Part shown: positions 1 to 63,990 of the stretch, piece after piece
Layout: every line of letters begins with the position of its first letter
Numbering within the stretch: the stretch's first letter is position 1
Position numbers and translations under genes: made by a program
The notes under the pieces: model-generated
What the model was told of the DNA's origin: nothing
The model's input: only the letters and a program-made list of their open reading frames with translations
Database searches by the model: none
Assembly: GCA_027067575.1 (NCBI GenBank)
Contig: JAMOVQ010000012.1
Coordinates: 1 to 63,990 of the forward strand
Source: Thermoanaerobaculia bacterium
GTDB taxonomy: Bacteria > Acidobacteriota > Thermoanaerobaculia > Thermoanaerobaculales > Sulfomarinibacteraceae
Reading direction: 5' to 3'
Length of the DNA stretch: 63,990 bases

Positions 1-285
1 CTTCTCCAAGTGTGGCGAACCCCGGCGAACGTCCCGGCGCCGTAGCCACGATCACCCAAGGCGCCGGCCCTTCGAAACCCGTGACACGGGCCCAGCCGTC
101 CGCGTTGGTGAGGGCGTGCGGCAAGGCCTGGTGGCATTGTACCCGTCATGATCTTCATGGCAGCGTGGATCGGGCCGCCAGCGCTTCCGCTGGACGCCCC
201 CCGTTCCCTGGTGCAGAATGGGGCGGGTTGAGGAGGTATGCGATGACGATCCATCACGCGGGCGAGGCCGGAGCCGGGGAACGCG

Positions 286-1782
286 GTGAACGCTGAACCG
301 CTCCCCGGCCGCCGGCGCTTCCTCGAGCTCGCCCGGGACCACGATGTGGTGCCGGTCGTGCTCGAGCTGACCTCGGACACGGTGACACCGTACCTGGCGT
401 GGCGGCGCCTGGCCCGCCGGGGCCGGAACCCGTTCCTGCTGGAGAGCGTCGAGGGCGGCGAGCGGACCGCCCGGTACTCCTTCGCCGGGATCGATCCGTG
501 CTCCGTGGTGGAGATCCGCGGCGGCACGGCGTTCGTTGACGGGGCCCCGCGGGAGGGCGATCCGGTCCGCGTGCTGCGGGAGGCCGCCGACTGGGGGACC
601 GTCGCCCCGGTGGAGGGTACGCCGCCGTTCGCCGGCGGTGCGCTGGGGTACCTGGGGTACGATGCCGTCCGGCTCGTCGAAGCGATCCCCGACACGGGGC
701 GGGACGAGGACGGCCTGCCCGAGGCGTGGTTCGGGATCTACGATGCCGTGGTGGCCGTGGACCACGCCCGGCAGCGGCTGATCCTGACCGTGGCCACCCG
801 CCCGGGGAACGGCCCGGCGGCCGCCTGGGAGGCCGCGATGGAGCGGCTCGAACGGCTCCGGGAGGCCGTCCAGCCCCCCGGCGACGAGGCGCCGCCCCGG
901 CCCGTTCCCGCTGTCGCCCCGCCGGCGGCCGGCGAATGGGCCGCGACGCCTTCCGCACCCCGGTACCTGGAGGCCGTGGCCCGGGCGAAGGAGGCCATCG
1001 CCGCGGGGGAGATCTTCCAGGTCGTGCTGTCCCGGCGGTTCCGGAAGCTGCCGGACTGCACCGTGGCCGAGATCTACCGGATGCTCCGGCTGACCAACCC
1101 GTCGCCGTACATGTTCCTGCTGGACACGGGGACGGCTCGGGTCGCCGGCGCGAGCCCCGAGATGCTCGTTCAGGTCCGGGACGGCGTGGCCCGGACCTGC
1201 CCCATCGCCGGAACCCGGCCCCGGGGCGCGACGCCCGGGGAGGACGCCCGGCTGGCCGCGGAGCTCCTGGCGGACCCCAAGGAGCGCGCCGAGCACGTGA
1301 TGCTCGTGGACCTGGGCCGCAACGACATCGGCCGGATCGCCGAGCCCGGAACGGTCCGGCTCGCGCGGGAGATGGTGATCGAGCGGTACAGCCACGTGAT
1401 GCACATCGTCAGCGAGGTGGAGGGCCGGCTGCGGGAAGGGCTCGACGCCTGGGACGCCCTGATGGCGTGCTTCCCGGCGGGCACCCTGACCGGCGCGCCG
1501 AAGGTCCGGGCGATGGAGATCATCGACGAGCTGGAAGGGGTCCGGAGGGGCCCCTACGGCGGCGCCATCGCCTACCGGACGTTCGGGGGCGACCTGGACT
1601 CGTGCATCACCATCCGCACACTGATCGAACGGGGCGGTGTGGTGCAGGTGCAGGCGGGCGCGGGGATCGTGCACGATTCGGTGCCCGAACGCGAGCTCGA
1701 GGAATGCCTCAACAAGGCCCGGGCGCTGATGCAGGCCGTGGCCATGGCCGAGGCGGCCGCCGGGAGCGGGGTGGACGGATGA
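286..1782 (+). CDS. trpE: Anthranilate synthase component I
   Basis: LLESVEGGERTARYS, GEIFQVVLS, NPSPYM, PIAGTRPRG, EHVMLVDLGRND, FPAGTLTGAPK motifs; first gene of the trp cluster. Confidence 0.95.
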   Translation: MNAEPLPGRRRFLELARDHDVVPVVLELTSDTVTPYLAWRRLARRGRNPFLLESVEGGERTARYSFAGIDPCSVVEIRGGTAFVDGAPREGDPVRVLREAADWGTVAPVEGTPPFAGGALGYLGYDAVRLVEAIPDTGRDEDGLPEAWFGIYDAVVAVDHARQRLILTVATRPGNGPAAAWEAAMERLERLREAVQPPGDEAPPRPVPAVAPPAAGEWAATPSAPRYLEAVARAKEAIAAGEIFQVVLSRRFRKLPDCTVAEIYRMLRLTNPSPYMFLLDTGTARVAGASPEMLVQVRDGVARTCPIAGTRPRGATPGEDARLAAELLADPKERAEHVMLVDLGRNDIGRIAEPGTVRLAREMVIERYSHVMHIVSEVEGRLREGLDAWDALMACFPAGTLTGAPKVRAMEIIDELEGVRRGPYGGAIAYRTFGGDLDSCITIRTLIERGGVVQVQAGAGIVHDSVPERELEECLNKARALMQAVAMAEAAAGSGVDG

Positions 1783-2381
1783 TCCTGATGCTCGACAACT
1801 ACGACTCGTTCACGCACAACGTGGTCCAGGAGATCGCCGTGCTGACATCCGAGCCCGTCGAGGTCGTGCGCAACGACCGGGAGGGCGTCGCGTCCCTGCT
1901 CGGGCGCGCCCCGCGGGCCATCGTGATCTCCCCGGGACCCGGCACCCCGGAACGGGCCGGCGTCACCATGGAGCTGATCCGCGAGGCGGCAGACGTTCCG
2001 CTGCTGGGGATCTGCCTGGGGCACCAGGCGCTGGCCGCCGTCCACGGGGGACGGGTCGTCCGGGGCGGCGAGCCCGTCCACGGCAAGACCTCCCCGATCC
2101 GCCACGACGGCCGCGGGCTGTTCGAGGGCGTCCCCGACCCGTTCGAGGCGACCCGCTACCACTCCCTCGTGGTGGACCCGGACTCGGTCCCGCCCGCGCT
2201 GGAGGTGACGGCGTGGACCGGGGACGGCGTGGTCATGGGGCTCCGGCACCGGGAGCGGCCGCACCGGTCGGTCCAGTTCCACCCCGAGTCGTACCTCACC
2301 CGCGCGGGGCTCGCCATCCTGGCCAACTTCCTGCGGCTGGCGGGGGTTCCGGTCCGGAACGGCGTGGAGGCGGTGTCGTGA
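1779..2381 (+). CDS. trpG: Anthranilate synthase component II (glutamine amidotransferase)
   Basis: ATG at 1779 overlaps the trpE stop (ATGA); DNYDSFT, ISPGPGTP, LGICLGHQ, RYHSL, QFHPES. Confidence 0.95.
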   Translation: MILMLDNYDSFTHNVVQEIAVLTSEPVEVVRNDREGVASLLGRAPRAIVISPGPGTPERAGVTMELIREAADVPLLGICLGHQALAAVHGGRVVRGGEPVHGKTSPIRHDGRGLFEGVPDPFEATRYHSLVVDPDSVPPALEVTAWTGDGVVMGLRHRERPHRSVQFHPESYLTRAGLAILANFLRLAGVPVRNGVEAVS

Positions 2382-3409
2382 AGGCGCTGCTGGACCGCCT
2401 GCTGGCCGGGGAGGTCCTGGCCCCCGCCGAGATGGAGGGCGCCATCGGAGCGATCATGGGGGGAGAGGTCCCCGACGCCGCGGTGGCGGGGTTCCTGATC
2501 GCCCTCCGGGCCCGGGGCGAGACGGGGGAGGAGATCGCCGCCGCCGCACGGGTGATGCGCCGTCACGCCGTTCCGGTTCCCGTCGGCGATCCGGAGGCCG
2601 CCGTGGACACCTGCGGCACGGGGGGGGACGCCTCGGGCACGATCAACGTCTCGACCGCCGCGGCGCTCGTGGCCGCGGCCGCCGGCGTCCCCGTGGCCAA
2701 GCACGGCAACCGCTCGGTCTCCTCGCGGTGCGGTTCCGCCGACGTGCTGGAGGCGTGCGGCGTGCGGCTCGACCTCGATCCGGAGGTGCTGGGCCGGCTG
2801 GTGGACGAGGTGGGGATCGCGTTCCTGTTCGCGCCCCGTCTTCACCCGGCCATGGGTGCGGTGATGCCCGTGCGCCGTGCACTGGGCGTCCGGACCGTGT
2901 TCAACATGCTGGGGCCCCTGACCAACCCCGCCGGCGTTCGCCGGCAGGTCGTGGGCGTCTGGTCGCCGGAGCTCGTGGATCTGATCGCCGAGGCGCTCGC
3001 GGGGCTCGGGGCCGTCCACGCCCTGGTGGTCCACGGTCTCGAGGGGCTCGACGAGCTGTCTGTCTGCGGCCCGTCCCTGGTGGCCGAGGTGCGCGACGGC
3101 CGGGTGGTGCGGCGTTTCCGGATCGAGCCCGGGGACGCCGGTGCCCCCCGCGGCCGGCTCGAGGCGCTCCGTGGCGGCGACGTGGCCGAGAACGCCCGGC
3201 GGCTGGAGGCGATCCTCGGCGGACGGGAGGAGGGCGCGGCGGCCGACGCCGTGGCACTCAACGCCGGAGCGGCGCTCCTCGTGGCGGGGCGGGTCGCGGA
3301 CCTCCGGGAGGGGTTCGCCGCGGCCCGGGAGATCGTGGTGTCGGGTGCGGCGCTCGAGGCCCTGCGGACCCTGGCCCGGCGATCCGGGGAGGTCGCCGGC
3401 GATGGCTGA
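2378..3409 (+). CDS. trpD: Anthranilate phosphoribosyltransferase
   Basis: GTG overlaps the trpG stop (GTGA); DTCGTGGD, NVST, KHGNRSVSSRCGSAD, NMLGPLTNP, GLDE. Confidence 0.95.
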   Translation: MKALLDRLLAGEVLAPAEMEGAIGAIMGGEVPDAAVAGFLIALRARGETGEEIAAAARVMRRHAVPVPVGDPEAAVDTCGTGGDASGTINVSTAAALVAAAAGVPVAKHGNRSVSSRCGSADVLEACGVRLDLDPEVLGRLVDEVGIAFLFAPRLHPAMGAVMPVRRALGVRTVFNMLGPLTNPAGVRRQVVGVWSPELVDLIAEALAGLGAVHALVVHGLEGLDELSVCGPSLVAEVRDGRVVRRFRIEPGDAGAPRGRLEALRGGDVAENARRLEAILGGREEGAAADAVALNAGAALLVAGRVADLREGFAAAREIVVSGAALEALRTLARRSGEVAGDG

Positions 3410-4193
3410 GGGGATCCTCGAACGGATCGTGGAGACGGTGCTCCTGAAGCTGGAGGAGACCCCGCCGCGGGACGACCTGGAGGTGCTCGCCGAGGAGGCC
3501 GCACTGGAGCGCCGGCGCGAGGGGCCACGATCGCTGGCCGCGGCGCTGAGCGGGCTGGGGCCCGCGGTGATCGCGGAGTGCAAGCGCGCCTCGCCGTCGG
3601 CGGGGTTCCTCCGGGAGCCGTTCGACCCCGTGGCGCTGGCGCGGGCGTACGAGGCGGCGGGCGCCGCCGCCGTCTCGGTGGTCACGGAACCCGACTTCTT
3701 CCGTGGCGACCCCGCGTGGATCCGGCGGGTCCGTCGCGCCGTCTCGCTGCCCGTGCTCCGCAAGGATTTCATCGTCACCCGCCGGCAGGTGCTCGAGAGC
3801 GCCGTGCTCGGCGCCGACGCCATCCTCCTGATCCAGAGGCTCCTCGACCCCGGGCAGCTCGAGGAACTCCTCCTGACGGCCAGGGAGCTCGGCCTCGACG
3901 TGCTGCTCGAGATCTTCGCCGACGAGGACCCGGCGCCCGCCGTGGCGTCGGGCGCGCCGGTCATCGGCGTCAACGCCCGGGACCTGGCGACGTTCGCCAC
4001 CGACCTCGACGCCGTGGAGGCGAAGGCCACGGCCATCCCGGCGGACCGGATCCGCGTGGCCGAGAGCGGGATCCGTTCCGCGGCGGACCTGCGCCGCCTC
4101 CACCGCGCCGGGTACGGCGCCTTCCTCGTGGGCGAACACCTCGTGCGCTCGCCCGACCCCGGTGCGGCCCTCCGGGAGCTCCTGACGCCCTGA
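3402..4193 (+). CDS. trpC: Indole-3-glycerol phosphate synthase
   Basis: Start MAEGILERIV at 3402; IAECKRASPS, SVVTEPDFF, VLRKDFI, IGVNARDL, VAESGI. Confidence 0.95.
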   Translation: MAEGILERIVETVLLKLEETPPRDDLEVLAEEAALERRREGPRSLAAALSGLGPAVIAECKRASPSAGFLREPFDPVALARAYEAAGAAAVSVVTEPDFFRGDPAWIRRVRRAVSLPVLRKDFIVTRRQVLESAVLGADAILLIQRLLDPGQLEELLLTARELGLDVLLEIFADEDPAPAVASGAPVIGVNARDLATFATDLDAVEAKATAIPADRIRVAESGIRSAADLRRLHRAGYGAFLVGEHLVRSPDPGAALRELLTP

Positions 4194-4220
4194 TCCGAGG
4201 CCGCTGCGCCTTCTTCTTCC

Positions 4221-4345
4221 TGTCACTGCGAGGACCCGCAGGGCCCAAAGCAACCGCTCGCAGCTCGGCTCGCGTTCCGGCCGGGACACCCCCCGGCGCG
4301 AACCCTGCCGCGAGGGATCGCCACGGCGGTCGCCTCGCGATGACA
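4221..4345. repeat. REP-like palindromic element (TGTCACTGCGAGG...CCTCGCGATGACA)
   Basis: 13-bp imperfect terminal inverted repeats enclosing ...AAGCAACC...GGATCGCCACGG..., resembling the widespread GTCATTGCGAG...CTCGCAATGAC extragenic palindromes. Confidence 0.6.
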
Positions 4346-4615
4346 TGGAGAGGACGGGAGGGGTGTGGCCGTGACGGTGACCGTGTCGGTGAGGGCGCCC
4401 GTGCTCGTGTCCGTGCCCGATGGAGAGGTCCCCGCGAGGGCCCACCGTGCCCGCAGCGAGCAGGAGGCGAGGCATTCCATCCGTTTCTGCCCGCACCCCG
4501 TCTCCTCGGCCCGGAAAGGGCTCGGTGCGACGGCCTCGATCCGCCCGGACATGGCCGGATGGTCATACGGTGGTGTATCCTGTCGCCGCCGCAAGGGCGC
4601 GGCAGGGAGGTACGG

Positions 4616-6067
4616 ATGTTCCGGTCCCATCGTCGCACGCTGGTGTTGGGGTTCTTCGCGCTGCTCGCGGTCCTCGTCTTCCCGGGCATGGCCATGGCGG
4701 GCGAAGGGGCGGCGGGGCACGACCTCGGGGCGGCCCTGCCGCTGTGGTCGGTGATCCCGTTTGCCGGGATCCTGCTCTCCATCGCGATCTTTCCGCTGGT
4801 GGCTCCCGAGTTCTGGCACCACCACTTCCCGAAGATCTCGGCGGCGTGGGCGCTGCTGTTCGCCGTGCCGTTCGTGGTCGTCTACCACAGCGAGGCGATG
4901 CACGAGATCCTCCACATCTACATCCTCGACTATATCCCGTTCATCATCCTGCTGTGGGCGCTGTTCACAGTGGCCGGGGGCATCCTGATCCGGGGCTCGT
5001 TCAACGGCACTCCGGTCCTCAACACGATCTTCCTGTTCATCGGGACGATCATCGCCTCGTGGGTCGGGACCACCGGTGCCGCGATGCTCCTCATCCGGCC
5101 GGTGATCCGGGCCAACGCCCGCCGCGCCCACAAGGTGCATACCATCGTCTTCTTCATCTTCCTCGTGGCCAACATCGGCGGTTCCCTGACCCCGCTCGGC
5201 GACCCGCCGCTGTTCCTCGGGTTCCTGCACGGCGTGCCGTTCTTCTGGACGTTCAACATCATCGCCGAGACGGGGCTCGTGGCTGGAATCCTGCTCGTGA
5301 TCTACTTCCTCCTCGACCTGTACTGGTGGAAGAAGGAGACCAACGCAGCCCAGCAGCCCCACGACGGGCCGAAGGAACGGCTGAAGATCGAGGGGCTTCA
5401 CAACCTGATCTTCCTGGGCGGCATCCTGGGCGGCGTGCTGCTCTCCGGCATGTGGCACCCGGGCCAGGTGGAGATCCTCGGCGTCCACCAGCACATCGAG
5501 AACATCGTCCGGGACGGGATCCTGATCGTCATGGGTCTGCTGTCCATGGTCACGACGAAGAAGCAGATCCGGGAGGACAACGGGTTCACCTGGTTCCCGA
5601 TCCTCGAGGTCGCCTACCTGTTCGCCGGGATCTTCATGACCATCGTCCCGGCGCTGGCGATCCTCAAGGCGGGGGAGCACGGCGCCCTGGCCGGCCTCGT
5701 CAGGGCGGTCAACGATCCGGTCCACTTCTTCTGGGCCACGGGGATCCTCTCCTCGTTCCTGGACAACGCGCCGACCTACCTGACGTTCCTCAACACGGCG
5801 CTGGGCCGGTTCTTCCCCGGCATGGCGGAGCGGGAGGCGATCCACTCGCTGATCGCCCACCACGAGCTGTTCCTGAAGGCGATCTCCACCGGGGCGGTCT
5901 ACATGGGCGCCAACACATACATCGGCAACGCGCCGAACTTCATGGTCAAGTCCATCGCCGAGGAGAACGGCGTGGAGATGCCCAGCTTCTTCGGCTACAT
6001 GCTGAAGTATTCGCTGGTGTTCCTGATCCCGACATTTATCCTCGTGACGTTCGTCTTCTTCATGTGA
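4616..6067 (+). CDS. Ion-transporter superfamily membrane protein (CitMHS_2-like; commonly annotated sodium:proton antiporter)
   Basis: GGGAGG SD then ATG 4616; many TM helices; ANIGGSLTPLGDPPLFLG, LSSFLDNAPTYL, TYIGNAPNFMVK motifs. Confidence 0.85.
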   Translation: MFRSHRRTLVLGFFALLAVLVFPGMAMAGEGAAGHDLGAALPLWSVIPFAGILLSIAIFPLVAPEFWHHHFPKISAAWALLFAVPFVVVYHSEAMHEILHIYILDYIPFIILLWALFTVAGGILIRGSFNGTPVLNTIFLFIGTIIASWVGTTGAAMLLIRPVIRANARRAHKVHTIVFFIFLVANIGGSLTPLGDPPLFLGFLHGVPFFWTFNIIAETGLVAGILLVIYFLLDLYWWKKETNAAQQPHDGPKERLKIEGLHNLIFLGGILGGVLLSGMWHPGQVEILGVHQHIENIVRDGILIVMGLLSMVTTKKQIREDNGFTWFPILEVAYLFAGIFMTIVPALAILKAGEHGALAGLVRAVNDPVHFFWATGILSSFLDNAPTYLTFLNTALGRFFPGMAEREAIHSLIAHHELFLKAISTGAVYMGANTYIGNAPNFMVKSIAEENGVEMPSFFGYMLKYSLVFLIPTFILVTFVFFM

Positions 6068-6077
6068 GGAGGTTCCC

Positions 6078-6653
6078 ATGAGCGAGCCGACGCGGTATCT
6101 GGAGATCGAGCTGAACGGTCCGGGCGAGCAGGCGGTGGGGTACGTGGAGGGGTACCGCCTGGGCTCCGGCGAGACGTCCCCGGTCTGGTTCGCAGGCCGC
6201 GAGGAGGTGGACATCCCGGGGTTCTGGGACCGGATCCGCCAGAAGCTCAGCATGGAGAGCCACGTCATCGCCCCCGAGCCGCTGGGCCGGGCGATGATCG
6301 AGGCGCTCGGGCGGTCCGAACTCCTCGAGATCGAGGTGGGTAAGGTGTGGGAGATCGACTACGCCGAGCTGGCCTTTGACTTCGAGGTGTACGATCGGGA
6401 CACCGCGAAGGCCGTCGTCCACGTGCTCAAGGACGACCTGCCCGAGGGCGTCCGGATCGAGGGGTACGAGGTCACCGAGAAAGTCGACGAGAGCGCCAAG
6501 GGACCCGAGCTGTACACGCCGGTACACGACTACGTGCTTTCGGGACGGGGCCGGTACGTCGGGTCGGTCCCCGGGATCCTGGCCATGGCCGACCGCCTGG
6601 CGGACCAGAGCTTCATTCACCCCGACAAGATCAAGCTCCACAGGGTGGAGTGA
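6078..6653 (+). CDS. Hypothetical protein (191 aa), cytoplasmic, in operon with the transporter
   Basis: GAGGAGG SD, high-GC3 codon pattern, stop overlaps the next start (GTGA). Confidence 0.8.
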   Translation: MSEPTRYLEIELNGPGEQAVGYVEGYRLGSGETSPVWFAGREEVDIPGFWDRIRQKLSMESHVIAPEPLGRAMIEALGRSELLEIEVGKVWEIDYAELAFDFEVYDRDTAKAVVHVLKDDLPEGVRIEGYEVTEKVDESAKGPELYTPVHDYVLSGRGRYVGSVPGILAMADRLADQSFIHPDKIKLHRVE

Positions 6654-7417
6654 GGCCGCTCGTCCTCCTGACCGACTTCGGCACGGCCGACCACTACACC
6701 GGCGTGCTCCACGCCGTCATCGAGCGGGATGCGCCCGGCGCGGCCCGGATCGACCTGACGCACGAGATCCCCCCCGGCGACGTGTGGGCCGCCTGCTTCA
6801 TGCTCCGGGCCGCCTGGCCGCACCTGCCGCCGGACGCCGTGGTGCTGGCCGTGGTGGACCCCGGTGTCGGGACCGGCCGGCGTGCCGTGGCGGTGGAGGC
6901 CGGCGGCCGGTGGCTCGTGGCGCCGGACAACGGCCTCGCCGCGGCGCCCGGACCGCCCGGCCGCGTGATCGACCTCGACGCCCGGGCCATGGGACTGCCC
7001 GAGCCGTCGGCCACGTTCCACGGCCGGGACCTGTTCGCCCCGGCCGCAGCCCGGCTGGCCCGTGGGGACACTCCCGGTTCGCTGGGGACCGAGGGACCGT
7101 CCGACCTCGTTCCGGCGCCGCTCCCCGAACCGGTCCGGGAGCCCGGCGGGAGCGTCCGGGGCGCCATCCTCCACGTGGACCGGTTCGGGAACGCCGTCAC
7201 CAACGTCCCGGCGGCCTGGTTCCCGGGCCCGGTGGAGGTCCGCTGCGGAGACGCCACCGTCCGGATCCGAGTCCGGATCTACGGCGACGCACCGGCCGAC
7301 ACCCCCGTGGTCCTGGCCGGGTCCTCCGGCCTGCTCGAGATCGCCGTCGCGGGCGGATCCGCCGCGGACCACCTCGGCCTGGGCCGAGGCGACACCGCCA
7401 TCGTCAGATCGGCGTAA
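6650..7417 (+). CDS. SAM hydroxide adenosyltransferase / SAM hydrolase (DUF62, chlorinase/fluorinase superfamily)
   Basis: LLTDFG, DLTHEI, VVDPGVGTGRR, APDNG, TFHGRDLFAP, VDRFGN motifs; Asp-Arg-His triad of the hydrolase branch. Confidence 0.9.
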   Translation: MRPLVLLTDFGTADHYTGVLHAVIERDAPGAARIDLTHEIPPGDVWAACFMLRAAWPHLPPDAVVLAVVDPGVGTGRRAVAVEAGGRWLVAPDNGLAAAPGPPGRVIDLDARAMGLPEPSATFHGRDLFAPAAARLARGDTPGSLGTEGPSDLVPAPLPEPVREPGGSVRGAILHVDRFGNAVTNVPAAWFPGPVEVRCGDATVRIRVRIYGDAPADTPVVLAGSSGLLEIAVAGGSAADHLGLGRGDTAIVRSA

Positions 7418-7469
7418 CGCCCAAGCCCTCACCAACTTCACGGGGAGAGTATCCCTTGTTTGGTTGTTC

Positions 7470-8963
7470 TCACCGACTCTCAATGAGGGGAGTGTCCCCT
7501 CGACTTTCCCTCGACAACTGCGAAGGGAGTGTCCCCTCGACCCGCCGGGCGATGACGGGGAAGAACGGGTTGTACCGCAGCCGGTTGAGCAGGGACGTCG
7601 GGAGCTGGAGCTGGCGGGTCTCACCCTTGAGCCGGAGCGAGCCCAGGGGGAGCAGGCGGTCCGAGTCCGGAGCCGTCCCGTCGCCGTAGATCGGATCGTC
7701 CGGCGGGAAGGGAACCGCCACGTGGGAGAGCGAGTAGACCCCCTGCGGCCAGGCCATCCCCGTCTCGTGGATCGTCACCCGCCCGTTGCGCCCGCGCACC
7801 CGCTCGACGACCTCGCGGGTGTCCGAGGCCCGGTTCGTCACCAGCGTCAGGGTGTACGGGGCACCGGACGGATCGAGCCTCCACCCGGCCCGATCCCGGG
7901 CCGCGGACGAGAGGAGGCGAACCGTGCCCGCCAGCCGGTTGACATCGAACAGGACGAGCTCGTTCATCCCTGGGGGCAGGCGATCCATCAGGTCGCGCTG
8001 GAGAGCCGGGGCCGTCACCGTGGCGTCCACCACCGAGACGAACGCGGCCACCGGCGGCATGGACGCCAGGCGCCCCGTCCGGTCGGCGTTCTCGAGCAGC
8101 CGCCGGACAGCCCGGGTACCCCGCCAGCACTCGTAGGTTGCGTTGAACGGGAACGAGCCGTACTTGTACGGGTCCACCTCGGGTTCGATCTCCTGCCAGG
8201 CCGTCCCGCGGAGCGGTCCGATCCAGTCGATCAGACGCACCCAGCGCGTGATCCGTGCCGCCTCCGGGATCGCCACGGCCGGGGAGAGGAGCACCACCCT
8301 GTCCGGGACGCGTCCCTCGCCCGTCGTGAGCCGCTCGAGGGTCAGAGCCAGCGCGATGGTGGCGCCGTTGGAGTACCCCACCACGTGGAACGGGCCGTCA
8401 CCCGCGAGCTCCGCCACACGGCCGGCTGCGATCCGGGCCGCCGCCAGCCAGTCCTCCCAACGAACCCGCCGGAGCGCAGAAGGAGCCGTCCCGTGTCCCG
8501 GCAGCCTGAGCCACACCGCGGCGAAACCGTGCCGGACGTACAGCTCGCCGGTGGCCCGGAGGCTGTACGGGGAGTCGCTGAGCCCGTGGAGGAGGAGGAC
8601 CGCGCCGCGCGACTCCGGCGGCACCTCGACGCGCGTCCGGTTCCAGTTCTGGGGAAAGCGGAACGGATCCGAGGGGCTGCCCGCAACGTACCGGTCGTAG
8701 ATCACCTCTTCGGGCCTGGCGGCCGGACGGACGAGCCGCTTCCGCAACGACTCGAACAGACGGTCCTCCAGCCGGACGTAGGCGTCGAGGTCGGGAACGC
8801 GCTGCGCCGCGTCCGCCGCAGTGAACTCCCGGCCGGGCAGGACCGTCAGCGGGGGCGTGGGATCGGGGCGGGTCGACGTGACCAGCGCCACCCCGAGGAG
8901 AAAACCGGCAGGTACCGCCAGGATGGCAACTGCGCCCCACCGGAGGGTCCGAAAGGCCCACAT
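7470..8963 (-). CDS. Alpha/beta hydrolase with N-terminal membrane anchor (lysophospholipase/esterase-like)
   Basis: LLHGLSDSPY oxyanion motif, GYSNG nucleophile elbow, LSHVAVPF; likely start MWAFRTL at 8963. Confidence 0.8.
   Translation of the reverse strand: MWAFRTLRWGAVAILAVPAGFLLGVALVTSTRPDPTPPLTVLPGREFTAADAAQRVPDLDAYVRLEDRLFESLRKRLVRPAARPEEVIYDRYVAGSPSDPFRFPQNWNRTRVEVPPESRGAVLLLHGLSDSPYSLRATGELYVRHGFAAVWLRLPGHGTAPSALRRVRWEDWLAAARIAAGRVAELAGDGPFHVVGYSNGATIALALTLERLTTGEGRVPDRVVLLSPAVAIPEAARITRWVRLIDWIGPLRGTAWQEIEPEVDPYKYGSFPFNATYECWRGTRAVRRLLENADRTGRLASMPPVAAFVSVVDATVTAPALQRDLMDRLPPGMNELVLFDVNRLAGTVRLLSSAARDRAGWRLDPSGAPYTLTLVTNRASDTREVVERVRGRNGRVTIHETGMAWPQGVYSLSHVAVPFPPDDPIYGDGTAPDSDRLLPLGSLRLKGETRQLQLPTSLLNRLRYNPFFPVIARRVEGTLPSQLSRESRGDTPLIESR
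7487..7536. repeat. Two GGGAGTGTCCCC palindromic units inside the 3' end of the hydrolase CDS
   Basis: Copies at 7487-7499 and 7525-7536; same motif family as the 11.9 kb, 15.5 kb, 47.5 kb and 63 kb copies. Confidence 0.7.
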
Positions 8964-9012
8964 CCGCGCTGCCGCACGGCCGTCCGGTGCGCCCGGCGGA
9001 TCCCCCACCGCC

Positions 9013-9840
9013 TCAGTAACCCGCAGCCTTCAGGATCGACCGGGCCGTCTCCGCCTCGGGAGCGTCCGGTGCGAGCTGGAGAAACCGCTCCAGGTCGGCC
9101 AGCATCTCCGACGTCTGCTTGAGCTTCTCCCGGCAGAGCGCCCGGTAGTACCAGGCGTGGGCGTAGGAGAGATCGGCCTCCAGCGCCGCCGTCAGTCGGC
9201 TCGCCGCGTCGCTCCACTTCTGCTCGAACGCGTACGACAGCCCCTGCTGGTACGCGACCATGGCCGGATCCCAGCCGTTGGCCGCCGCGACCTCGAGCGC
9301 CTCCCGGGCCGCGTCGAACCGCTTGAGCCGGACGCGGGACGCTCCGGCGTAGAAGGAGGCCCTCGGATCGTCATGGGCCTTGTCGAGAATCGCGGAGGCC
9401 CGTGCCTCCGCCGCGCGCCACGCCTCCGTGCCGCCCGAGAGATCCCTCCGGAAGGTGTAGAGCACCTCGCCGAGCCAGTACGCCGGGGCCGGGTCGCCAG
9501 CGAGCACATCCTTCGCCGCACGGAGCCGGGCGATGCCGTCGTCGACCTTCCCCTCCTCGGCGAGCAGGAGTCCCCAGGCCGTCTCGAGCCCCCCTCCGGT
9601 CCCCGCCGTCTCGAGGATCGTACGGGCCTTGGCGTGCTGCCACCGGGCCAGCAGAGCCACAGCCTCGTCGGCCGCCGTGTCTCCGGCCGCCGACTGGCTC
9701 TCCCCCTGCCCCGCCACGCCCCGCGCCGTGCCGACGGATGCCTCCCGCGCGCCGGGTTGCTTCCGGATCTGGGCCTCGGACGCGGGCACTGTCAGGATCA
9801 GCGCCGCCACCGCGATCAGCATGCTCGTCCCTCGCCTCAT
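9013..9840 (-). CDS. Secreted tetratricopeptide-repeat protein
   Basis: GGAGG SD; signal peptide MRRGTSMLIAVAALILTVPASEA; TPR-like helices (AYYWL/AWYYRALC, FLQLAPDAPEA). Confidence 0.8.
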   Translation of the reverse strand: MRRGTSMLIAVAALILTVPASEAQIRKQPGAREASVGTARGVAGQGESQSAAGDTAADEAVALLARWQHAKARTILETAGTGGGLETAWGLLLAEEGKVDDGIARLRAAKDVLAGDPAPAYWLGEVLYTFRRDLSGGTEAWRAAEARASAILDKAHDDPRASFYAGASRVRLKRFDAAREALEVAAANGWDPAMVAYQQGLSYAFEQKWSDAASRLTAALEADLSYAHAWYYRALCREKLKQTSEMLADLERFLQLAPDAPEAETARSILKAAGY

Positions 9841-10023
9841 GGTGTCCTCCCGTTCCTCTCCACCCTGCCCCGCCCCGCCCCCCGTGTCAAGGAGCCACAC
9901 CACCCCTGACGCCACCGTATGCGCCCCCCTCGGGTTCACCCCATTCGCCCTGGAGTGCCTCGCCTTCTGGAGCCTCCTCGCAGGTGGTACCCTTGGAGCC
10001 GACCGGATCGAATGGACGGAGGG

Positions 10024-10800
10024 ATGACGATGACCCGACGAACGATGCTCGCGCTCGTTGTGACCGTACTGGCGGCTGGCCCGGCCGCGGCCCAGTTCCT
10101 CGCACCGGGGGGGACGGTTCCCGTGGTGGCCAACCTTCCCGGGAACGCCGGGACGTTCTGGCGGTCCGACGTCACCATCACCAACGTCTCGGACACCGAC
10201 ACGACGGTCGTGCTCGAGCTCTATCCGGAGATCGCGGGCGGCGAGCCGACTTTCGAGAAGCCGGACCCGGTCCGCGTCGAGATCGGTGCGGGAGAGCAGG
10301 CGTCGCTCTCCAACGTTGTACAGACCCGGTTCGGCCTCCAGGGCGTCAAGGGCGCCCTCCAGATCTACTCGGAGAACGGTGCGCCCCTCGTCATCACCTC
10401 CCGGACATGGACGCCGGGCGCTGGAGGGAGCTACGGGCAGGGTGTCTCGGGCGTGTACGTGGCGAACCGGGCCTGGCTCGGCGGCCTCGTCCAGGACGGC
10501 TTCTACCGGACGAACATCGGCATCTTCTGGCCGTGGGACCAGCACGCCACGTTCACGGTCCGGATCCACGCGGCGGACGGCACGGTGGTGAAGGAGACCT
10601 CGGTCGGGTTCGACCGGGCCGGCCTCCGGCAGCTCGGGCTGGACACGGCGCTGGGGGTTCCCTCGCTACCCGCCGGCTGGGTGGAGATCGAGTCGAGCGA
10701 GCCGTCCCTCGGCTTCTACGCCTACGCCTCCCGCGTGGACCAGGCCACGGGGGACGCGGCGTACCAGCCTGCTGTGGGCCGGTTCTCGGACGTGTTCTGA
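10024..10800 (+). CDS. Secreted hypothetical protein (beta-rich, ...FWRSDVTITN...AYASRVDQATGD)
   Basis: GGAGG SD, signal peptide ending AAA-QF, high-GC3 codons. Confidence 0.8.
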   Translation: MTMTRRTMLALVVTVLAAGPAAAQFLAPGGTVPVVANLPGNAGTFWRSDVTITNVSDTDTTVVLELYPEIAGGEPTFEKPDPVRVEIGAGEQASLSNVVQTRFGLQGVKGALQIYSENGAPLVITSRTWTPGAGGSYGQGVSGVYVANRAWLGGLVQDGFYRTNIGIFWPWDQHATFTVRIHAADGTVVKETSVGFDRAGLRQLGLDTALGVPSLPAGWVEIESSEPSLGFYAYASRVDQATGDAAYQPAVGRFSDVF

Positions 10801-10953
10801 CACGACGATCCGAAACGTTCCGGCCGACCCGGTTCCCTTCCTCCGGGAAGCGGCGTGCCGCACCGCGATACCGCGCCGCGGCAGGACGGCGGCGCCGTCT
10901 CCTGATATCCTGGACCGGCGGCCATCCGGGAGACCGCGAACGAAAGTGAGGCC

Positions 10954-11697
10954 ATGCGAGGACTGATCTCCTTCACCATCCTGCTGGTGATCAAGGTCAT
11001 CAGCCGCATCTTCTACCGGTTCCAGGTGGAATGGATCGGCGAGTTGCCGCCCGATCCCTGGCGGCGGCTGCGCATCCTCGCCGTGCTCAACCACACGAGC
11101 CTGTACGAACCGATCCTGGTGGGAGCGGCCCCGCTCCGGCTCCTCCAGAAGCTTGCCTGGTGGGGCGTGCTCCCCGTCGCGGCGAAGACGATGCGGCGCA
11201 AGGTCGGGATCTTCTTCCGGCTGATTGCGCGCAACGTCGTGGTGGTCACACGGAAGCGCGATCATACGTGGCAGGAGGTCCTGGAGAAGATCGACCATCG
11301 CGCGATGGTGTGTATCCTCCCCGAGGGCCGAATGATGCGGCCCGGAGGTCTCGACGCCGACGGGAACCCAATGACAGTCCGGGGCGGCATCGCCGACATT
11401 CTCCTGGCGATCGACGACGGCACGATGCTCCTCGTCTACTCCGGCGGACTCCATCACATTCAGGCCCCCGGAGAGCGGTTCCCAAGGCTGTTCAAGACCG
11501 TCTCGCTGCGTCTCGAGATGGTGGAGATCGCCGCCTACCGTGAGCGCCTCCTCGCACAGGCAGGGAAGGAGGGGTTCAAGAAGGCCGTGATCCGCGACCT
11601 CGAGGAACGCCGCAACCGCCACTGCCCCGGTTACGTCCCCGTCACCGCCCCGCGATCCGCGGAGGACGGTAGCGGCTCCGAGCGGCTCACTGCCTGA
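10954..11697 (+). CDS. Lysophospholipid acyltransferase family protein (PlsC-like)
   Basis: NHTSLYEP block I variant, ILPEGRM block III. Confidence 0.8.
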   Translation: MRGLISFTILLVIKVISRIFYRFQVEWIGELPPDPWRRLRILAVLNHTSLYEPILVGAAPLRLLQKLAWWGVLPVAAKTMRRKVGIFFRLIARNVVVVTRKRDHTWQEVLEKIDHRAMVCILPEGRMMRPGGLDADGNPMTVRGGIADILLAIDDGTMLLVYSGGLHHIQAPGERFPRLFKTVSLRLEMVEIAAYRERLLAQAGKEGFKKAVIRDLEERRNRHCPGYVPVTAPRSAEDGSGSERLTA

Positions 11698-11917
11698 TCC
11701 CCCATCCCGGCGCTCCCGGCGCCTCCTGAAAGGCCCTACAAGAAGACCGGGCCGGGCGGCCCGGAAAAGAAGAGTGGCGGGTCCGCGGAGGGCACGCCCC
11801 CCGCGGCGAAACGGACCATGTCACGTTCCGGCCCGTCCAGCTTCGTGTCACTCGACGGCCGGAAGACCAGATCATTCTATCGTCATACCCCGGTGACGAT
11901 CAACCTTGGCGTCCGGC

Positions 11918-12056
11918 CCTCTCGTTCCAGAGGGACACTCCCTGCAATCTCCCTGCAATCACCCTCTCATTCCAGAGGGACACTCCCTGCAATCACCACC
12001 GATGACAGGGACACTCCCCTCGAACGGACCGCCGCCAGCCACGGGGGACACTCCCC
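11918..12056. repeat. Cluster of four GGGACACTCCC palindromes, including a ~31-bp direct repeat
   Basis: CCCTCTC(G/A)TTCCAGAGGGACACTCCCTGCAATC twice (~11918 and ~11962), plus motif copies at ~12008 and ~12045. Confidence 0.8.
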
Positions 12057-12101
12057 TGGTCGTGGCCCCGTGGGGCCGTGGAGTCGCGTACACTTGGGCC
12101 C

Positions 12102-15100
12102 GTGGTTGGACGGATCGATGCCCTCCGGACCGCCCTCGGCGAGCGGATCCTGCTGCTGGACGGCGCCACCGGCACGGCGCTGGAGGGGATGGTACTCGGA
12201 CCGGAGAGCTACGGCGGCGAGGCCCTCGTCGGGTGCAACGAGGCGCTGGTGCTCCACGATCCCGGCGCCGTGCTCGAGCTGCACCGCCGGTACCTCGAGT
12301 CCGGCGCGGACATCGTGGAGACCGACACGTTCGGCGCGACGCCGGTGGTGCTCGCCGAGTACGGGCTCGCCGGCAGGGCGCGGGAGATCAACCGCAGGGC
12401 GGCGGAGCTGGCACGGCAGGCAGCCGGCGCCCTCTCGACGCAGGAGCGGCCCCGGTGGGTTGCCGGCTCCATGGGCCCGACCACCCGCAGCCTGACCCTG
12501 ACCGGCGGGATCACCTTCGCCGAGCTCGTGGCGGCGTACCGCGTCCAGGCCGAGGGCCTCGCCCAGGGTGGTGCCGACGTCCTGCTGATCGAGACGGCCC
12601 AGGACGCCCTCAACCTCAAGGCGGCGCTGATCGCCTGCGCCGAGGCCGCGCCCGGCGTTCCGGTGGCCGTCTCGGCCACCATCGAGCCCGGCGGGACCAC
12701 CCTGGGCGGGCAGACCATCGAGGCCGTGGCCGTGATGGTGGAACCGTGGGAACCGCTGTGGATCGGTCTCAACTGCTCCACCGGCCCCGGCCCCATGCGG
12801 GAGCACGTGAGGGCCCTCGCCGCCATGAGCCCGGCGTTCCTCTCGGTGGTTCCCAACGCCGGGATGCCGGATGAGGACGGCCGGTACTCCGAGACGCCGG
12901 GGCGGCTGGCGGAGGTTCTGGGCGCCTTCGCCGCCGAGGGATGGGTCAACCTGCTCGGTGGCTGCTGCGGCACGACGCCCGACCACATCCGGGCGCTTCG
13001 CGGGGTCTGCGATGCCCACAGCCCGCGGACGCCCGTGCCGTACGAACCGGCCTGGGCCGCAGGTGGGATCGCCGTGCCGCTCGTCCAGGAACGGCCCCCG
13101 ACCCTCGTGGGCGAGCGGACCAACGCGCTGGGCTCGCGAAAGTTCCGCGAGCTGATCGACGCCGGGAAGTACGCCGAGGCGGCCTCCGTCGCCCGCCGCC
13201 AGGTCCGCCGCGGCGCGCACCTGGTGGACCTGTGCGTGGCCGATCCGAACGCCGACGAGAAGGCGCGGATGACGGCGCTGGTGGAGGCCGTCCGGCGGGC
13301 GGTGCGGGTCCCGCTGATGGTGGACACCACCGACCCGGCGGTACTGGAGGCTGCGCTGGGACGGATCCCCGGCCGTCCCGTGGTCAACTCGGTCAACCTG
13401 GAGGACGGCGGCGCCCGCCTCGACCGGATCGCGGCCCTGGCCCGGCGGTTCGGGTGCGCCGTGGTGGCCGGGTGCATCGACGACGATCCGGAGGACGGGA
13501 TGGCCCGCACCGCCGGGCGGAAGGTCGAGGTGGCCCGGAAGCTGGTGGCCCGCCTGGAGGGCCACGGGTTCCGGCGGGCCGAGATCCTCGTGGATCCGCT
13601 GGTGTTTCCGGCGGCGACAGGGGACCCGAAGTTCGCCGGAGCGGCCCGGGAGACCGTGGAGGCGATCCGGAGGATCAAGCGGTCGATCCCCGGGGTGCTG
13701 ACCCTCGCGGGCGTCTCCAACGTCTCCTTCGGCCTGCCGGGCCCGGCGCGGAAGGTGGTCAACGCCGTCTTCCTGCACCATTGCGTGGAGGCCGGGCTCG
13801 ATGCCGCCATCGTCAACACCGAGGGGCTCGTTCGCCTGGGCACGCTGGCCCCGGAGGACGTCCGCCTCGCCGAGGCCGTGCTGTTCGAGGGCGACCGGGC
13901 CGCCATCGACGCGCTGACCGAGCGGTTCCGGGCCGCCCGGGAGCGCCGGACCGGCGAACTGGAACGGCTGCCCGCCCCGGAGCGGTTGCAGCGGATGGTG
14001 CTGGAGGGCGAGCGGGCTGGTCTGGAGGACACGGTCCGGGAGCTCTTGCGGACCATGGACCCGCTCGAGATCGTCAACGGCCCGCTGATGGCCGGCATGG
14101 ACGAGGTTGGCCATCTGTTCGGCGAGGGGAAGCTGATCGTGGCCGAGGTCCTGGTCTCGGCCGAGGTCATGCAGGCGGCCGTGGACCTCCTCCGGCCCCA
14201 CATGGCGTCGGCCGCCGATGCCGACCGCGGCTCGATCCTTCTGGCCACCGTGCGGGGGGACGTCCACGACATCGGCAAGAACCTCGTGGGGATGCTCTTC
14301 GCGACCAACGGATGGAGGGTGGTGGACCTCGGTGTCCAGGTTCCGTCAGAGCGCCTGATCGAGGCGTGGCGGACCGAGCGGACCGACCTGATCGGCCTTT
14401 CCGGGCTGCTCGTCCGGTCGGCGCACCAGATGGCGGCCACGGCCAGGGATCTGGCCGAGGAGGGTGTCCACGTGCCGGTGCTGGTCGGGGGCGCCGCGCT
14501 CAACCCGCGGTTCGTCCGGGAACGGATCGCTCCGGCCCACCGGGCGCCGGTGCGGTACGCCCAGGACGCCATGGAGGGGCTCCGGCTCGCCGCGGAGCTC
14601 GCTCGGGGCGGGGGCGGCGAGGATCCCGGTGAACCATCCGGGCCGGTCACGCCGTCCCCGGCCGAAGCACCCACGACCGGTACCGGGGAACCGGTGGACC
14701 CGTTGCCCGCCGGAACGTTGCCACGGCCGCCGGACCTGGAACGGCACGTGCTGCACGAGATCGCCCTGGATGCGCTACTCCCCCTGGTGAACCCCCAGGC
14801 GCTCCTCGGCCGCCACCTCGGGCTCCGCGGTCCCGTCCACCGGCTGCTCGAGTCCGGCGACGCCCGGACCACGGAGCTGGCCGCCCGCATGGAGGCGCTG
14901 ACGGACGAGGCCGTTGTCCGTGAATGGTTCCGGCCCGCGGGCGTCTACCGGTTCGTACGGGCTTTCTCCGAGGGCGAGACGGCCGTGCTCCTCGACGGGA
15001 GCGGGCGGGAGCTCGGGCGCCTCCGCCTTCCGCGGAAAGCCCGGCCGCCCCACCGTTCCGCCGCGCACTGGATCCACCCCGACCCGGAGGCCGGCGACGC

Positions 15101-15494
15101 CGTGGCGCTCCTGGCCGTCACTGTAGGAAAGGCGTACCGGGAGGCGGCCGAGGCGCTCCGCGTCGAGGGCCGCCTTCTCGACTCCTTCGCCCTGCAGGCC
15201 CTCGCCCTGGAGGTCGCCGAGGCCGCCGCCGAGTGGCTCCACGGCCGGATCCGCTCCCTCTGGGGGTTCCCCGATCCGCCGGAGACCACACCCCGCGACC
15301 TGCTCCGGGGCCGGTACCGGGGCATCCGCCTGTCGCCCGGCTACCCGGCCATGCCCGACCTCGAGGCCCAGCAGATCCTCTTCGCCCTCCTGAAGCCGGA
15401 GGCCGTGGGGATCGAGCTGACCGAGGGCCTCATGATGTTCCCCGAGGCGTCCGTCTCGGCCCTCGTCCTCCACCACCCAGACGCCCGACTCTGA
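12102..15494 (+). CDS. metH: Cobalamin-dependent methionine synthase
   Basis: LLDGATGT, GLNC and GGCCG Zn ligands, GERTNALGSRKF pterin domain, GDVHDIGKNLV B12 motif, RLSPGYPAMPD activation domain; start may be GTG 12102 (7 nt after TACACT) or GTG 12078. Confidence 0.95.
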   Translation: MVGRIDALRTALGERILLLDGATGTALEGMVLGPESYGGEALVGCNEALVLHDPGAVLELHRRYLESGADIVETDTFGATPVVLAEYGLAGRAREINRRAAELARQAAGALSTQERPRWVAGSMGPTTRSLTLTGGITFAELVAAYRVQAEGLAQGGADVLLIETAQDALNLKAALIACAEAAPGVPVAVSATIEPGGTTLGGQTIEAVAVMVEPWEPLWIGLNCSTGPGPMREHVRALAAMSPAFLSVVPNAGMPDEDGRYSETPGRLAEVLGAFAAEGWVNLLGGCCGTTPDHIRALRGVCDAHSPRTPVPYEPAWAAGGIAVPLVQERPPTLVGERTNALGSRKFRELIDAGKYAEAASVARRQVRRGAHLVDLCVADPNADEKARMTALVEAVRRAVRVPLMVDTTDPAVLEAALGRIPGRPVVNSVNLEDGGARLDRIAALARRFGCAVVAGCIDDDPEDGMARTAGRKVEVARKLVARLEGHGFRRAEILVDPLVFPAATGDPKFAGAARETVEAIRRIKRSIPGVLTLAGVSNVSFGLPGPARKVVNAVFLHHCVEAGLDAAIVNTEGLVRLGTLAPEDVRLAEAVLFEGDRAAIDALTERFRAARERRTGELERLPAPERLQRMVLEGERAGLEDTVRELLRTMDPLEIVNGPLMAGMDEVGHLFGEGKLIVAEVLVSAEVMQAAVDLLRPHMASAADADRGSILLATVRGDVHDIGKNLVGMLFATNGWRVVDLGVQVPSERLIEAWRTERTDLIGLSGLLVRSAHQMAATARDLAEEGVHVPVLVGGAALNPRFVRERIAPAHRAPVRYAQDAMEGLRLAAELARGGGGEDPGEPSGPVTPSPAEAPTTGTGEPVDPLPAGTLPRPPDLERHVLHEIALDALLPLVNPQALLGRHLGLRGPVHRLLESGDARTTELAARMEALTDEAVVREWFRPAGVYRFVRAFSEGETAVLLDGSGRELGRLRLPRKARPPHRSAAHWIHPDPEAGDAVALLAVTVGKAYREAAEALRVEGRLLDSFALQALALEVAEAAAEWLHGRIRSLWGFPDPPETTPRDLLRGRYRGIRLSPGYPAMPDLEAQQILFALLKPEAVGIELTEGLMMFPEASVSALVLHHPDARL

Positions 15495-15526
15495 CGCTCC
15501 ATCCCCGATCAGATCACCACGGCGTT

Positions 15527-15709
15527 GGGGACACTCCCCTTCCGAAGTCCTCTTGGAGTGCTGGAACCTCCACGTGCGTCATGGGCGCCTAGCCGGGCCG
15601 GGCCCAGATACTGATGCTCCAGATCAGGGACGAAACCATCCCAGGATCTCTCCGGGACCGTTCCCAAGCAAGAACGGTCTGCCCCTTTCTCTCACAAGGG
15701 AGTGTTCCC
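15527..15709. repeat. GGGGACACTCCCC-family palindromes downstream of metH
   Basis: Exact copy at 15527-15539, variant GGGAGTGTTCCC at 15698-15709. Confidence 0.6.
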
Positions 15710-15756
15710 GCTGGATGCCGTGTGAACCCGCCGGCACTGGCTGCCGTTAGAGGCCG

Positions 15757-16542
15757 TCAGAGAATGACGCCGCGATCCGAGGTGCGGATGAACTCGATGA
15801 GGCCGCGGACCTCGGGGGTGTCGGTCAGGCCATCGGCCTCGATCCGTTCCAGCGCCTCGATGAGCCCGAACTTCGGGCTGTGGATCAGCCGCCACGCCTG
15901 CTTGATCGCCCTCCGGACCTCCTCGGAGAAACCGCGCCGCTCGAGCCCGATGGAGTTGGGCCCGTAGCACTTCGCCGGCCTCGAGCCGACGGTCCGCATG
16001 AACGGCAGGCAGTCCTTCGTCGCCACCGTGAACCCGCCGAGGAACGCATGGATGCCCACCCGGCAGAACTGGTGGACGGCCGAGAACGCCCCGATGGTGG
16101 CGAAGTCCGCAACGGTGACGTGACCCGCGAGGGTCGCCGCGTTGGCGAAGATGACGCCGTCCCCAACGTGGCAGTCGTGGGCCACGTGAGCGTACGCCAT
16201 GAACAGCCCCCCGCTCCCGATCCGGGTGAGGCCGCCCCCCCCGGGGGTTCCCCGGTTGACGGTGACGAACTCCCGGAACGTGTTGCCGTCCCCGATCTCG
16301 AGCCGTGTCGGCTCCCCGCCGTACTTGAGGTCCTGGGGTGGCCCGCCGATGGCGCAGTGGGACTCGAACCGGTTCTCCCGGCCGATGACCGCCGGGCCGG
16401 CGATCCGGCAGAAAGGACCGACGACGCACCCGCCCCCGAGCGTCACACCGGCCTCCACGACCGCGTACGGCCCGATCTCGACTCCGTCGCCGAGGACCGC
16501 CGCAGAATCGACGATCGCCGTTGGATGGATCCGCGCGCTCAT
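15757..16542 (-). CDS. lpxA: UDP-N-acetylglucosamine acyltransferase
   Basis: IHPTAIV start, hexapeptide repeats, [35 protein letters not shown]. Confidence 0.95.
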
Positions 16543-16976
16543 TCCTCCGCCTCCACCATCGCTGACGAGAGCACCGCCTCGCAGACGACGTTGCCGTCCA
16601 CGCTCGCGGTCCCCTCGAGCTTCGCGAAGTTCCTGCGAACGCAGCGCGCCTCGACCTCGAAGACGACCTGGTCGCCCGGAACCACCGGCCGGCGGAACCG
16701 GCACCGGTCGATCCCGGCGAAGTAGATCAGCTTGCCGTCGAGCGACTCGAGGCCGTGCAGCAGCATGAAGCCACCCGCCTGGGCCATGGCCTCGACGATC
16801 AGGACGCCCGGCATGACGGGCGTTCCCGGGAAGTGCCCCTGGAAGAACGGCTCGTTGAACGTGACGTTCTTGATCGCTCTGACACGCTGTTCCTCGAGCT
16901 CGAGGATCCGATCGATCAGGAGCAAGGGGTACCGGTGGGGCATCACCCTGAGAATCTCGCGGATGTCGTGCATCAT
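16539..16976 (-). CDS. fabZ: 3-hydroxyacyl-ACP dehydratase
   Basis: [38 protein letters not shown]. Confidence 0.95.
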
Positions 16977-18013
16977 TCCCCCCCATCGAGCAGACCGGCC
17001 CGCTCGAGCACCTCCTCGAGCTCCCGGACCTTCCGCCGCAGCGCCTCGATCCGGCGCAGCGCGGCGGCATCCCGCAGCCATTCCCGGTGCGGACGAGCCG
17101 GGAAGCCGCTGACCATTGCACCCTCCGGGACGTCCCTGACCACCCCGGCCTTGGCCGTGGCCACGACCCGGCTGCCGATCCTCAGATGGCCCGCCGCACC
17201 GGACTGTCCCGCCATCACCACGTGGTCTCCAAGGACCGTGGAACCGGAGATCCCGACCTGCGCCACGAGCAGGCAGCCCTCCCCGACCGTCACGCCGTGG
17301 GCAATCTGGACGAGGTTGTCCACCTTGGTGCCCCGCCCGATCCGCGTCTCGCCGAGGGCACCACGGTCGACGCAGACGTTGGCGCCGAGCTCCACGTCGT
17401 CCTCCAGGACGACCGTGCCGACCTGCGGGACCTTGTGGTGGACGCCGTCCACCGTGGCGAACCCGAACCCGTCCGAGCCCAGCACGACGCCCGGGTGCAG
17501 GATGCACCGGTCGCCCACCGTACACCGCTCCCGGATCACGACGCCGGGGTGGAGCAGGCAGTCGGCGCCGACGGTCACGTCCTCCCCGAGGAGACACCCC
17601 GCTCCGACCACGGTCCGGTCCCCGACCCGGCATCCGGCACCAATGACGGCGTTCGGCCCCACCGAGGTCCCCTCGCCGAGTACCGCGCCCGGGTCCACCA
17701 CCGCCGACGGATGGACGCCCCCGGGAGGGCGCCGCGAGGGGTGGAACAGCGCCAGAGCCCGGGCCAGCGCCAGGTACGGGTGCGGGGTGACCAGCACGGT
17801 CCGCCCGGGCAGCAGCCCCGCATCGTCCACCAGGATTGCGCCCGCCCGCGACCGCCTCGCCTCGGCCACGTACTTCGGGTTGTGGAGGAACGAGAGGTCC
17901 GCGGGTCCGGCCTCGGCCAGCGGCCGGACCCCCTCGAGGACCAGGTCACCGTCGCCCTCCGGCCGTGCGCCGAGCCGCCGGGCGAGGTCGGCGAGGGTGA
18001 ACGACGGGCTCAC
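16973..18013 (-). CDS. lpxD: UDP-3-O-acyl-glucosamine N-acyltransferase
   Basis: [40 protein letters not shown]. Confidence 0.95.
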
Positions 18014-18540
18014 TGGGAGGAGGTGTTGAACCGCCGGATGATCTCGTCGGTGATGTCGGTCTTGGCGTCGTCCGCGTAGACGAGACCGGACTGGTACTTC
18101 TGGAAGATCAGGAGGTACCCCTTCTCCTTCCCGACCTGCTGAATGATCGGCATGATCTTCTGTTCCAGCGTCGTCAGGGCCTTGCGCCGGGCGTCATCGA
18201 GCTCGCGCTGGGCGTCGTCCTGGAACCGCTTGAGGGCGATCCCCTTGTCCTCGATCCTCTTGGTCAGCTCGGCCAGCTTGTCGTCCGACAGCGTGAACCG
18301 CTGCTTGTTGAACTGGTCCTTCAGGCTGTCGAGCTCCTGCTGCATCGCCTTGGCCTGGTTGAGCTTCTCCTCCTGGAGCTTCTTGAGCTTCGCCAGGGCC
18401 TCTTTGCCCGGATCGGACTCGGTGACCACACGCTGCACGTCGATGACGGCGACCTGGGCCTGCTGGGCCCGGACGGCCGGCACGGCACCGAGCACGACGG
18501 CCGCCGCAATGGTGATGGCTCTGATCGGAGAACGCTTCAT
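18010..18540 (-). CDS. skp: OmpH/Skp periplasmic chaperone
   Basis: Signal peptide, VAVIDVQRVV, coiled coil, DITDEIIRRFN; lies between bamA and lpxD. Confidence 0.9.
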   Translation of the reverse strand: MKRSPIRAITIAAAVVLGAVPAVRAQQAQVAVIDVQRVVTESDPGKEALAKLKKLQEEKLNQAKAMQQELDSLKDQFNKQRFTLSDDKLAELTKRIEDKGIALKRFQDDAQRELDDARRKALTTLEQKIMPIIQQVGKEKGYLLIFQKYQSGLVYADDAKTDITDEIIRRFNTSSQ

Positions 18541-18562
18541 GTTTCGATTCCTCCCTCGTTGG

Positions 18563-20968
18563 CTAGAAAGTCGTCCCGATCGAGAACTGGAAGTCGCTCG
18601 ACTTCTCGTCGGGGAACGGATCCAGGTTGATGCCGTAGATGAACCGGATCGGCGCCTGGAAGATCGGCAGGAAGATCCGGATCTCCACGCCGGTGGTCTT
18701 GCGGAACAGGCCAAGGTTCCATCCCTGGTCCTCGAAATAGGTGTTGCCCATGTCTGCGAAGAACACGAGCTTGACGGGACCACCGAGCCGGATCTGGTAC
18801 TCGACGTTGAGCAGCCAGTACCGGTCGCCACCGAGGCGGGAACCGCCCTCCGTCAGGAAGTACTGTCCATCCTTGGTCCGCGGCACCACGGTGTAGTACG
18901 GGATCCCCCGCAGCGACCGGTCGCCGCCCAGCCGGTACCGCTCGTAGATCGGTATCCTCGAGTCCCGGTAGGTGAAGAACTGCCCGGCGGCGATGTTGTA
19001 CGCAAAGATCGTTCGCCGCGTCAGCGGATGGAAGTTGGTGAACATCATCTCCGGGCGCACGTAGTCGTAGTCCCCACCCAGGAGCCCGCCTGCGAGACGG
19101 ACCCTGGACACGAACCGCCGGCCACGGTTGGGGTCGAACGGATCGTCCCTCGAATCGTACACGTACGCCGGTGTGAACGATGCCGTCGTGCCCTTGAACA
19201 CCTCGTAGGTCCGCTCCGGGGCCTCGTAGAACGGTGGTGGCAGGTCGATGGGGCGGTCGTGTCCTCCGGTCGGGTCGCCCGGGAACCCCATCCTGACCAC
19301 CGCATACTTCGACGTCACGTCCTCGTAGGCGAACAACGTCGTGATCGTATCGAACGGTCCCAGACCGAACCCCAGCGTGACGCTGCCCCCCCGCGTCTCG
19401 CGGTAGAAGTCGGCAACGTCGAGGTTCGTGCTGAAGATCGAGGCCCCCAGCAGGATCCGCTTGTCGAGGAAGTACGGCTCCGAGAAGCTGATGGTGTAGT
19501 AATCGGAACGGCGCCCGGTCTGAAGTGAGACCCCGAGGGTCTCGCCGCGTCCGAGGAAGTTGCGGGTGTTGAACATCGCCTGGGCGAAGAACCCGTCGAG
19601 CTCGGAGTACCCGGCACCGAACTGCATGTCGTTCCGGCCGACCTCGTGCCCCTTGACGTTGACGTTGACCCGCTTGTTCTCGTCGTCGAAGGTGAACTCC
19701 AGCGGATCGTCCTCCAGCTTCCAGTACCCGAGGGCGTTGACCTTGTACACCGAACGCTTGAAGCTGCCCATGTTCATCCAGGAGCCCTCGCTGACGAGGA
19801 ACTGCCGCCGGAGGACCTTGTCGCGCGTCTTGGTGTTCCCCTTGAACTCCAGCCGCCCCAGGCGGTACCGGTCACCCTCGAACACCTCGATGGTGACGTT
19901 GACCACGTGGTCGGCGTCAGGATCGTTCTCCAGCACCTGGTTTGCGTAGGCGTAGACGTACCCGCGGTTGTGGTACATGTCCTGGATCGCGTCGAGGCCG
20001 CTCTTGATCACCTTCTTGCTGTACCACTTGCCCGAGGTCACCTGAAACAGCCGTTCGAGCTGGTGTTCTTTGAACACCTTCGTGCCGTGGACCCGGACCT
20101 TCCCGACCCGGAACCGCTCCCCTTCCTCCACGGGCACCACGAGCTTGACGCGGTACTTCTTCTTCTTGAGCTCCTTGGCCTCGGGATGCTTCGCGATCAG
20201 CTCGACTTTCGGCTTGCCGATCTTGATGTCCTTGTACCCGTGGTCCATGTAGAAGTCGCGGAGCGCCTTCTCGTCCTCCTCCCAGGAGCTCTCGGAGTAG
20301 ATGATCTTCTTGCCCCAGGGGCGGTACCAGTGCGTCTCCTTGGTCTTCTTGAGCACGTGCCGCAGCTTGGAGTCCGAGAACACCTCGTTGCCATCGAACT
20401 CAACCCGCTCGATCTTGACCTTCGCGCCCTCGTCGATGTGGAAGGTGACCTGCTTCTCGTTCTTCGACAGGTCCTCGATGGTGTAATCGACCTTCGCCGA
20501 GAGGTACCCGGCGACCTTGTAGATCTCCTTCAGCACGGCCCGAATCCGGTCGAGCTCCGGGATCCTCAGCGGGACGTTGCGGGGCAGCTCGATCCCGACC
20601 TGGTCCAGCTTGTCCTTGAGGTCGCTCGTGGAGAGCTTCTTGTTTCCTTCGAAGATCACACTCCGGACGAACGGCCGCTCCTTGACCACCACGATCAGCT
20701 TGACCTGCCCATCCGGCTCGTCCTCCTCCTCGATCTTCAGGTCCTCGAACAGCCCCGAGTCCCACAGCCGGTGGAACCCCTCGTTGATCGCCGCGTGATC
20801 GAGCGGATCTCCGGGTTCCAGCCCCAGGTAGTACTCCACCGTGTCCACGGTGACGGTGATCCCGCCCTCCACCACGATGTCCGCGATCTCGGGCCGGTCC
20901 TCGGCGGCTCCTAGGAACCCGGCTGCCCACACCACCATGACCAGGACGGTCAGTACGAACCGCTTCAC
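18563..20968 (-). CDS. bamA: Outer membrane protein assembly factor
   Basis: POTRA repeats, GNTKTRDKVLRRQ, FGAGYS, NFLGRG, RLGGDRSLRG, C-terminal FQFSIGTTF. Confidence 0.95.
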   Translation of the reverse strand: MKRFVLTVLVMVVWAAGFLGAAEDRPEIADIVVEGGITVTVDTVEYYLGLEPGDPLDHAAINEGFHRLWDSGLFEDLKIEEEDEPDGQVKLIVVVKERPFVRSVIFEGNKKLSTSDLKDKLDQVGIELPRNVPLRIPELDRIRAVLKEIYKVAGYLSAKVDYTIEDLSKNEKQVTFHIDEGAKVKIERVEFDGNEVFSDSKLRHVLKKTKETHWYRPWGKKIIYSESSWEEDEKALRDFYMDHGYKDIKIGKPKVELIAKHPEAKELKKKKYRVKLVVPVEEGERFRVGKVRVHGTKVFKEHQLERLFQVTSGKWYSKKVIKSGLDAIQDMYHNRGYVYAYANQVLENDPDADHVVNVTIEVFEGDRYRLGRLEFKGNTKTRDKVLRRQFLVSEGSWMNMGSFKRSVYKVNALGYWKLEDDPLEFTFDDENKRVNVNVKGHEVGRNDMQFGAGYSELDGFFAQAMFNTRNFLGRGETLGVSLQTGRRSDYYTISFSEPYFLDKRILLGASIFSTNLDVADFYRETRGGSVTLGFGLGPFDTITTLFAYEDVTSKYAVVRMGFPGDPTGGHDRPIDLPPPFYEAPERTYEVFKGTTASFTPAYVYDSRDDPFDPNRGRRFVSRVRLAGGLLGGDYDYVRPEMMFTNFHPLTRRTIFAYNIAAGQFFTYRDSRIPIYERYRLGGDRSLRGIPYYTVVPRTKDGQYFLTEGGSRLGGDRYWLLNVEYQIRLGGPVKLVFFADMGNTYFEDQGWNLGLFRKTTGVEIRIFLPIFQAPIRFIYGINLDPFPDEKSSDFQFSIGTTF

Positions 20969-23403
20969 TGGGCCTCCTGCGTCTGCTCGACCGCCTCGAG
21001 ATCCACCACGGCCAGCGTCTCACCGCGCAGCTCGACGCGCAGGCGCTCGCCACCCCGCCGCCCCCGGCGCGCGATCAGGTGGTCGGCCACGGCGTCCTCC
21101 ACCCACCGCTGGACGAGCCGCCGGAGCGGCCGTGCTCCCGCCCTCGGATCGACGCCGGCACGGTCCACGAGCCAGCGTGCCAGCGCCTCGTCCCACTCCA
21201 GGTGGACGCCGTGCCGCCGGAGGTTCTCCACCGTCTCGTCCAGGAGGAGCCGTGCCACGGCGTGGAGGCTCGCGCCGTCCAGCGGCCTGAAGACGATGAC
21301 GTCGTCGAGCCGGTTGAGGAACTCCGGCGGGAAGTGCTTGCGAAGGTTGCGATCGACGAGCTCCTCCAGCCCAGCAGCCGACACATCGCCCGCCGACGTC
21401 TCGCCGAAGCCGACCCGGTCGGCCGGCACCATGTGACGGGAGCCCAGGTTCGAGGTCATGATGATGATCGTGTTGGTGAAGTCCACGACGTTGCCGTAGT
21501 TGTCCGTCAGCCGGCCGTCTTCGAGCACCTGGAGCAGCAGGTTGTAGATGTCCGGGTGGGCCTTCTCGATCTCGTCGAGCAACACGACCGAGTACGGGTT
21601 GCGCCGCACCTGCTCCGACAGCTGACCGCCCTCCTCGAACCCCACGTAGCCGGGGGGTGATCCAACCAGCCGCGAGACGGTGTGCTTCTCCATGTACTCC
21701 GACATGTCGAACCGCACGATCCTGCGCGGATCCTGGAACAGGAACCGCGCGAGCTGGCGGGCGACCTCCGTCTTGCCGACGCCGGACGGCCCCAGGAAGA
21801 TGAACGACCCGATGGGCCGGTTGGGGCTCGTGACTCCGAGACGGCTCCTCCGGATCGCCCGGGCCAGGGCGCCGATCGCCTCGTCCTGGCCCACCACCCG
21901 CTGGCGCAGGATCTCCTCCATCCGCTGGAGCCGCTCGGCCTCGTCCTCCTTGATCGAGGTTATCGGGATCCCCGTCCAGGAGGCGACCACATCCTCCACG
22001 TCCTCGCGCGTCACCATCGAGGAACCCTCCGACCCTCCCACGGTGCGCTCGAGCATCTCGATCTCCTCCCGCAGCCGGAGCTCCTCCTCGCGAAGCTCCA
22101 CGGCCCGGTCGAACTCCTTGCGGGAGATCGCCTCCTTCATCGATCCCACGACATCCTGCATCTCCTGACGAACCCGCTGGAGTGTCGTCGTGCTCTCCGC
22201 GTTGCGCAGCTTGACCCTGGCGCCGGCCTCGTCGATGACGTCGATCGCCTTGTCCGGAAAGAACCGGTCCGTGATGTACCGTCCGGACAGCCGGACCGCC
22301 GAGACCACGGCCTCTGCGTCGTACCGGATCCCGTGGAACGCCTCGTACCGGTCCCGGACGCCAAGCAGGATCTCGATCGTCTCCTCCTCGTCCGGCTGGC
22401 GGATGACCACCGGCTGGAACCGTCTCGAGAGGGCGCGATCCTTCTCGATGTACTTCCGGTACTCTTTCATCGTCGTGGCACCGATGCAGGTCAGCTCCCC
22501 GCGCGACAGGGCCGGCTTGAGGATGTTGGCCGCATCGAGGGAGCCCTCCGCGGAACCGGTCCCGATCAGCGAGTGGATCTCGTCGATGAAGATGATGATC
22601 TCGGGGTGTTCCTGGAGCTCCTTGAGCAGCCCCTTGAGCCGCTCCTCGAACTGTCCCCGGTACTTCGTCCCGGCGACGAGCAGCGACAGGTCGAGCGCCA
22701 GGATCCTGCGGTCTGACAGAAAGAGCGGCACCCTTCCCTCGACGATCCGGACGGCCAGCCCCTCGACGATGGCGGTCTTCCCGACGCCGGCCTCACCGAG
22801 GAGGAGCGGGTTGTTCTTCGTCCGGCGAGAGAGGATCTGGATCATCCGGTCCACCTCCTGCTCCCGGCCGATCAACGGATCGAACACCCCCTGGGCCGCC
22901 AACTGAGTCAGGTCTCTCGAGTACTCCGTCAGGTTCGGGGTGGAACGGGCGTTCTCCTCGAGCTCCCGTTCCCGGCCGAGCCGGGCGATCTCGTTCCGGG
23001 CCTCGGCGAGGTCGACCCCGTGCTCCTCGAGGTACTGCGCGGCCAGACTGTCCTCGATCCGGAGCAGCCCGAGGATCAGATGCTCCGTGCCGACGGACTC
23101 GTGCCCGAGCTGCTCGGCCTCGTAGACGGCGTGCGCCAGCGCCCGCTTGGTTTCCTCGGCCAGGGGCAGATCCGGCGAGGCGCTGACCCTGGAAGTCACC
23201 GCGAGTTCCCCGATCAACTCCTCCCGGAGCTCCTGGAGGTCCACCTCGAGCCGTTCCAGGACCTCCACGAGCGTCTCGTCGGCCTCCCGCAGCAGGCCGA
23301 GCAACAGGTGCTCCGCCCCGATCACGCGGCTGCGTGCGCGGCTCGCCTCGTACCGGGCGAAGAAGAGGCTGCGACGAGCGTGCTCGTTGAACTTCTCAAA
23401 CAT
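20965..23403 (-). CDS. clpC: ATP-dependent Clp protease ATPase subunit (ClpC type)
   Basis: Two Clp-N repeats, [22 protein letters not shown]-like coil, [19 protein letters not shown]. Confidence 0.9.
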
Positions 23404-24079
23404 GCGTCACCGTGCTGGCCGGATCGAGCCTGACGACACGATCGCACCGACTGGCCAGCCCTTCGTTGTGCGTCACTATAACCGAGGTCAAACCCTCCTT
23501 CAAATGAAGCTCCCGGATGAGCGAGAACACCTTCTCGGCGCTTTCCCGGTCGAGGTTCCCGGTCGGTTCGTCGGCCAGCAGGATCCCTGGTCCCATGGCC
23601 AGCGCACGGGCCACCGCGACCCGTTGTTGCTCGCCCCCCGACAGCTCGTCCGGGTAGTGGTGGGCCCTTCCGGAGAGCCCGACCCGCTCCAGCAACGCCC
23701 CGGCCCGCTCCCGCGCCTCGCGCCGGCTCCGTCCGCCGATCCGCAGCGGAAGCGCCACGTTGTCCCTGGCGTCCAGCTCGTCCAGCAGGTAATGGAACTG
23801 GAACACGAACCCGATCAGCCGGTTCCGGAGCGCCGCTCTCTCCGCCGGACCGAGGGATGCCACGGGCACACCGTCCAGCTCGATCGAGCCCGCGTCCGGC
23901 CGATCCAGCAGCCCGATCAGGTGGAGCAGTGTGCTCTTGCCCACCCCGGATGGACCGACCACCGCGACCATCTCGCCGCGGCCGATCTCCATGTCGAGAT
24001 CGCGCAGGACCTCGACCCGGCGCTCGCCCTCCCCGTACCCCTTGCACACCCCCTCGAGACGGACCATCGGATCACTCAT
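23396..24079 (-). CDS. lolD: Lipoprotein-releasing ABC transporter ATP-binding protein
   Basis: [38 protein letters not shown]; follows the LolC/E-like permease. Confidence 0.85.
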
Positions 24080-25223
24080 ACCGCAACCCCTCGGCCGGTT
24101 CGCGCCGGGCCACCGTACGGGCCGGGAGCCACGCCGCAAGGGTCGCCAGGATCAGCGAAAACACCATCACGACGGCCACCGTCACCGGTTGCACACGAAA
24201 CGGAACCGCCGTCACCGCGAAGACGCCCCGCGGCAGGGGGAGAGCCCCCGTCCTGTCCAGGACCATCGCCAGCCCCGCCCCAAGCCCCGCCCCGAGCGCC
24301 GTGGCCGCGGCGCCGATCATGACCCCCAGTCCGAGGAAGAGCCGGCGCACCCTGGCGGGAGCCATCCCCAGGCCGGAGAGCACCGCCAGGTCCCGCCGCT
24401 TCCCGGCGGCCACCATGGCGACGTTGCACAGCAGGTTGAGTGCCGCCACCACGAGCATCAGCCCCACGGCGAGGAACAGCATCGCCCGCTCCAGGGCGAG
24501 GGCAAGGAACAGCGGCCGGTGGAGGTCGCCGATCCCCTCCACCCGAAGCGAGCCCCGGCGATCTCCGAGCGCCTCGCGCACACGCGCCGCGAGGTGCCAC
24601 GGATCGGCTGGATCCCGAAGCTCCAGCGCCTCCACGGCGGGGCGCCCCCACAGGATGCGCTGGACGACCGCGAGGGGCGCAACCAGCACGCCGCCCTCCC
24701 CGGCTCCGGGCTCCCGTGGGATCACCTCCCCGATCTCGAGTCCGGCCCGGACCGGCACGGGACCGAGCGGCGTCAGCCGGGTCCGGGGCGAGAGGACACG
24801 AACCGTGTCACCCGGCCCGACGGCCAGCCGCGCCGCGAGGACCCTGTCCGCCGCGACCCCCTCGACGTCCGAGCGTCCGACCAGCCGGGCCGGGACCGTC
24901 CCCCCGGGGCCGGCCACGAGGCAGCTTCCCGTCACGACCTCCTCCACCGTCGCATCGCCGAGGGACTCTTGCAGCCGACGTGCCAGCCCGTCGGGATCGC
25001 CCAGCAGTCGCCCCGACGCCGCCGAGACCCGGGCGTGGGCCGAGAGCCGGACGAGCTCCCCGCGGATGGTCGACTGGAACCCTTCCAGCAACGCCAGGGT
25101 GACCACGAGCGCGAGCACCCCGAGCGTCAGGCCGACGAGGGAGATCGCCGTGACGGTGGCCACGTGGGTCCTGCGGCCCAGGCCGAGCAGGTAGCGCGCC
25201 GCCAGGGCGAACTCGACGGGCAC
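24072..25223 (-). CDS. LolC/E-family (FtsX-like) ABC transporter permease
   Basis: N-terminal TM helix, periplasmic domain, three C-terminal TMs, [20 protein letters not shown]; context lysS-lolD. Confidence 0.85.
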   Translation of the reverse strand: MPVEFALAARYLLGLGRRTHVATVTAISLVGLTLGVLALVVTLALLEGFQSTIRGELVRLSAHARVSAASGRLLGDPDGLARRLQESLGDATVEEVVTGSCLVAGPGGTVPARLVGRSDVEGVAADRVLAARLAVGPGDTVRVLSPRTRLTPLGPVPVRAGLEIGEVIPREPGAGEGGVLVAPLAVVQRILWGRPAVEALELRDPADPWHLAARVREALGDRRGSLRVEGIGDLHRPLFLALALERAMLFLAVGLMLVVAALNLLCNVAMVAAGKRRDLAVLSGLGMAPARVRRLFLGLGVMIGAAATALGAGLGAGLAMVLDRTGALPLPRGVFAVTAVPFRVQPVTVAVVMVFSLILATLAAWLPARTVARREPAEGLRYE

Positions 25224-25227
25224 CGTC

Positions 25228-26715
25228 TCACTCCCCCTCCCGGGGCCGCAGCAGCGGGAAGAGGATGACGTCGCGGATCGACTGACGCCCCGTCATCAGC
25301 ATGACGAGACGGTCGATGCCGATCCCCTCCCCTCCCGTCGGCGGCATCCCGTGCTCGAGGGCGAGCAGGAAGTCCTCGTCCACCGTACCGCCACTGCGGC
25401 GTGCCTGCTCCTCGAGACGCCGACGCTGCTCCGCCGGGTCGTTGAGCTCCGTGTAGGCGTTGGCCAGCTCCATCCCACCGACGAACAGCTCGAACCGCTC
25501 CACGGTGTCGGGATCGGACGGGGACGACTTCGCCAGCGGCGAGATGTCCCGCGGGAAGTCGATGATGAAAGTCGGGTCGATCAGGCGCGGCTCCGCCGTC
25601 ACCTCGAACAGCTCCGCCAGCAGCTTCCCGTCGGACCGCTCCTCGATCCGCTCCACCCCGAGGCGCCGGGCCGCCGACTCCATGGCCGCACGGTCGGCCA
25701 GATCGGCCTCCTCGAGGTCCGAATATGCCAGGATGGCGTCCCGGAGCGTCAGCCGCCGCCACGGCCGGGAGAGGTCGATCGTCCCCTCGCCCCACGGCAG
25801 GGTCAGGCTCCCCACGGCCTCCTCTGCCACGGCGGTCAGCATCGCCTCGGTGAACTCCATCAGGAGCTCGTAGTCGGCGTACGCCCAGTAGAACTCCAGC
25901 ATGGTGAACTCAGGGTTGTGCCGGGTGGAGATCCCCTCGTTGCGGAAGTTCCGGTTGAGCTCGAACACCCGCTCGAACCCGCCGACGATCAACCGCTTCA
26001 GGTACAGTTCCGGGGCGATCCGGAGGTAGAGGTCGAGATCCAGCGCGTTGTGGTGCGTGACGAACGGCCGGGCGGTGGCCCCACCCGGGATCGGGTGCAT
26101 CATCGGCGTCTCGACCTCGAGAAACCCGTGCTCCCCCAGGAACCGCCTGAGCGCGGCGACGATCCTCGAACGGATCTCGAACACCCGGCGCGACTCCGGG
26201 TTGGCCACGAGGTCGAGGTACCGCTGGCGCGCCCGGGCCTCCCGGTCGGCGAGACCGTGGTACTTCTCGGGGAGAGGGCGCAGCGCCTTCGCCAGCACGC
26301 TCAGGCGCTCCACCGCCACCGTGAGCTCGCCCGTCCGCGTCCTGAACAGGACGCCCTCGGCACCGGCGAAGTCGCCGAGGTCCAGGAGCTTGAAAACGGC
26401 CCAGTCGTTCTCGGGGAGCCGGTCCTTCCGGACGTGAAGCTGGATCCGCGTCGCGCCGTCGTTGAGGTCGACGAACGCCGCCTTCCCATGCCCGCGGATC
26501 GCCCGGACACGCCCGGCGAGGCGGACCGCGGGCCGCGCCTCCTCCAGCGCCGCGGCGTCGGCGTCCTTCCAGCGCGCCACCACGTCCGTGATCGACGTCT
26601 CCACGCGGTAGCGCGCCGGGTACGGCTCGACGCCGAGCTCCCGGAGCGCCTCGAGCTTGGCCACACGGTTGGCGATCAGCTGCTCCAGCGGCTGCTGGGT
26701 TCCGTCGTCGGGCAC
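25228..26715 (-). CDS. lysS: Lysyl-tRNA synthetase (class II)
   Basis: GGGGAGG SD then GTG 26715; RGHGKAAF, FRTRTGE, FRNEGISTRHNPEFT, GMPPTGGEGIGIDR. Confidence 0.95.
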   Translation of the reverse strand: MPDDGTQQPLEQLIANRVAKLEALRELGVEPYPARYRVETSITDVVARWKDADAAALEEARPAVRLAGRVRAIRGHGKAAFVDLNDGATRIQLHVRKDRLPENDWAVFKLLDLGDFAGAEGVLFRTRTGELTVAVERLSVLAKALRPLPEKYHGLADREARARQRYLDLVANPESRRVFEIRSRIVAALRRFLGEHGFLEVETPMMHPIPGGATARPFVTHHNALDLDLYLRIAPELYLKRLIVGGFERVFELNRNFRNEGISTRHNPEFTMLEFYWAYADYELLMEFTEAMLTAVAEEAVGSLTLPWGEGTIDLSRPWRRLTLRDAILAYSDLEEADLADRAAMESAARRLGVERIEERSDGKLLAELFEVTAEPRLIDPTFIIDFPRDISPLAKSSPSDPDTVERFELFVGGMELANAYTELNDPAEQRRRLEEQARRSGGTVDEDFLLALEHGMPPTGGEGIGIDRLVMLMTGRQSIRDVILFPLLRPREGE

Positions 26716-26877
26716 GTCGAACCTCCCCACCGGCCGGCCGCGGAGCCCCGGCCCGGGCTTCCCGGCCCGGTCGTCGGCCCGGCCCGCCGAGCGCCGGATT
26801 CTACCACGGGTGAACGGTGCCGCCCGTCCGCCGGCGGCCCACTTGTGGAACGGCGCGGCCGGTGGCATGATGCGCCC

Positions 26878-28101
26878 GTGCCAGGACGTTCGAAGTCGCT
26901 GTTCCGCCGGATCGAGAAGGCGCTGGAGACCATGTCCCGGGGATCCCACCCCCTGGAGACCATCCGTCTGACGGCTGAGTTCCTGGTGGAGAACTTTGCC
27001 TCCGAGCTCGGGCTGACCGGAGGCAGGATCTATGCGGCCGAGAACGGCCAGTACGAGCTGGTGGAAACGTTCGGCACCGTCGCCCGCGCACCCGTAGGGT
27101 TGACGATTCCCCGCACCTACCCGACGCTCCAGCAGCTCCTCGACGAGGGTGCCGTCATGATGGACCGCTCCGACCCCTCCCTCGACGAGGGGCTCGAGGC
27201 CGAGCTGGGCACCCGGGACCGGTTCGCCGCCATCGTGGTCGCCGACGGGGCGTTCGTGCTCTCCTTCGACGTGGCGCCGGGCGCAGACCCCGAGCAGGTG
27301 CTGCCCGCCCTCAACCTGTTCCGCCTCGCCATCAACCAGAAGGTCCGCGAGGAACGGATCGTGGCGCTGCTCGAAGACGCGAAACGGATCCAGACCTCGA
27401 TCCTCCCCCGCAGGATCCCCGAGTACGGCGACTACCGGCTGGCGGCACGGTCGATCCCGGCGGAGATCGTCGGCGGGGACTTCTACGACTTCATCACCAT
27501 CTCGGAGACGAACTTCCACGTGGTCCTGGCCGACGCCGCGGGGCATGGGCTTCCGGCGGCGCTCCAGGTCCGCGACGTCTACACCGGCCTCCGGATGGGG
27601 CTGCTCCGCGAGTACAAGATCACGCGCACGCTCGAACGCCTCAACCGGATCATCCACCGAAGCCGCCTGGCGACGAAGTTCGTCTCCCTCGTCCTCGCCG
27701 AGCTCGAGGTCGGGGGCACCGTGCTGTACGCCAACGCCGGGCACCCCGCGCCGATCCTCGTGCGCGCGAGCGGCACCGTGGAGATGTTGGAGACCCGCGG
27801 GATGATCCTGGGACCACGGCCCGAGGTACGGTACCCCATCGACCTGGTCCGTCTCGAACCCGGCGACCTGCTCGCCCTGTACTCCGACGGCATCACCGAG
27901 GCGCCGTCGGCCGGCGGCGGCGAGGAGTTCGGGGCCGGACGGCTCGTCCGCCTGCTCACCCGGCGGCGAACGGAGCCGGTGGAATCGATCCTGGAGGCGG
28001 TGTTCGAGGCGGTGAAGTCGTTCTCCGGAACCCCGCAGCCGGCCGACGACCAGACCGTCGTCCTGATCAAGCGGGAGATCGAGGAGGAGGAGACACCGTG
28101 A
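26878..28101 (+). CDS. PP2C-type (SpoIIE/RsbU) Ser/Thr phosphatase with N-terminal GAF-like region
   Basis: GGDFYDF, LADAAGHG, NAGHP, YSDGITEA, DDQTVV; GTG start 6 nt after CATGAT. Confidence 0.85.
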   Translation: MPGRSKSLFRRIEKALETMSRGSHPLETIRLTAEFLVENFASELGLTGGRIYAAENGQYELVETFGTVARAPVGLTIPRTYPTLQQLLDEGAVMMDRSDPSLDEGLEAELGTRDRFAAIVVADGAFVLSFDVAPGADPEQVLPALNLFRLAINQKVREERIVALLEDAKRIQTSILPRRIPEYGDYRLAARSIPAEIVGGDFYDFITISETNFHVVLADAAGHGLPAALQVRDVYTGLRMGLLREYKITRTLERLNRIIHRSRLATKFVSLVLAELEVGGTVLYANAGHPAPILVRASGTVEMLETRGMILGPRPEVRYPIDLVRLEPGDLLALYSDGITEAPSAGGGEEFGAGRLVRLLTRRRTEPVESILEAVFEAVKSFSGTPQPADDQTVVLIKREIEEEETP

Positions 28102-28799
28102 GCACCCAGTTCGTCCCGGCATCGTTCTTCGACCTGGAGGGATGGAGCCACGCGACGGTCTTTCCCCCGGACGAACCCGTCTGGAAGGCCCTTGGAGAGA
28201 CGCTGGTTGCGTACCTCGAGGCATGGAACGACTGGAGGGTCCTCGCCGACCTGCCCGATGGGGTCCACCTGCTCGGAGACCGTATCTTCATCGGGCCGGG
28301 ATGCCGGATCGAGCCGGGCGCGGTGATCCAGGGGCCGGTGATCCTCGAGGCCGACGTCGAGGTCCGGACCGGCGCCTACGTCCGCCAGAACGTCCTGGCC
28401 GGGCGTGGAACCCTGATCGGGGCCCACACGGAGGTCAAGGGCGCCATTCTTCTCCCCGGGGCGAAGGCGCCCCACCAGAACTACGTGGGCGACAGTATCC
28501 TCGGCCGGGACGTCAACCTTGGCGCCGGGACGATCCTCTCGAACGTCAAGAACATCGGCCGGGAGGTGACGTTCCGGGCCGGGCGGGAGACCGTGCACAC
28601 CGGGCTCCGAAAGTTCGGGGCGATCCTCGGCGACGGGTGCAGGACAGGGTGCAACACGGTGCTCAACCCCGGCGTCCTGATGGGCCCCGGCTCCGTCACC
28701 TACCCCAACGCCACCCTCCGATCCGGTCACTACCCCGCCCGGACTCTGATCAAGGTCCGCCAGCACCAGACCACGGTCGAGCTCGACCGCCTCCGCTGA
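28098..28799 (+). CDS. Stand-alone left-handed beta-helix acetyltransferase resembling the GlmU acetyltransferase domain
   Basis: Hexapeptide repeats; KAPHQNYVGDSILGRDVNLGAGT, KFGAILGD; no pyrophosphorylase domain. Confidence 0.8.
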   Translation: MSTQFVPASFFDLEGWSHATVFPPDEPVWKALGETLVAYLEAWNDWRVLADLPDGVHLLGDRIFIGPGCRIEPGAVIQGPVILEADVEVRTGAYVRQNVLAGRGTLIGAHTEVKGAILLPGAKAPHQNYVGDSILGRDVNLGAGTILSNVKNIGREVTFRAGRETVHTGLRKFGAILGDGCRTGCNTVLNPGVLMGPGSVTYPNATLRSGHYPARTLIKVRQHQTTVELDRLR

Positions 28800-28933
28800 C
28801 TCAGGGGCTGGGACCAGCCCCCGCCGCACCCAAGGCACCCCAACGGGAGCACCCCCTTGCCGGGACCATCGAGAGATCCGGGAGACTGGCGAGGTATTGC
28901 TGTGGCTCCAGGGAAGGGGACCGGCCCTTCGCG

Positions 28934-30268
28934 TCAGGCCCTGATCACGTTGGCATGTGGGGCACGGTAGACACCGCGGGTATCGACGACGAGGGACGCC
29001 TCGGCCACTACCAGATCCCAGTCCACCGCAGTGTGATCCGTGACGATCAGCACGGCGTCCCGGGATCGCAGCTCCCCGGCGCTCAGCGGTACGGATTCGA
29101 GGGGAGGAAGGTCGGGCCACGAGCGCATCCGGGGACTCACCGGGATGTGGGGGTCGTGGTAGTCCACCTCCGCGCCGAGCTCGAGGAGCCGTTCGATCAA
29201 CTCGAACGCCGGGCTCTCCCGGGGGTCGTCGATATCCTTCTTGTACGCAAGCCCGATGACGAGGATCCGGGAACCCCGGACCGGCCGGCCCCGATCGTTG
29301 AGGGCGAGGATCAGTTTCTCGATGACGTACCGCGGCATCTCCACGTTGATCTCGCCGGCCAGCTCGATGAACCGGGTCGGCGTCCCGTACTCCCGGGCCT
29401 TCCAGGAGAGGTAGAACGGGTCGAGCGGGATGCAGTGGCCGCCCCAGCCGGGTCCCGGGTTGAACCGCATGAACCCGAACGGCTTGGTCTCGGCGGCGTC
29501 CAGGACCTCCCAGACATCGATCCCCATGGCGTCGTACGCCACCTTGAGCTCGTTGACCAGGGCGATGTTGACGGCCCGGAAGATGTTCTCCATCAGCTTC
29601 GTCGCCTCGGCCGTCCTCGCCGACGAGACGCGCACGGTGCGGGGGATGACGGCGCCGTACAGCGCCTCGGCGAGGTCCGCGGATGTCGGATCGACGCCGC
29701 CAACGACCTTGGGGATCGACGTCGTCCCGTAGTCTGGGTTCCCGGGATCCTCGCGTTCCGGTGAGAACGCCAGAAAGAAGTCCCGGCCTGCGGTCAGTCC
29801 AGAACGCTCGAGAATCGTGCGGACCAGGCCGTCCGTCGTTCCGGGGTATGTCGTGGATTCCAGGACCACGAGCTGCCCGGGGCGAAGCACCTCCGCGATC
29901 GCCTCGCAGGTTGCCCTGACGAACCGCATCTCCGGCTCGCGCTGGGGGGTCAGCGGTGTCGGGACGCAGATCAAGATCGTATCGGGTTCCGCGAGGCGCG
30001 AAAAATCGGCCGTGGCCTCCAAACGGCCCGACCGGATCACAGAGGCCAGCGCCTCACCGTCCAGGTGGGCGATGGGGCACTCGCCACGCCCGATCGCCTC
30101 GACCCGCGGCCCGTCGATGTCGAACCCGAGAACGGGGAACCCCTTCCCGGCAAACGCCATGGCCAGCGGGAGACCGACGTAACCGAGCCCGACGATCCCG
30201 ACGAGCGCGGACCGGTCTCCGATCCGCCGTCCGAGGCGTTCGGCGTGTCCGTTCACGTCCGGCGCCAC
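28934..30268 (-). CDS. Nucleotide-sugar dehydrogenase (UDP-GlcNAc 6-dehydrogenase, WbpA/WecC family)
   Basis: GLGYVGLP, ICVPTP, ESTTYPGTT, SPEREDPG, PGPGWGGHCIPLDP, AYKKDIDDPRESP. Confidence 0.9.
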   Translation of the reverse strand: MAPDVNGHAERLGRRIGDRSALVGIVGLGYVGLPLAMAFAGKGFPVLGFDIDGPRVEAIGRGECPIAHLDGEALASVIRSGRLEATADFSRLAEPDTILICVPTPLTPQREPEMRFVRATCEAIAEVLRPGQLVVLESTTYPGTTDGLVRTILERSGLTAGRDFFLAFSPEREDPGNPDYGTTSIPKVVGGVDPTSADLAEALYGAVIPRTVRVSSARTAEATKLMENIFRAVNIALVNELKVAYDAMGIDVWEVLDAAETKPFGFMRFNPGPGWGGHCIPLDPFYLSWKAREYGTPTRFIELAGEINVEMPRYVIEKLILALNDRGRPVRGSRILVIGLAYKKDIDDPRESPAFELIERLLELGAEVDYHDPHIPVSPRMRSWPDLPPLESVPLSAGELRSRDAVLIVTDHTAVDWDLVVAEASLVVDTRGVYRAPHANVIRA

Positions 30269-30299
30269 TTCCCGCGATGACCGGGCCTGCCGCCCACGA

Positions 30300-30626
30300 T
30301 CAGAGCAGGGCGTCCAGCTTCGTGCGGATCACGGCCTCGCTGGCGGCACCAACGATCCGATCCACGACCTCGCCGTTCTTGAAGAAGAGAATGGTGGGGA
30401 TCGCCTGGATTCCGTACCGCATGGCGAGACCACGGTTCGAGTCCACATCGACCTTCGCCAGGATCGCCCGCCCCTCGTACTCCTCCGCGAGCTTCTCCAT
30501 GACCGGTGCGACCATCCGGCACGGCCCGCACCACACGGCCCAGAAATCGACAACGGCGGGCTTGTCCGCCTGAAGGATCACGGTATCGAACTCCGCCTCG
30601 GTCACTGCGCACGCTTTCCCTGCCAT
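30300..30626 (-). CDS. trxA: Thioredoxin
   Basis: DFWAVWCGPC, IPT; 108 aa. Confidence 0.95.
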   Translation of the reverse strand: MAGKACAVTEAEFDTVILQADKPAVVDFWAVWCGPCRMVAPVMEKLAEEYEGRAILAKVDVDSNRGLAMRYGIQAIPTILFFKNGEVVDRIVGAASEAVIRTKLDALL

Positions 30627-30711
30627 CGGTGCCCCTCCTTGGGATGTCCGGCAGCCCCGGCCGCCGTGACCGCGACATCATACACCACCCGTCTGGGGTA
30701 GAGTGGAGACG

Positions 30712-31623
30712 ATGGACGGAGACCGAGCCGCACCGTACCTGACGTTCCTGGGACTGGATCCGGTGGACCCGGCCGAGGCGCGGATCCGCGTGCTCCCCGT
30801 CCCGTACGACATGACGGCGTCGTACCAGCCAGGGGCGCGCCGGGGACCCATTGCCCTCCTGGAAGCATCGACCCATGTGGAGCTCTACGACGAGCTACTC
30901 GAGGACGAACCGTGGCAGGCCGGAATCGCCACGCTCCCTCCGCTGGTCCCCGCAACGGAGGGGCCAAAGGCCATGGTCCGGAGGATCGCGCGAGAGGCCG
31001 AGCGATGGGTCGACGCGGACCGGTTCCTGCTGACCATCGGCGGCGAGCACTCCATCACACCCCCGCTCGTGGCGGCGCACCGGAAGCTCTGGCCGGACCT
31101 GACGGTGGTCCAGATCGACGCCCACGCAGACCTTCGGAACAGCTTCGAGGGATCGCGCCACAACCACGCCTGCGCCATGCGCCGCGTTCTCGAGGGCGGC
31201 GGGCAGCTGATCCAGGTGGGGATCCGGTCTCTGACCGCCGAGGAGCACGTGCTGATCCGGGAGGACGGCCGGATCCGTACGTTCTTCGCGCGGGACCTCG
31301 CAGGACGCCGGCCGGAAGCGTGGGCCGTCGAGGTCGCGGCCGCCGTCGACGGCGCCTGCTACCTGACCGTGGACCTCGACGGGCTGGACCCGTCGATCAT
31401 GCCCGCCACGGGGACCCCCGAGCCGGGAGGGCTGGACTGGCGCGGCATCAGCGAGCTCGTCGCCGCACTCGCCCGCCGGGGACCGCTCGTCGGGGCCGAC
31501 ATCGTGGAGCTCGCGCCGATTCCGGGACTCGTGGCCCCCGATTTCCTTGCAGCCCGCCTGGCCCAGCGGATCATCGGATTCGCAGCCCGCTCCCGCGGGT
31601 GGCTGAATCGGACCCGTCCGTGA
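30712..31623 (+). CDS. speB: Agmatinase (ureohydrolase family)
   Basis: YQPGARRGP, GGEHS, DAHADLR, DLDGLDPSIMPATGTPEPGG; ATG 30712 (the ORF track starts at GTG 30703). Confidence 0.9.
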   Translation: MDGDRAAPYLTFLGLDPVDPAEARIRVLPVPYDMTASYQPGARRGPIALLEASTHVELYDELLEDEPWQAGIATLPPLVPATEGPKAMVRRIAREAERWVDADRFLLTIGGEHSITPPLVAAHRKLWPDLTVVQIDAHADLRNSFEGSRHNHACAMRRVLEGGGQLIQVGIRSLTAEEHVLIREDGRIRTFFARDLAGRRPEAWAVEVAAAVDGACYLTVDLDGLDPSIMPATGTPEPGGLDWRGISELVAALARRGPLVGADIVELAPIPGLVAPDFLAARLAQRIIGFAARSRGWLNRTRP

Positions 31624-31807
31624 GGATCCGCCCGCGGAGCGCGGCCCGACGCTCCTCGCGGCTTGGTCTCGCTCCGGACGGCGGTCGGGACGAGGCCCCC
31701 TCTTCCCCGTGATCCCGAGGTCCGCGGCGTGGTGTCCGGGCGGGGTGGCCATGGAAACGAAACGGCCCGCCGTCCGGCGGGCCGTGTTTGAACCGTGCAG
31801 GGAAGGG

Positions 31808-33076
31808 TCAACGGCCGCCGGGCTCCTTCCGCGGGCCCGACCACTCGTTCTCGAGACCCCGGCCATCCAGAGGCGTGTCGCCCGGATTCATCAGCTGCAC
31901 CGTGGCCTCCCGGCTCTCGATGGTCGAACCATCGGATCCGATGACCTCGAGCCTGTAGGTCATCCCTCGCACGACCTGGACGGGTTGATCGGTCCTGGTA
32001 TAGGTCGCACCGGCAGCCGCCTGGCCCGCAGCGGGAACCGTCTCCACGGCCCGCCACGTGTCATCCTCGGTCCGCGAGATCCGGAACCCCATGACGTTCT
32101 CCTCGGACACCGTTCGCCAGCTCAGCTCGACCGAGTCCATCTCGGCCTGGACAGCGGCGAACTCTGCGAGAACCGCCGCGAGGGGCCCCACGGCGCCGTT
32201 GGAGCTCGGTCCGACCACGCCGGTCTCCACGGCGGTCACCGCGGCCTCCCGGTCGGTGCCACTCGGAGCGCCGGTTCCATCGAACCGGAGCGCCAGGGCG
32301 AAGAAATAGGTGTCGCTGCCGTAAACGCGGATCGTGGCGCCGGTCTGGGATGTCGGGAGGTAACCGTCCGTCGTCGTGTTCGTCGAGCCGTCGTTCGTGA
32401 CGTAGGGGGTCGTTCCGGAGGCCGCACCCGAGAGACGGGCCCATCCCGTCTTGTTCCCGGTGTTGCTGGTGCTGCCCGTCCGATAGTAGATGGCATAGCC
32501 CGCCAGCACGTCTCCAGACTGGTCGTTGACGGCCCACGCCGAGCTCGACGGAGCACTCCACGTGACGCTGTACTCGGTGTAGGCGTTGCCGTCGTTTCCC
32601 GTCGCCGCACTGTTGATCGAGATAGAGGGGATGGACGATGCCTGGGACTGTGCTGCCGAGAGACTCAGCTGGAGCGCGTCGAGATCGACGTTCGTTCCGT
32701 TGTTCTGGCTGCCGACGCACAGGGCAAACTTACCGCCGGAGCTCGCGGTTTCCGAGACGAGCAGGAGCCCCGTGGTCAGGGGGTTGGTCGAACAGCGGGT
32801 GGAGTTGGCCCAGTTGATGCCGGTCGCCACGCCGATATCGGATCCGCTGTCCACCAGGGCCGCCGAATCACCGTCCTGATCGACGACTCCCGACGCGTCC
32901 GACGTGCCCCAAGCCCAGTAGTACGAGGCAAACCCCGTGTCCGTCGTGTTCATGTTGGTGAACACGACCGGAGTGCTCGCCTCGTTGACGGTCGTGGTAC
33001 ACGCCGCCCGAAGAGCTGTCGCGCCGAACAACGCCACCAGCACCGCTGCCGCAATGACGAGTTGTGTCCGTTTCAT
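31808..33076 (-). CDS. Secreted Ser/Thr/Gly-rich hypothetical protein with a C-terminal Ig/Fn3-like module
   Basis: Signal peptide MKRTQLVIAAAVLVALFGATALRA; C-terminal LAEFAA..VELSWRTVSEENVMGFRISR..YRLEV. Confidence 0.8.
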   Translation of the reverse strand: MKRTQLVIAAAVLVALFGATALRAACTTTVNEASTPVVFTNMNTTDTGFASYYWAWGTSDASGVVDQDGDSAALVDSGSDIGVATGINWANSTRCSTNPLTTGLLLVSETASSGGKFALCVGSQNNGTNVDLDALQLSLSAAQSQASSIPSISINSAATGNDGNAYTEYSVTWSAPSSSAWAVNDQSGDVLAGYAIYYRTGSTSNTGNKTGWARLSGAASGTTPYVTNDGSTNTTTDGYLPTSQTGATIRVYGSDTYFFALALRFDGTGAPSGTDREAAVTAVETGVVGPSSNGAVGPLAAVLAEFAAVQAEMDSVELSWRTVSEENVMGFRISRTEDDTWRAVETVPAAGQAAAGATYTRTDQPVQVVRGMTYRLEVIGSDGSTIESREATVQLMNPGDTPLDGRGLENEWSGPRKEPGGR

Positions 33077-33110
33077 CCTGGTCCCTCCATCCTCGTTCGT
33101 GTGCTCGTCC

Positions 33111-33893
33111 TCAGTAGTGCGGCGGTGCCCACGACCACGCGCACGGATCGCTCGGGGATGTACATCCGCCCGACGTGTTGGGGCAGACCAGGTCCAGCAC
33201 GTAGCCCATCGCAGGGTCGATGGGGAACGGCGCCCCGAACGCAGACCCGATACGCCACACCTCCTCGTTTCCGGTGGACGTGTTGAACCGCCGGATCTGG
33301 TAGATCCAGTCAGAGCCGCCCATGGCCTGTCCGAGATCCTCGGCATCCATCTGGCCGTTGCCGTTGACGTCGTCGAGCTTCAGGTTGGCCGGGAGGCTGA
33401 ACCGGTGGTAGTTGACGCCGTTCGGATCGAAACAATACTGGAGCTGGAAGTCCGGATCGTTGGCCCCTGCCACCTCGAGCACGTGGGTCGTGTTGCTCCC
33501 CACGGCCTGCAGGTCGATGCCGTAGCTCTCGCCGGGGACGATCTGAAACGGCGTCCCAAGGGTGCTCCCCGAGCGCCACGTCACGTAGGCCTGGGAACTC
33601 TCGTCCCACTTCCAGACCTGGTAGACCGCGCACGGGTTGCTGCCCGCATCGCACGGGCGGGTGTAGCCGCTGTCCCGTGGCTGGAGATCCTGGGCGAGAT
33701 CCTCGGCATCGACGACTCCGTTGCCGTTGGCGTCGGGCGGCTGGTAGTGGTACGGGATCGAGATCCAGTAGAGGTTGCTCCCCGACGAGTTGAACGTCAG
33801 CTGGTGCCGCACGAGAGTTCCCATGTTGCTGGCCATGATCGGACCGGCGACGACGCCCACGGCCGCCGCGACGACGAACACCCGGAGTTTCAT
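33111..33893 (-). CDS. Secreted hypothetical protein, internally duplicated, with two DxNGNG Ca2+-binding loops
   Basis: AAGGAGG SD; signal peptide MKLRVFVVAAAVGVVAGPIMA; DANGNGVVDAEDL and DVNGNGQMDAEDL. Confidence 0.8.
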   Translation of the reverse strand: MKLRVFVVAAAVGVVAGPIMASNMGTLVRHQLTFNSSGSNLYWISIPYHYQPPDANGNGVVDAEDLAQDLQPRDSGYTRPCDAGSNPCAVYQVWKWDESSQAYVTWRSGSTLGTPFQIVPGESYGIDLQAVGSNTTHVLEVAGANDPDFQLQYCFDPNGVNYHRFSLPANLKLDDVNGNGQMDAEDLGQAMGGSDWIYQIRRFNTSTGNEEVWRIGSAFGAPFPIDPAMGYVLDLVCPNTSGGCTSPSDPCAWSWAPPHY

Positions 33894-34145
33894 GAAGCCC
33901 TCCTTACGATCAGCCTGCCGTGACGCCCCCCATCCCCCTGTCCAGGCAGACGTTGAACCTGACCGTATCCTAGCACGGTGCCTGACGTCGTCCAAACCTG
34001 GTCCGGGAACCGGGACAGGCCAACGAGCGCGGCCGCGTCCCATGGCGACGGGGCTGGAAGTCGGGGCGTTCGTGGTGCTACTCTTCGGGGGCGCGGAGAA
34101 ACCGGTTTCCGGGCAGCCCCACGGCCTGGAGGGAGGAGAGGGACG

Positions 34146-35276
34146 ATGGCGGAGCAGGCGGACCTGAAACGCACACCGCTTCACGGCGAGCACGTCCGGC
34201 TCGGGGCCCGGATGGTCCCGTTCGCCGGTTTCGAGATGCCGGTCCAGTATACGGGTCTGATGGAGGAGCACCGGGCCGTTCGGGAGCGTGCGGGGCTGTT
34301 CGACGTCTCCCACATGGGCGAGATCTTCGTCCGGGGTCCGCGGGCGCTGGAGTTCGTCCAGAGGATCTCCTGCAACGATCACTCGAAGATGACGGTGGGC
34401 CGGGCCCAGTATACGGGCCTGATGGCACCCCAGGGCACCTTCGTGGACGACATGCTGGTCCACAAGATGGCCGAGGACGAGTACCTGCTGGTTGTCAACG
34501 CGGCGAACCTCGAGAAGGACTTCGCCTACCTCGAGGAGCTGGCGTCGGACGAGGAGGGCGTCCGGGTCGAGAACGAGTCCGGCCGGTGGGCCCAGGTCGC
34601 GTTCCAGGGGCCGCTCGCGGCGGAGATCCTCCAGCCGCTCGTGGACGTGGATCTCGCAGCGATCAGGTACTACCGGTTCGTCAACGGAAAGGTGCTCGGG
34701 CACGAGGCGATCGTCGCCCGGACGGGGTACACGGGCGAGGACGGGTTCGAGCTGTACACGGCTCCGGATCCCGCGCCGGAGATCTGGCGGGCGATCCTCG
34801 AGGCGGGGAAGGACCGGGGCGTGCTGCCCGCAGGTCTCGGCGCCCGGGACACGCTCCGGCTCGAGGCCGGAATGTGCCTGTACGGGAACGACATCGACGA
34901 GACCACGACGCCGCTCGAAGCGGGGCTCGGCTGGATCGTCAAGCTGGACAAGGGCGACTTCATCGGGCGGGACATCCTGGAGCGCCAGGCGGAGGAGGGG
35001 GTCGAACGGCGGCTTGTCGGGTTCGAGGTGACGGGCCGGGGGATCGCGCGGCACGGGTACGCCGTGGCGCTCGAGGAGGGCGGCGAGCCGGTGGGGACGG
35101 TGACCTCCGGGACCCACTCCCCGACCCTCGGCAAGGCGATCGGGATGGCGTACGTCCCGGCGGACTCGGCGGAGCCAGGGACGCCGCTCTTCATCGAGAT
35201 CCGGAAACGGTGGACCCCGGCGGTGGTGGTGCCACTGCCGTTCTATTCGCGGAAGAAGAAGACCACCACGAAATAG
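34146..35276 (+). CDS. gcvT: Glycine cleavage system T protein (aminomethyltransferase)
   Basis: KRTPLHGEH, FAGFEMPVQY, FDVSHMGE, RTGYTGEDGFE, GLGARDTLRLEAG. Confidence 0.95.
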   Translation: MAEQADLKRTPLHGEHVRLGARMVPFAGFEMPVQYTGLMEEHRAVRERAGLFDVSHMGEIFVRGPRALEFVQRISCNDHSKMTVGRAQYTGLMAPQGTFVDDMLVHKMAEDEYLLVVNAANLEKDFAYLEELASDEEGVRVENESGRWAQVAFQGPLAAEILQPLVDVDLAAIRYYRFVNGKVLGHEAIVARTGYTGEDGFELYTAPDPAPEIWRAILEAGKDRGVLPAGLGARDTLRLEAGMCLYGNDIDETTTPLEAGLGWIVKLDKGDFIGRDILERQAEEGVERRLVGFEVTGRGIARHGYAVALEEGGEPVGTVTSGTHSPTLGKAIGMAYVPADSAEPGTPLFIEIRKRWTPAVVVPLPFYSRKKKTTTK

Positions 35277-35340
35277 GAGCAGGACCATCGCCGGGCGGTC
35301 CCCAACGGCCTCCGGCGAGGACGGACCCAAGGAGGCGAGC

Positions 35341-35724
35341 ATGTCGGTGCCCAACGATCTGCGGTACACGAGGACCCACGAGTGGGTGCGGGAGGAGGGC
35401 GACACGGTGGTGGTCGGCATCACCCACTACGCCCAGGAGCAGCTGGGCGAGGTCGTCTACGTCGAGCTGCCCGAGGTCGGGCGCACACTCGACGCCGGCG
35501 AGGAGCTGGGGACGCTGGAGTCGGTCAAGGCCGTCTCCGAGTTCTTCTCGCCGGTGGCGGGCGAGGTCGCAGAGGTCAACGAGCGGCTCGACGACGAGCC
35601 GGGGCTCGTCAACGACGACCCGTACGGCGAGGGGTGGCTCGTGAAGATCACGGTCTCGGGCGACGGGGCGGAGCTGATGGACGCGGCGGCGTACGAGGCG
35701 TTCCTCGCGGAGGAAGGGCACTGA
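35341..35724 (+). CDS. gcvH: Glycine cleavage system H protein
   Basis: YTRTHEW, GITHYAQEQLG, lipoyl-lysine motif ESVKA, NDDPYGEGWL. Confidence 0.95.
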   Translation: MSVPNDLRYTRTHEWVREEGDTVVVGITHYAQEQLGEVVYVELPEVGRTLDAGEELGTLESVKAVSEFFSPVAGEVAEVNERLDDEPGLVNDDPYGEGWLVKITVSGDGAELMDAAAYEAFLAEEGH

Positions 35725-37085
35725 TGCACCCCTGGATCGGGGTGGGGGAGGCGGATCGCCGCCGGATCCTCGACGAGCTCGGCCTGGATTCGGTGGACGC
35801 CCTCTTCGAGACGGTTCCCGCCGCGGTCCGGACGGACCGGCTCGACCTTCCTCCGGCGGAGGACGAGGGGCGTCTGATGGCGTCCATGCGGGCGCTCTCC
35901 GGCCGGAACACGACGGCCGCGGCGGTGCCCTCGTTCCTCGGCGCGGGCGCCTACCGCCACGTCCAGCCCTCGGCGGTGGACGCCGTGCTGTCCCGGGCGG
36001 AGTTTTTCACCTCGTACACCCCGTACCAGCCGGAGATCTCCCAGGGGACGCTCCAGGCGATCTTCGAGTTCCAGACGGTGATCGCCGGGCTGGCCGGCCT
36101 CGACGTGGCCAACGCGTCGCTCTACGACGGGGCCACGGCCCTGGTGGAGGCGGCGCTGATGAGCCACCGGCTCCTCCGGGCGAAGCGGAACACCGTGGTG
36201 GTGGCCGAGACGGTCCACCCGATGTACCGCCGCGTCCTGGAGACGTACGCAGGCGCTCTCGGCATCGCCGTGGTGACCGTGCCGCCCGGTGAGGACGGCC
36301 GGACCGACCCCGGCCGCCTCGCCGCCGCGGCCGGAGGCGACGCCTGCTGTCTCGTGGTGCAGTCCCCGAACTTCGTCGGGATCGTCGAGGACCTTCCGGC
36401 CGTCGCGGAGGCGGCCCACGGCGCGGGCGCCATGGCGGTACAGGTGGTGGCGGAGGCGGCGTCGCTCGGCATCCTCCACGGTGGCGGTCGGTTCGGGTTC
36501 GACATCGTCTGCGGGGAGGCCCAGTCCCTCGGGCTTCCCCTGGGGTTCGGCGGGCCGCACCTCGGGTTCTTCGCCTGCCGCGAGGAACACAAGCGCCAGA
36601 TGCCGGGGCGTCTCGTGGGGCAGACCGTGGATGCGGACGGCCGGCGCGGCTTCTGCCTGACGCTCTCCACGCGGGAGCAGCACATCCGGCGGGCGAAAGC
36701 CACGTCCAATATCTGCTCGAACCACGGTTTGATGGCCCTGGCGGCCACGGTGTTCATGGAGCTGCTCGGCGGCAGCGGCCTGCGCGCCATGGCGCTCGGT
36801 TCCCACGCCGCGGCCGAGGAGACGAAGCGGCGGGTGCTCATGCTCGGTGATCCGTGGCGCCTCGCCTACCCCATCGCCCCGACGTTCGACGAGTTCCTCC
36901 TCGTGGGTCCGGCGCCGGGCGAGGAGCTGGCGAGGAGGGCGGCCGAGGCGGGGGTGTTCGCCGGGGTTCCGTCCCGGAAGTGGGGCGGTTCGTGGCCCGA
37001 CGGCCTGCTCGTCGCGGCGACGGAGACGACCCGCGCCGGGGAGATCCGGGCGCTGGTGGAGGTTCTCGGGAGGATCGGACGATGA
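35724..37085 (+). CDS. gcvPA: Glycine dehydrogenase subunit 1
   Basis: FLGAGAY, YTPYQPEISQG, NASLYDGATA, TREQHIRRAKATSNICSN. Confidence 0.95.
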   Translation: MHPWIGVGEADRRRILDELGLDSVDALFETVPAAVRTDRLDLPPAEDEGRLMASMRALSGRNTTAAAVPSFLGAGAYRHVQPSAVDAVLSRAEFFTSYTPYQPEISQGTLQAIFEFQTVIAGLAGLDVANASLYDGATALVEAALMSHRLLRAKRNTVVVAETVHPMYRRVLETYAGALGIAVVTVPPGEDGRTDPGRLAAAAGGDACCLVVQSPNFVGIVEDLPAVAEAAHGAGAMAVQVVAEAASLGILHGGGRFGFDIVCGEAQSLGLPLGFGGPHLGFFACREEHKRQMPGRLVGQTVDADGRRGFCLTLSTREQHIRRAKATSNICSNHGLMALAATVFMELLGGSGLRAMALGSHAAAEETKRRVLMLGDPWRLAYPIAPTFDEFLLVGPAPGEELARRAAEAGVFAGVPSRKWGGSWPDGLLVAATETTRAGEIRALVEVLGRIGR

Positions 37086-38554
37086 AGCCGCGCACGCTCC
37101 ACGACGAGCCGCTGATCTTCGAGCGCAACCCGGAGCGGGGGCCTCGCGGGACGTTCCGTCTTCCCGCCGGCGAGGTGCCCCCGGTCGATCCCCGGGCGAC
37201 GCTGCCGGCCGAACAGCTGCGGGAGCCGCTCGACCTGCTGCCGGACCTCGGGGAGCTCGAGGTGGTCCAGCACTTCCACCGGCTCTCCCAGATGAACTTC
37301 GCGGTGGACGAGGGGCTGTACCCCCTGGGTTCCTGCACGATGAAGTACAACCCCCGCGTGTGCGAGCGCGCGTGCCGGCTCGAAGGGTTCACGGAGGTCC
37401 ACCCGCTCGAACCCGACGGCCACGTCCAGGGCGCGCTGGAACTGATGTGGGAGCTCGAGCGGGCGCTCGTGGCGATCACCGGGATGGCCGCGGTGACGCT
37501 CCAGCCCGCGGCGGGCGCCCACGGCGAGCTGACCGGGATGCTGATGATCCGCAAGGCGCTCGCGGCACGGGGCGATGCGCGGCAGGCCGTCATCATCCCG
37601 GACTCGGCCCACGGAACGAACCCGGCCTCGGCGACGTTCGCGGGGTACCGGGCGCTGGAGATCGCCTCGGGCCCGGACGGCACGGTGGACATGGCGGCCC
37701 TCGACCGGATGATGGACGAGACGGTGGCGGGGATCATGCTGACGGTGCCGAACACCTTGGGCGTGTTCGAGCACCGGATCGTGGAGATCTCGCGGCTCGT
37801 CCACGAGCGGGGCGGGTACGTCTACCTGGACGGTGCCAACCTCAACGCCTTCGTCGGCCGGGCGCTCCCCGGTCTGATGGGGGCCGACGCCCTCCACATC
37901 AACCTCCACAAGACGTTCTCCACGCCCCACGGCGGCGGCGGGCCCGGCGCGGGTCCCGTGGCCGTCTCCGAGGCGCTGGTGCCGTACCTGCCCGTGCCGC
38001 GCGTCGTCCGGGAGGGGGACGCCTTCAGGATGGTGTGGGAGGACGAGCGGTCCATCGGGCCGATGCGCGGTTTCTACGCCAACTTCCTCGTCCTCGTCCG
38101 GGCGCTGGCGTACATCCGGGGGATGGGCTCGGACGGGCTCCGGGAGATGTCGGAGGCCGCCGTCCTGCTGGCGAACCTCGTCCGGCGCCGGCTCGAAGGG
38201 GCGTACCACCTCCAGTACGAGGCGCCGACGCTGCACGAGGTGGTGTTCGACGACACCTTCCAGAAGGAGCACGGCGTCACCAACATCGACATCGCCAAGC
38301 GGCTGCTCGACCATGGGTTCCACCCGCCGACGGTTTCCTTCCCGCTGATCGTGCACGGCGCGCTGATGATCGAGCCGACGGAGAGCCCGTCGCCCGAGGA
38401 GGTCGAGGCGTTCTGCGAGGCGATGCTGGCCATCGCGCGGGAGGCCGCGGAGGATCCGGAGCGGCTTCGAACGGCTCCCCATGGAACCCCCGTCCGCCGG
38501 CTCGACGAGGTGGCCGCAGCCCGGAGCCCGGTGCTCCGCTGGCGCAAGGAGTGA
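37082..38554 (+). CDS. gcvPB: Glycine dehydrogenase subunit 2
   Basis: YPLGSCTMKYNP, QPAAGAHGE, DSAHGTNPAS, PLP lysine motif NLHKTFSTPHGGGGPG, LMIEPTES. Confidence 0.95.
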   Translation: MKPRTLHDEPLIFERNPERGPRGTFRLPAGEVPPVDPRATLPAEQLREPLDLLPDLGELEVVQHFHRLSQMNFAVDEGLYPLGSCTMKYNPRVCERACRLEGFTEVHPLEPDGHVQGALELMWELERALVAITGMAAVTLQPAAGAHGELTGMLMIRKALAARGDARQAVIIPDSAHGTNPASATFAGYRALEIASGPDGTVDMAALDRMMDETVAGIMLTVPNTLGVFEHRIVEISRLVHERGGYVYLDGANLNAFVGRALPGLMGADALHINLHKTFSTPHGGGGPGAGPVAVSEALVPYLPVPRVVREGDAFRMVWEDERSIGPMRGFYANFLVLVRALAYIRGMGSDGLREMSEAAVLLANLVRRRLEGAYHLQYEAPTLHEVVFDDTFQKEHGVTNIDIAKRLLDHGFHPPTVSFPLIVHGALMIEPTESPSPEEVEAFCEAMLAIAREAAEDPERLRTAPHGTPVRRLDEVAAARSPVLRWRKE

Positions 38555-38842
38555 CGGCTGGGGCCGGCTCCTCGCGCCGGCCCTGACCCTGGCTTTTCTG
38601 CATCGAACCCTGCTCTCCCCCGGTGCGGGACCGGTGTCAGCACCTCGGACAGTGTCGCCCCGGCCGTCGCCGGCACGCTGCCTGCCGGCGAGCGTCTGCG
38701 GGATGCTCCCGGGAACACCGGTTCGCCGGACGCCTCACCGCGGTGAGGGGGGCAGACATTGCAATCAGGAATCGTTCCGCAGGCCGTTTATCGCAGAGGA
38801 CGCGCAAGTGTCACGGCTCCGTAAAAAACCGCCGAAATCTGC

Positions 38843-38871
38843 TTGACGGCCCCCTGGCCCGTTTCTAGCCT
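38843..38871 (+). promoter_or_regulatory. Sigma70-type promoter for the M4 peptidase gene
   Basis: TTGACG-N17-TAGCCT, about 70 nt upstream of the ATG. Confidence 0.55.
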
Positions 38872-38940
38872 CGGTTCAAGTTTCGAGCCCCCGAGGAGGG
38901 ACCCGAGGTGGGAAGGACGAAAAAGGAGGATCCGACGGTG

Positions 38941-41529
38941 ATGAAAAAGGTACTTATGGGGTTGGTTGGCGTGGCGCTGGTGGCGTCGCAGACGATGGCG
39001 ATGCGGCCGGTCGACGGACGGCGGCTTCCCGGAGCGACCCGAACGGCGGCAGATCTGTCGGTGTTCCCGCACGTCGAGCGGGCGGCGATCGAGGATGCGA
39101 CGGGGATGCCCAGCTGGCTTGCCGGTGACCTCGGGCAGATCCCGCGGGGCGAGAAGGCGACCGCGGCGGAGACGTACGTCCGCGCCTTGGGGCCGGCGTT
39201 CAAGATCCGCCCCTCTGATGACTTCCGCGTGACACGAATGTTCACGGACCGCCTCGGTGAGACCCACATCCGGCTCTCCCAGATCCACGACGGACTCCCG
39301 GTGGACGGCGCCGAGATCTTCCTCCACCTCGATTCCAACGGAAACGTCCGGGTGATCAACGGCCACCTCGGCGGTGGCATCGAGATCCCGCCGGTGCCCG
39401 AGATCAACGGGCAGGACGCGGTCCGGTTCTTCGTCGAGCGTCAGGCCGTGACCTCGATCGAGCTCGAGACCGAGCCCGAGCTGGTCTATTACACCCGTGC
39501 CGAGGAGCCCGTCTTCCTGGCGTGGAAGTTCGAGGCGACGTGGTCCGACGCCCAGGGAACGTACAAGGAGCGGATCTATATCGACGCGCAGGACGGGACG
39601 ATCCTCGACCGGCAGGGCCTGATCTGGGCGGCGAAGTACCGCAAGATCTACACGGCGAACCATGGGACGTCGCTTCCGGGGTCGCTCCTGTTCACGGAGG
39701 GGGGCTCCTCGTCGGATTCGGCGGCCATGGCGGCGTACAACAACCTGGGGTCCACCTACGATTTCTACAAGAACGTCTTCGGCCGCGACTCCTACGACGG
39801 GTCGGGCGCATCGCTCATCGCCACGGTTCACTTCTCCTCGAACTACAACAACGCCTACTGGAACGGTTCCCAGATGGTGTTCGGCGACGGGGACGGATCG
39901 ACCTTCTCCAGCCTGTCCGGCGCCCTGGACGTGGTGGCCCATGAGCTGACCCACGCGGTCACCGAGTACACGGCCAACCTGACCTACTCCTACGAGTCGG
40001 GCGCCCTCAACGAGGCGACCTCCGACATCATGGGATGCACGGCCGAGGCATACCACGACGGCGGCGTCAACTCCGACACATGGAAGATGGGTGAGGACAT
40101 CTACACTCCGGGGACCCCCGGCGACGCCCTCCGGTACATCAACGATCCGGCTGCGGACGGCTCCTCCCCGGACTACTACCCGGATCGGTACACGGGCTCG
40201 TCGGACAACGGCGGCGTCCACATCAACATGGGGATCGGCTCCCTGGCGTACTACCTCTTCTCCCAGGGCGGCACCCACCCGCGCGGCAAGACCTCCGTGC
40301 AGGTCCCGGCGCTGGGGATCACCAAGGCGCGGGCGATCTGGTACCGGGCTCTGACGACCTACTTCACGAGCTCGACGAACTTCGAGGGCGCCCGGAACGC
40401 CACGGCACAGGCGGCCCAGGATCTCTACGGCTCCACGGCGTACGGCGCCGTGCACAAGGCGTGGGACGCGGTGGGCGTTCCGGGGACGCCGGCGAGCACG
40501 ACGGTCACCGAGCTCTCCAACGGGCAGACGGTCTCCAGTCTCTCGGGCGCCACGGGATCCGAGACGTTCTTCAAGATCGCCGTTCCCTCCGGGCAGGACT
40601 CGCTCGAGATCAAGATCTGGGGTGGCTCGGGCGACTGCGACCTCTACGTGAAGCGGGGCGCCAAGCCTACCACCTCGTCCTACGACTACCGGCCGTACCT
40701 CTCGGGCAACAACGAGACGGTCACGGTCAGTGATCCTGCCGCGGGTGACTGGTACGTCATGCTGCGCGGGTACCAGGCGTACTCCGGCGTCTCCCTCAAG
40801 GCGACCTACACCGGATCCTCCGGCGGCGGAACCGGTGACGGCGTGGTGGTGCTGTCCAACGGCGTTGCCAAGACCAACCTGTCCGGTGCCAAGGGCTCGG
40901 CGAGCTACTTCAAGATCACGGTGCCCTCGGGCCAGAGCTCCCTCGAGATCGCCATGTCCGGCGGAACCGGGGACTCCGACCTGTACGTGAAGTTCGGCGC
41001 CCAGCCCACGACCTCCTCCTACGACTACCGGCCGTACCTGACGGGCAACAACGAGACGGTCTCGGTGGACAACCCCTCTGCCGGCGACTGGTACATCATG
41101 CTCCACGGATACGAGGCGTACTCTGGCGTCACGCTGAAGGCGACCTACTCGGGCAGCGGCGGCGGGACCACGTCGATGAACGAGAGTGAGTCCAACGGCT
41201 CGACCTCCTCCGCGGACGTGATCCCCAGCTCCCCGATGCACGTGACGGCGTACATCGGATCGAGCTCCGACGTGGACTACTTCCGGGTCACCCTGCCGGC
41301 CGGCCAGACGCTGACCGTCGATATGGACGTGCCCTCCGGCAAGGACTACGACATCAAGTTCTACGACAGCTCCGGTAACCGGCTGGCGTACGGGTACAAC
41401 GGCACGGGACAGGACGAGCACGTGACGTACACCAACAGTGGCTCGTACGCGAAGTACGTCTACATCAAGTGCTACGCCTACAGCGGTTCCTCCTCCTCCA
41501 CGCCGTACACCCTGGACGTCACCTTCTGA
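38941..41529 (+). CDS. Secreted thermolysin-family (M4) metalloprotease with tandem C-terminal PPC modules
   Basis: Signal peptide, FTP/PepSY-type propeptide, NNAYWNG, VVAHELTH, ALNEATSD, GVHINMG; duplicated PPC units (YDYRPYLxGNNETV) plus a third beta-module. Confidence 0.92.
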   Translation: MKKVLMGLVGVALVASQTMAMRPVDGRRLPGATRTAADLSVFPHVERAAIEDATGMPSWLAGDLGQIPRGEKATAAETYVRALGPAFKIRPSDDFRVTRMFTDRLGETHIRLSQIHDGLPVDGAEIFLHLDSNGNVRVINGHLGGGIEIPPVPEINGQDAVRFFVERQAVTSIELETEPELVYYTRAEEPVFLAWKFEATWSDAQGTYKERIYIDAQDGTILDRQGLIWAAKYRKIYTANHGTSLPGSLLFTEGGSSSDSAAMAAYNNLGSTYDFYKNVFGRDSYDGSGASLIATVHFSSNYNNAYWNGSQMVFGDGDGSTFSSLSGALDVVAHELTHAVTEYTANLTYSYESGALNEATSDIMGCTAEAYHDGGVNSDTWKMGEDIYTPGTPGDALRYINDPAADGSSPDYYPDRYTGSSDNGGVHINMGIGSLAYYLFSQGGTHPRGKTSVQVPALGITKARAIWYRALTTYFTSSTNFEGARNATAQAAQDLYGSTAYGAVHKAWDAVGVPGTPASTTVTELSNGQTVSSLSGATGSETFFKIAVPSGQDSLEIKIWGGSGDCDLYVKRGAKPTTSSYDYRPYLSGNNETVTVSDPAAGDWYVMLRGYQAYSGVSLKATYTGSSGGGTGDGVVVLSNGVAKTNLSGAKGSASYFKITVPSGQSSLEIAMSGGTGDSDLYVKFGAQPTTSSYDYRPYLTGNNETVSVDNPSAGDWYIMLHGYEAYSGVTLKATYSGSGGGTTSMNESESNGSTSSADVIPSSPMHVTAYIGSSSDVDYFRVTLPAGQTLTVDMDVPSGKDYDIKFYDSSGNRLAYGYNGTGQDEHVTYTNSGSYAKYVYIKCYAYSGSSSSTPYTLDVTF

Positions 41530-41552
41530 CCATCGGTCCAGACCACCTTGCA

Positions 41553-41579
41553 GGCCCCGCTCCGGCGGGGCCGTTTTTC
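41553..41579 (+). terminator. Intrinsic terminator
   Basis: GGCCCCGC-TCCG-GCGGGGCC hairpin followed by GTTTTTC. Confidence 0.85.
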
Positions 41580-41819
41580 TAGACCGTTCACGGACCGGAA
41601 CGATGAAAACGCCGCCACGGTCGCCGTGACAGCCGTGGCCTCCGTCACGGCCATGGGCACGGCCACGGACATGAACCGGAATGCCCGCCGGTTCCGAGAG
41701 TCTCCCGAGCGTCCGGATCCCCATCTCGTACGGCGCCACGCCCGTGAGCGCACCCTGGACGAGCGGACCGGACCTGTCCCCGATGGCGCCCCGGCACCCG
41801 ACAACGGGCCGGGTCGGGC

Positions 41820-44192
41820 TCAGTCCTCCCGGACCAACGCCTCGTCCAGGACCTCCCGGGCATGCTCGACGAACCGGATCCGGGCCTGACGCCGGGCGCG
41901 GGGCGGGAGGTCGGCGAGGTCGCGCCGGTTCTCCGAGGGCAGCAGGATGTCCCGGACGCCGGCCCGGAGGGCGGCCAGCACCTTCTCCTTGATCCCGCCG
42001 ACCGGGAGGACGTCGCCGCGCAGGGTAATCTCCCCGGTCATGGCGAGGTCGTGGCGGACGGCCCGGCCCGAGGCGACCGAGACGATGGCAGTCAGCATGG
42101 TGACACCCGCCGAGGGACCGTCCTTGGGAATCGCGCCGGCCGGGACGTGGACGTGGATCGTGTGATCGTCGAACCAGGCCGGATCGATCCCGTAGTTGAC
42201 TGCGTGGGCACGAGCGAAGGAGAGGGCCGCCTGGGCCGACTCCTTCATGACGTCCCCGAGCGAGCCCGTCAGCCGGAGCTCGCCCTTGCCCGGGAACGCC
42301 AGCGCCTCGATGAACAGCACGTCGCCGCCGTACGGCGTGTAGGCGAGCCCCGTGACCACGCCCACCCGGTCGTCCTTGAGCTGCGTCTCGGGCAGGAACT
42401 TCCGCGGCCCGAGCCACCGCTCCACCATGGCGGGCGTGATCCGTTTCGGAGCCCGCTTGCCCTCGGCGAGCCGGACGGCGACCTTACGGAATACCGAGCC
42501 GATCTCCCGCTCCAGGTTTCTCAGCCCGGCCTCCCGGGTGTACCCGTCGATCAGCAGCCGGAGCGCCGGTGTGGTCAGCGTCACCTGGCCGACCTCGAGG
42601 CCGTTCTCCTCCATCTGCCTGGGAATCAGGTGCCGCCGGGCGATCTCGATCTTCTCCTCCTCGGTGTACCCGGAGAGCCGGATGACCTCCATCCGGTCGA
42701 GGAACGCTGGCTGGATCGTGTCCGTGATGTTGGCGGTGGCGATGAACAGGACCTTCGAGAGGTCGTACGCCACGCCGAGGTAGTGGTCGCGGAACGAGTC
42801 GTTCTGCTCGGGGTCCAGCACCTCGAGCAGCGCCGAGGATGGGTCGCCCCGGAAGTCCGCGCCGAGCTTGTCCACCTCGTCCAGCATGAACACCGGGTTG
42901 GACGTCCCGGCCTGGTTGATCCCCTGGATGATCCGGCCTGGCATGGCGCCCACGTACGTCCGCCGGTGCCCGCGAATCTCCGCTTCGTCCCGGACGCCGC
43001 CGAGCGAGATCCGGACGAACTTTCGCCCGAGCGCCCGGGCGATGCTCCGGCCCAGGGACGTCTTCCCGACCCCGGGCGGACCGACGAAGCAGAGGATCGG
43101 CCCTTTGCCGTCCGGCTTGAGCCGCCTGACGGCGAGGAACTCCAAGATCCGCTCCTTGATCTTCTCAAGGTCGTAGTGGTCCTCGTCGAGGATCCGACGG
43201 GCCTGGCCGATGTCCAGGTTGTCCTCGGTGACGCGGGACCACGGCAGGCCCACCATCCAGTCGAGCCAGGTCCGGATGACCGAGGCCTCGGCCGAGTCGG
43301 GGTGCATGTTGGCCAGCCGCTTGAGCTGCTTCTCGAACTCCTCGCGGGCCTCCTCGGAGAGGCCGGCCTTCTTCGCCTTCTCCCGGTACTCCTCGACCTC
43401 CTCCTCGAGGTCCTCGCCTTCGCCCAGCTCCTTCTGGATCGCCTTGAGCTGCTGCCGGAGGAAGTACTCTTTCTGGCTCCTGTCCATCTCGCCCCGCACC
43501 TGGGACGAGATCTCCTGCTGCATCTCGAGCAGCGCGATCTCCTTGCCAACCAGCTCGTTGACGAGCTTGAGGCGCGGGATCGGCTCGATGGTCTCCAGGA
43601 CCCGCTGGGCGTCGGCGACCTTGAGGCCGAGGTTGGATGCGGCGAGATCCGCGAGCCGGAGCGGATCGTCCAGGTTGGCGGCGACGAGCATGACCTCGGG
43701 CGAGATCTGCTTGCCGAGGTTGACCGCCCTCTCGAGCCCCTGCTTGATCGAGCGCATGAACGCCTCGGCCTCGAGGTCGCCCGGCTCCAGCTCCGGTTCT
43801 TCGAGCCGGGTCAGACGGGCTTCCAGGTACGGCTCCGTCCTCGTGAAGTAGTCGACCCGGGCTCTCGAGAGCCCCTGGACGAGGATCCGGATGTTGCCAT
43901 CAGGGAGCTTGAGCATCCGCATGATGACGGCCACGCATCCGATCTCGAACAGGTCCTCCGGTTCCGGATCCTCCACCGAGGCGTCCCGCTGGGTCAGGAG
44001 GAAGATCAGCCGGTTCTCCGAGAGCGCCTGATCCACGGCCTTGACCGACTTCTCACGCCCCACCGACAGCGGAACGATCACGTACGGAAAGAGCACCACG
44101 TCCTTCAGCGCCATCACGGGCAGGACGTCCGGGATGTGGACGGGTTCCTGCTCGGTATCCGCGGGCTGGACGACGTTCTCGTTTTCAGCCAT
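41820..44192 (-). CDS. lon: Lon protease (LonA)
   Basis: Lon N-domain, [38 protein letters not shown] (Ser), GGIKEK (Lys). Confidence 0.95.
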
Positions 44193-44646
44193 CGTCACGT
44201 CCCTCCTCCCGGTTCTCGACCACGGGGATCGTGTGCATCCTGTGGCGTTGCTCGACCAGCCGGGGAAGCCGAACCGTCAGCACCCCGTCCTCGAGTTCGG
44301 CCCGGGCCGTCCGGGGATCGGCCGGCTCCGGCAACTCGACAGTCAACTGGAACTTGCCGATGAACCGCTCCATGAGGTGGTACCGGCGTGGTGCAGGTTC
44401 TCCCTCCAGGCGGCGCTTCGTACCCCGCACGATCAACGACCGGTCCATCAGGCCGACCTCGAGCTCGTGCGCCTCGACCCCCGGCAGCTCCACCTGGACG
44501 ATGACGCCCCCGTCCTCCTCGAACACGTCCACCGCCGGGTGCCACTCGGCTCCCCGCTCCGTCGTTCGTAGCAGGATCTCGATCAGCCGGTTGACCTCGG
44601 CCTTGAGCAGCTCGATCTCACCGTACGGCACGAGTCTCGGGCTCAT
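44185..44646 (-). CDS. Hsp20/alpha-crystallin small heat-shock protein
   Basis: WHPAVDVFE, ELPGV, ERFIGKFQLTVELP, A.LEDGVLTVRLP. Confidence 0.9.
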   Translation of the reverse strand: MSPRLVPYGEIELLKAEVNRLIEILLRTTERGAEWHPAVDVFEEDGGVIVQVELPGVEAHELEVGLMDRSLIVRGTKRRLEGEPAPRRYHLMERFIGKFQLTVELPEPADPRTARAELEDGVLTVRLPRLVEQRHRMHTIPVVENREEGRDDG

Positions 44647-44647
44647 C

Positions 44648-45109
44648 TCACCCCTCCCGCCGTTCCCGCAGCGCCTTCAGCTCTTGCATGAACTGGTCCA
44701 CGTCCTCGAACCGCCGGTAGACACTGGCGAACCGGACGTAGGCCACCTGGTCCAGCTCCCGGAGGCGGTCGATCACGATGGAGCCGATCGCCTCCGCCGG
44801 CATCTCCCGCTCCTCTCTCCGGGCCATCTCCGACTCCACCTCCTCGACGATCCGTTCGAGATCCCGCCGCGCCACGGGACGCTTCTGGCACGCCTTGAGC
44901 AACCCCGACAGCAGCTTCTCCCGTTCGAACGGTTCCCGGCGGCCGTCGCGCTTGACCACGAGAGACGGCACCGCCTCCAGCCGCTCGTAGGTCGTGAACC
45001 GACGCTGGCACACCAGGCACTCCCGGCGGCGCCGGACCTCCCGTCCCTCCCGGACCTCCCGAGAGTCCACCACCCGGTCCTCACCGTGGCCGCAGTAGGG
45101 ACACCGCAT
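44648..45109 (-). CDS. nrdR: Transcriptional repressor NrdR
   Basis: MRCPYCG..RVVDSR..RRRRECLVC.RRFTTYE, ATP-cone, DQVAYVRFASVYR. Confidence 0.95.
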   Translation of the reverse strand: MRCPYCGHGEDRVVDSREVREGREVRRRRECLVCQRRFTTYERLEAVPSLVVKRDGRREPFEREKLLSGLLKACQKRPVARRDLERIVEEVESEMARREEREMPAEAIGSIVIDRLRELDQVAYVRFASVYRRFEDVDQFMQELKALRERREG

Positions 45110-46134
45110 CAGCCGCCCTCCTCCGCCCCCCGCTCCAGCGAACCGGCCCGGGTCAGTGAGAAGCCGAGCACCGGCATGCAGAGGAGTCCCACCACCGTGA
45201 TCGGAAGGAAACAGACGGCGTGGTAGGCGATGGCGATTCCCGTCGCCAGGTCGGTCTGGACCCCCATGAACACCACGAGCCCCAGCTGGATCGCCTTGTG
45301 GAACCCTCCGACCCCTCCGGGCGTCGGGATCGCCAGCCCGGCGATGGACAGCGTCACGAGCAGGAACGCCACACGCAACGGCCGGTCGAGCCCAAAGGCG
45401 AGCATCGTCGTCCGGACCTGCCAGTAGATCGAGTACCAGATCGCCACCGACCAGAACACGGCGACCCCGAGGTCCCTGGGACGCCGGATGATCCGAAGCC
45501 CGTCGAGGAAGTGCCCGAGGAACCGTGCCGCACCGTCGCGCCAACTCTCCCGGAGCCTCCCGATCGGTGCCGTGACCCTCGCGATGAACCGCTCCTGGTA
45601 CCGGAACAGTCCGAGCATCAGCAACGTCCCGACGGCGAGGCCGGCGGCGAGAATGTACCCGCTGACGGTCAGGACGTGGAGCCAGCGCCGCGCCTCCCCG
45701 CTCATCGCCATGGCGGGAGGCCACACGAGGAAGACCATGAAGAACAGGACCACCGTCCACATGTCGAACAGCCGTTCCGTCAGGACCGACGCCAGAGCGG
45801 CGGAGACCGGAAACCGATCCCGGCGAGCCAGCAGAACGGGCCGGATCACGTCGCCCATCCGCGCGGGAAGCAACGTCATCGCGGCGTACCCGACCGCCGT
45901 GGTCAGCACCAGGCTCGAATGCCGCACCCGCGCAGCCGGCCTCAATATGATCCCCCAGCGGATCGCACGCAACCAGTAGCTCAGCAAGGCCAGGGCGATC
46001 GCCACACCGAGCCAGAACGGATCCGCACTCCCGAGGTCCCGCCCCACGGCCCGTAGATCGACATTCCAGAGGAACAGCGCCACGAGCACCGCCGTCAGGA
46101 CGAGCGAGAGCAGGACCTGGGACCGCCGCTTCAC
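45109..46134 (-). CDS. Lysylphosphatidylglycerol-synthase-like / flippase-like membrane protein (UPF0104)
   Basis: RAIRW, LLPARMGDVIR, TERLFD, IPTPGGVGGFH; multiple TM helices. Confidence 0.85.
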   Translation of the reverse strand: MKRRSQVLLSLVLTAVLVALFLWNVDLRAVGRDLGSADPFWLGVAIALALLSYWLRAIRWGIILRPAARVRHSSLVLTTAVGYAAMTLLPARMGDVIRPVLLARRDRFPVSAALASVLTERLFDMWTVVLFFMVFLVWPPAMAMSGEARRWLHVLTVSGYILAAGLAVGTLLMLGLFRYQERFIARVTAPIGRLRESWRDGAARFLGHFLDGLRIIRRPRDLGVAVFWSVAIWYSIYWQVRTTMLAFGLDRPLRVAFLLVTLSIAGLAIPTPGGVGGFHKAIQLGLVVFMGVQTDLATGIAIAYHAVCFLPITVVGLLCMPVLGFSLTRAGSLERGAEEGG

Positions 46135-46159
46135 CGCCTCAGGGTAGTATGATGCCCGG

Positions 46160-47149
46160 GTGAGCACAACCACGCCTGTCGCCGTCCTCTCCCATCCCGG
46201 CTGCCTCGAGCACCGGGTGCCGCTCGGGTTCCCGGAGACGCCCGGACGGTTGCGCGTTCTCCTCGACCACCTGGAGGCGAACGCCGGGCCCTGGACCGTG
46301 GACCGGAGCTGGGATCCGGCATCGGAGGACGACACACTCGGCGTCGTCCGGTGGCTCCACGAGGAAGAGTATGTCCGACGGTTCCGTACCGCTGTCGCAG
46401 CGGCCCCCGGTCAGCTGGATGGACCCGACACCCCTGTCTCGCAAGGGACGTTTCGGGCCGCGGCCACCGCGGCGGGCGTCGCCGTACGGGCTTCCATGGA
46501 GCTCGTCAACGGCAGGTTGGATCGTGCGTTCCTGGCGATCCGTCCTCCTGGCCACCACGCCCTCCCGCACCGGGCGATGGGGTTCTGCTTCTTCAACAAC
46601 GCCGCGCTGGCCGCGGAGATCGTGGCGCGGGCCTGGCAGGTCCCCGTCCTGATCGTGGACTTCGACGTCCACCACGGAAACGGAACCCAGGCGATCTTCT
46701 GGGAACGGGCCGACGTGGGGTACCTCTCGATCCACCGGCACCCGTTCTATCCGGGAACCGGCACGGCCGACGAGACCGGGTCCGGAAGGGGCGCGGGCAC
46801 GACGCGGAACATCCCCCTCGCCGAGGGAGCAGGGGACGACCTGTTCGCCTCGGCCGTCGAGGCGGGACTGGAAGAGCTCGGCGGCAGGCTACGCCCCGCG
46901 GTCATCGTCGTCTCCGCCGGTTTCGACGCCCACATGGACGATCCCGTGGGAGGGCTCGGCGTCTCCGAGGAAGGGTTCCGCCGGATCGGCCAAACCCTCA
47001 CGCAGGCCGCGGAGGCGTGGGCCGGCGGCCGGATCCTCGCTCTCCTCGAGGGCGGTTATCACCCCGGGGCGACCGCACGTTCTGCAACGGCATGGATTGA
47101 AGGACTCGCAGGCGCCACGGGAACCGGACGGACCGACTCCATCCACTGA
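46160..47149 (+). CDS. Histone deacetylase family amidohydrolase
   Basis: FPETPGRL, RPPGHHA, GFCFFNN, DFDVHHGNGTQ, SAGFDAHMDDP, LEGGY. Confidence 0.92.
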   Translation: MSTTTPVAVLSHPGCLEHRVPLGFPETPGRLRVLLDHLEANAGPWTVDRSWDPASEDDTLGVVRWLHEEEYVRRFRTAVAAAPGQLDGPDTPVSQGTFRAAATAAGVAVRASMELVNGRLDRAFLAIRPPGHHALPHRAMGFCFFNNAALAAEIVARAWQVPVLIVDFDVHHGNGTQAIFWERADVGYLSIHRHPFYPGTGTADETGSGRGAGTTRNIPLAEGAGDDLFASAVEAGLEELGGRLRPAVIVVSAGFDAHMDDPVGGLGVSEEGFRRIGQTLTQAAEAWAGGRILALLEGGYHPGATARSATAWIEGLAGATGTGRTDSIH

Positions 47150-47448
47150 CCCTGGTGGGCAGGAGACCATCGGGAGTTCCGTACCGCTCTACCCTGCACA
47201 TTCTCCCCACCGGTCCCAGCACACGCCATCCCAGTCCCGACGTTGGAGCTCCCGTCTGGTGGGAGTGAACACCATCGGGAAGGGTGGTTCCGGGGAGCAG
47301 GCCGTTACCCTGCGCCCCGGCAAACGACCCACCCGAAAAGATGAGGGGAGCGTGCTGGCGGTCACGTCGGTGACAGTGACGAACCAAGCGGTGGTCCCTT
47401 CTCGAGGAGATACACAGCGCCCCCTGCTCTGCGATTTCCCTGGTACGT

Positions 47449-47655
47449 CAGGGACGAGCGGAGCGACGTCCCGGCTGGCGCTCCAGAGAACCAGGCCCTC
47501 CACGATCGGGAGTGTCCCCAATCAGCACCTCCCATCGCCCGAAACGAAGCACTCCCATATGGTGCCCCACCCATCCACCCGCCCAGGGACGAGCGAAGCG
47601 ATGTCCCGGTCGGCGCCTCAGAGAACCAAGCCCTTCACGATCGGGACTGTCCCCC
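47449..47655. repeat. Two ~72-bp units (CAGGGACGAGCG...CACGATCGGGA[G/C]TGTCCCC)
   Basis: Copies at 47449-47520 and 47584-47655; third copy at 63461-63533. Confidence 0.85.
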
Positions 47656-47956
47656 AACGGAGCCCTCCGCCATCCAGCGATCGAGCGTCCATCGAGGAAC
47701 GGGCCGGCGTGGGGGCGGGGGCGGTCCGGCGACGGAGGCGAGGGCAAGCCCCGTGGAGGCGTGCCGGGGGCGGGAGCGCAGACCCCTTGGCCCGAGAGGG
47801 GGGCTGGGTGGGGGAAGGGTAAGGGGTCGAGCACTCGTCACCGGTGCGTCGCCACGGGGTGCAGCCCGAGCCGCAGGAGCCGGGACGCACCCGCCCCCAC
47901 GGCCCCGGGGAGCGGAGCGACCCGGGGGAGCCGCGAAGCGGCGCCCGGCCTGCGAC
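47561..47956. repeat. Composite dispersed repeat, copy 1 (module A 47561-47823, module B 47856-47956)
   Basis: Long near-identical stretches shared with 63438-63966. Confidence 0.85.
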
Positions 47957-48394
47957 GGCGCCCCAACGAAGCGAGGAGGGGCCGCGCGGATCGTGCCCCG
48001 GGGCCGTTCCCGCAAGGGCGCGAGGAGGAACTGACCTGGCGGTCGTGACGACGAAGCGGCCGCGGCGGGGGCGGTCCCGGGGTGCGAGACTCGCGGCCCC
48101 GTTCATTCAAAGTCGATGACACGCCCCACCTCCAACGAAGCCCAGGCGGCCGGCAGCGACGCCGGAGGCGGCGCCAGCGCGTCGCACGGGCGGCCCGGGG
48201 GGAGCTCGCTCCCACCGGGACGCGCGGGCGAAGCGCGTCGCCCGCGCGAAGCGCGGGGGCCGGCCGCCGGTTCACCCCACACCATCCGGTCGACGAAGAA
48301 AAAAACAGTGTCCCATTTTCTCCGGAGCGGTGGCCCTTGATTCGCGGGGCGGTCCACGGTAGCTTCTGCCGGACCGACCGTGGGGAGGAAACGC

Positions 48395-50014
48395 ATGGGA
48401 CAGATGGGTGGCGGACTGGATCGCGAGACGCTCGAAATGGTGCTGGGAACGTTCCGGGAGGTGGCTGCCCGCCGCCTGACCCAGGACGTCCGCTTGCGGC
48501 TCGACCAGGAGCAGCGGTTCCCGACCGAGATCGTCGAGGAGCTGATCGGCCCCGACGTCGGGCTGCACCTCGTGTTCATCCCCGAGGACTGCGGGGGGAT
48601 CGGCGGTGGGGCGTACGACCTGTTCCGGGTTTCCGAGGAGATGGCCCGCGTGGACCTCGGCGTCGCCACGGCGTTCCTGGCCATCGCCCTCGGGATCGAT
48701 CCGATCATCGTCGGGGGCACGGACGAACAGCGGCAACGCTGGCTCGGGAAGGTGGCGGAGGAGGGGCTGATCGTCGCCTACGGGGTCACGGAGCCCTCGG
48801 TGGGATCCAACGTGGCCGGGATCCAGACCACGGCAACCCCAGTTCCCGGGCCGGACGGCGCGCCAGCGGCGTACCGGATCGACGGGACCAAGCAGTTCAT
48901 CACCAACGGGGGCGTGGCGGCGCTGTACACGATCCTCGCGAGGACGCCCAACGGTCCGTCGTTCTTCGTGGTGGAGCGGGGCGTGCCCGGGCTCGGCGTC
49001 GGCGCCGACGAGCACAAGCACGGGATCCGGGCGTCCAACACGACCCAGGTGATCCTCGACGGCGTCGAGGTCCCGGCCGACCAGCTCCTCGGCCTGGAGG
49101 AAGGGCAGGGCCTCGCCCAGGCCAACCGCGTGTTCGGCTTTACCCGCCTGATGGTGGCGGCGTTCGGGCTCGGCGCCGGCGAGGAGGCGTTGGAGCGGCT
49201 CGTCCGGTACGCCCGAGAGCGGATCCAGTTCGGCGGTCCCCTGTACGACAAGCAGGGGTACACGCACACGCTGGTGGTTCCGCACTTCGTCCGCCTGGAG
49301 GCGGCCCGTGCGTTCTGCGAGCAGACGGCACGCCGGCTCGACGAGGGCGGGGAAAATCTCCACGTGGAGGGGTCGGTGGCCAAGCTGTTCGCCACCGAGG
49401 CCGGCAACGCCGCGGCCGACGCCGCGATCCAGGGCCACGGCGGGTACGGGTACACCGTGGAGTACGAGGTCGAGAAGATCCGGAGGGACGTCCGGATCAC
49501 GACGATTTACGAGGGCACCTCCGAGATCCAGAAGAGCATCATCGGGACGTTCCGGTGGCGGCAAACCGTCAAGACGAAGGGCGGGTTCTACCGCGAGATG
49601 GCGGCGGCGGTCCGGGAGGCCGGCGGCGAGGAGGCCGCAGCACTGGCCGCCGAGGCGCTGGCGGAGACCTGGCTCGTGGCCCATGCCAGCCGGCTTCCCC
49701 GGCAGCAGTGGATCCTCCTGGAGCTCGCCCGTCTCTCGGCCGAGGTGGAGACCGCGGCGGCGCTGGCGCTCAAGGCGGCGGCATCGGACGACCGGCTGCT
49801 GGCGCTCTGTGCCCGCCTCCATGCCAGTTCCGCCGCACGGGAGGTCGCCACGACCGGCGCCCGCCTTCTCCGTGCCAGCGGTGCGGTGGACGCGGATGGA
49901 ATCGACGCGTGGAAACGCACGACCCGTCATGGGACGCTTCTGGACACGGCGTCGGGCGAGATGGCTCTGATGGACGAGGCCGCGGCCGCCATCGCCGAGC
50001 ACGTTCCGGTGTGA
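48395..50014 (+). CDS. Acyl-CoA dehydrogenase with C-terminal helical extension
   Basis: GGGGAGG SD; AYGVTEPSVGSN, GTKQFITNG, KHGIRASNT, IQGHGGYGY, ITTIYEGTSEIQ. Confidence 0.9.
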   Translation: MGQMGGGLDRETLEMVLGTFREVAARRLTQDVRLRLDQEQRFPTEIVEELIGPDVGLHLVFIPEDCGGIGGGAYDLFRVSEEMARVDLGVATAFLAIALGIDPIIVGGTDEQRQRWLGKVAEEGLIVAYGVTEPSVGSNVAGIQTTATPVPGPDGAPAAYRIDGTKQFITNGGVAALYTILARTPNGPSFFVVERGVPGLGVGADEHKHGIRASNTTQVILDGVEVPADQLLGLEEGQGLAQANRVFGFTRLMVAAFGLGAGEEALERLVRYARERIQFGGPLYDKQGYTHTLVVPHFVRLEAARAFCEQTARRLDEGGENLHVEGSVAKLFATEAGNAAADAAIQGHGGYGYTVEYEVEKIRRDVRITTIYEGTSEIQKSIIGTFRWRQTVKTKGGFYREMAAAVREAGGEEAAALAAEALAETWLVAHASRLPRQQWILLELARLSAEVETAAALALKAAASDDRLLALCARLHASSAAREVATTGARLLRASGAVDADGIDAWKRTTRHGTLLDTASGEMALMDEAAAAIAEHVPV

Positions 50015-50078
50015 CCGGACCCGGGGGACCGGGGAACGCCCCCCGGCCCGATGGGGTACCATGGAACCGGGAGGCGCC

Positions 50079-50510
50079 ATGAGCGACCGGAAGTACCGTC
50101 ATCGCGGGTACATGGACGACGACAGGGACGAGCCCCGCCCAAGGCGCCGCGACGGCGGCGGACCGGGCCGCATCGAGGGGGCGCCGCGGGGCCGCACGGC
50201 GGGCCTGCCGGCCGACGTGGTGTTCGCCTGCGCCGTCTGCGGCCGGAAGATCCGGGTCTTCGAGGGGATCGAACCCGACGCCGCGTGCCCGGGGTGCGGC
50301 AAGCCGCTCCACACGTGCACCAACTGCGCCCACTTCGACACCTCGGCCCGGTTCGAGTGCCGCAAACCCGTCCCGGCGCGGATCGAGAGCAAGGCGAAGG
50401 CCAACCGGTGCGAGCTGTTCCGGCCGAAGATGGTCCGGGATCTCGCCGCCAGGGGCCCTGCCACGCCGGACGACGCCCGCGCCGCCTTCGACGCCCTCTT
50501 CAAGAAGTAG
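50079..50510 (+). CDS. Cys-rich hypothetical protein (putative Zn/Fe-S binding)
   Basis: GGAGG SD; CAVC, CPGC, HTCTNCAHF, ECRK, NRCELF. Confidence 0.8.
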   Translation: MSDRKYRHRGYMDDDRDEPRPRRRDGGGPGRIEGAPRGRTAGLPADVVFACAVCGRKIRVFEGIEPDAACPGCGKPLHTCTNCAHFDTSARFECRKPVPARIESKAKANRCELFRPKMVRDLAARGPATPDDARAAFDALFKK

Positions 50511-50616
50511 ACCACCGGCCATCCTGTCACCTCGGGATGCCACCCCTTGCCAGATCGACTAGAAAGACCGATCTTGGAGTTGGCACGGTTCGTGCTTGAT
50601 TCCAGACCGGGAGGTG

Positions 50617-51240
50617 ATGACGATGAGGACCGCACGGACACTGACGACCGGGTTCGCCATGGTGGCGATGCTGCTCGCGGTCGGCGTCGGCGCCGCCCAG
50701 GACACGGCGAAGGCGATGGACGTCGAGGTGACCCAGCCGGGCACCTGGGTGACCAAGGCCCAGACGGAGAACATGACCGTCGTGGTGGGGTACCGCCTGG
50801 CGGCGACCTCCCCCCGGCAGGACTGGCTGCTCGTCGAGCTGGCCGTCTCGGGCAGGGCGGGGAAGACCGCCACGATCCGGCGTGAGGACATCTCGGTGAT
50901 TGCGCCCGACGGCACCCGGATCCCGCTGGCCGACCAGGCGACGTTCGGCAAGGCGTACAACGAGCTCCGTTCGTACCTTCGCCGGATGATGGTGACGCGG
51001 GACCCGCTGGGGTACTTCCCCCCGCTCCGGCGCTCCTGTGACCTCCAGTTCCTGACGGAGCCCGGCCGGAAGGTCGTCTTCGACCAGGTCCAGGTTGACA
51101 ACTGGCGCGTGTGCGACGGGGTCCTGGCGTTCCCGCTCCCGAACGGGTTCAAGCCGGGCACCTGGACGCTGGTGATCGAACAACCCGATGGCGCGATCAA
51201 GATGCCGATGGACCTCGTGTCCGGCACCGCGAAGAACTAA
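50617..51240 (+). CDS. Secreted hypothetical protein
   Basis: GGAGG SD, signal peptide ending GAA-QD, high-GC3 codons, followed by a terminator. Confidence 0.8.
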   Translation: MTMRTARTLTTGFAMVAMLLAVGVGAAQDTAKAMDVEVTQPGTWVTKAQTENMTVVVGYRLAATSPRQDWLLVELAVSGRAGKTATIRREDISVIAPDGTRIPLADQATFGKAYNELRSYLRRMMVTRDPLGYFPPLRRSCDLQFLTEPGRKVVFDQVQVDNWRVCDGVLAFPLPNGFKPGTWTLVIEQPDGAIKMPMDLVSGTAKN

Positions 51241-51269
51241 GCAGTACCGAACCTCCTCCTCCTTCCTTC

Positions 51270-51303
51270 GGCTCCCCGCCCCCCGGCGGGGAGCCACCTT
51301 TTT
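51270..51303 (+). terminator. Intrinsic terminator
   Basis: GGCTCCCCGCC-CCCC-GGCGGGGAGCC 11-bp hairpin followed by ACCTTTTT. Confidence 0.8.
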
Positions 51304-51406
51304 CGGACGCTTCCCTCCGCGCATCTCCCCGTTGCGCGCCGACCACCGGACGGGCCGCGGGTGTCCGCGCTAGAATGGGGATGACCTTCCGAAGGGAACG
51401 AGGACG

Positions 51407-54400
51407 ATGATCCCGGGCCACCACACTGTCGCCGTGGCGGTCGCACTCGCCGCGGCCCTCGTCGTGCCGGCCTCCGGTTGCCGGCACCGGGAGGGGCCCG
51501 GCGCAGTCGTCGAACGTGTCGAGCCGGGCGGCGCTGCCTCGGAGGCCGGCATCCTCCCGGGGGACCGTCTCACCGCATGGTCCGGACCCAGCGGCCACGG
51601 CACGCTCCGGGACCCACTGGACCTGACCGCGGTGGAAGAGGAACAGGCCCCGCGTGGCCCCGTCACCATCACTCTCGTCCGGAACGGCCGTACGCGCCCC
51701 GTCGTCCTGCCCCGGGGGCTCTGGGGCCTCAACTGCCGGCCCGCCATGCCGCCGCGGTCGCTCGCGCGGTACCGGCACCTCCTCTCCGGTCCCGCGAACC
51801 CGGCAACCGCGGCCACGGCACTGGAGCGGCTCGCCGCGACCTCGGTGGAGGACGCCCGTCTCGCCGCATGGCTCCTCGCCAGGGCCGGGGAACGATGGGT
51901 CTGCGCCAGGGCGTTCGATGATGCGAGGCGGTGCTTCGCGATGGCGGAGGAGCGGCTCGGGAACCCATCGGGGGTGGCGGTCCTCCTCGAGCTCGAGGGC
52001 TCGGCGCTCATCGGGGCGGGCCACCCGCGGGACGCCGTGAAACCGCTCACCCGCGCGCTGGCCCTCCGGAGGCGCATCCTCCCGGACTCGCCCACCGTGG
52101 CGTGGACGGTGCATCAGCTCTCACGCACCAACCTCCGGGGGTTCGGCACGGAACTGGAGGAGGCCGAGGCGATCTATGCCTCACTCGGCCACCCGACAGT
52201 GGAACGGGCCGTGGTGCTCGCCGACCTGGCGATCCGCCACCATGTCGGGGACGATCTCGAGGCCGCCGAGGGCCTGTACCGGCAGGCCCTTGCCATCCTC
52301 GTGGAACTGGCCCCCCGTTCGAAACGGCGGGCGATGGTGCTCGGGAACCTCGGCCTGCTCCTCCAGAAACGGGGCGACTACGCCGAGGCGGCCCGCCTCG
52401 TCGAGGAGAGCCTCCACATCCACGAGAGGATCGACCCCGCCTCGCGGGAGGTGGTGTACGCGCTGAACGCGCTGGGGCTCGTCGCCAAGAGGACCGGCCG
52501 TTTTGGCCGGGCGGCCGTCTGGTACGAGCGGGCCCTCGAGGTCGCCCGACGCATCGGGCCCGACGGCGTCGAGGTGGCGGGCCTCCTGAACAACCTCGGG
52601 AACGCCGCCATGCGCCAGGGCGACCTCGACGGAGCCTGGCGCTGGCACAGGCAGGCGGCCCGGCTCCGCCACAGGCTCCACAAGGGTGGAGCCGAAGAGG
52701 CCTCCTCGCTCCACAACCTCGGACTCGTGGCCTCGAGGCGAGGGGAGGACGGAACGGCCCTCCGCTTCTTCGAGCGCGCCCTGGCGATCAAGCGCCGCGT
52801 GTGCCCCGGCACGCTGTCGGTCGCCAACACCCTGCTCGAGATCGCCACCGTCCGGTCCCGGCAGGGCGATCCGGAAGGAGCCCGCCTCGCGGCAGAAGAG
52901 GCGCTCCGGCTCCGACGGACCATCGTGCCCGGAAGCCTCGATGAGGCCGAGGCCCTCCTCGCGCTCGGGGATATCGACCTCGCCGCCGGAGAGGACACGG
53001 CCGCCGAGACACGGTGGAGCGAGGCCCTTACCGTGGCCGATCGCCACCGTTCGCGGCTGACGGCCGGTGCCGAGGATCATGCGAGGCTGGCCGGGGCGCT
53101 GGGCGGATCTGCCCGGCGGCTGGCCCGTCTCCTGGCCTCGGAAGGGCGAAACGTGGAGGCGTTCCGGCTCCTCGACGGATCGCGGGCGGCGACCCTCCGG
53201 GCGATCCTGGCGAGCCGGCCCGTCATCCACCGGGCACTCCCGGGCCCCACTGCGGCGAAGCTGGTTCGTCTGGAGATTGCCATCGACCGAATCCGCGGGC
53301 GTCTGGCCCGGAGCGGAACCGGCGCCGAAGCCGGGACGCTCCGGGAGATACAAGACCGGCTGACGGAGCTCGAGACCGAGCACCGGCGGCTGCTTGGGAC
53401 CGCGAGCCGGTCCGACCCGGGTCTGGCGGCTCTCCTCGATCCCGGGGTGCTGAACGAGGACCTCCTCGCAGAAGCGCTCTCCGGAGGAACGCTCCTCCTC
53501 GAATACTGCGTGACCGCTTCGGGAACGACACTGTTCGCGACGCGCAAGGGGGATGGTGGCGGGCTCCTCCTCGAGACCCGTGAGATCCCTGAAGGTGAGA
53601 CGGCGCTCGCGCGGAGGGTCGAGCTCGTGCGAGGGTTCCTTCGTTCCCCGGCTGCCACGTTGCCGATCGAACAGGCGCTCCGGATCCAGCTCGGAGCGCT
53701 CCACGATCTTCTGATCGGCCCGGCCTCGGAAGCCATCGGGGCGGCGGAACGAGTCGTGATCGTACCGGACGGCCCTCTGGAGGCCCTCCCGTTCGGGGCA
53801 CTGCTCGACCTCCAGCGGAACCGTTTCCTCGGAGCGTGGCGACCGATCACCGTTGCACCGTCGGGAGCGGTCTTCGCCGGCCTGGTCCGGAAGCGGGGAG
53901 CGGCCGGACGGTTCGGGAACGTTCTCGTGGTTGCCGTCCCGGATCCCGGCTCGGGCGCAAGGGGAAGCTCCCCGCCTCCCATCCCTTCGACCCATGTCGA
54001 GGCCGAACGGATCGCCGCCCGCTGGCCCGGCGCACTCCTGCTCGAGGGACCACGGGCCACGGTGGCCGCGTTCCTCCGGCACGCCCCCGAGGCCGGCCTG
54101 ATCCACATGGCCGTCCACGGCGAGCTCGACCGGTCGGAACCGTGGGAATCCGCCCTCCTACTGGCTCCGGGGGACGGGAGCGCAACGGGCCGCCTGACCG
54201 CTGGCGACGTAGCGATCCGTCTGCGAGCCCACGCCCGGGTCGTCGTCCTCTCGTCGTGCAGCACCGCGGGGGGTGCCGTCCCCGGGGATCCGGGGATCAC
54301 CGGCCTCGCGCGGGCGTTTCAGCTCGCAGGGGCGCATACGGTCGTCGCCGCGCTCTGGCCCGTCCCCGACCGTTCGACCACTGCACTGATGACCCGCCTC

Positions 54401-54547
54401 CACACCGGGCTGGCCTCGGGCCTTCCCACTGCGGACGCCCTCCGGCAGGCACGGCACGAGCTCCTGCACACTGCCGGGGCCGGGAGGCACGACCTCCGTC
54501 ATCCGGCCCACTGGGCCGCGTTCCGGGTGATTGGCGACTGGTGGTGA
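51407..54547 (+). CDS. PDZ + TPR + CHAT (caspase-like) protein, probably exported/lipoprotein
   Basis: Hydrophobic N-terminus ending ASGC; PDZ motif VEPGGAASEAGILPGD; TPRs (LGNLGLL, LNALGLV, LNNLGNA, LHNLGLV); CHAT IVPDGPLEALPFGAL, HMAVHG, VLSSCST, VVAALWPVPD, HWAAF. Confidence 0.9.
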   Translation: MIPGHHTVAVAVALAAALVVPASGCRHREGPGAVVERVEPGGAASEAGILPGDRLTAWSGPSGHGTLRDPLDLTAVEEEQAPRGPVTITLVRNGRTRPVVLPRGLWGLNCRPAMPPRSLARYRHLLSGPANPATAATALERLAATSVEDARLAAWLLARAGERWVCARAFDDARRCFAMAEERLGNPSGVAVLLELEGSALIGAGHPRDAVKPLTRALALRRRILPDSPTVAWTVHQLSRTNLRGFGTELEEAEAIYASLGHPTVERAVVLADLAIRHHVGDDLEAAEGLYRQALAILVELAPRSKRRAMVLGNLGLLLQKRGDYAEAARLVEESLHIHERIDPASREVVYALNALGLVAKRTGRFGRAAVWYERALEVARRIGPDGVEVAGLLNNLGNAAMRQGDLDGAWRWHRQAARLRHRLHKGGAEEASSLHNLGLVASRRGEDGTALRFFERALAIKRRVCPGTLSVANTLLEIATVRSRQGDPEGARLAAEEALRLRRTIVPGSLDEAEALLALGDIDLAAGEDTAAETRWSEALTVADRHRSRLTAGAEDHARLAGALGGSARRLARLLASEGRNVEAFRLLDGSRAATLRAILASRPVIHRALPGPTAAKLVRLEIAIDRIRGRLARSGTGAEAGTLREIQDRLTELETEHRRLLGTASRSDPGLAALLDPGVLNEDLLAEALSGGTLLLEYCVTASGTTLFATRKGDGGGLLLETREIPEGETALARRVELVRGFLRSPAATLPIEQALRIQLGALHDLLIGPASEAIGAAERVVIVPDGPLEALPFGALLDLQRNRFLGAWRPITVAPSGAVFAGLVRKRGAAGRFGNVLVVAVPDPGSGARGSSPPPIPSTHVEAERIAARWPGALLLEGPRATVAAFLRHAPEAGLIHMAVHGELDRSEPWESALLLAPGDGSATGRLTAGDVAIRLRAHARVVVLSSCSTAGGAVPGDPGITGLARAFQLAGAHTVVAALWPVPDRSTTALMTRLHTGLASGLPTADALRQARHELLHTAGAGRHDLRHPAHWAAFRVIGDWW

Positions 54548-54550
54548 TCC

Positions 54551-55222
54551 TCAACCCGGACCGCTCCTGGCGGTTTCACCTCCCGCCACGGTGAACGTCG
54601 CGATCCGCGACAGGAGCGGCCGACCCGCCGGCGACAGCCTCGCCTCGACGCGCCAGTGGTACGTCCCGCCACGGAACAAGAGGCCTGGGGGCACGGAGAC
54701 CGGCGGACCCTCGACCTCCGGACTGCGCCAGAGCGTCGCCCCCCCGGCGTCGAGTAGCTCCACCACGTAACCCCGTGCGTCAGGAACCGTGGTCCAGTCG
54801 AACGGGGGAGGCGGACCCGTGACGTCGCCCACCGGTCGGAGGAGCTGCGGAGCCGCTGGCGCCACCTCGCGGACCACCGGCGCCTTCCCCTCCCGTCCCG
54901 GACGAACGAGGAGCACGGCGGTCACCGCGAGCACGACGCCGGCGGCCAGCGCAAAGAGACGGACCGGTCGAAGAGCCGGGCGACGGCCCCCGCCCCGGAC
55001 CGGGGCATCCGGGTCGAAACGGGGCGCCTCCCGGGCGAGCTGGAGAAGGGCCCGATGCACCACGGAACACGACGGACAGCGGATCGCGTGCTCCACGAGA
55101 CGCCGTTCCTGTTCCGGAGCGAGCTCGCCCGTGGCGAACGCCTCCCACTCGGCCTCGGTGGGATGCGCTTCCTCGGGCGGCCACGCCCGGTACGCCCGGC
55201 CCAGCTCGTCCGGATCACGCAT
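54551..55222 (-). CDS. ZAS-type (zf-HC2) anti-sigma factor with one TM helix and an extracytoplasmic Ig-like domain
   Basis: HAIRCPSC (HxxxCxxC), TM segment LFALAAGVVLAVTAVLLV, beta-rich C-terminus (YHWRVEA); overlaps the ECF stop. Confidence 0.8.
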   Translation of the reverse strand: MRDPDELGRAYRAWPPEEAHPTEAEWEAFATGELAPEQERRLVEHAIRCPSCSVVHRALLQLAREAPRFDPDAPVRGGGRRPALRPVRLFALAAGVVLAVTAVLLVRPGREGKAPVVREVAPAAPQLLRPVGDVTGPPPPFDWTTVPDARGYVVELLDAGGATLWRSPEVEGPPVSVPPGLLFRGGTYHWRVEARLSPAGRPLLSRIATFTVAGGETARSGPG

Positions 55223-55742
55223 GGATCCCCCGTCGCGCGAGCTCTTTCCGGAGGTCGGCCATCCCCCGGGAGATCAGGTTCCGCGCCCTGTGGTAGCTCC
55301 ACCCGAACATTTCCATCACCTCCCGGACGTCGTACCCCGCCAGGTGCGCCCGGACCGCACGGGCCCGGTCAGGGGAGAGCGTCTCGATCGAGCCGGCGAT
55401 CTGCCGTCCCAGCTCGCGCGAGAACGCGCGCGCCTCCGGGTCCGGGTCCATCGCCGCCCGCTCGCCGACGGCGTCCATCGCCGTCTCCTGCTCCCGGCGC
55501 ACCCTTCGCAAGAGGCGCACGGTCTCCCGCACCGCCGTCCTGTAGATGTAGGAGGCGGGATGCCCCGGGGTTCGCTCATTGCCAAGGGCCTTCCAGAGCG
55601 AAAGAAAGACCTCCTGCTCCGCGTCCTCGGCGACCAGCGCACTCTCCGGGCCCGCCACCCGTCCCACCGCCGAGCGGACGAGCCGTGCGTACCGCTGGAC
55701 CAGCGCCTCGAACCGGCCGTTCCCTTCCGTTCGTGATGCCAC
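55215..55742 (-). CDS. ECF (sigma-70 family) RNA polymerase sigma factor
   Basis: Region 2 AEDAEQEVFLSLW, YIYRTAVRE; region 4 LSPDRARAV..GYDVREV. Confidence 0.88.
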   Translation of the reverse strand: MASRTEGNGRFEALVQRYARLVRSAVGRVAGPESALVAEDAEQEVFLSLWKALGNERTPGHPASYIYRTAVRETVRLLRRVRREQETAMDAVGERAAMDPDPEARAFSRELGRQIAGSIETLSPDRARAVRAHLAGYDVREVMEMFGWSYHRARNLISRGMADLRKELARRGIHA

Positions 55743-55788
55743 TGCCAGGAGTATACGACGGCGTCCACGGGCACGTCCCGGGAGAGCC

Positions 55789-55818
55789 TTGACCGGCCGG
55801 TGGGGTTCGGCGGAGAAT
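55789..55818 (+). promoter_or_regulatory. Putative sigma70 promoter of tRNA-Leu
   Basis: TTGACC-N18-GAGAAT, 9 nt upstream of the tRNA. Confidence 0.45.
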
Positions 55819-55827
55819 GGCCGGCGC

Positions 55828-55913
55828 GCCGGAGTGGCGGAATGGCAGACGCAGGGGACTCAAAATCCCCCGAGGGTCACCTCGTGCGGGTTCGACTCCC
55901 GCCTCCGGCACCA
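55828..55913 (+). tRNA. tRNA-Leu(CAA)
   Basis: GCCGGAG/CTCCGGC acceptor stem, TGGCAGAC D-loop, GGGGA-CTCAAAA-TCCCC anticodon arm, long variable arm, GGTTCGACTCC, encoded CCA. Confidence 0.95.
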
Positions 55914-55920
55914 CATCCGC

Positions 55921-56316
55921 TCAATCCACGGCCTCCCCGCGGATCCTCGCGGCCGTCTCCACGAGGCGGGCTTGCGCCTCCCGGTCCACCGGCGGAAGCG
56001 GGAAGTCCGCAAGGCTGTTCGTCGGCAGAAGGTGGACGTGAACGTGGGGCACCTCGTACCCGACCACCATGGTCACCACCCGGGCGCAGCCCGTCCGTTC
56101 CTTGAGGAGCGCGGCCACCGTCCGCGCTGCATCCCACAGCCGGTGGTAGGCCTCTTCCGGCATGGAGAACAGCTCCTCGTGGGGGTGCTTGGGGATCACG
56201 AGCGTGTGCCCCTCGACCCTCGGGTTGATATCGAGGAAGGCCAGGTGCTCCCCGTCCTCCCAGATCCTGTGACACGGGATCTCGCCCGCCACGATCCGTT
56301 CGAAGATCGTCGCCAT
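55921..56316 (-). CDS. HIT family nucleotide-binding protein
   Basis: TIFERIV.GEIP, FLDINP..EGHTLVIPK, VPHVHVHL triad. Confidence 0.92.
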   Translation of the reverse strand: MATIFERIVAGEIPCHRIWEDGEHLAFLDINPRVEGHTLVIPKHPHEELFSMPEEAYHRLWDAARTVAALLKERTGCARVVTMVVGYEVPHVHVHLLPTNSLADFPLPPVDREAQARLVETAARIRGEAVD

Positions 56317-56354
56317 GTGCGCCTCCCCTCATGACCGCCGCGAACCCCTGCCCC

Positions 56355-56397
56355 TTGACGGAACAACGGGGCACGGCTATATTCCTCGATGATTATA
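56355..56397 (+). promoter_or_regulatory. Sigma70 promoter with overlapping inverted-repeat operator
   Basis: TTGACG(56355)-N17-TATATT(56378); TATATTC-N6-GATTATA imperfect palindrome at 56378-56397. Confidence 0.75.
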
Positions 56398-56410
56398 AAG
56401 GAGGGTGCCG

Positions 56411-56776
56411 GTGCGAGCCCTTCCGTCCGACGAAGTCCTCGAGAAGATCGCCGATGTCTTGAAGGCGCTCGCCGATCCGACACGTCTCCGGATCCTCCAC
56501 GTGCTGCAGGACGGGGAGCTGTGTGTCAGCGACATCCTGGGCCATGTGGGGGGAAGCCAGGCCAACGTCTCGAAGCACCTGTCCGTGCTCAAACGCGCCG
56601 GGCTCGTCGGATGCCACCGGGAGGGGCTGAACGTGTTCTACCACATCTCGGACGACGGCGTCTTCGCCATCTGCCGCAACGTCTGCGACTCCCTGCAGAT
56701 CCGCCTCGACCGTGAACGTGAGACGCTGGCGGAGGCGAGAAGCCGCATGGACACGGGAACCGGGTCCCCGGACTGA
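56411..56776 (+). CDS. ArsR/SmtB-family transcriptional repressor, Cys-containing
   Basis: AAGGAGG SD then GTG 56411; LKALADPTRLRIL, ELCVSD, SQANVSKHL, C-terminal ICRNVC. Confidence 0.92.
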   Translation: MRALPSDEVLEKIADVLKALADPTRLRILHVLQDGELCVSDILGHVGGSQANVSKHLSVLKRAGLVGCHREGLNVFYHISDDGVFAICRNVCDSLQIRLDRERETLAEARSRMDTGTGSPD

Positions 56777-56801
56777 CGGCGAACCCATCGGAGTGAACCT
56801 G

Positions 56802-57005
56802 ATGAACGACCACCGAGGAACGACGACGACTCCGGCCATCCCCACGGGCACCTGCCCGGACTGCCGGGGCGAGGTGCTGCCGGTCCCGACTTGAGGAGCC
56901 ATTCTCTGGCGGTGCCGGAGCTGCAAGAACGTGTTCTACACAGGCCAGGTCTTTCCGGACGGCGTGCCGCTCGATGTGTGGCAGCGGCTCCCGTTCGGCT
57001 GCTGA
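56802..57005 (+). CDS. Candidate selenoprotein: 67-aa zinc-ribbon protein CPDC-x9-U-x6-CRSC (Sec at codon 31, TGA 56892-56894)
   Basis: GGAG SD then ATG; the two CxxC knuckles lie on either side of the TGA in one frame; SECIS-like hairpin follows. Confidence 0.7.
56904..56920 (+). promoter_or_regulatory. Putative bacterial SECIS element 1
   Basis: CTCTGGC-GGT-GCCGGAG, 7-bp stem (one G-U pair); loop begins 16 nt after the TGA. Confidence 0.65.
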
Positions 57006-57014
57006 GGAGGAACC

Positions 57015-57224
57015 ATGCCGATCTACGAGTACCGCTGTCTCGAATGCGGCGCCGTCTTCTCGAAGCTGCAGCGGGTTGGCGCGACCAGCGAGGGCGTGCG
57101 GTGCCCGAAGTGCGGCTCCGAGAAAGTGGAGCGCATGCTGTCCACCTTTGCCTCGGGCTCCTCGAGCGGAACCGGAACCTCAACCGGTGCGGCGTCGTGC
57201 ACGGGGTTCACCTGAGGCGTCTGA
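57015..57224 (+). CDS. FmdB-family zinc-ribbon protein, candidate selenoprotein (...SCTGFT-U-GV*); ends at 57215 if the TGA is a stop
   Basis: GAGGAGG SD; MPIYEYRCLECG..F..CPKCGS..VERMLSTFA; TGA 57213 followed by GGC GTC TGA and a SECIS-like hairpin. Confidence 0.85.
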
Positions 57225-57228
57225 CCCG

Positions 57229-57249
57229 ATGCCGCCAGGCTGGCGGCAT
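57229..57249 (+). promoter_or_regulatory. Putative bacterial SECIS element 2 (alternative: U-less terminator between convergent genes)
   Basis: ATGCCGCCA-GGC-TGGCGGCAT perfect 9-bp stem; loop 22 nt after TGA 57213; no U-tract on either strand. Confidence 0.55.
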
Positions 57250-57293
57250 GCACGGTGAACACAGACACACCCCGACCGGGAGGACCGGGAGCG

Positions 57294-58424
57294 TCAGGGC
57301 TCCGGTGAGTTTCGCTTGAGTCGCAACAAGCCACGGTCCAGAAGTCCCTTCATGCGAAGCCGGTTCTCCATGGCATCGCCCGGGATCAGCTTGAGGACCT
57401 CGTCCACCGTGTAGATACCGTTGATCCGGGAGAGGAGAAACCCCTCCTCGGGACCGCACTCGACGTTGGGCAGGTCGGCCATGGAGATGGCGAGCTCGGG
57501 AACCGCCCTGTCGTCGAGCCCCGAACGGTCCAGGGCCTCCTGGATCCGAGACCGGAACGTCCCCAGGAGCTCTGCAACCTTTCGCTGGCTTCCGTACTTT
57601 TCTTCCAGGCCGGTGAGGCCTGCGAGGGCATCCAGCAGACGGCCCTCCGCCAGCGCCCGCTCCACGTCCTTGACGAGAAACCTCCAGGCGCCTCCGCCCA
57701 GGCCGGGGATCGGCTCCGGCTCACCCGAGGGAGGCAACAGCTCGAAGACACCCTGCTGGATCCCCTGGAAGACGAAGTGAGCAACATGGAACGTGGCGAT
57801 CCGGCAGTTGAGTGCGATCCGCTCCACGCTGTTCGCCCCGTCGATCTCCCTGAGAATCGCGATCTCCACCGGTCCCATCTTTCGCACATCGAGCGCCCGG
57901 ACGATCCTTGGCACGTGAGCCGCGTCTGGGACCACATCCCGGATCCTCTGCCACTCGTCCTTGCGGCGGACCCCCTCGAGAATCAACAGGTCTACCGGAA
58001 TCGCCTGAGCCTGGAACTTTCGGGCTGGCAAGATGTTGTCCAGGAACCGGAACTCCCCCTCATCCCAGAGGAACAGGTCGTAGATCAGCTCCTCGGTCTT
58101 GACCCGGAGGATCCGATCGAGCTCCTCCCGGTTGAGCCGGCCGATCATCACGAGCAGCTCTCCGAGCATGGTGCCGTGCCGTTCCTGGAGCTGGAGCATG
58201 TGCTCGAGCTCCTCCTCGCCCAGGATTCCCCAGCCCACGAGGTAGTAGCTGAGAAACTCCTTCGGGTTGTCCGAGGCCGACGCCGTGATGGAGCCATCCT
58301 GGAAGTAGATCTTCTTCTGGAAGGCGTCCCCGCTCACCACGAGCGTACCGGTCTTCGCACTCTGCGCCACCCACTGGAGCAGGTCGGCGAAGGGCATTGT
58401 TCGAAGGTTTCCGCTGATCGACAC
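57294..58424 (-). CDS. DUF4388 (PATAN-like) domain protein
   Basis: ISGNLRTMPFADLLQW..KTGTL..KKIYFQDG, LFLWDEGEFRF, LILEGVRRKDEW. Confidence 0.85.
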   Translation of the reverse strand: MSISGNLRTMPFADLLQWVAQSAKTGTLVVSGDAFQKKIYFQDGSITASASDNPKEFLSYYLVGWGILGEEELEHMLQLQERHGTMLGELLVMIGRLNREELDRILRVKTEELIYDLFLWDEGEFRFLDNILPARKFQAQAIPVDLLILEGVRRKDEWQRIRDVVPDAAHVPRIVRALDVRKMGPVEIAILREIDGANSVERIALNCRIATFHVAHFVFQGIQQGVFELLPPSGEPEPIPGLGGGAWRFLVKDVERALAEGRLLDALAGLTGLEEKYGSQRKVAELLGTFRSRIQEALDRSGLDDRAVPELAISMADLPNVECGPEEGFLLSRINGIYTVDEVLKLIPGDAMENRLRMKGLLDRGLLRLKRNSPEP

Positions 58425-58643
58425 TCGGGTGACACCCCCGGGAGGTCAGTCCATCAGCCACCACCCGGCGGAAGCCCCGCCAACTGCGGCGCCCCCCGGC
58501 GTGGTCGCTTCAGAGGCATTGTACTTGAACCGGTGTCCCGAAACGGACACGGCACGTGCCATCCTGGGACGCCGGTACTCAGGCAGCGCGGGAGCACGTA
58601 CAATGGGCAGGGAGAACAACTCGCGAGTGAATCGGAGGGAACG

Positions 58644-60140
58644 ATGGCTGATCTCATGACTCGTCTTTCGGAAATGGTGATGAACAACCTCGGGCCGGTA
58701 CTCATGGCGCTGGGCGTCCTTGTGGGCGGCTGGCTCATCGCGCTCATTGTTGCAGCGCTGGTCCGGCGAACGCTCAAACGCACCGACATCGACAACAGGC
58801 TTGCAGCATGGCTCCTGGGTCCCGATCGGGCCGAGCGCCTCCCGGTCGAACGATGGATCGGGCGGATCGTCTTCTGGATCCTGATGCTGTTCGTCCTCGT
58901 CGGCTTCTTCCAGGTTCTCGGCCTGGCAGCGATCACCGAACCGCTGAACCGGTTCCTGACGAGGATCTTCGACTACCTGCCGCGGCTCCTGGGACCGGTC
59001 ATTCTCGGTTTCGTCGCATGGATCGTCGCGACCGCCCTACGGTTCGTCGTCCGCCGGGCCCTCCAGAGTCTCGAGCTCGACGAGAAGCTCAGCGACAAGG
59101 CCGGCCTGGAGGACGAGAAGGCCATTCCGCTGGCAAAATCGGTCAGCGACACGGTCTACTGGCTCGTCTTCCTGCTGTTCCTCCCCGCGATCCTCGGAGC
59201 CCTCGACCTGGACGGTCTGCTCGCACCGGTCCAGGGAATGATGGATCGTGTCTTAGGGTTCCTGCCCCAGCTCTTCGCCGCCGGCCTGATCCTCTTCTTC
59301 GGGTGGCTCCTGGCGCGGGTCCTCCAACGGATCGTCACCAACCTGCTGGCAGCGGCCGGCGTGGACCGCATCGGAGAGCAGGCGGGACTCCAGACGGCGC
59401 TGGGCGAACAGCGGCTCTCCGGGCTCGTGGGGCTGATCGTCTACGTCCTCGTCCTGATCCCGGTTCTCATCGCCTCTCTCAACACGCTCAAACTCGATGC
59501 AGTCACGCGGCCCGCCTCCGAGATGCTCAACACGATCCTGACCGCCCTGCCGCTGGTCTTCGGCGCCTCACTGATCCTGGTCATCGCCTACTTCGTCGGC
59601 CGGGCCGTCTCGGGGCTCCTGAGCAACCTCCTGGCCGGCGTCGGGTTCGATTCGATCCTCGTCAAGCTCGGAATCGGCAAGGAACCTTCGGGCGGCGCGG
59701 CGACCCCCTCGGCGATCGTCGGGCATCTCGTGCTCGTCGCGATCATGCTGTTCGCCTCGATCGAGGCCGTCGATATGCTGGGGTTCGATGTTCTCGGCGC
59801 CCTGCTAGCCGAGTTCCTGGTGTTCGCCGGCCAAATCCTGCTGGGGCTCGTCATCTTCGGGGTCGGGCTCTACCTGGCCGACCTGGCCGCGAAGACCGTC
59901 CAGGCCTCCGCGTCCGCCCAGGCCCGTCTCCTGAGTCTGGCGACCCGGATCTCCATCGTCGTCCTCGCTGGAGCCATGGCTCTCCGGCAGATGGGCCTCG
60001 CCAATGAGATCATCACACTGGCGTTCGGCCTCCTGCTCGGGGCGATCGCCGTCGCCTTCGCCCTGGCGTTCGGACTGGGATGCCGGGAGATCGCCGCCGA
60101 GGCCACACGGAGCTGGCTCGAGAAACTGAACCGCCAGTAG
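58644..60140 (+). CDS. Multi-TM protein with repeated 'TM helix' units (CmpX / MscS N-terminal-like)
   Basis: GGAGG SD; repeated FxYLPRLLG / FLPQLFAA / ALPLVFGA units; C-terminal ALAFGLG. Confidence 0.85.
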   Translation: MADLMTRLSEMVMNNLGPVLMALGVLVGGWLIALIVAALVRRTLKRTDIDNRLAAWLLGPDRAERLPVERWIGRIVFWILMLFVLVGFFQVLGLAAITEPLNRFLTRIFDYLPRLLGPVILGFVAWIVATALRFVVRRALQSLELDEKLSDKAGLEDEKAIPLAKSVSDTVYWLVFLLFLPAILGALDLDGLLAPVQGMMDRVLGFLPQLFAAGLILFFGWLLARVLQRIVTNLLAAAGVDRIGEQAGLQTALGEQRLSGLVGLIVYVLVLIPVLIASLNTLKLDAVTRPASEMLNTILTALPLVFGASLILVIAYFVGRAVSGLLSNLLAGVGFDSILVKLGIGKEPSGGAATPSAIVGHLVLVAIMLFASIEAVDMLGFDVLGALLAEFLVFAGQILLGLVIFGVGLYLADLAAKTVQASASAQARLLSLATRISIVVLAGAMALRQMGLANEIITLAFGLLLGAIAVAFALAFGLGCREIAAEATRSWLEKLNRQ

Positions 60141-60372
60141 GACCATCTTTCCGGCACGACGCCTCCACGCCGCGACTCGTCGTCGGAGGCCCGCCGGCCC
60201 GGTCTGAACGTGGCTCACCCTCCCCCGCCCCCGTGGGGCGAGAGGGGGGTGAGCCACACTCCTTTCATGAGCAGACCGGCGAGCCAGGACCTCCCGGCGA
60301 TCCCGCCGCTCCCGACCCGGAGACTCGGAGACGCGAGACACACCCCGTCCTGGAAGCGGGTAGAATGGAAGG

Positions 60373-61407
60373 GTGAGGATGGCGGTGATTTCCGGGGTGA
60401 CGGGCCAGGACGGGTCGTACCTGGCAGAGCTGTTGCTGCAGAAGGGGTACGCTGTCCACGGGCTCGTCCGGCGGGCCTCGACGCTCAACCGCCAGCGGAT
60501 CGATCACCTGCGGAACGATCCCTCGACACGCGGCCGGTTCCACCTTCACTACGCGGATCTCGGTGACACGGAGTCGCTCATCGCCGTGCTGACGGCAGTG
60601 CAGCCTGACGAGGTTTACAACCTCGCGGCCCAGTCGCACGTCGGAATCTCGTTCCGGATGCCGACGTACACCGGAGAGGTCACTGGCCTCGGCACGGTCC
60701 GGCTCCTGGAGGCCGTGCGGACCCTCTGTCCCGGGGCACGGTTCTACCAAGCCTCCACCTCCGAGCTGTTCGGCAAGGCCAAGGAGATCCCCCAGAACGA
60801 GCGCACTCCGTTCCACCCGCGGTCGCCCTACGCCGTCGCCAAGCTCTACTCGTACTGGGCGACGGTCAACTACCGTGAGGCGTACGGAATGTTTGCGGTC
60901 AACGGCATCCTGTTCAACCACGAGTCGCCCCGGCGTGGTGAGAACTTCGTCACGCGAAAGGTCACCCGGGCCGTGGCCGAGATCGTGGCCGGACGCCGCG
61001 AATCGGTGGCGCTCGGCAACCTGGAGGCACGCCGTGACTGGGGGTACGCCGGAGATTTCGTGGACGCCATGTGGCGGATGCTCCAGCAGGAGGAACCGCG
61101 CGACTACGTTATCGGGACCGGCGAGTCCCACTCGGTCCGGGAGCTCGCGGAGACGGCGTTCGGTGAAGTAGGGATCGAGCTGGAGTGGGAGGGCGAGGGC
61201 GTGGACGAGACCGGCAGGGACGCAAGGACCGGCGAGATCCGTGTCACGGTGGATCCGGCCTACTTCCGTCCGGCCGAGGTGGACTTCCTCCTGGCCGATC
61301 CCTCCGCGGCGCGCCGGGACCTCGGCTGGAGGCCCCGCGTCACGTTCACGGAGCTCATCCGGATGATGGTGCGCGCCGACCTCGAGGTGCTCGGCGTCAC
61401 CGCCTGA
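60373..61407 (+). CDS. gmd: GDP-mannose 4,6-dehydratase
   Basis: [52 protein letters not shown]. Confidence 0.95.
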
Positions 61408-61461
61408 AATCTCCCCTCCGGGGCGCGTAGAATCGGCGCGAGGGAGGCGTCCGGAACGACC

Positions 61462-62271
61462 ATGTACCTCGACTTCTACGGGCTCGGCGAGCCACCGTTC
61501 AATATCACCCCCGATCCGAGGTACCTGTACTTCTCCCACGGCCACCGCGAGGCGTTCGAGCACGTCCTGTTCGGCATCACCCAGCGGAAGGGGTTCATCC
61601 AGCTGACGGGAGAGGTGGGTGCGGGCAAGAGCACGCTGTGCCGGAAGGTCCTCGAGGAGTTGGGCGACGGCTTCCACACCGCCCTGGTCCTCAACCCGGT
61701 CATGACGGGGATCCAGCTGCTTCGGACGATCCTGACAGAGCTCGGAGTGGACGCCCGCGGGAACGACCGGGTCCGCCTCAACGAACGGCTCAACACGTTC
61801 CTCCTCGACCGTCTCAGGGCCGGAGAGGACGTCGTGCTGTTCATCGATGAGGCCCAGGACATGGACGCCGAGCTGCTCGAACAGGTCCGGCTCCTGTCCA
61901 ATCTGGAGACCGACGACCGGAAGCTGCTCCAGATCGTGCTCGTCGGCCAGCCCGAGCTCGTGGAGAAGCTCGGGAGCCGTTCGTTACGCCAACTGGCCCA
62001 GCGGATCACCGTCCGGACTCACCTGGGGCGGCTGAACCGCCGGGAGACCGAGGCGTACATCCGCCACCGGCTCGAGGTCGCCGGATCGACAGGCCGCCCG
62101 GAGTTCACGCCTCGGGCGTTCGGCGCCATCCACCGCTGGTCCCGGGGCATCCCCCGCCTGATCAACGCCGTCTGCGACATGACGCTGCTCGCGGGGTTCG
62201 CCGACGGGGAGGACCGCCTCCGCTGGCGCCACGTCAGGCGGGCCATCCGCGAGCTCGGGGGGCGGCGGTGA
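61462..62271 (+). CDS. ExeA/GspA-type AAA ATPase (ATPase domain only)
   Basis: MYLDFYGL.EPPFNITPDP.YLY, GEVGAGKST, IDEAQ, LQIVLVGQPEL, GIPRLIN. Confidence 0.88.
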   Translation: MYLDFYGLGEPPFNITPDPRYLYFSHGHREAFEHVLFGITQRKGFIQLTGEVGAGKSTLCRKVLEELGDGFHTALVLNPVMTGIQLLRTILTELGVDARGNDRVRLNERLNTFLLDRLRAGEDVVLFIDEAQDMDAELLEQVRLLSNLETDDRKLLQIVLVGQPELVEKLGSRSLRQLAQRITVRTHLGRLNRRETEAYIRHRLEVAGSTGRPEFTPRAFGAIHRWSRGIPRLINAVCDMTLLAGFADGEDRLRWRHVRRAIRELGGRR

Positions 62272-62966
62272 GCCTGATCAACGACGCGCTCCGCCGTGCC
62301 CGCCAGGAGGCCGCCGAACGGGAGGCCCGTGAGAAGGGCCTGCCCCAACCGGTGTTCCCGCCACCGCGCCGTCGTCTTCCATCGCTTCCGCCGGCAGGGG
62401 TCCTGATGGTGGTGGGGCTCGGCGCGCTGCTGATCGGGGTGCTCGTTGCGGTGCTCGCCGTCCGGCCCGGAACCCGGAGCAACGCCCGGGACGCGACGGT
62501 GACCGTGACGCCGTCCTCCTCGCCACGGGACCCGCAAGGCCCCGCTGCACCCACAACCGCCGGACCAGCCCCATCCGCATCACCCCACCACGTGGGGGAC
62601 GAACGCCGGGCCGGCATCGCACCTCCGGCGGCCACACCGCCACCGGACGCATCCGCCGCACCACCACCGGCCCCGCCGGTTACGCCGCGCCCGGCCACCA
62701 CGACCCCGCCGCCCCCCGCTGCCCCGGCGCCGGCCGCGCCACGCTCCACGCCCGCACGACGGGAGTTCCGCGGCGAGGCCACCTTGGGCGGCACGACACT
62801 GCGGCTCGACTACCTGGTCTACCGGCCATCGGATCCGTTTGCGGAGATCAACGGGGTGGAGCTTCACGAGGGCTGGGAGATCGAGGGGTACACAGTGGTC
62901 CGGATCCAGACGGACCGGGTCGTCTTGGAGGGGCCCGAGGGGAAGGTCGTCCTCAGGGCGCGGTAG
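62268..62966 (+). CDS. ExeB/GspB-like membrane-anchored protein
   Basis: MSLINDALRRA start, one TM helix, Pro-rich linker, C-terminal beta domain (AEING...EG..IEGY.V..I); coupled to the ATPase. Confidence 0.75.
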   Translation: MSLINDALRRARQEAAEREAREKGLPQPVFPPPRRRLPSLPPAGVLMVVGLGALLIGVLVAVLAVRPGTRSNARDATVTVTPSSSPRDPQGPAAPTTAGPAPSASPHHVGDERRAGIAPPAATPPPDASAAPPPAPPVTPRPATTTPPPPAAPAPAAPRSTPARREFRGEATLGGTTLRLDYLVYRPSDPFAEINGVELHEGWEIEGYTVVRIQTDRVVLEGPEGKVVLRAR

Positions 62967-63109
62967 AACTGCTCCGGGCCGGAGGAAGGCGGGGAGTGTG
63001 AAGGCGCTCTCAATGAACCGGAAAGGTCCTGAGGACACTCCCCCCGATCCCCGCATCGTATCCGGGAGAGGATGGCCGCAACGAAACCGGTTTGCAACAT
63101 CCTCGTCAT

Positions 63110-63390
63110 ACCGCTGGAACGTCACCCAGCTCGGCGTGCCGACACTGGCCCGGCCCGGCCAGATCGAGGCCAGTGTCGATCCGAGCTTCGAGGGCTATTC
63201 GATCTGCGACACGGGGCAGTTCATGGAGTCCTCCGCCCTGCTGGCCCACGCTTCCACCGTGGACAACCGGACCGGCGGCGCGGTCTTCTCCCTGGCGCAG
63301 ACCTCGTGGGCGGACTACTCCGAGCAGTGTGGCGAGACGCCGGACGACGACTGCGACCCCATGAACAAGGGAATGGTCCCGTTCCGCTGA
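63110..63390 (+). pseudogene. Orphan 3' fragment of a secreted-protein gene
   Basis: About 90 codons with strong GC3 bias and the motif AHASTVDNRTG (cf. AYASRVDQATG at 10.7 kb); no credible start or signal peptide upstream. Confidence 0.5.
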
Positions 63391-63437
63391 GCGTCCCCGT
63401 CTGCACGACCCCTTGGCCGAAACGAGGCGCCCCGCCT

Positions 63438-63966
63438 GGTGCCCCACACACCCACCTCCCCAGGGACGAGCGAAGCGATGTTCCGGCTGGCGCCACAGAG
63501 GACCAAGCCCTTCACGATCGGGACTGTCCCCCCAACGGAGCCCTCCGCCATCCAGCGATCGAGCGCCCCACGAGGAACGGGCCGGCGTGGGGGCGGGGGC
63601 GATCCGGGGACGGAGGGGAGGGCAAGCCCCGGGACGGCCGCCGGGACGCCGAACGCAGGCGGCTTGGCCCGGCGGGGCGGGCGGGTCGGGGGAAGGGTAA
63701 GTCGCTGAACGGTGCAGGGAGACCGGCGAACGGTCGTTGCCGAGGGGGTCGCAGGCCCGTCAGGGCCGGAGAGGGCGGGTGGACGGCTTACGACCGTCCG
63801 GTCTCCCAAACCGTCACCGACGCCGAAGGCGGCGAGTAATACGGCGTATCCGGCGAGCCGTCCCGGGGTGCAGCCCGAGCCGCAGGAGCCGGGGCGCACA
63901 CGCCCCCACGGCCCCGGGGAGCGCAGCGACCCGGGGGAGCCGCGCAAGCGGCGCCCGGCCTGCGAC
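63438..63966. repeat. Composite dispersed repeat, copy 2 (module A 63438-63701, module B 63865-63966)
   Basis: Matches 47561-47956. Confidence 0.85.
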
Positions 63967-63990
63967 CGCCACTCGCCGTGACGAGGAGGG

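What the first reader, a model, noticed from the sequence alone, without database searches (positions are those of the whole stretch)
57015..57249. FmdB-family gene may end in C-T-G-F-T-U-G-V rather than at its apparent stop
After ...ASCTGFT comes TGA-GGC-GTC-TGA. A perfect 9-bp hairpin with a GGC loop lies 22 nt after the first TGA but only 13 nt after the second, so SECIS spacing fits the first. It has no U-tract on either strand. A flexible Ser/Gly tail carrying a Cys...Sec pair near the C-terminus would act as a redox arm attached to a zinc ribbon (inference).
Basis: partly seen in the sequence, partly recalled or inferred. Interest (0 to 1): 0.65.

Follow-up and report, generated by a model that had tools for sequence, protein, structure and literature searches.

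The report
Zinc-ribbon protein ending in selenocysteine
The apparent stop codon of this small zinc-ribbon gene is almost certainly read as selenocysteine, so the protein is three residues longer than databases show, and the same hidden ending occurs in its relatives across many bacterial phyla.

Summary
The FmdB-family gene (57015, + strand) reads ...SCTGFT-TGA-GGC-GTC-TGA. A perfect 9-bp hairpin with a GGC loop starts 22 nt after the first TGA and has no U-tract.

- All 50 orthologs from the same family and order have TGA as first stop and a second in-frame stop exactly two codons later (TGA, TAG or TAA).
- In 82 such genes, 78 carry a G+C-rich hairpin whose G-G/U loop lies 16-24 nt after the first TGA. 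The background after TGA stops in this genome is 3.6%.
- The hairpin stems covary at all six pairs.
- In a phylum sample the TGA-type ending occurs in 44 of 66 SelB-positive genomes and 0 of 8 SelB-negative ones. The latter have Cys-rich tails ending in TAA or TAG.
- The genome has SelA, SelB, SelD and tRNA-Sec.
- Two other selenoprotein genes in it carry the same kind of SECIS, one directly upstream in the same ArsR-led operon.

The protein therefore most likely ends C-T-G-F-T-U-G-V. Public entries are cut at the UGA.

Known FmdB selenoproteins carry Sec in the N-terminal CxxC instead, so this is a new variant using the standard mechanism. The function (redox or metal-binding arm) is inferred only.

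The parts
57015..57224 (+). FmdB-family zinc-ribbon selenoprotein gene as re-read: 69 codons (MPIYEYRCLECG...SCTGFT-U-GV) plus the true stop
   Evidence: Pfam PF09723 and TIGR02605 match residues 1-47. Translation with TGA=U. The TGA-xx-stop ending is present in 50/50 orthologs.
57213..57215 (+). UGA read as selenocysteine (residue 67)
   Evidence: TGA is invariant in 82 genes of this tail type, while the second stop varies: 61 TGA, 13 TAG, 8 TAA. The type occurs only in SelB-positive genomes.
57216..57221 (+). Gly-Val codons translated after the Sec codon
   Evidence: The dipeptide is GV, GI, GA, AS, AG and similar in orthologs. The first base after TGA is G in 70/75, and entropy rises from codon position 1 to 3 in the first codon.
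57222..57224 (+). true stop codon (TGA here; TAG or TAA in some orthologs)
57229..57249 (+). SECIS element: 9-bp stem with GGC loop, loop 22 nt after the Sec codon, lying in the 3' untranslated region
   Evidence: A hairpin is present in 78/82 orthologs, with an invariant loop G and six covarying pairs.
57006..57010 (+). GGAGG ribosome-binding site of the FmdB gene, directly after the stop of the upstream small gene
   Evidence: The same arrangement is seen in orthologous loci.
56802..57005 (+). upstream small gene: dual-CXXC small selenoprotein candidate with in-frame TGA at 56892-56894 and SECIS CTCTGGC-GGT-GCCGGAG at 56904-56920
   Evidence: The in-frame TGA and the hairpin are conserved in 10 genera. 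NF041197 matches at E 8.5e-5, which is below its cut-off.
56405..56776 (+). ArsR/SmtB-family metalloregulator, first gene of the presumed operon
   Evidence: Pfam HTH_5 and NCBIfam NF033788 at 96 bits. It lies directly upstream of the FmdB gene in 30/30 loci.
56355..56383 (+). sigma-70-like promoter candidate (TTGACG-17-TATATT) upstream of arsR
   Evidence: consensus match only

Best explanation
The gene at 57015 encodes a 69-residue selenoprotein. It has an N-terminal four-cysteine zinc ribbon (residues 1-44), a disordered Ser/Gly/Thr linker, and a C-terminal end ...S-C62-T-G-F-T-U67-G-V. The UGA at 57213 is decoded as selenocysteine by the standard bacterial route: SelB carrying Sec-tRNA(Sec) binds the hairpin at 57229-57249, whose G-G loop sits 22 nt downstream. 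Translation then adds Gly-Val and ends at the second TGA. Because Sec is the third-last residue, the SECIS lies entirely in the 3' UTR. The gene is the last in an arsR / dual-CXXC small selenoprotein / fmdB operon.

Shown: the recoding signature, its conservation, and its link to the Sec machinery.

Inferred: the invariant Cys and the Sec on the flexible tail form a selenenylsulfide or chelate a soft metal or metalloid. I put redox arm versus metal ligand at about even odds. The zinc ribbon would dock the arm onto a partner.
For: - Stop pattern: 50/50 orthologs in 31 genera of the same family and order have TGA as first stop and a second stop exactly 2 codons later. Genome-wide, TGA is only 67.5% of stops.
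- Second stop: in 82 such genes it is 61 TGA, 13 TAG, 8 TAA. The extension is 2 codons in 68, 1 in 12, 3-4 in 2.
- Conservation: it ends right after the second stop.
- Hairpin: 78/82 have a SECIS-like hairpin against a 3.6% background. The loop lies 16-24 nt from the UGA in 79/82. Loops are GGC, GGU, GGUC or CGKGN, with one invariant G.
- Covariation: all 6 stem pairs show compensatory changes, 114 cells against 22 in shuffles, score 0.878 against 0.19, and 0.10-0.23 when the partner is slid.
- Sec machinery in this genome: SelB 317 bits, tRNA-Sec 78.7 bits with anticodon TCA, SelD, SelA.
- Link to SelB: in the phylum sample the TGA type occurs in 44/66 SelB-positive and 0/8 SelB-negative genomes, one-sided hypergeometric p about 4e-4 (my recount, C(30,8)/C(74,8), of the tallies; one search used 46/66 and gave 2e-4). 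SelB-negative genomes have tails such as ...CSTCSLTSCDSCS-TAA, with no hairpin and a last Cys 1-2 residues from the end.
- Other SECIS in this genome: a PrdB/GrdB-like gene (U-P-L-C motif, E 4e-29) has ACCGGACC-GGC-GGTCTGGT 18 nt after its UGA. The upstream dual-CXXC gene has CTCTGGC-GGT-GCCGGAG 16 nt after its UGA.
- No terminator is called in the region.
- Structure model: ribbon pLDDT 77-89, tail about 50.
Against: - There is no direct evidence of selenium incorporation, and no transcript or proteome data.
- The Sec/Cys correspondence lies in a low-complexity tail, so it rests on position (last Cys 1-2 residues before the stop), not on a firm alignment.
- The hairpin alignment was anchored on the hairpin found in each sequence. 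The percentage paired is therefore partly circular; covariation and the background rate are the informative figures.
- Orthologs are phylogenetically related, so the counts are not independent events.
- Rfam has no matching SECIS model.
- The function is untested.
Confidence: 0.9

Rival explanations
1. The first TGA is the real stop. The hairpin is a transcript-end structure (a terminator shared with the convergent DUF4388 gene, or an mRNA-stabilising stem-loop), and the second TGA is incidental.
For: The hairpin lies between two convergent genes. TGA is the commonest stop in this genome. Gene callers and public records end the protein at the first TGA.
Against: - There is no U-tract, and 0 terminators are called.
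- An in-frame second stop exactly 2 codons on in 50/50 orthologs is not expected of untranslated sequence. Nor is a Gly/Ala-biased first codon.
- The loop G is invariant while the stems covary.
- The same hairpin type follows internal UGA codons in two other genes, where termination makes no sense.
- The DUF4388 neighbour is present in only 12/30 loci, while the hairpin is nearly universal.
- This ending is absent from SelB-negative genomes.
Confidence: 0.05
2. The UGA is leaky and is read through by a near-cognate tRNA (Trp or Cys) or is simply backed up by a tandem stop. No selenium is involved.
For: UGA is the leakiest stop, and tandem stops are a known safeguard (general knowledge). The extension is very short.
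Against: - Read-through needs no SelB-type hairpin at fixed distance.
- It would not be restricted to SelB-positive genomes.
- A tandem-stop safeguard would not preserve the residue types of the two codons in between.
Confidence: 0.03

Closest known systems
FmdB-family selenoproteins predicted from Global Ocean Sampling reads (Zhang & Gladyshev 2008, PMC2398784; listed under TIGR02605 in reviews PMC9312934 and PMC13188914)
   Same: Same protein family (TIGR02605/PF09723 zinc ribbon). Both are predicted to use UGA-encoded Sec with a bacterial SECIS.
   Different: The two GOS sequences carry Sec inside the first zinc knuckle (MPIYEYSUQEUGH..., MPIYDYKCSNUGQ...; supplementary file 4). Here both knuckles are Cys (C8, C11, C30, C33) and the Sec is the third-last residue of the tail. 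The GOS type rests on two reads with no database accession, whereas this type is found in most SelB-positive genomes of the phylum sample.
UXX-star selenoprotein families (NCBIfam NF041211 'gluta_UXX_star_2', NF041212; Haft & Tolstoy 2025, cited in PMC13188914)
   Same: Sec is followed by two residues and then the stop, so the SECIS must lie beyond the ORF. Glycine lies near the Sec.
   Different: Those are glutaredoxin-like proteins. NF041211 does not match this protein. Here the fold is a zinc ribbon with a disordered tail. I could not read the original paper.
C-terminal Gly-Cys-Sec-Gly arm of mammalian thioredoxin reductase, and its expression in E. coli from a SECIS placed after the stop codon (Arner et al. 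1999; recalled, not checked here)
   Same: A Cys/Sec pair sits on a flexible C-terminal tail, with Sec one to two residues from the end. A bacterial SECIS works although it is not translated.
   Different: In that enzyme Cys and Sec are adjacent and the arm belongs to a large flavoenzyme. Here Cys and Sec are 4-8 residues apart on a 7-kDa zinc-ribbon protein of unknown partner.
E. coli fdhF SECIS (paradigm; loop GGUC with essential G and U; recalled)
   Same: A stem-loop about 20 nt after the UGA whose apical loop starts G-G/U. Several orthologs even have a GGUC loop.
   Different: It lies wholly in the 3' UTR, has no obvious bulged U, and has a triloop in this window.
Cys-type FmdB tails (for example ...CSSCSLTSCDSCS, ...CCGGGCGCH; TIGR02605 members)
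   Same: Same N-terminal ribbon and low-complexity linker, with a Cys 1-2 residues from the C-terminus where this protein has Sec.
   Different: They have several CxxC pairs instead of one Cys plus one Sec, TAA/TAG stops and no hairpin.

Membership tests
Bacterial SelB/SECIS-dependent selenoprotein gene | In-frame UGA conserved among orthologs, with coding constraint continuing beyond it | tested here: met
   50/50 close orthologs and 82 genes in the phylum have TGA plus 1-4 codons plus a stop. The second stop varies in identity, and Gly/Ala dominates the first codon.
Bacterial SelB/SECIS-dependent selenoprotein gene | Stem-loop shortly downstream of the UGA with G in the first loop positions (bSECIS consensus, recalled: loop 16-37 nt from UGA) | tested here: met
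   The loop GGC is 22 nt after the UGA. 78/82 orthologs pass against a 3.6% background. The loop G is invariant and 6/6 pairs covary.
Bacterial SelB/SECIS-dependent selenoprotein gene | Genome encodes SelA, SelB, SelD and tRNA-Sec | tested here: met
Bacterial SelB/SECIS-dependent selenoprotein gene | Cys-containing homologs with Cys at the Sec position | tested here: inconclusive
   Cys-type tails end C-x(1,2)-stop, which is positionally equivalent to U-x(1,2)-stop. The low-complexity tails cannot be aligned with confidence.
Bacterial SelB/SECIS-dependent selenoprotein gene | Selenium shown in the protein (75Se label or mass spectrometry) | not testable with these tools
   No experimental data.
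FmdB family zinc ribbon (TIGR02605 / PF09723) | N-terminal MPxYEYxC-xx-C ... C-P-x-C ribbon scoring above the curated cut-off | tested here: met
   TIGR02605 61.2 bits (cut-off 31.3). PF09723 61.6 bits (cut-off 34.4).
GOS-type FmdB selenoprotein (U/CxxU in first knuckle) | Sec replaces a Cys of the first CxxC | tested here: not met
   The window has C8 and C11 encoded by TGT/TGC.
[quoted passage not shown] | Match to the glutaredoxin-like profile above 100 bits | tested here: not met
   No hit at E<=1 for this protein. The model's best hit in the genome is elsewhere and below the cut-off.
[quoted passage not shown] | Sec followed by two residues and the stop | tested here: met
   U-G-V-stop
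Intrinsic (Rho-independent) terminator | G+C-rich hairpin followed by a U-tract | tested here: not met
   No T run on either strand, and 0 sites in the scan.

The most novel reading that the evidence does not exclude
FmdB zinc-ribbon proteins with a C-terminal Cys...Sec-x-x end may be a large selenoprotein group missing from current catalogues. The group spans many phyla: Acidobacteriota, Nitrospirota, Chloroflexota, Desulfobacterota/Thermodesulfobacteriota, KSB1 and others. In this lineage the gene sits in an ArsR-controlled operon with a second tiny zinc-ribbon selenoprotein. Together they could form a selenium-dependent redox or metal(loid)-handling module. That module could be a main reason why genomes without formate dehydrogenase keep the whole Sec machinery.
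Probability: 0.45. Interest if true: 0.72.

Novelty: new variant of a known kind. Interest (0 to 1): 0.6.

Why it matters
- Annotation: public records cut this protein, and by extension a large share of FmdB-family entries, at the Sec codon. They lose the one residue most likely to carry the chemistry.
- Selenoproteome size: recognising the group would enlarge the known selenoproteome of Acidobacteriota and several other phyla. It would also help explain why genomes without FdhA keep the Sec machinery.
- Function: the FmdB family has been 'putative regulatory protein' since 1996. A Cys...Sec arm and a conserved ArsR partner give it a first concrete handle.
- Method: this is a natural case of a bacterial SECIS lying wholly in the 3' UTR, which is relevant for selenoprotein gene finders that require coding sequence downstream of the UGA.

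Tried and rejected
- Genome-wide scan for TGA plus SECIS-like hairpin: too noisy in this G+C-rich genome, where most long frames are antisense artefacts. After filtering on composition it recovered only this gene and a PrdB-like gene.
- Rfam search of 56700-57400: no SECIS family, only two chance hits.
- NCBIfam scan for a dedicated model: only the generic TIGR02605. NF041211 turned out to be glutaredoxin-like.
- The search for related loci with a 15-sequence alignment failed for lack of a conserved stretch. A 5-sequence alignment worked.
- The Haft & Tolstoy 2025 paper is not held. I therefore cannot exclude that it, or current PGAP rules, already cover this subgroup.
- Literature searches found no description of a C-terminal Sec in FmdB proteins.
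- FdhA, sought as a third SECIS example, is absent from the genome.
- I did not build a covariance model. A 21-nt hairpin model has too little information for a 3-Mb G+C-rich genome.

Full report
**The observation**

The + strand ORF at 57015 translates to MPIYEYRCLECGAVFSKLQRVGATSEGVRCPKCGSEKVERMLSTFASGSSSGTGTSTGAASCTGFT. It is followed by TGA (57213-57215), GGC GTC, and a second TGA (57222-57224). The protein is an FmdB-type zinc ribbon: Pfam PF09723 at E 7e-17 and NCBIfam TIGR02605 at 61 bits against a cut-off of 31.

A perfect 9-bp hairpin follows: ATGCCGCCA / GGC / TGGCGGCAT at 57229-57249. Its loop begins 22 nt after the first TGA and 13 nt after the second. No U-tract follows on either strand, and a terminator scan of 56300-57500 finds nothing.

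**Can this organism make selenoproteins?**

Yes. The genome (3.08 Mb, 191 contigs) encodes:
- SelB, 317 bits against a cut-off of 242.
- tRNA-Sec, 78.7 bits with anticodon TCA.
- SelD, 363 bits.
- SelA, 496 bits.

**The comparative test**

I searched 60 relatives from the same family and order with the protein, reading through stops. Many of the best hits in these genomes align across one TGA. I extracted 50 orthologous genes from 31 genera. All 50 have TGA as the first stop, and all 50 have a second in-frame stop exactly two codons later. That second stop is TGA, TAG or TAA. Sequence conservation ends right after it.

The consensus ending is C-x(4-8)-G-F-[T/S]-TGA-[G/A]-x-stop. The first base after TGA is G in 70 of 75 genes. 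Entropy in the first codon after TGA rises from position 1 to position 3 (0.40, 1.23, 1.59 bits), as expected for a translated Gly/Ala codon.

Across 82 genes of this type, the second stop is 61 TGA, 13 TAG and 8 TAA. That is close to the genome's own stop usage of 67.5%, 28.5% and 4%. The first stop is TGA without exception.

**The hairpin**

Among the 82 genes, 78 have a stem of at least 5 pairs with a loop that starts G-G/U (or x-G-G/U in pentaloops), placed 16-24 nt after the first TGA. None of the 6 Cys-type genes in the same sample has one.

The same filter passes only 3.6% of TGA-terminated long ORFs in this genome. Loop distance from the UGA is 16-24 nt in 79 of 82 genes, with a mode of 18-21.

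I made an ungapped, loop-centred alignment of 69 hairpins. It has one invariant column, the loop G, followed by G or U. All six stem pairs show compensatory changes:
- 114 cells changed on both sides, against 22 +/- 4 in shuffles.
- Covariation score 0.878, against 0.19 in shuffles and 0.10-0.23 when the 3' partner is slid.

A caveat applies. The alignment was anchored on each sequence's own hairpin, so the 97% paired figure is partly by construction. The covariation and the background rate carry the weight.

Stems as different as TTAAGGCA/TGCCTTAA, GGCCACG/CGTGGCC and GACCGTC/GACGGTC occupy the same place. Some loops are GGUC, which I recall as the loop of the E. coli fdhF SECIS.

**Link to the Sec trait**

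I sampled 201 genomes of the phylum. SelB is present in 160 of them. I read the best FmdB hit of 74 genomes.
- The TGA-plus-short-extension type occurs in 44 of 66 SelB-positive genomes.
- It occurs in 0 of 8 SelB-negative genomes. The one-sided hypergeometric p is about 4e-4, which I recomputed from the corrected tallies; the script used 46/66 and gave 2e-4.
- Of the SelB-negative genomes, six have Cys-rich tails such as ...CSTCSLTSCDSCS or ...CSSCSTHNCGSCH, a seventh has ...CDIPPCSLDGICRRD, and the eighth has an unrelated tail.
- The Cys-rich tails all end in TAA or TAG, and none of the eight has a hairpin.
- In the Cys-type tails the last Cys lies one or two residues before the stop. This is the position that Sec holds in the TGA type.

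That is the expected Sec/Cys relationship. However, the tails are low-complexity, so the correspondence is positional, not a firm alignment.

**Is the hairpin of the kind SelB reads in this organism?**

Two other selenoprotein genes in the same genome say yes.
- A PrdB/GrdB-family homolog on contig C114 matches TIGR04483 at E 4e-29, with the alignment spanning the UGA. It has the classical U-x-x-C motif (U-P-L-C). The hairpin ACCGGACC / GGC / GGTCTGGT sits 18 nt after its UGA.
- A small frame at 56802-57005, directly upstream of the FmdB gene, reads ...CPDCRGEVLPVPT-TGA-GAILWRCRSCKNVFY...C. The hairpin CTCTGGC / GGT / GCCGGAG (56904-56920) sits 16 nt after its TGA. This in-frame TGA, the flanking residues on both sides and the hairpin are conserved in ten genera.
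- That upstream protein is a sub-threshold match to NF041197, 'dual CXXC motif small (seleno)protein' (E 8.5e-5, 22.6 bits against a cut-off of 40). This family is the 'hypothetical protein DW' of the deep-Sep paper (PMC12013277; PMC13188914).

All three SECIS elements share a G+C-rich stem and a GG(C/U) triloop.

**Context**

- An ArsR/SmtB-type regulator (56405-56776; NF033788 at 96 bits) lies directly upstream on the same strand in 30 of 30 loci.
- It has sub-threshold similarity to TsoR, the regulator of a described selenoprotein neighbourhood.
- A sigma-70-like promoter candidate precedes it at 56355-56383.
- The FmdB ribosome-binding site GGAGG follows the stop of the dual-CXXC gene at once.

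The three genes therefore look like one operon. The convergent DUF4388 gene is conserved in only 12 of 30 loci. This argues against the hairpin being a shared terminator.

**Structure**

An AlphaFold2 model was built on a 33-sequence alignment. It gives a confident ribbon (block pLDDT 77-89, three strands) and a low-confidence tail from residue 45 on (pLDDT about 50). This fits a flexible arm.

In that alignment, which includes sequences from other phyla, one tail Cys (C62) is invariant and lies 2-8 residues before the Sec.

**Breadth**

A scan of one genome per species returned 80 FmdB loci from many phyla. About 20 have the same signature of TGA, 1-5 codons, a stop and, in all but one of them, a G-G/U-loop hairpin. 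Their record titles name Acidobacteriota, Nitrospirota, Chloroflexota, Delta/Thermodesulfobacteriota, KSB1, 'Cytophagia' and unclassified MAGs. The rest have Cys-rich or unrelated tails.

**Comparison with what is known**

- *GOS FmdB selenoproteins.* FmdB is listed as a predicted selenoprotein family from two GOS reads (PMC2398784). Their sequences, held in a supplementary file, carry Sec in the first zinc knuckle: MPIYEYSUQEUGH... and MPIYDYKCSNUGQ.... This is a different site.
- *UXX-star proteins.* A 'Sec, two residues, stop' ending has been named 'UXX-star' for glutaredoxin-like proteins (NF041211/NF041212; PMC13188914). NF041211 does not match this protein.
- *Public records.* Close homologs in public databases are all cut at the UGA and are named 'zinc ribbon domain-containing protein'.
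- *Catalogues.* Those I could read do not mention a C-terminal Sec in FmdB proteins: the 2022 and 2026 reviews, and the main texts of the deep-Sep and BSepDB papers. BSepDB's supplementary table of families was not checked.
- *Gap.* I could not read Haft & Tolstoy 2025.
- *Earlier notes of this scan.* They report the same ending in other genomes. They agree with my result but are not independent evidence.

**Verdict**

The recoding mechanism is the ordinary bacterial one, with the SECIS in the 3' UTR.

What is new is the place of the Sec in this family and how widespread and unannotated the type is. I rate it a new variant of a known kind. The proposed role of the Cys...Sec tail, as a redox arm or a metal ligand under ArsR control, is inference and needs experiments.

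Noticed in passing
window 56802-57005 (+): An unannotated small gene lies between arsR and fmdB. It reads CPDC...PVPT-TGA(56892-56894)-GAILWRCRSC...C, with a SECIS-like hairpin at 56904-56920. The in-frame TGA and the hairpin are conserved in 10 genera. It is a divergent relative of NF041197 'dual CXXC motif small (seleno)protein', scoring below that model's cut-off.
   Followed up: partly
window 56405-56776 (+): An ArsR/SmtB metalloregulator lies directly upstream of the FmdB gene in 30/30 orthologous loci. It has sub-threshold similarity to TsoR (NF045707) and BigR. Its effector is unknown.
   Followed up: partly
own genome, contig C114, minus strand: TGA at offset 3766 of the reverse-complemented contig (34598 nt), i.e. 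about 30830 in + coordinates: A PrdB/GrdB-family selenoprotein B homolog has an in-frame TGA (U-P-L-C motif) and the SECIS ACCGGACC-GGC-GGTCTGGT. It scores far below the equivalog cut-offs, so it is probably a distinct subfamily.
   Followed up: partly
own genome (whole): The full Sec machinery is present (SelA, SelB, SelD, tRNA-Sec), but there is no formate dehydrogenase alpha match at E<=1e-20. The selenoproteome seems to consist of small or unusual proteins.
   Followed up: partly
own genome, contig C116:23730-23861 (-): A second FmdB-type paralog (tail ...GSGWYVTDYGRG..., acidic/Gly-rich, no Sec signature) lies about 850 nt from the tRNA-Sec gene (C116:24711-24804). The adjacency may be chance.
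   Followed up: no
loci L197, L211, L227, L124: In these FmdB homologs the first TGA is followed by a SECIS-like hairpin, but the next in-frame stop is more than 5 codons away. They may be Sec variants with longer C-terminal extensions.
   Followed up: no
window 55828-55909 (+): The Rfam tRNA-Sec model scores 39.8 bits here, below its gathering score. This is probably an ordinary long-arm tRNA, and its identity was not checked.
   Followed up: no
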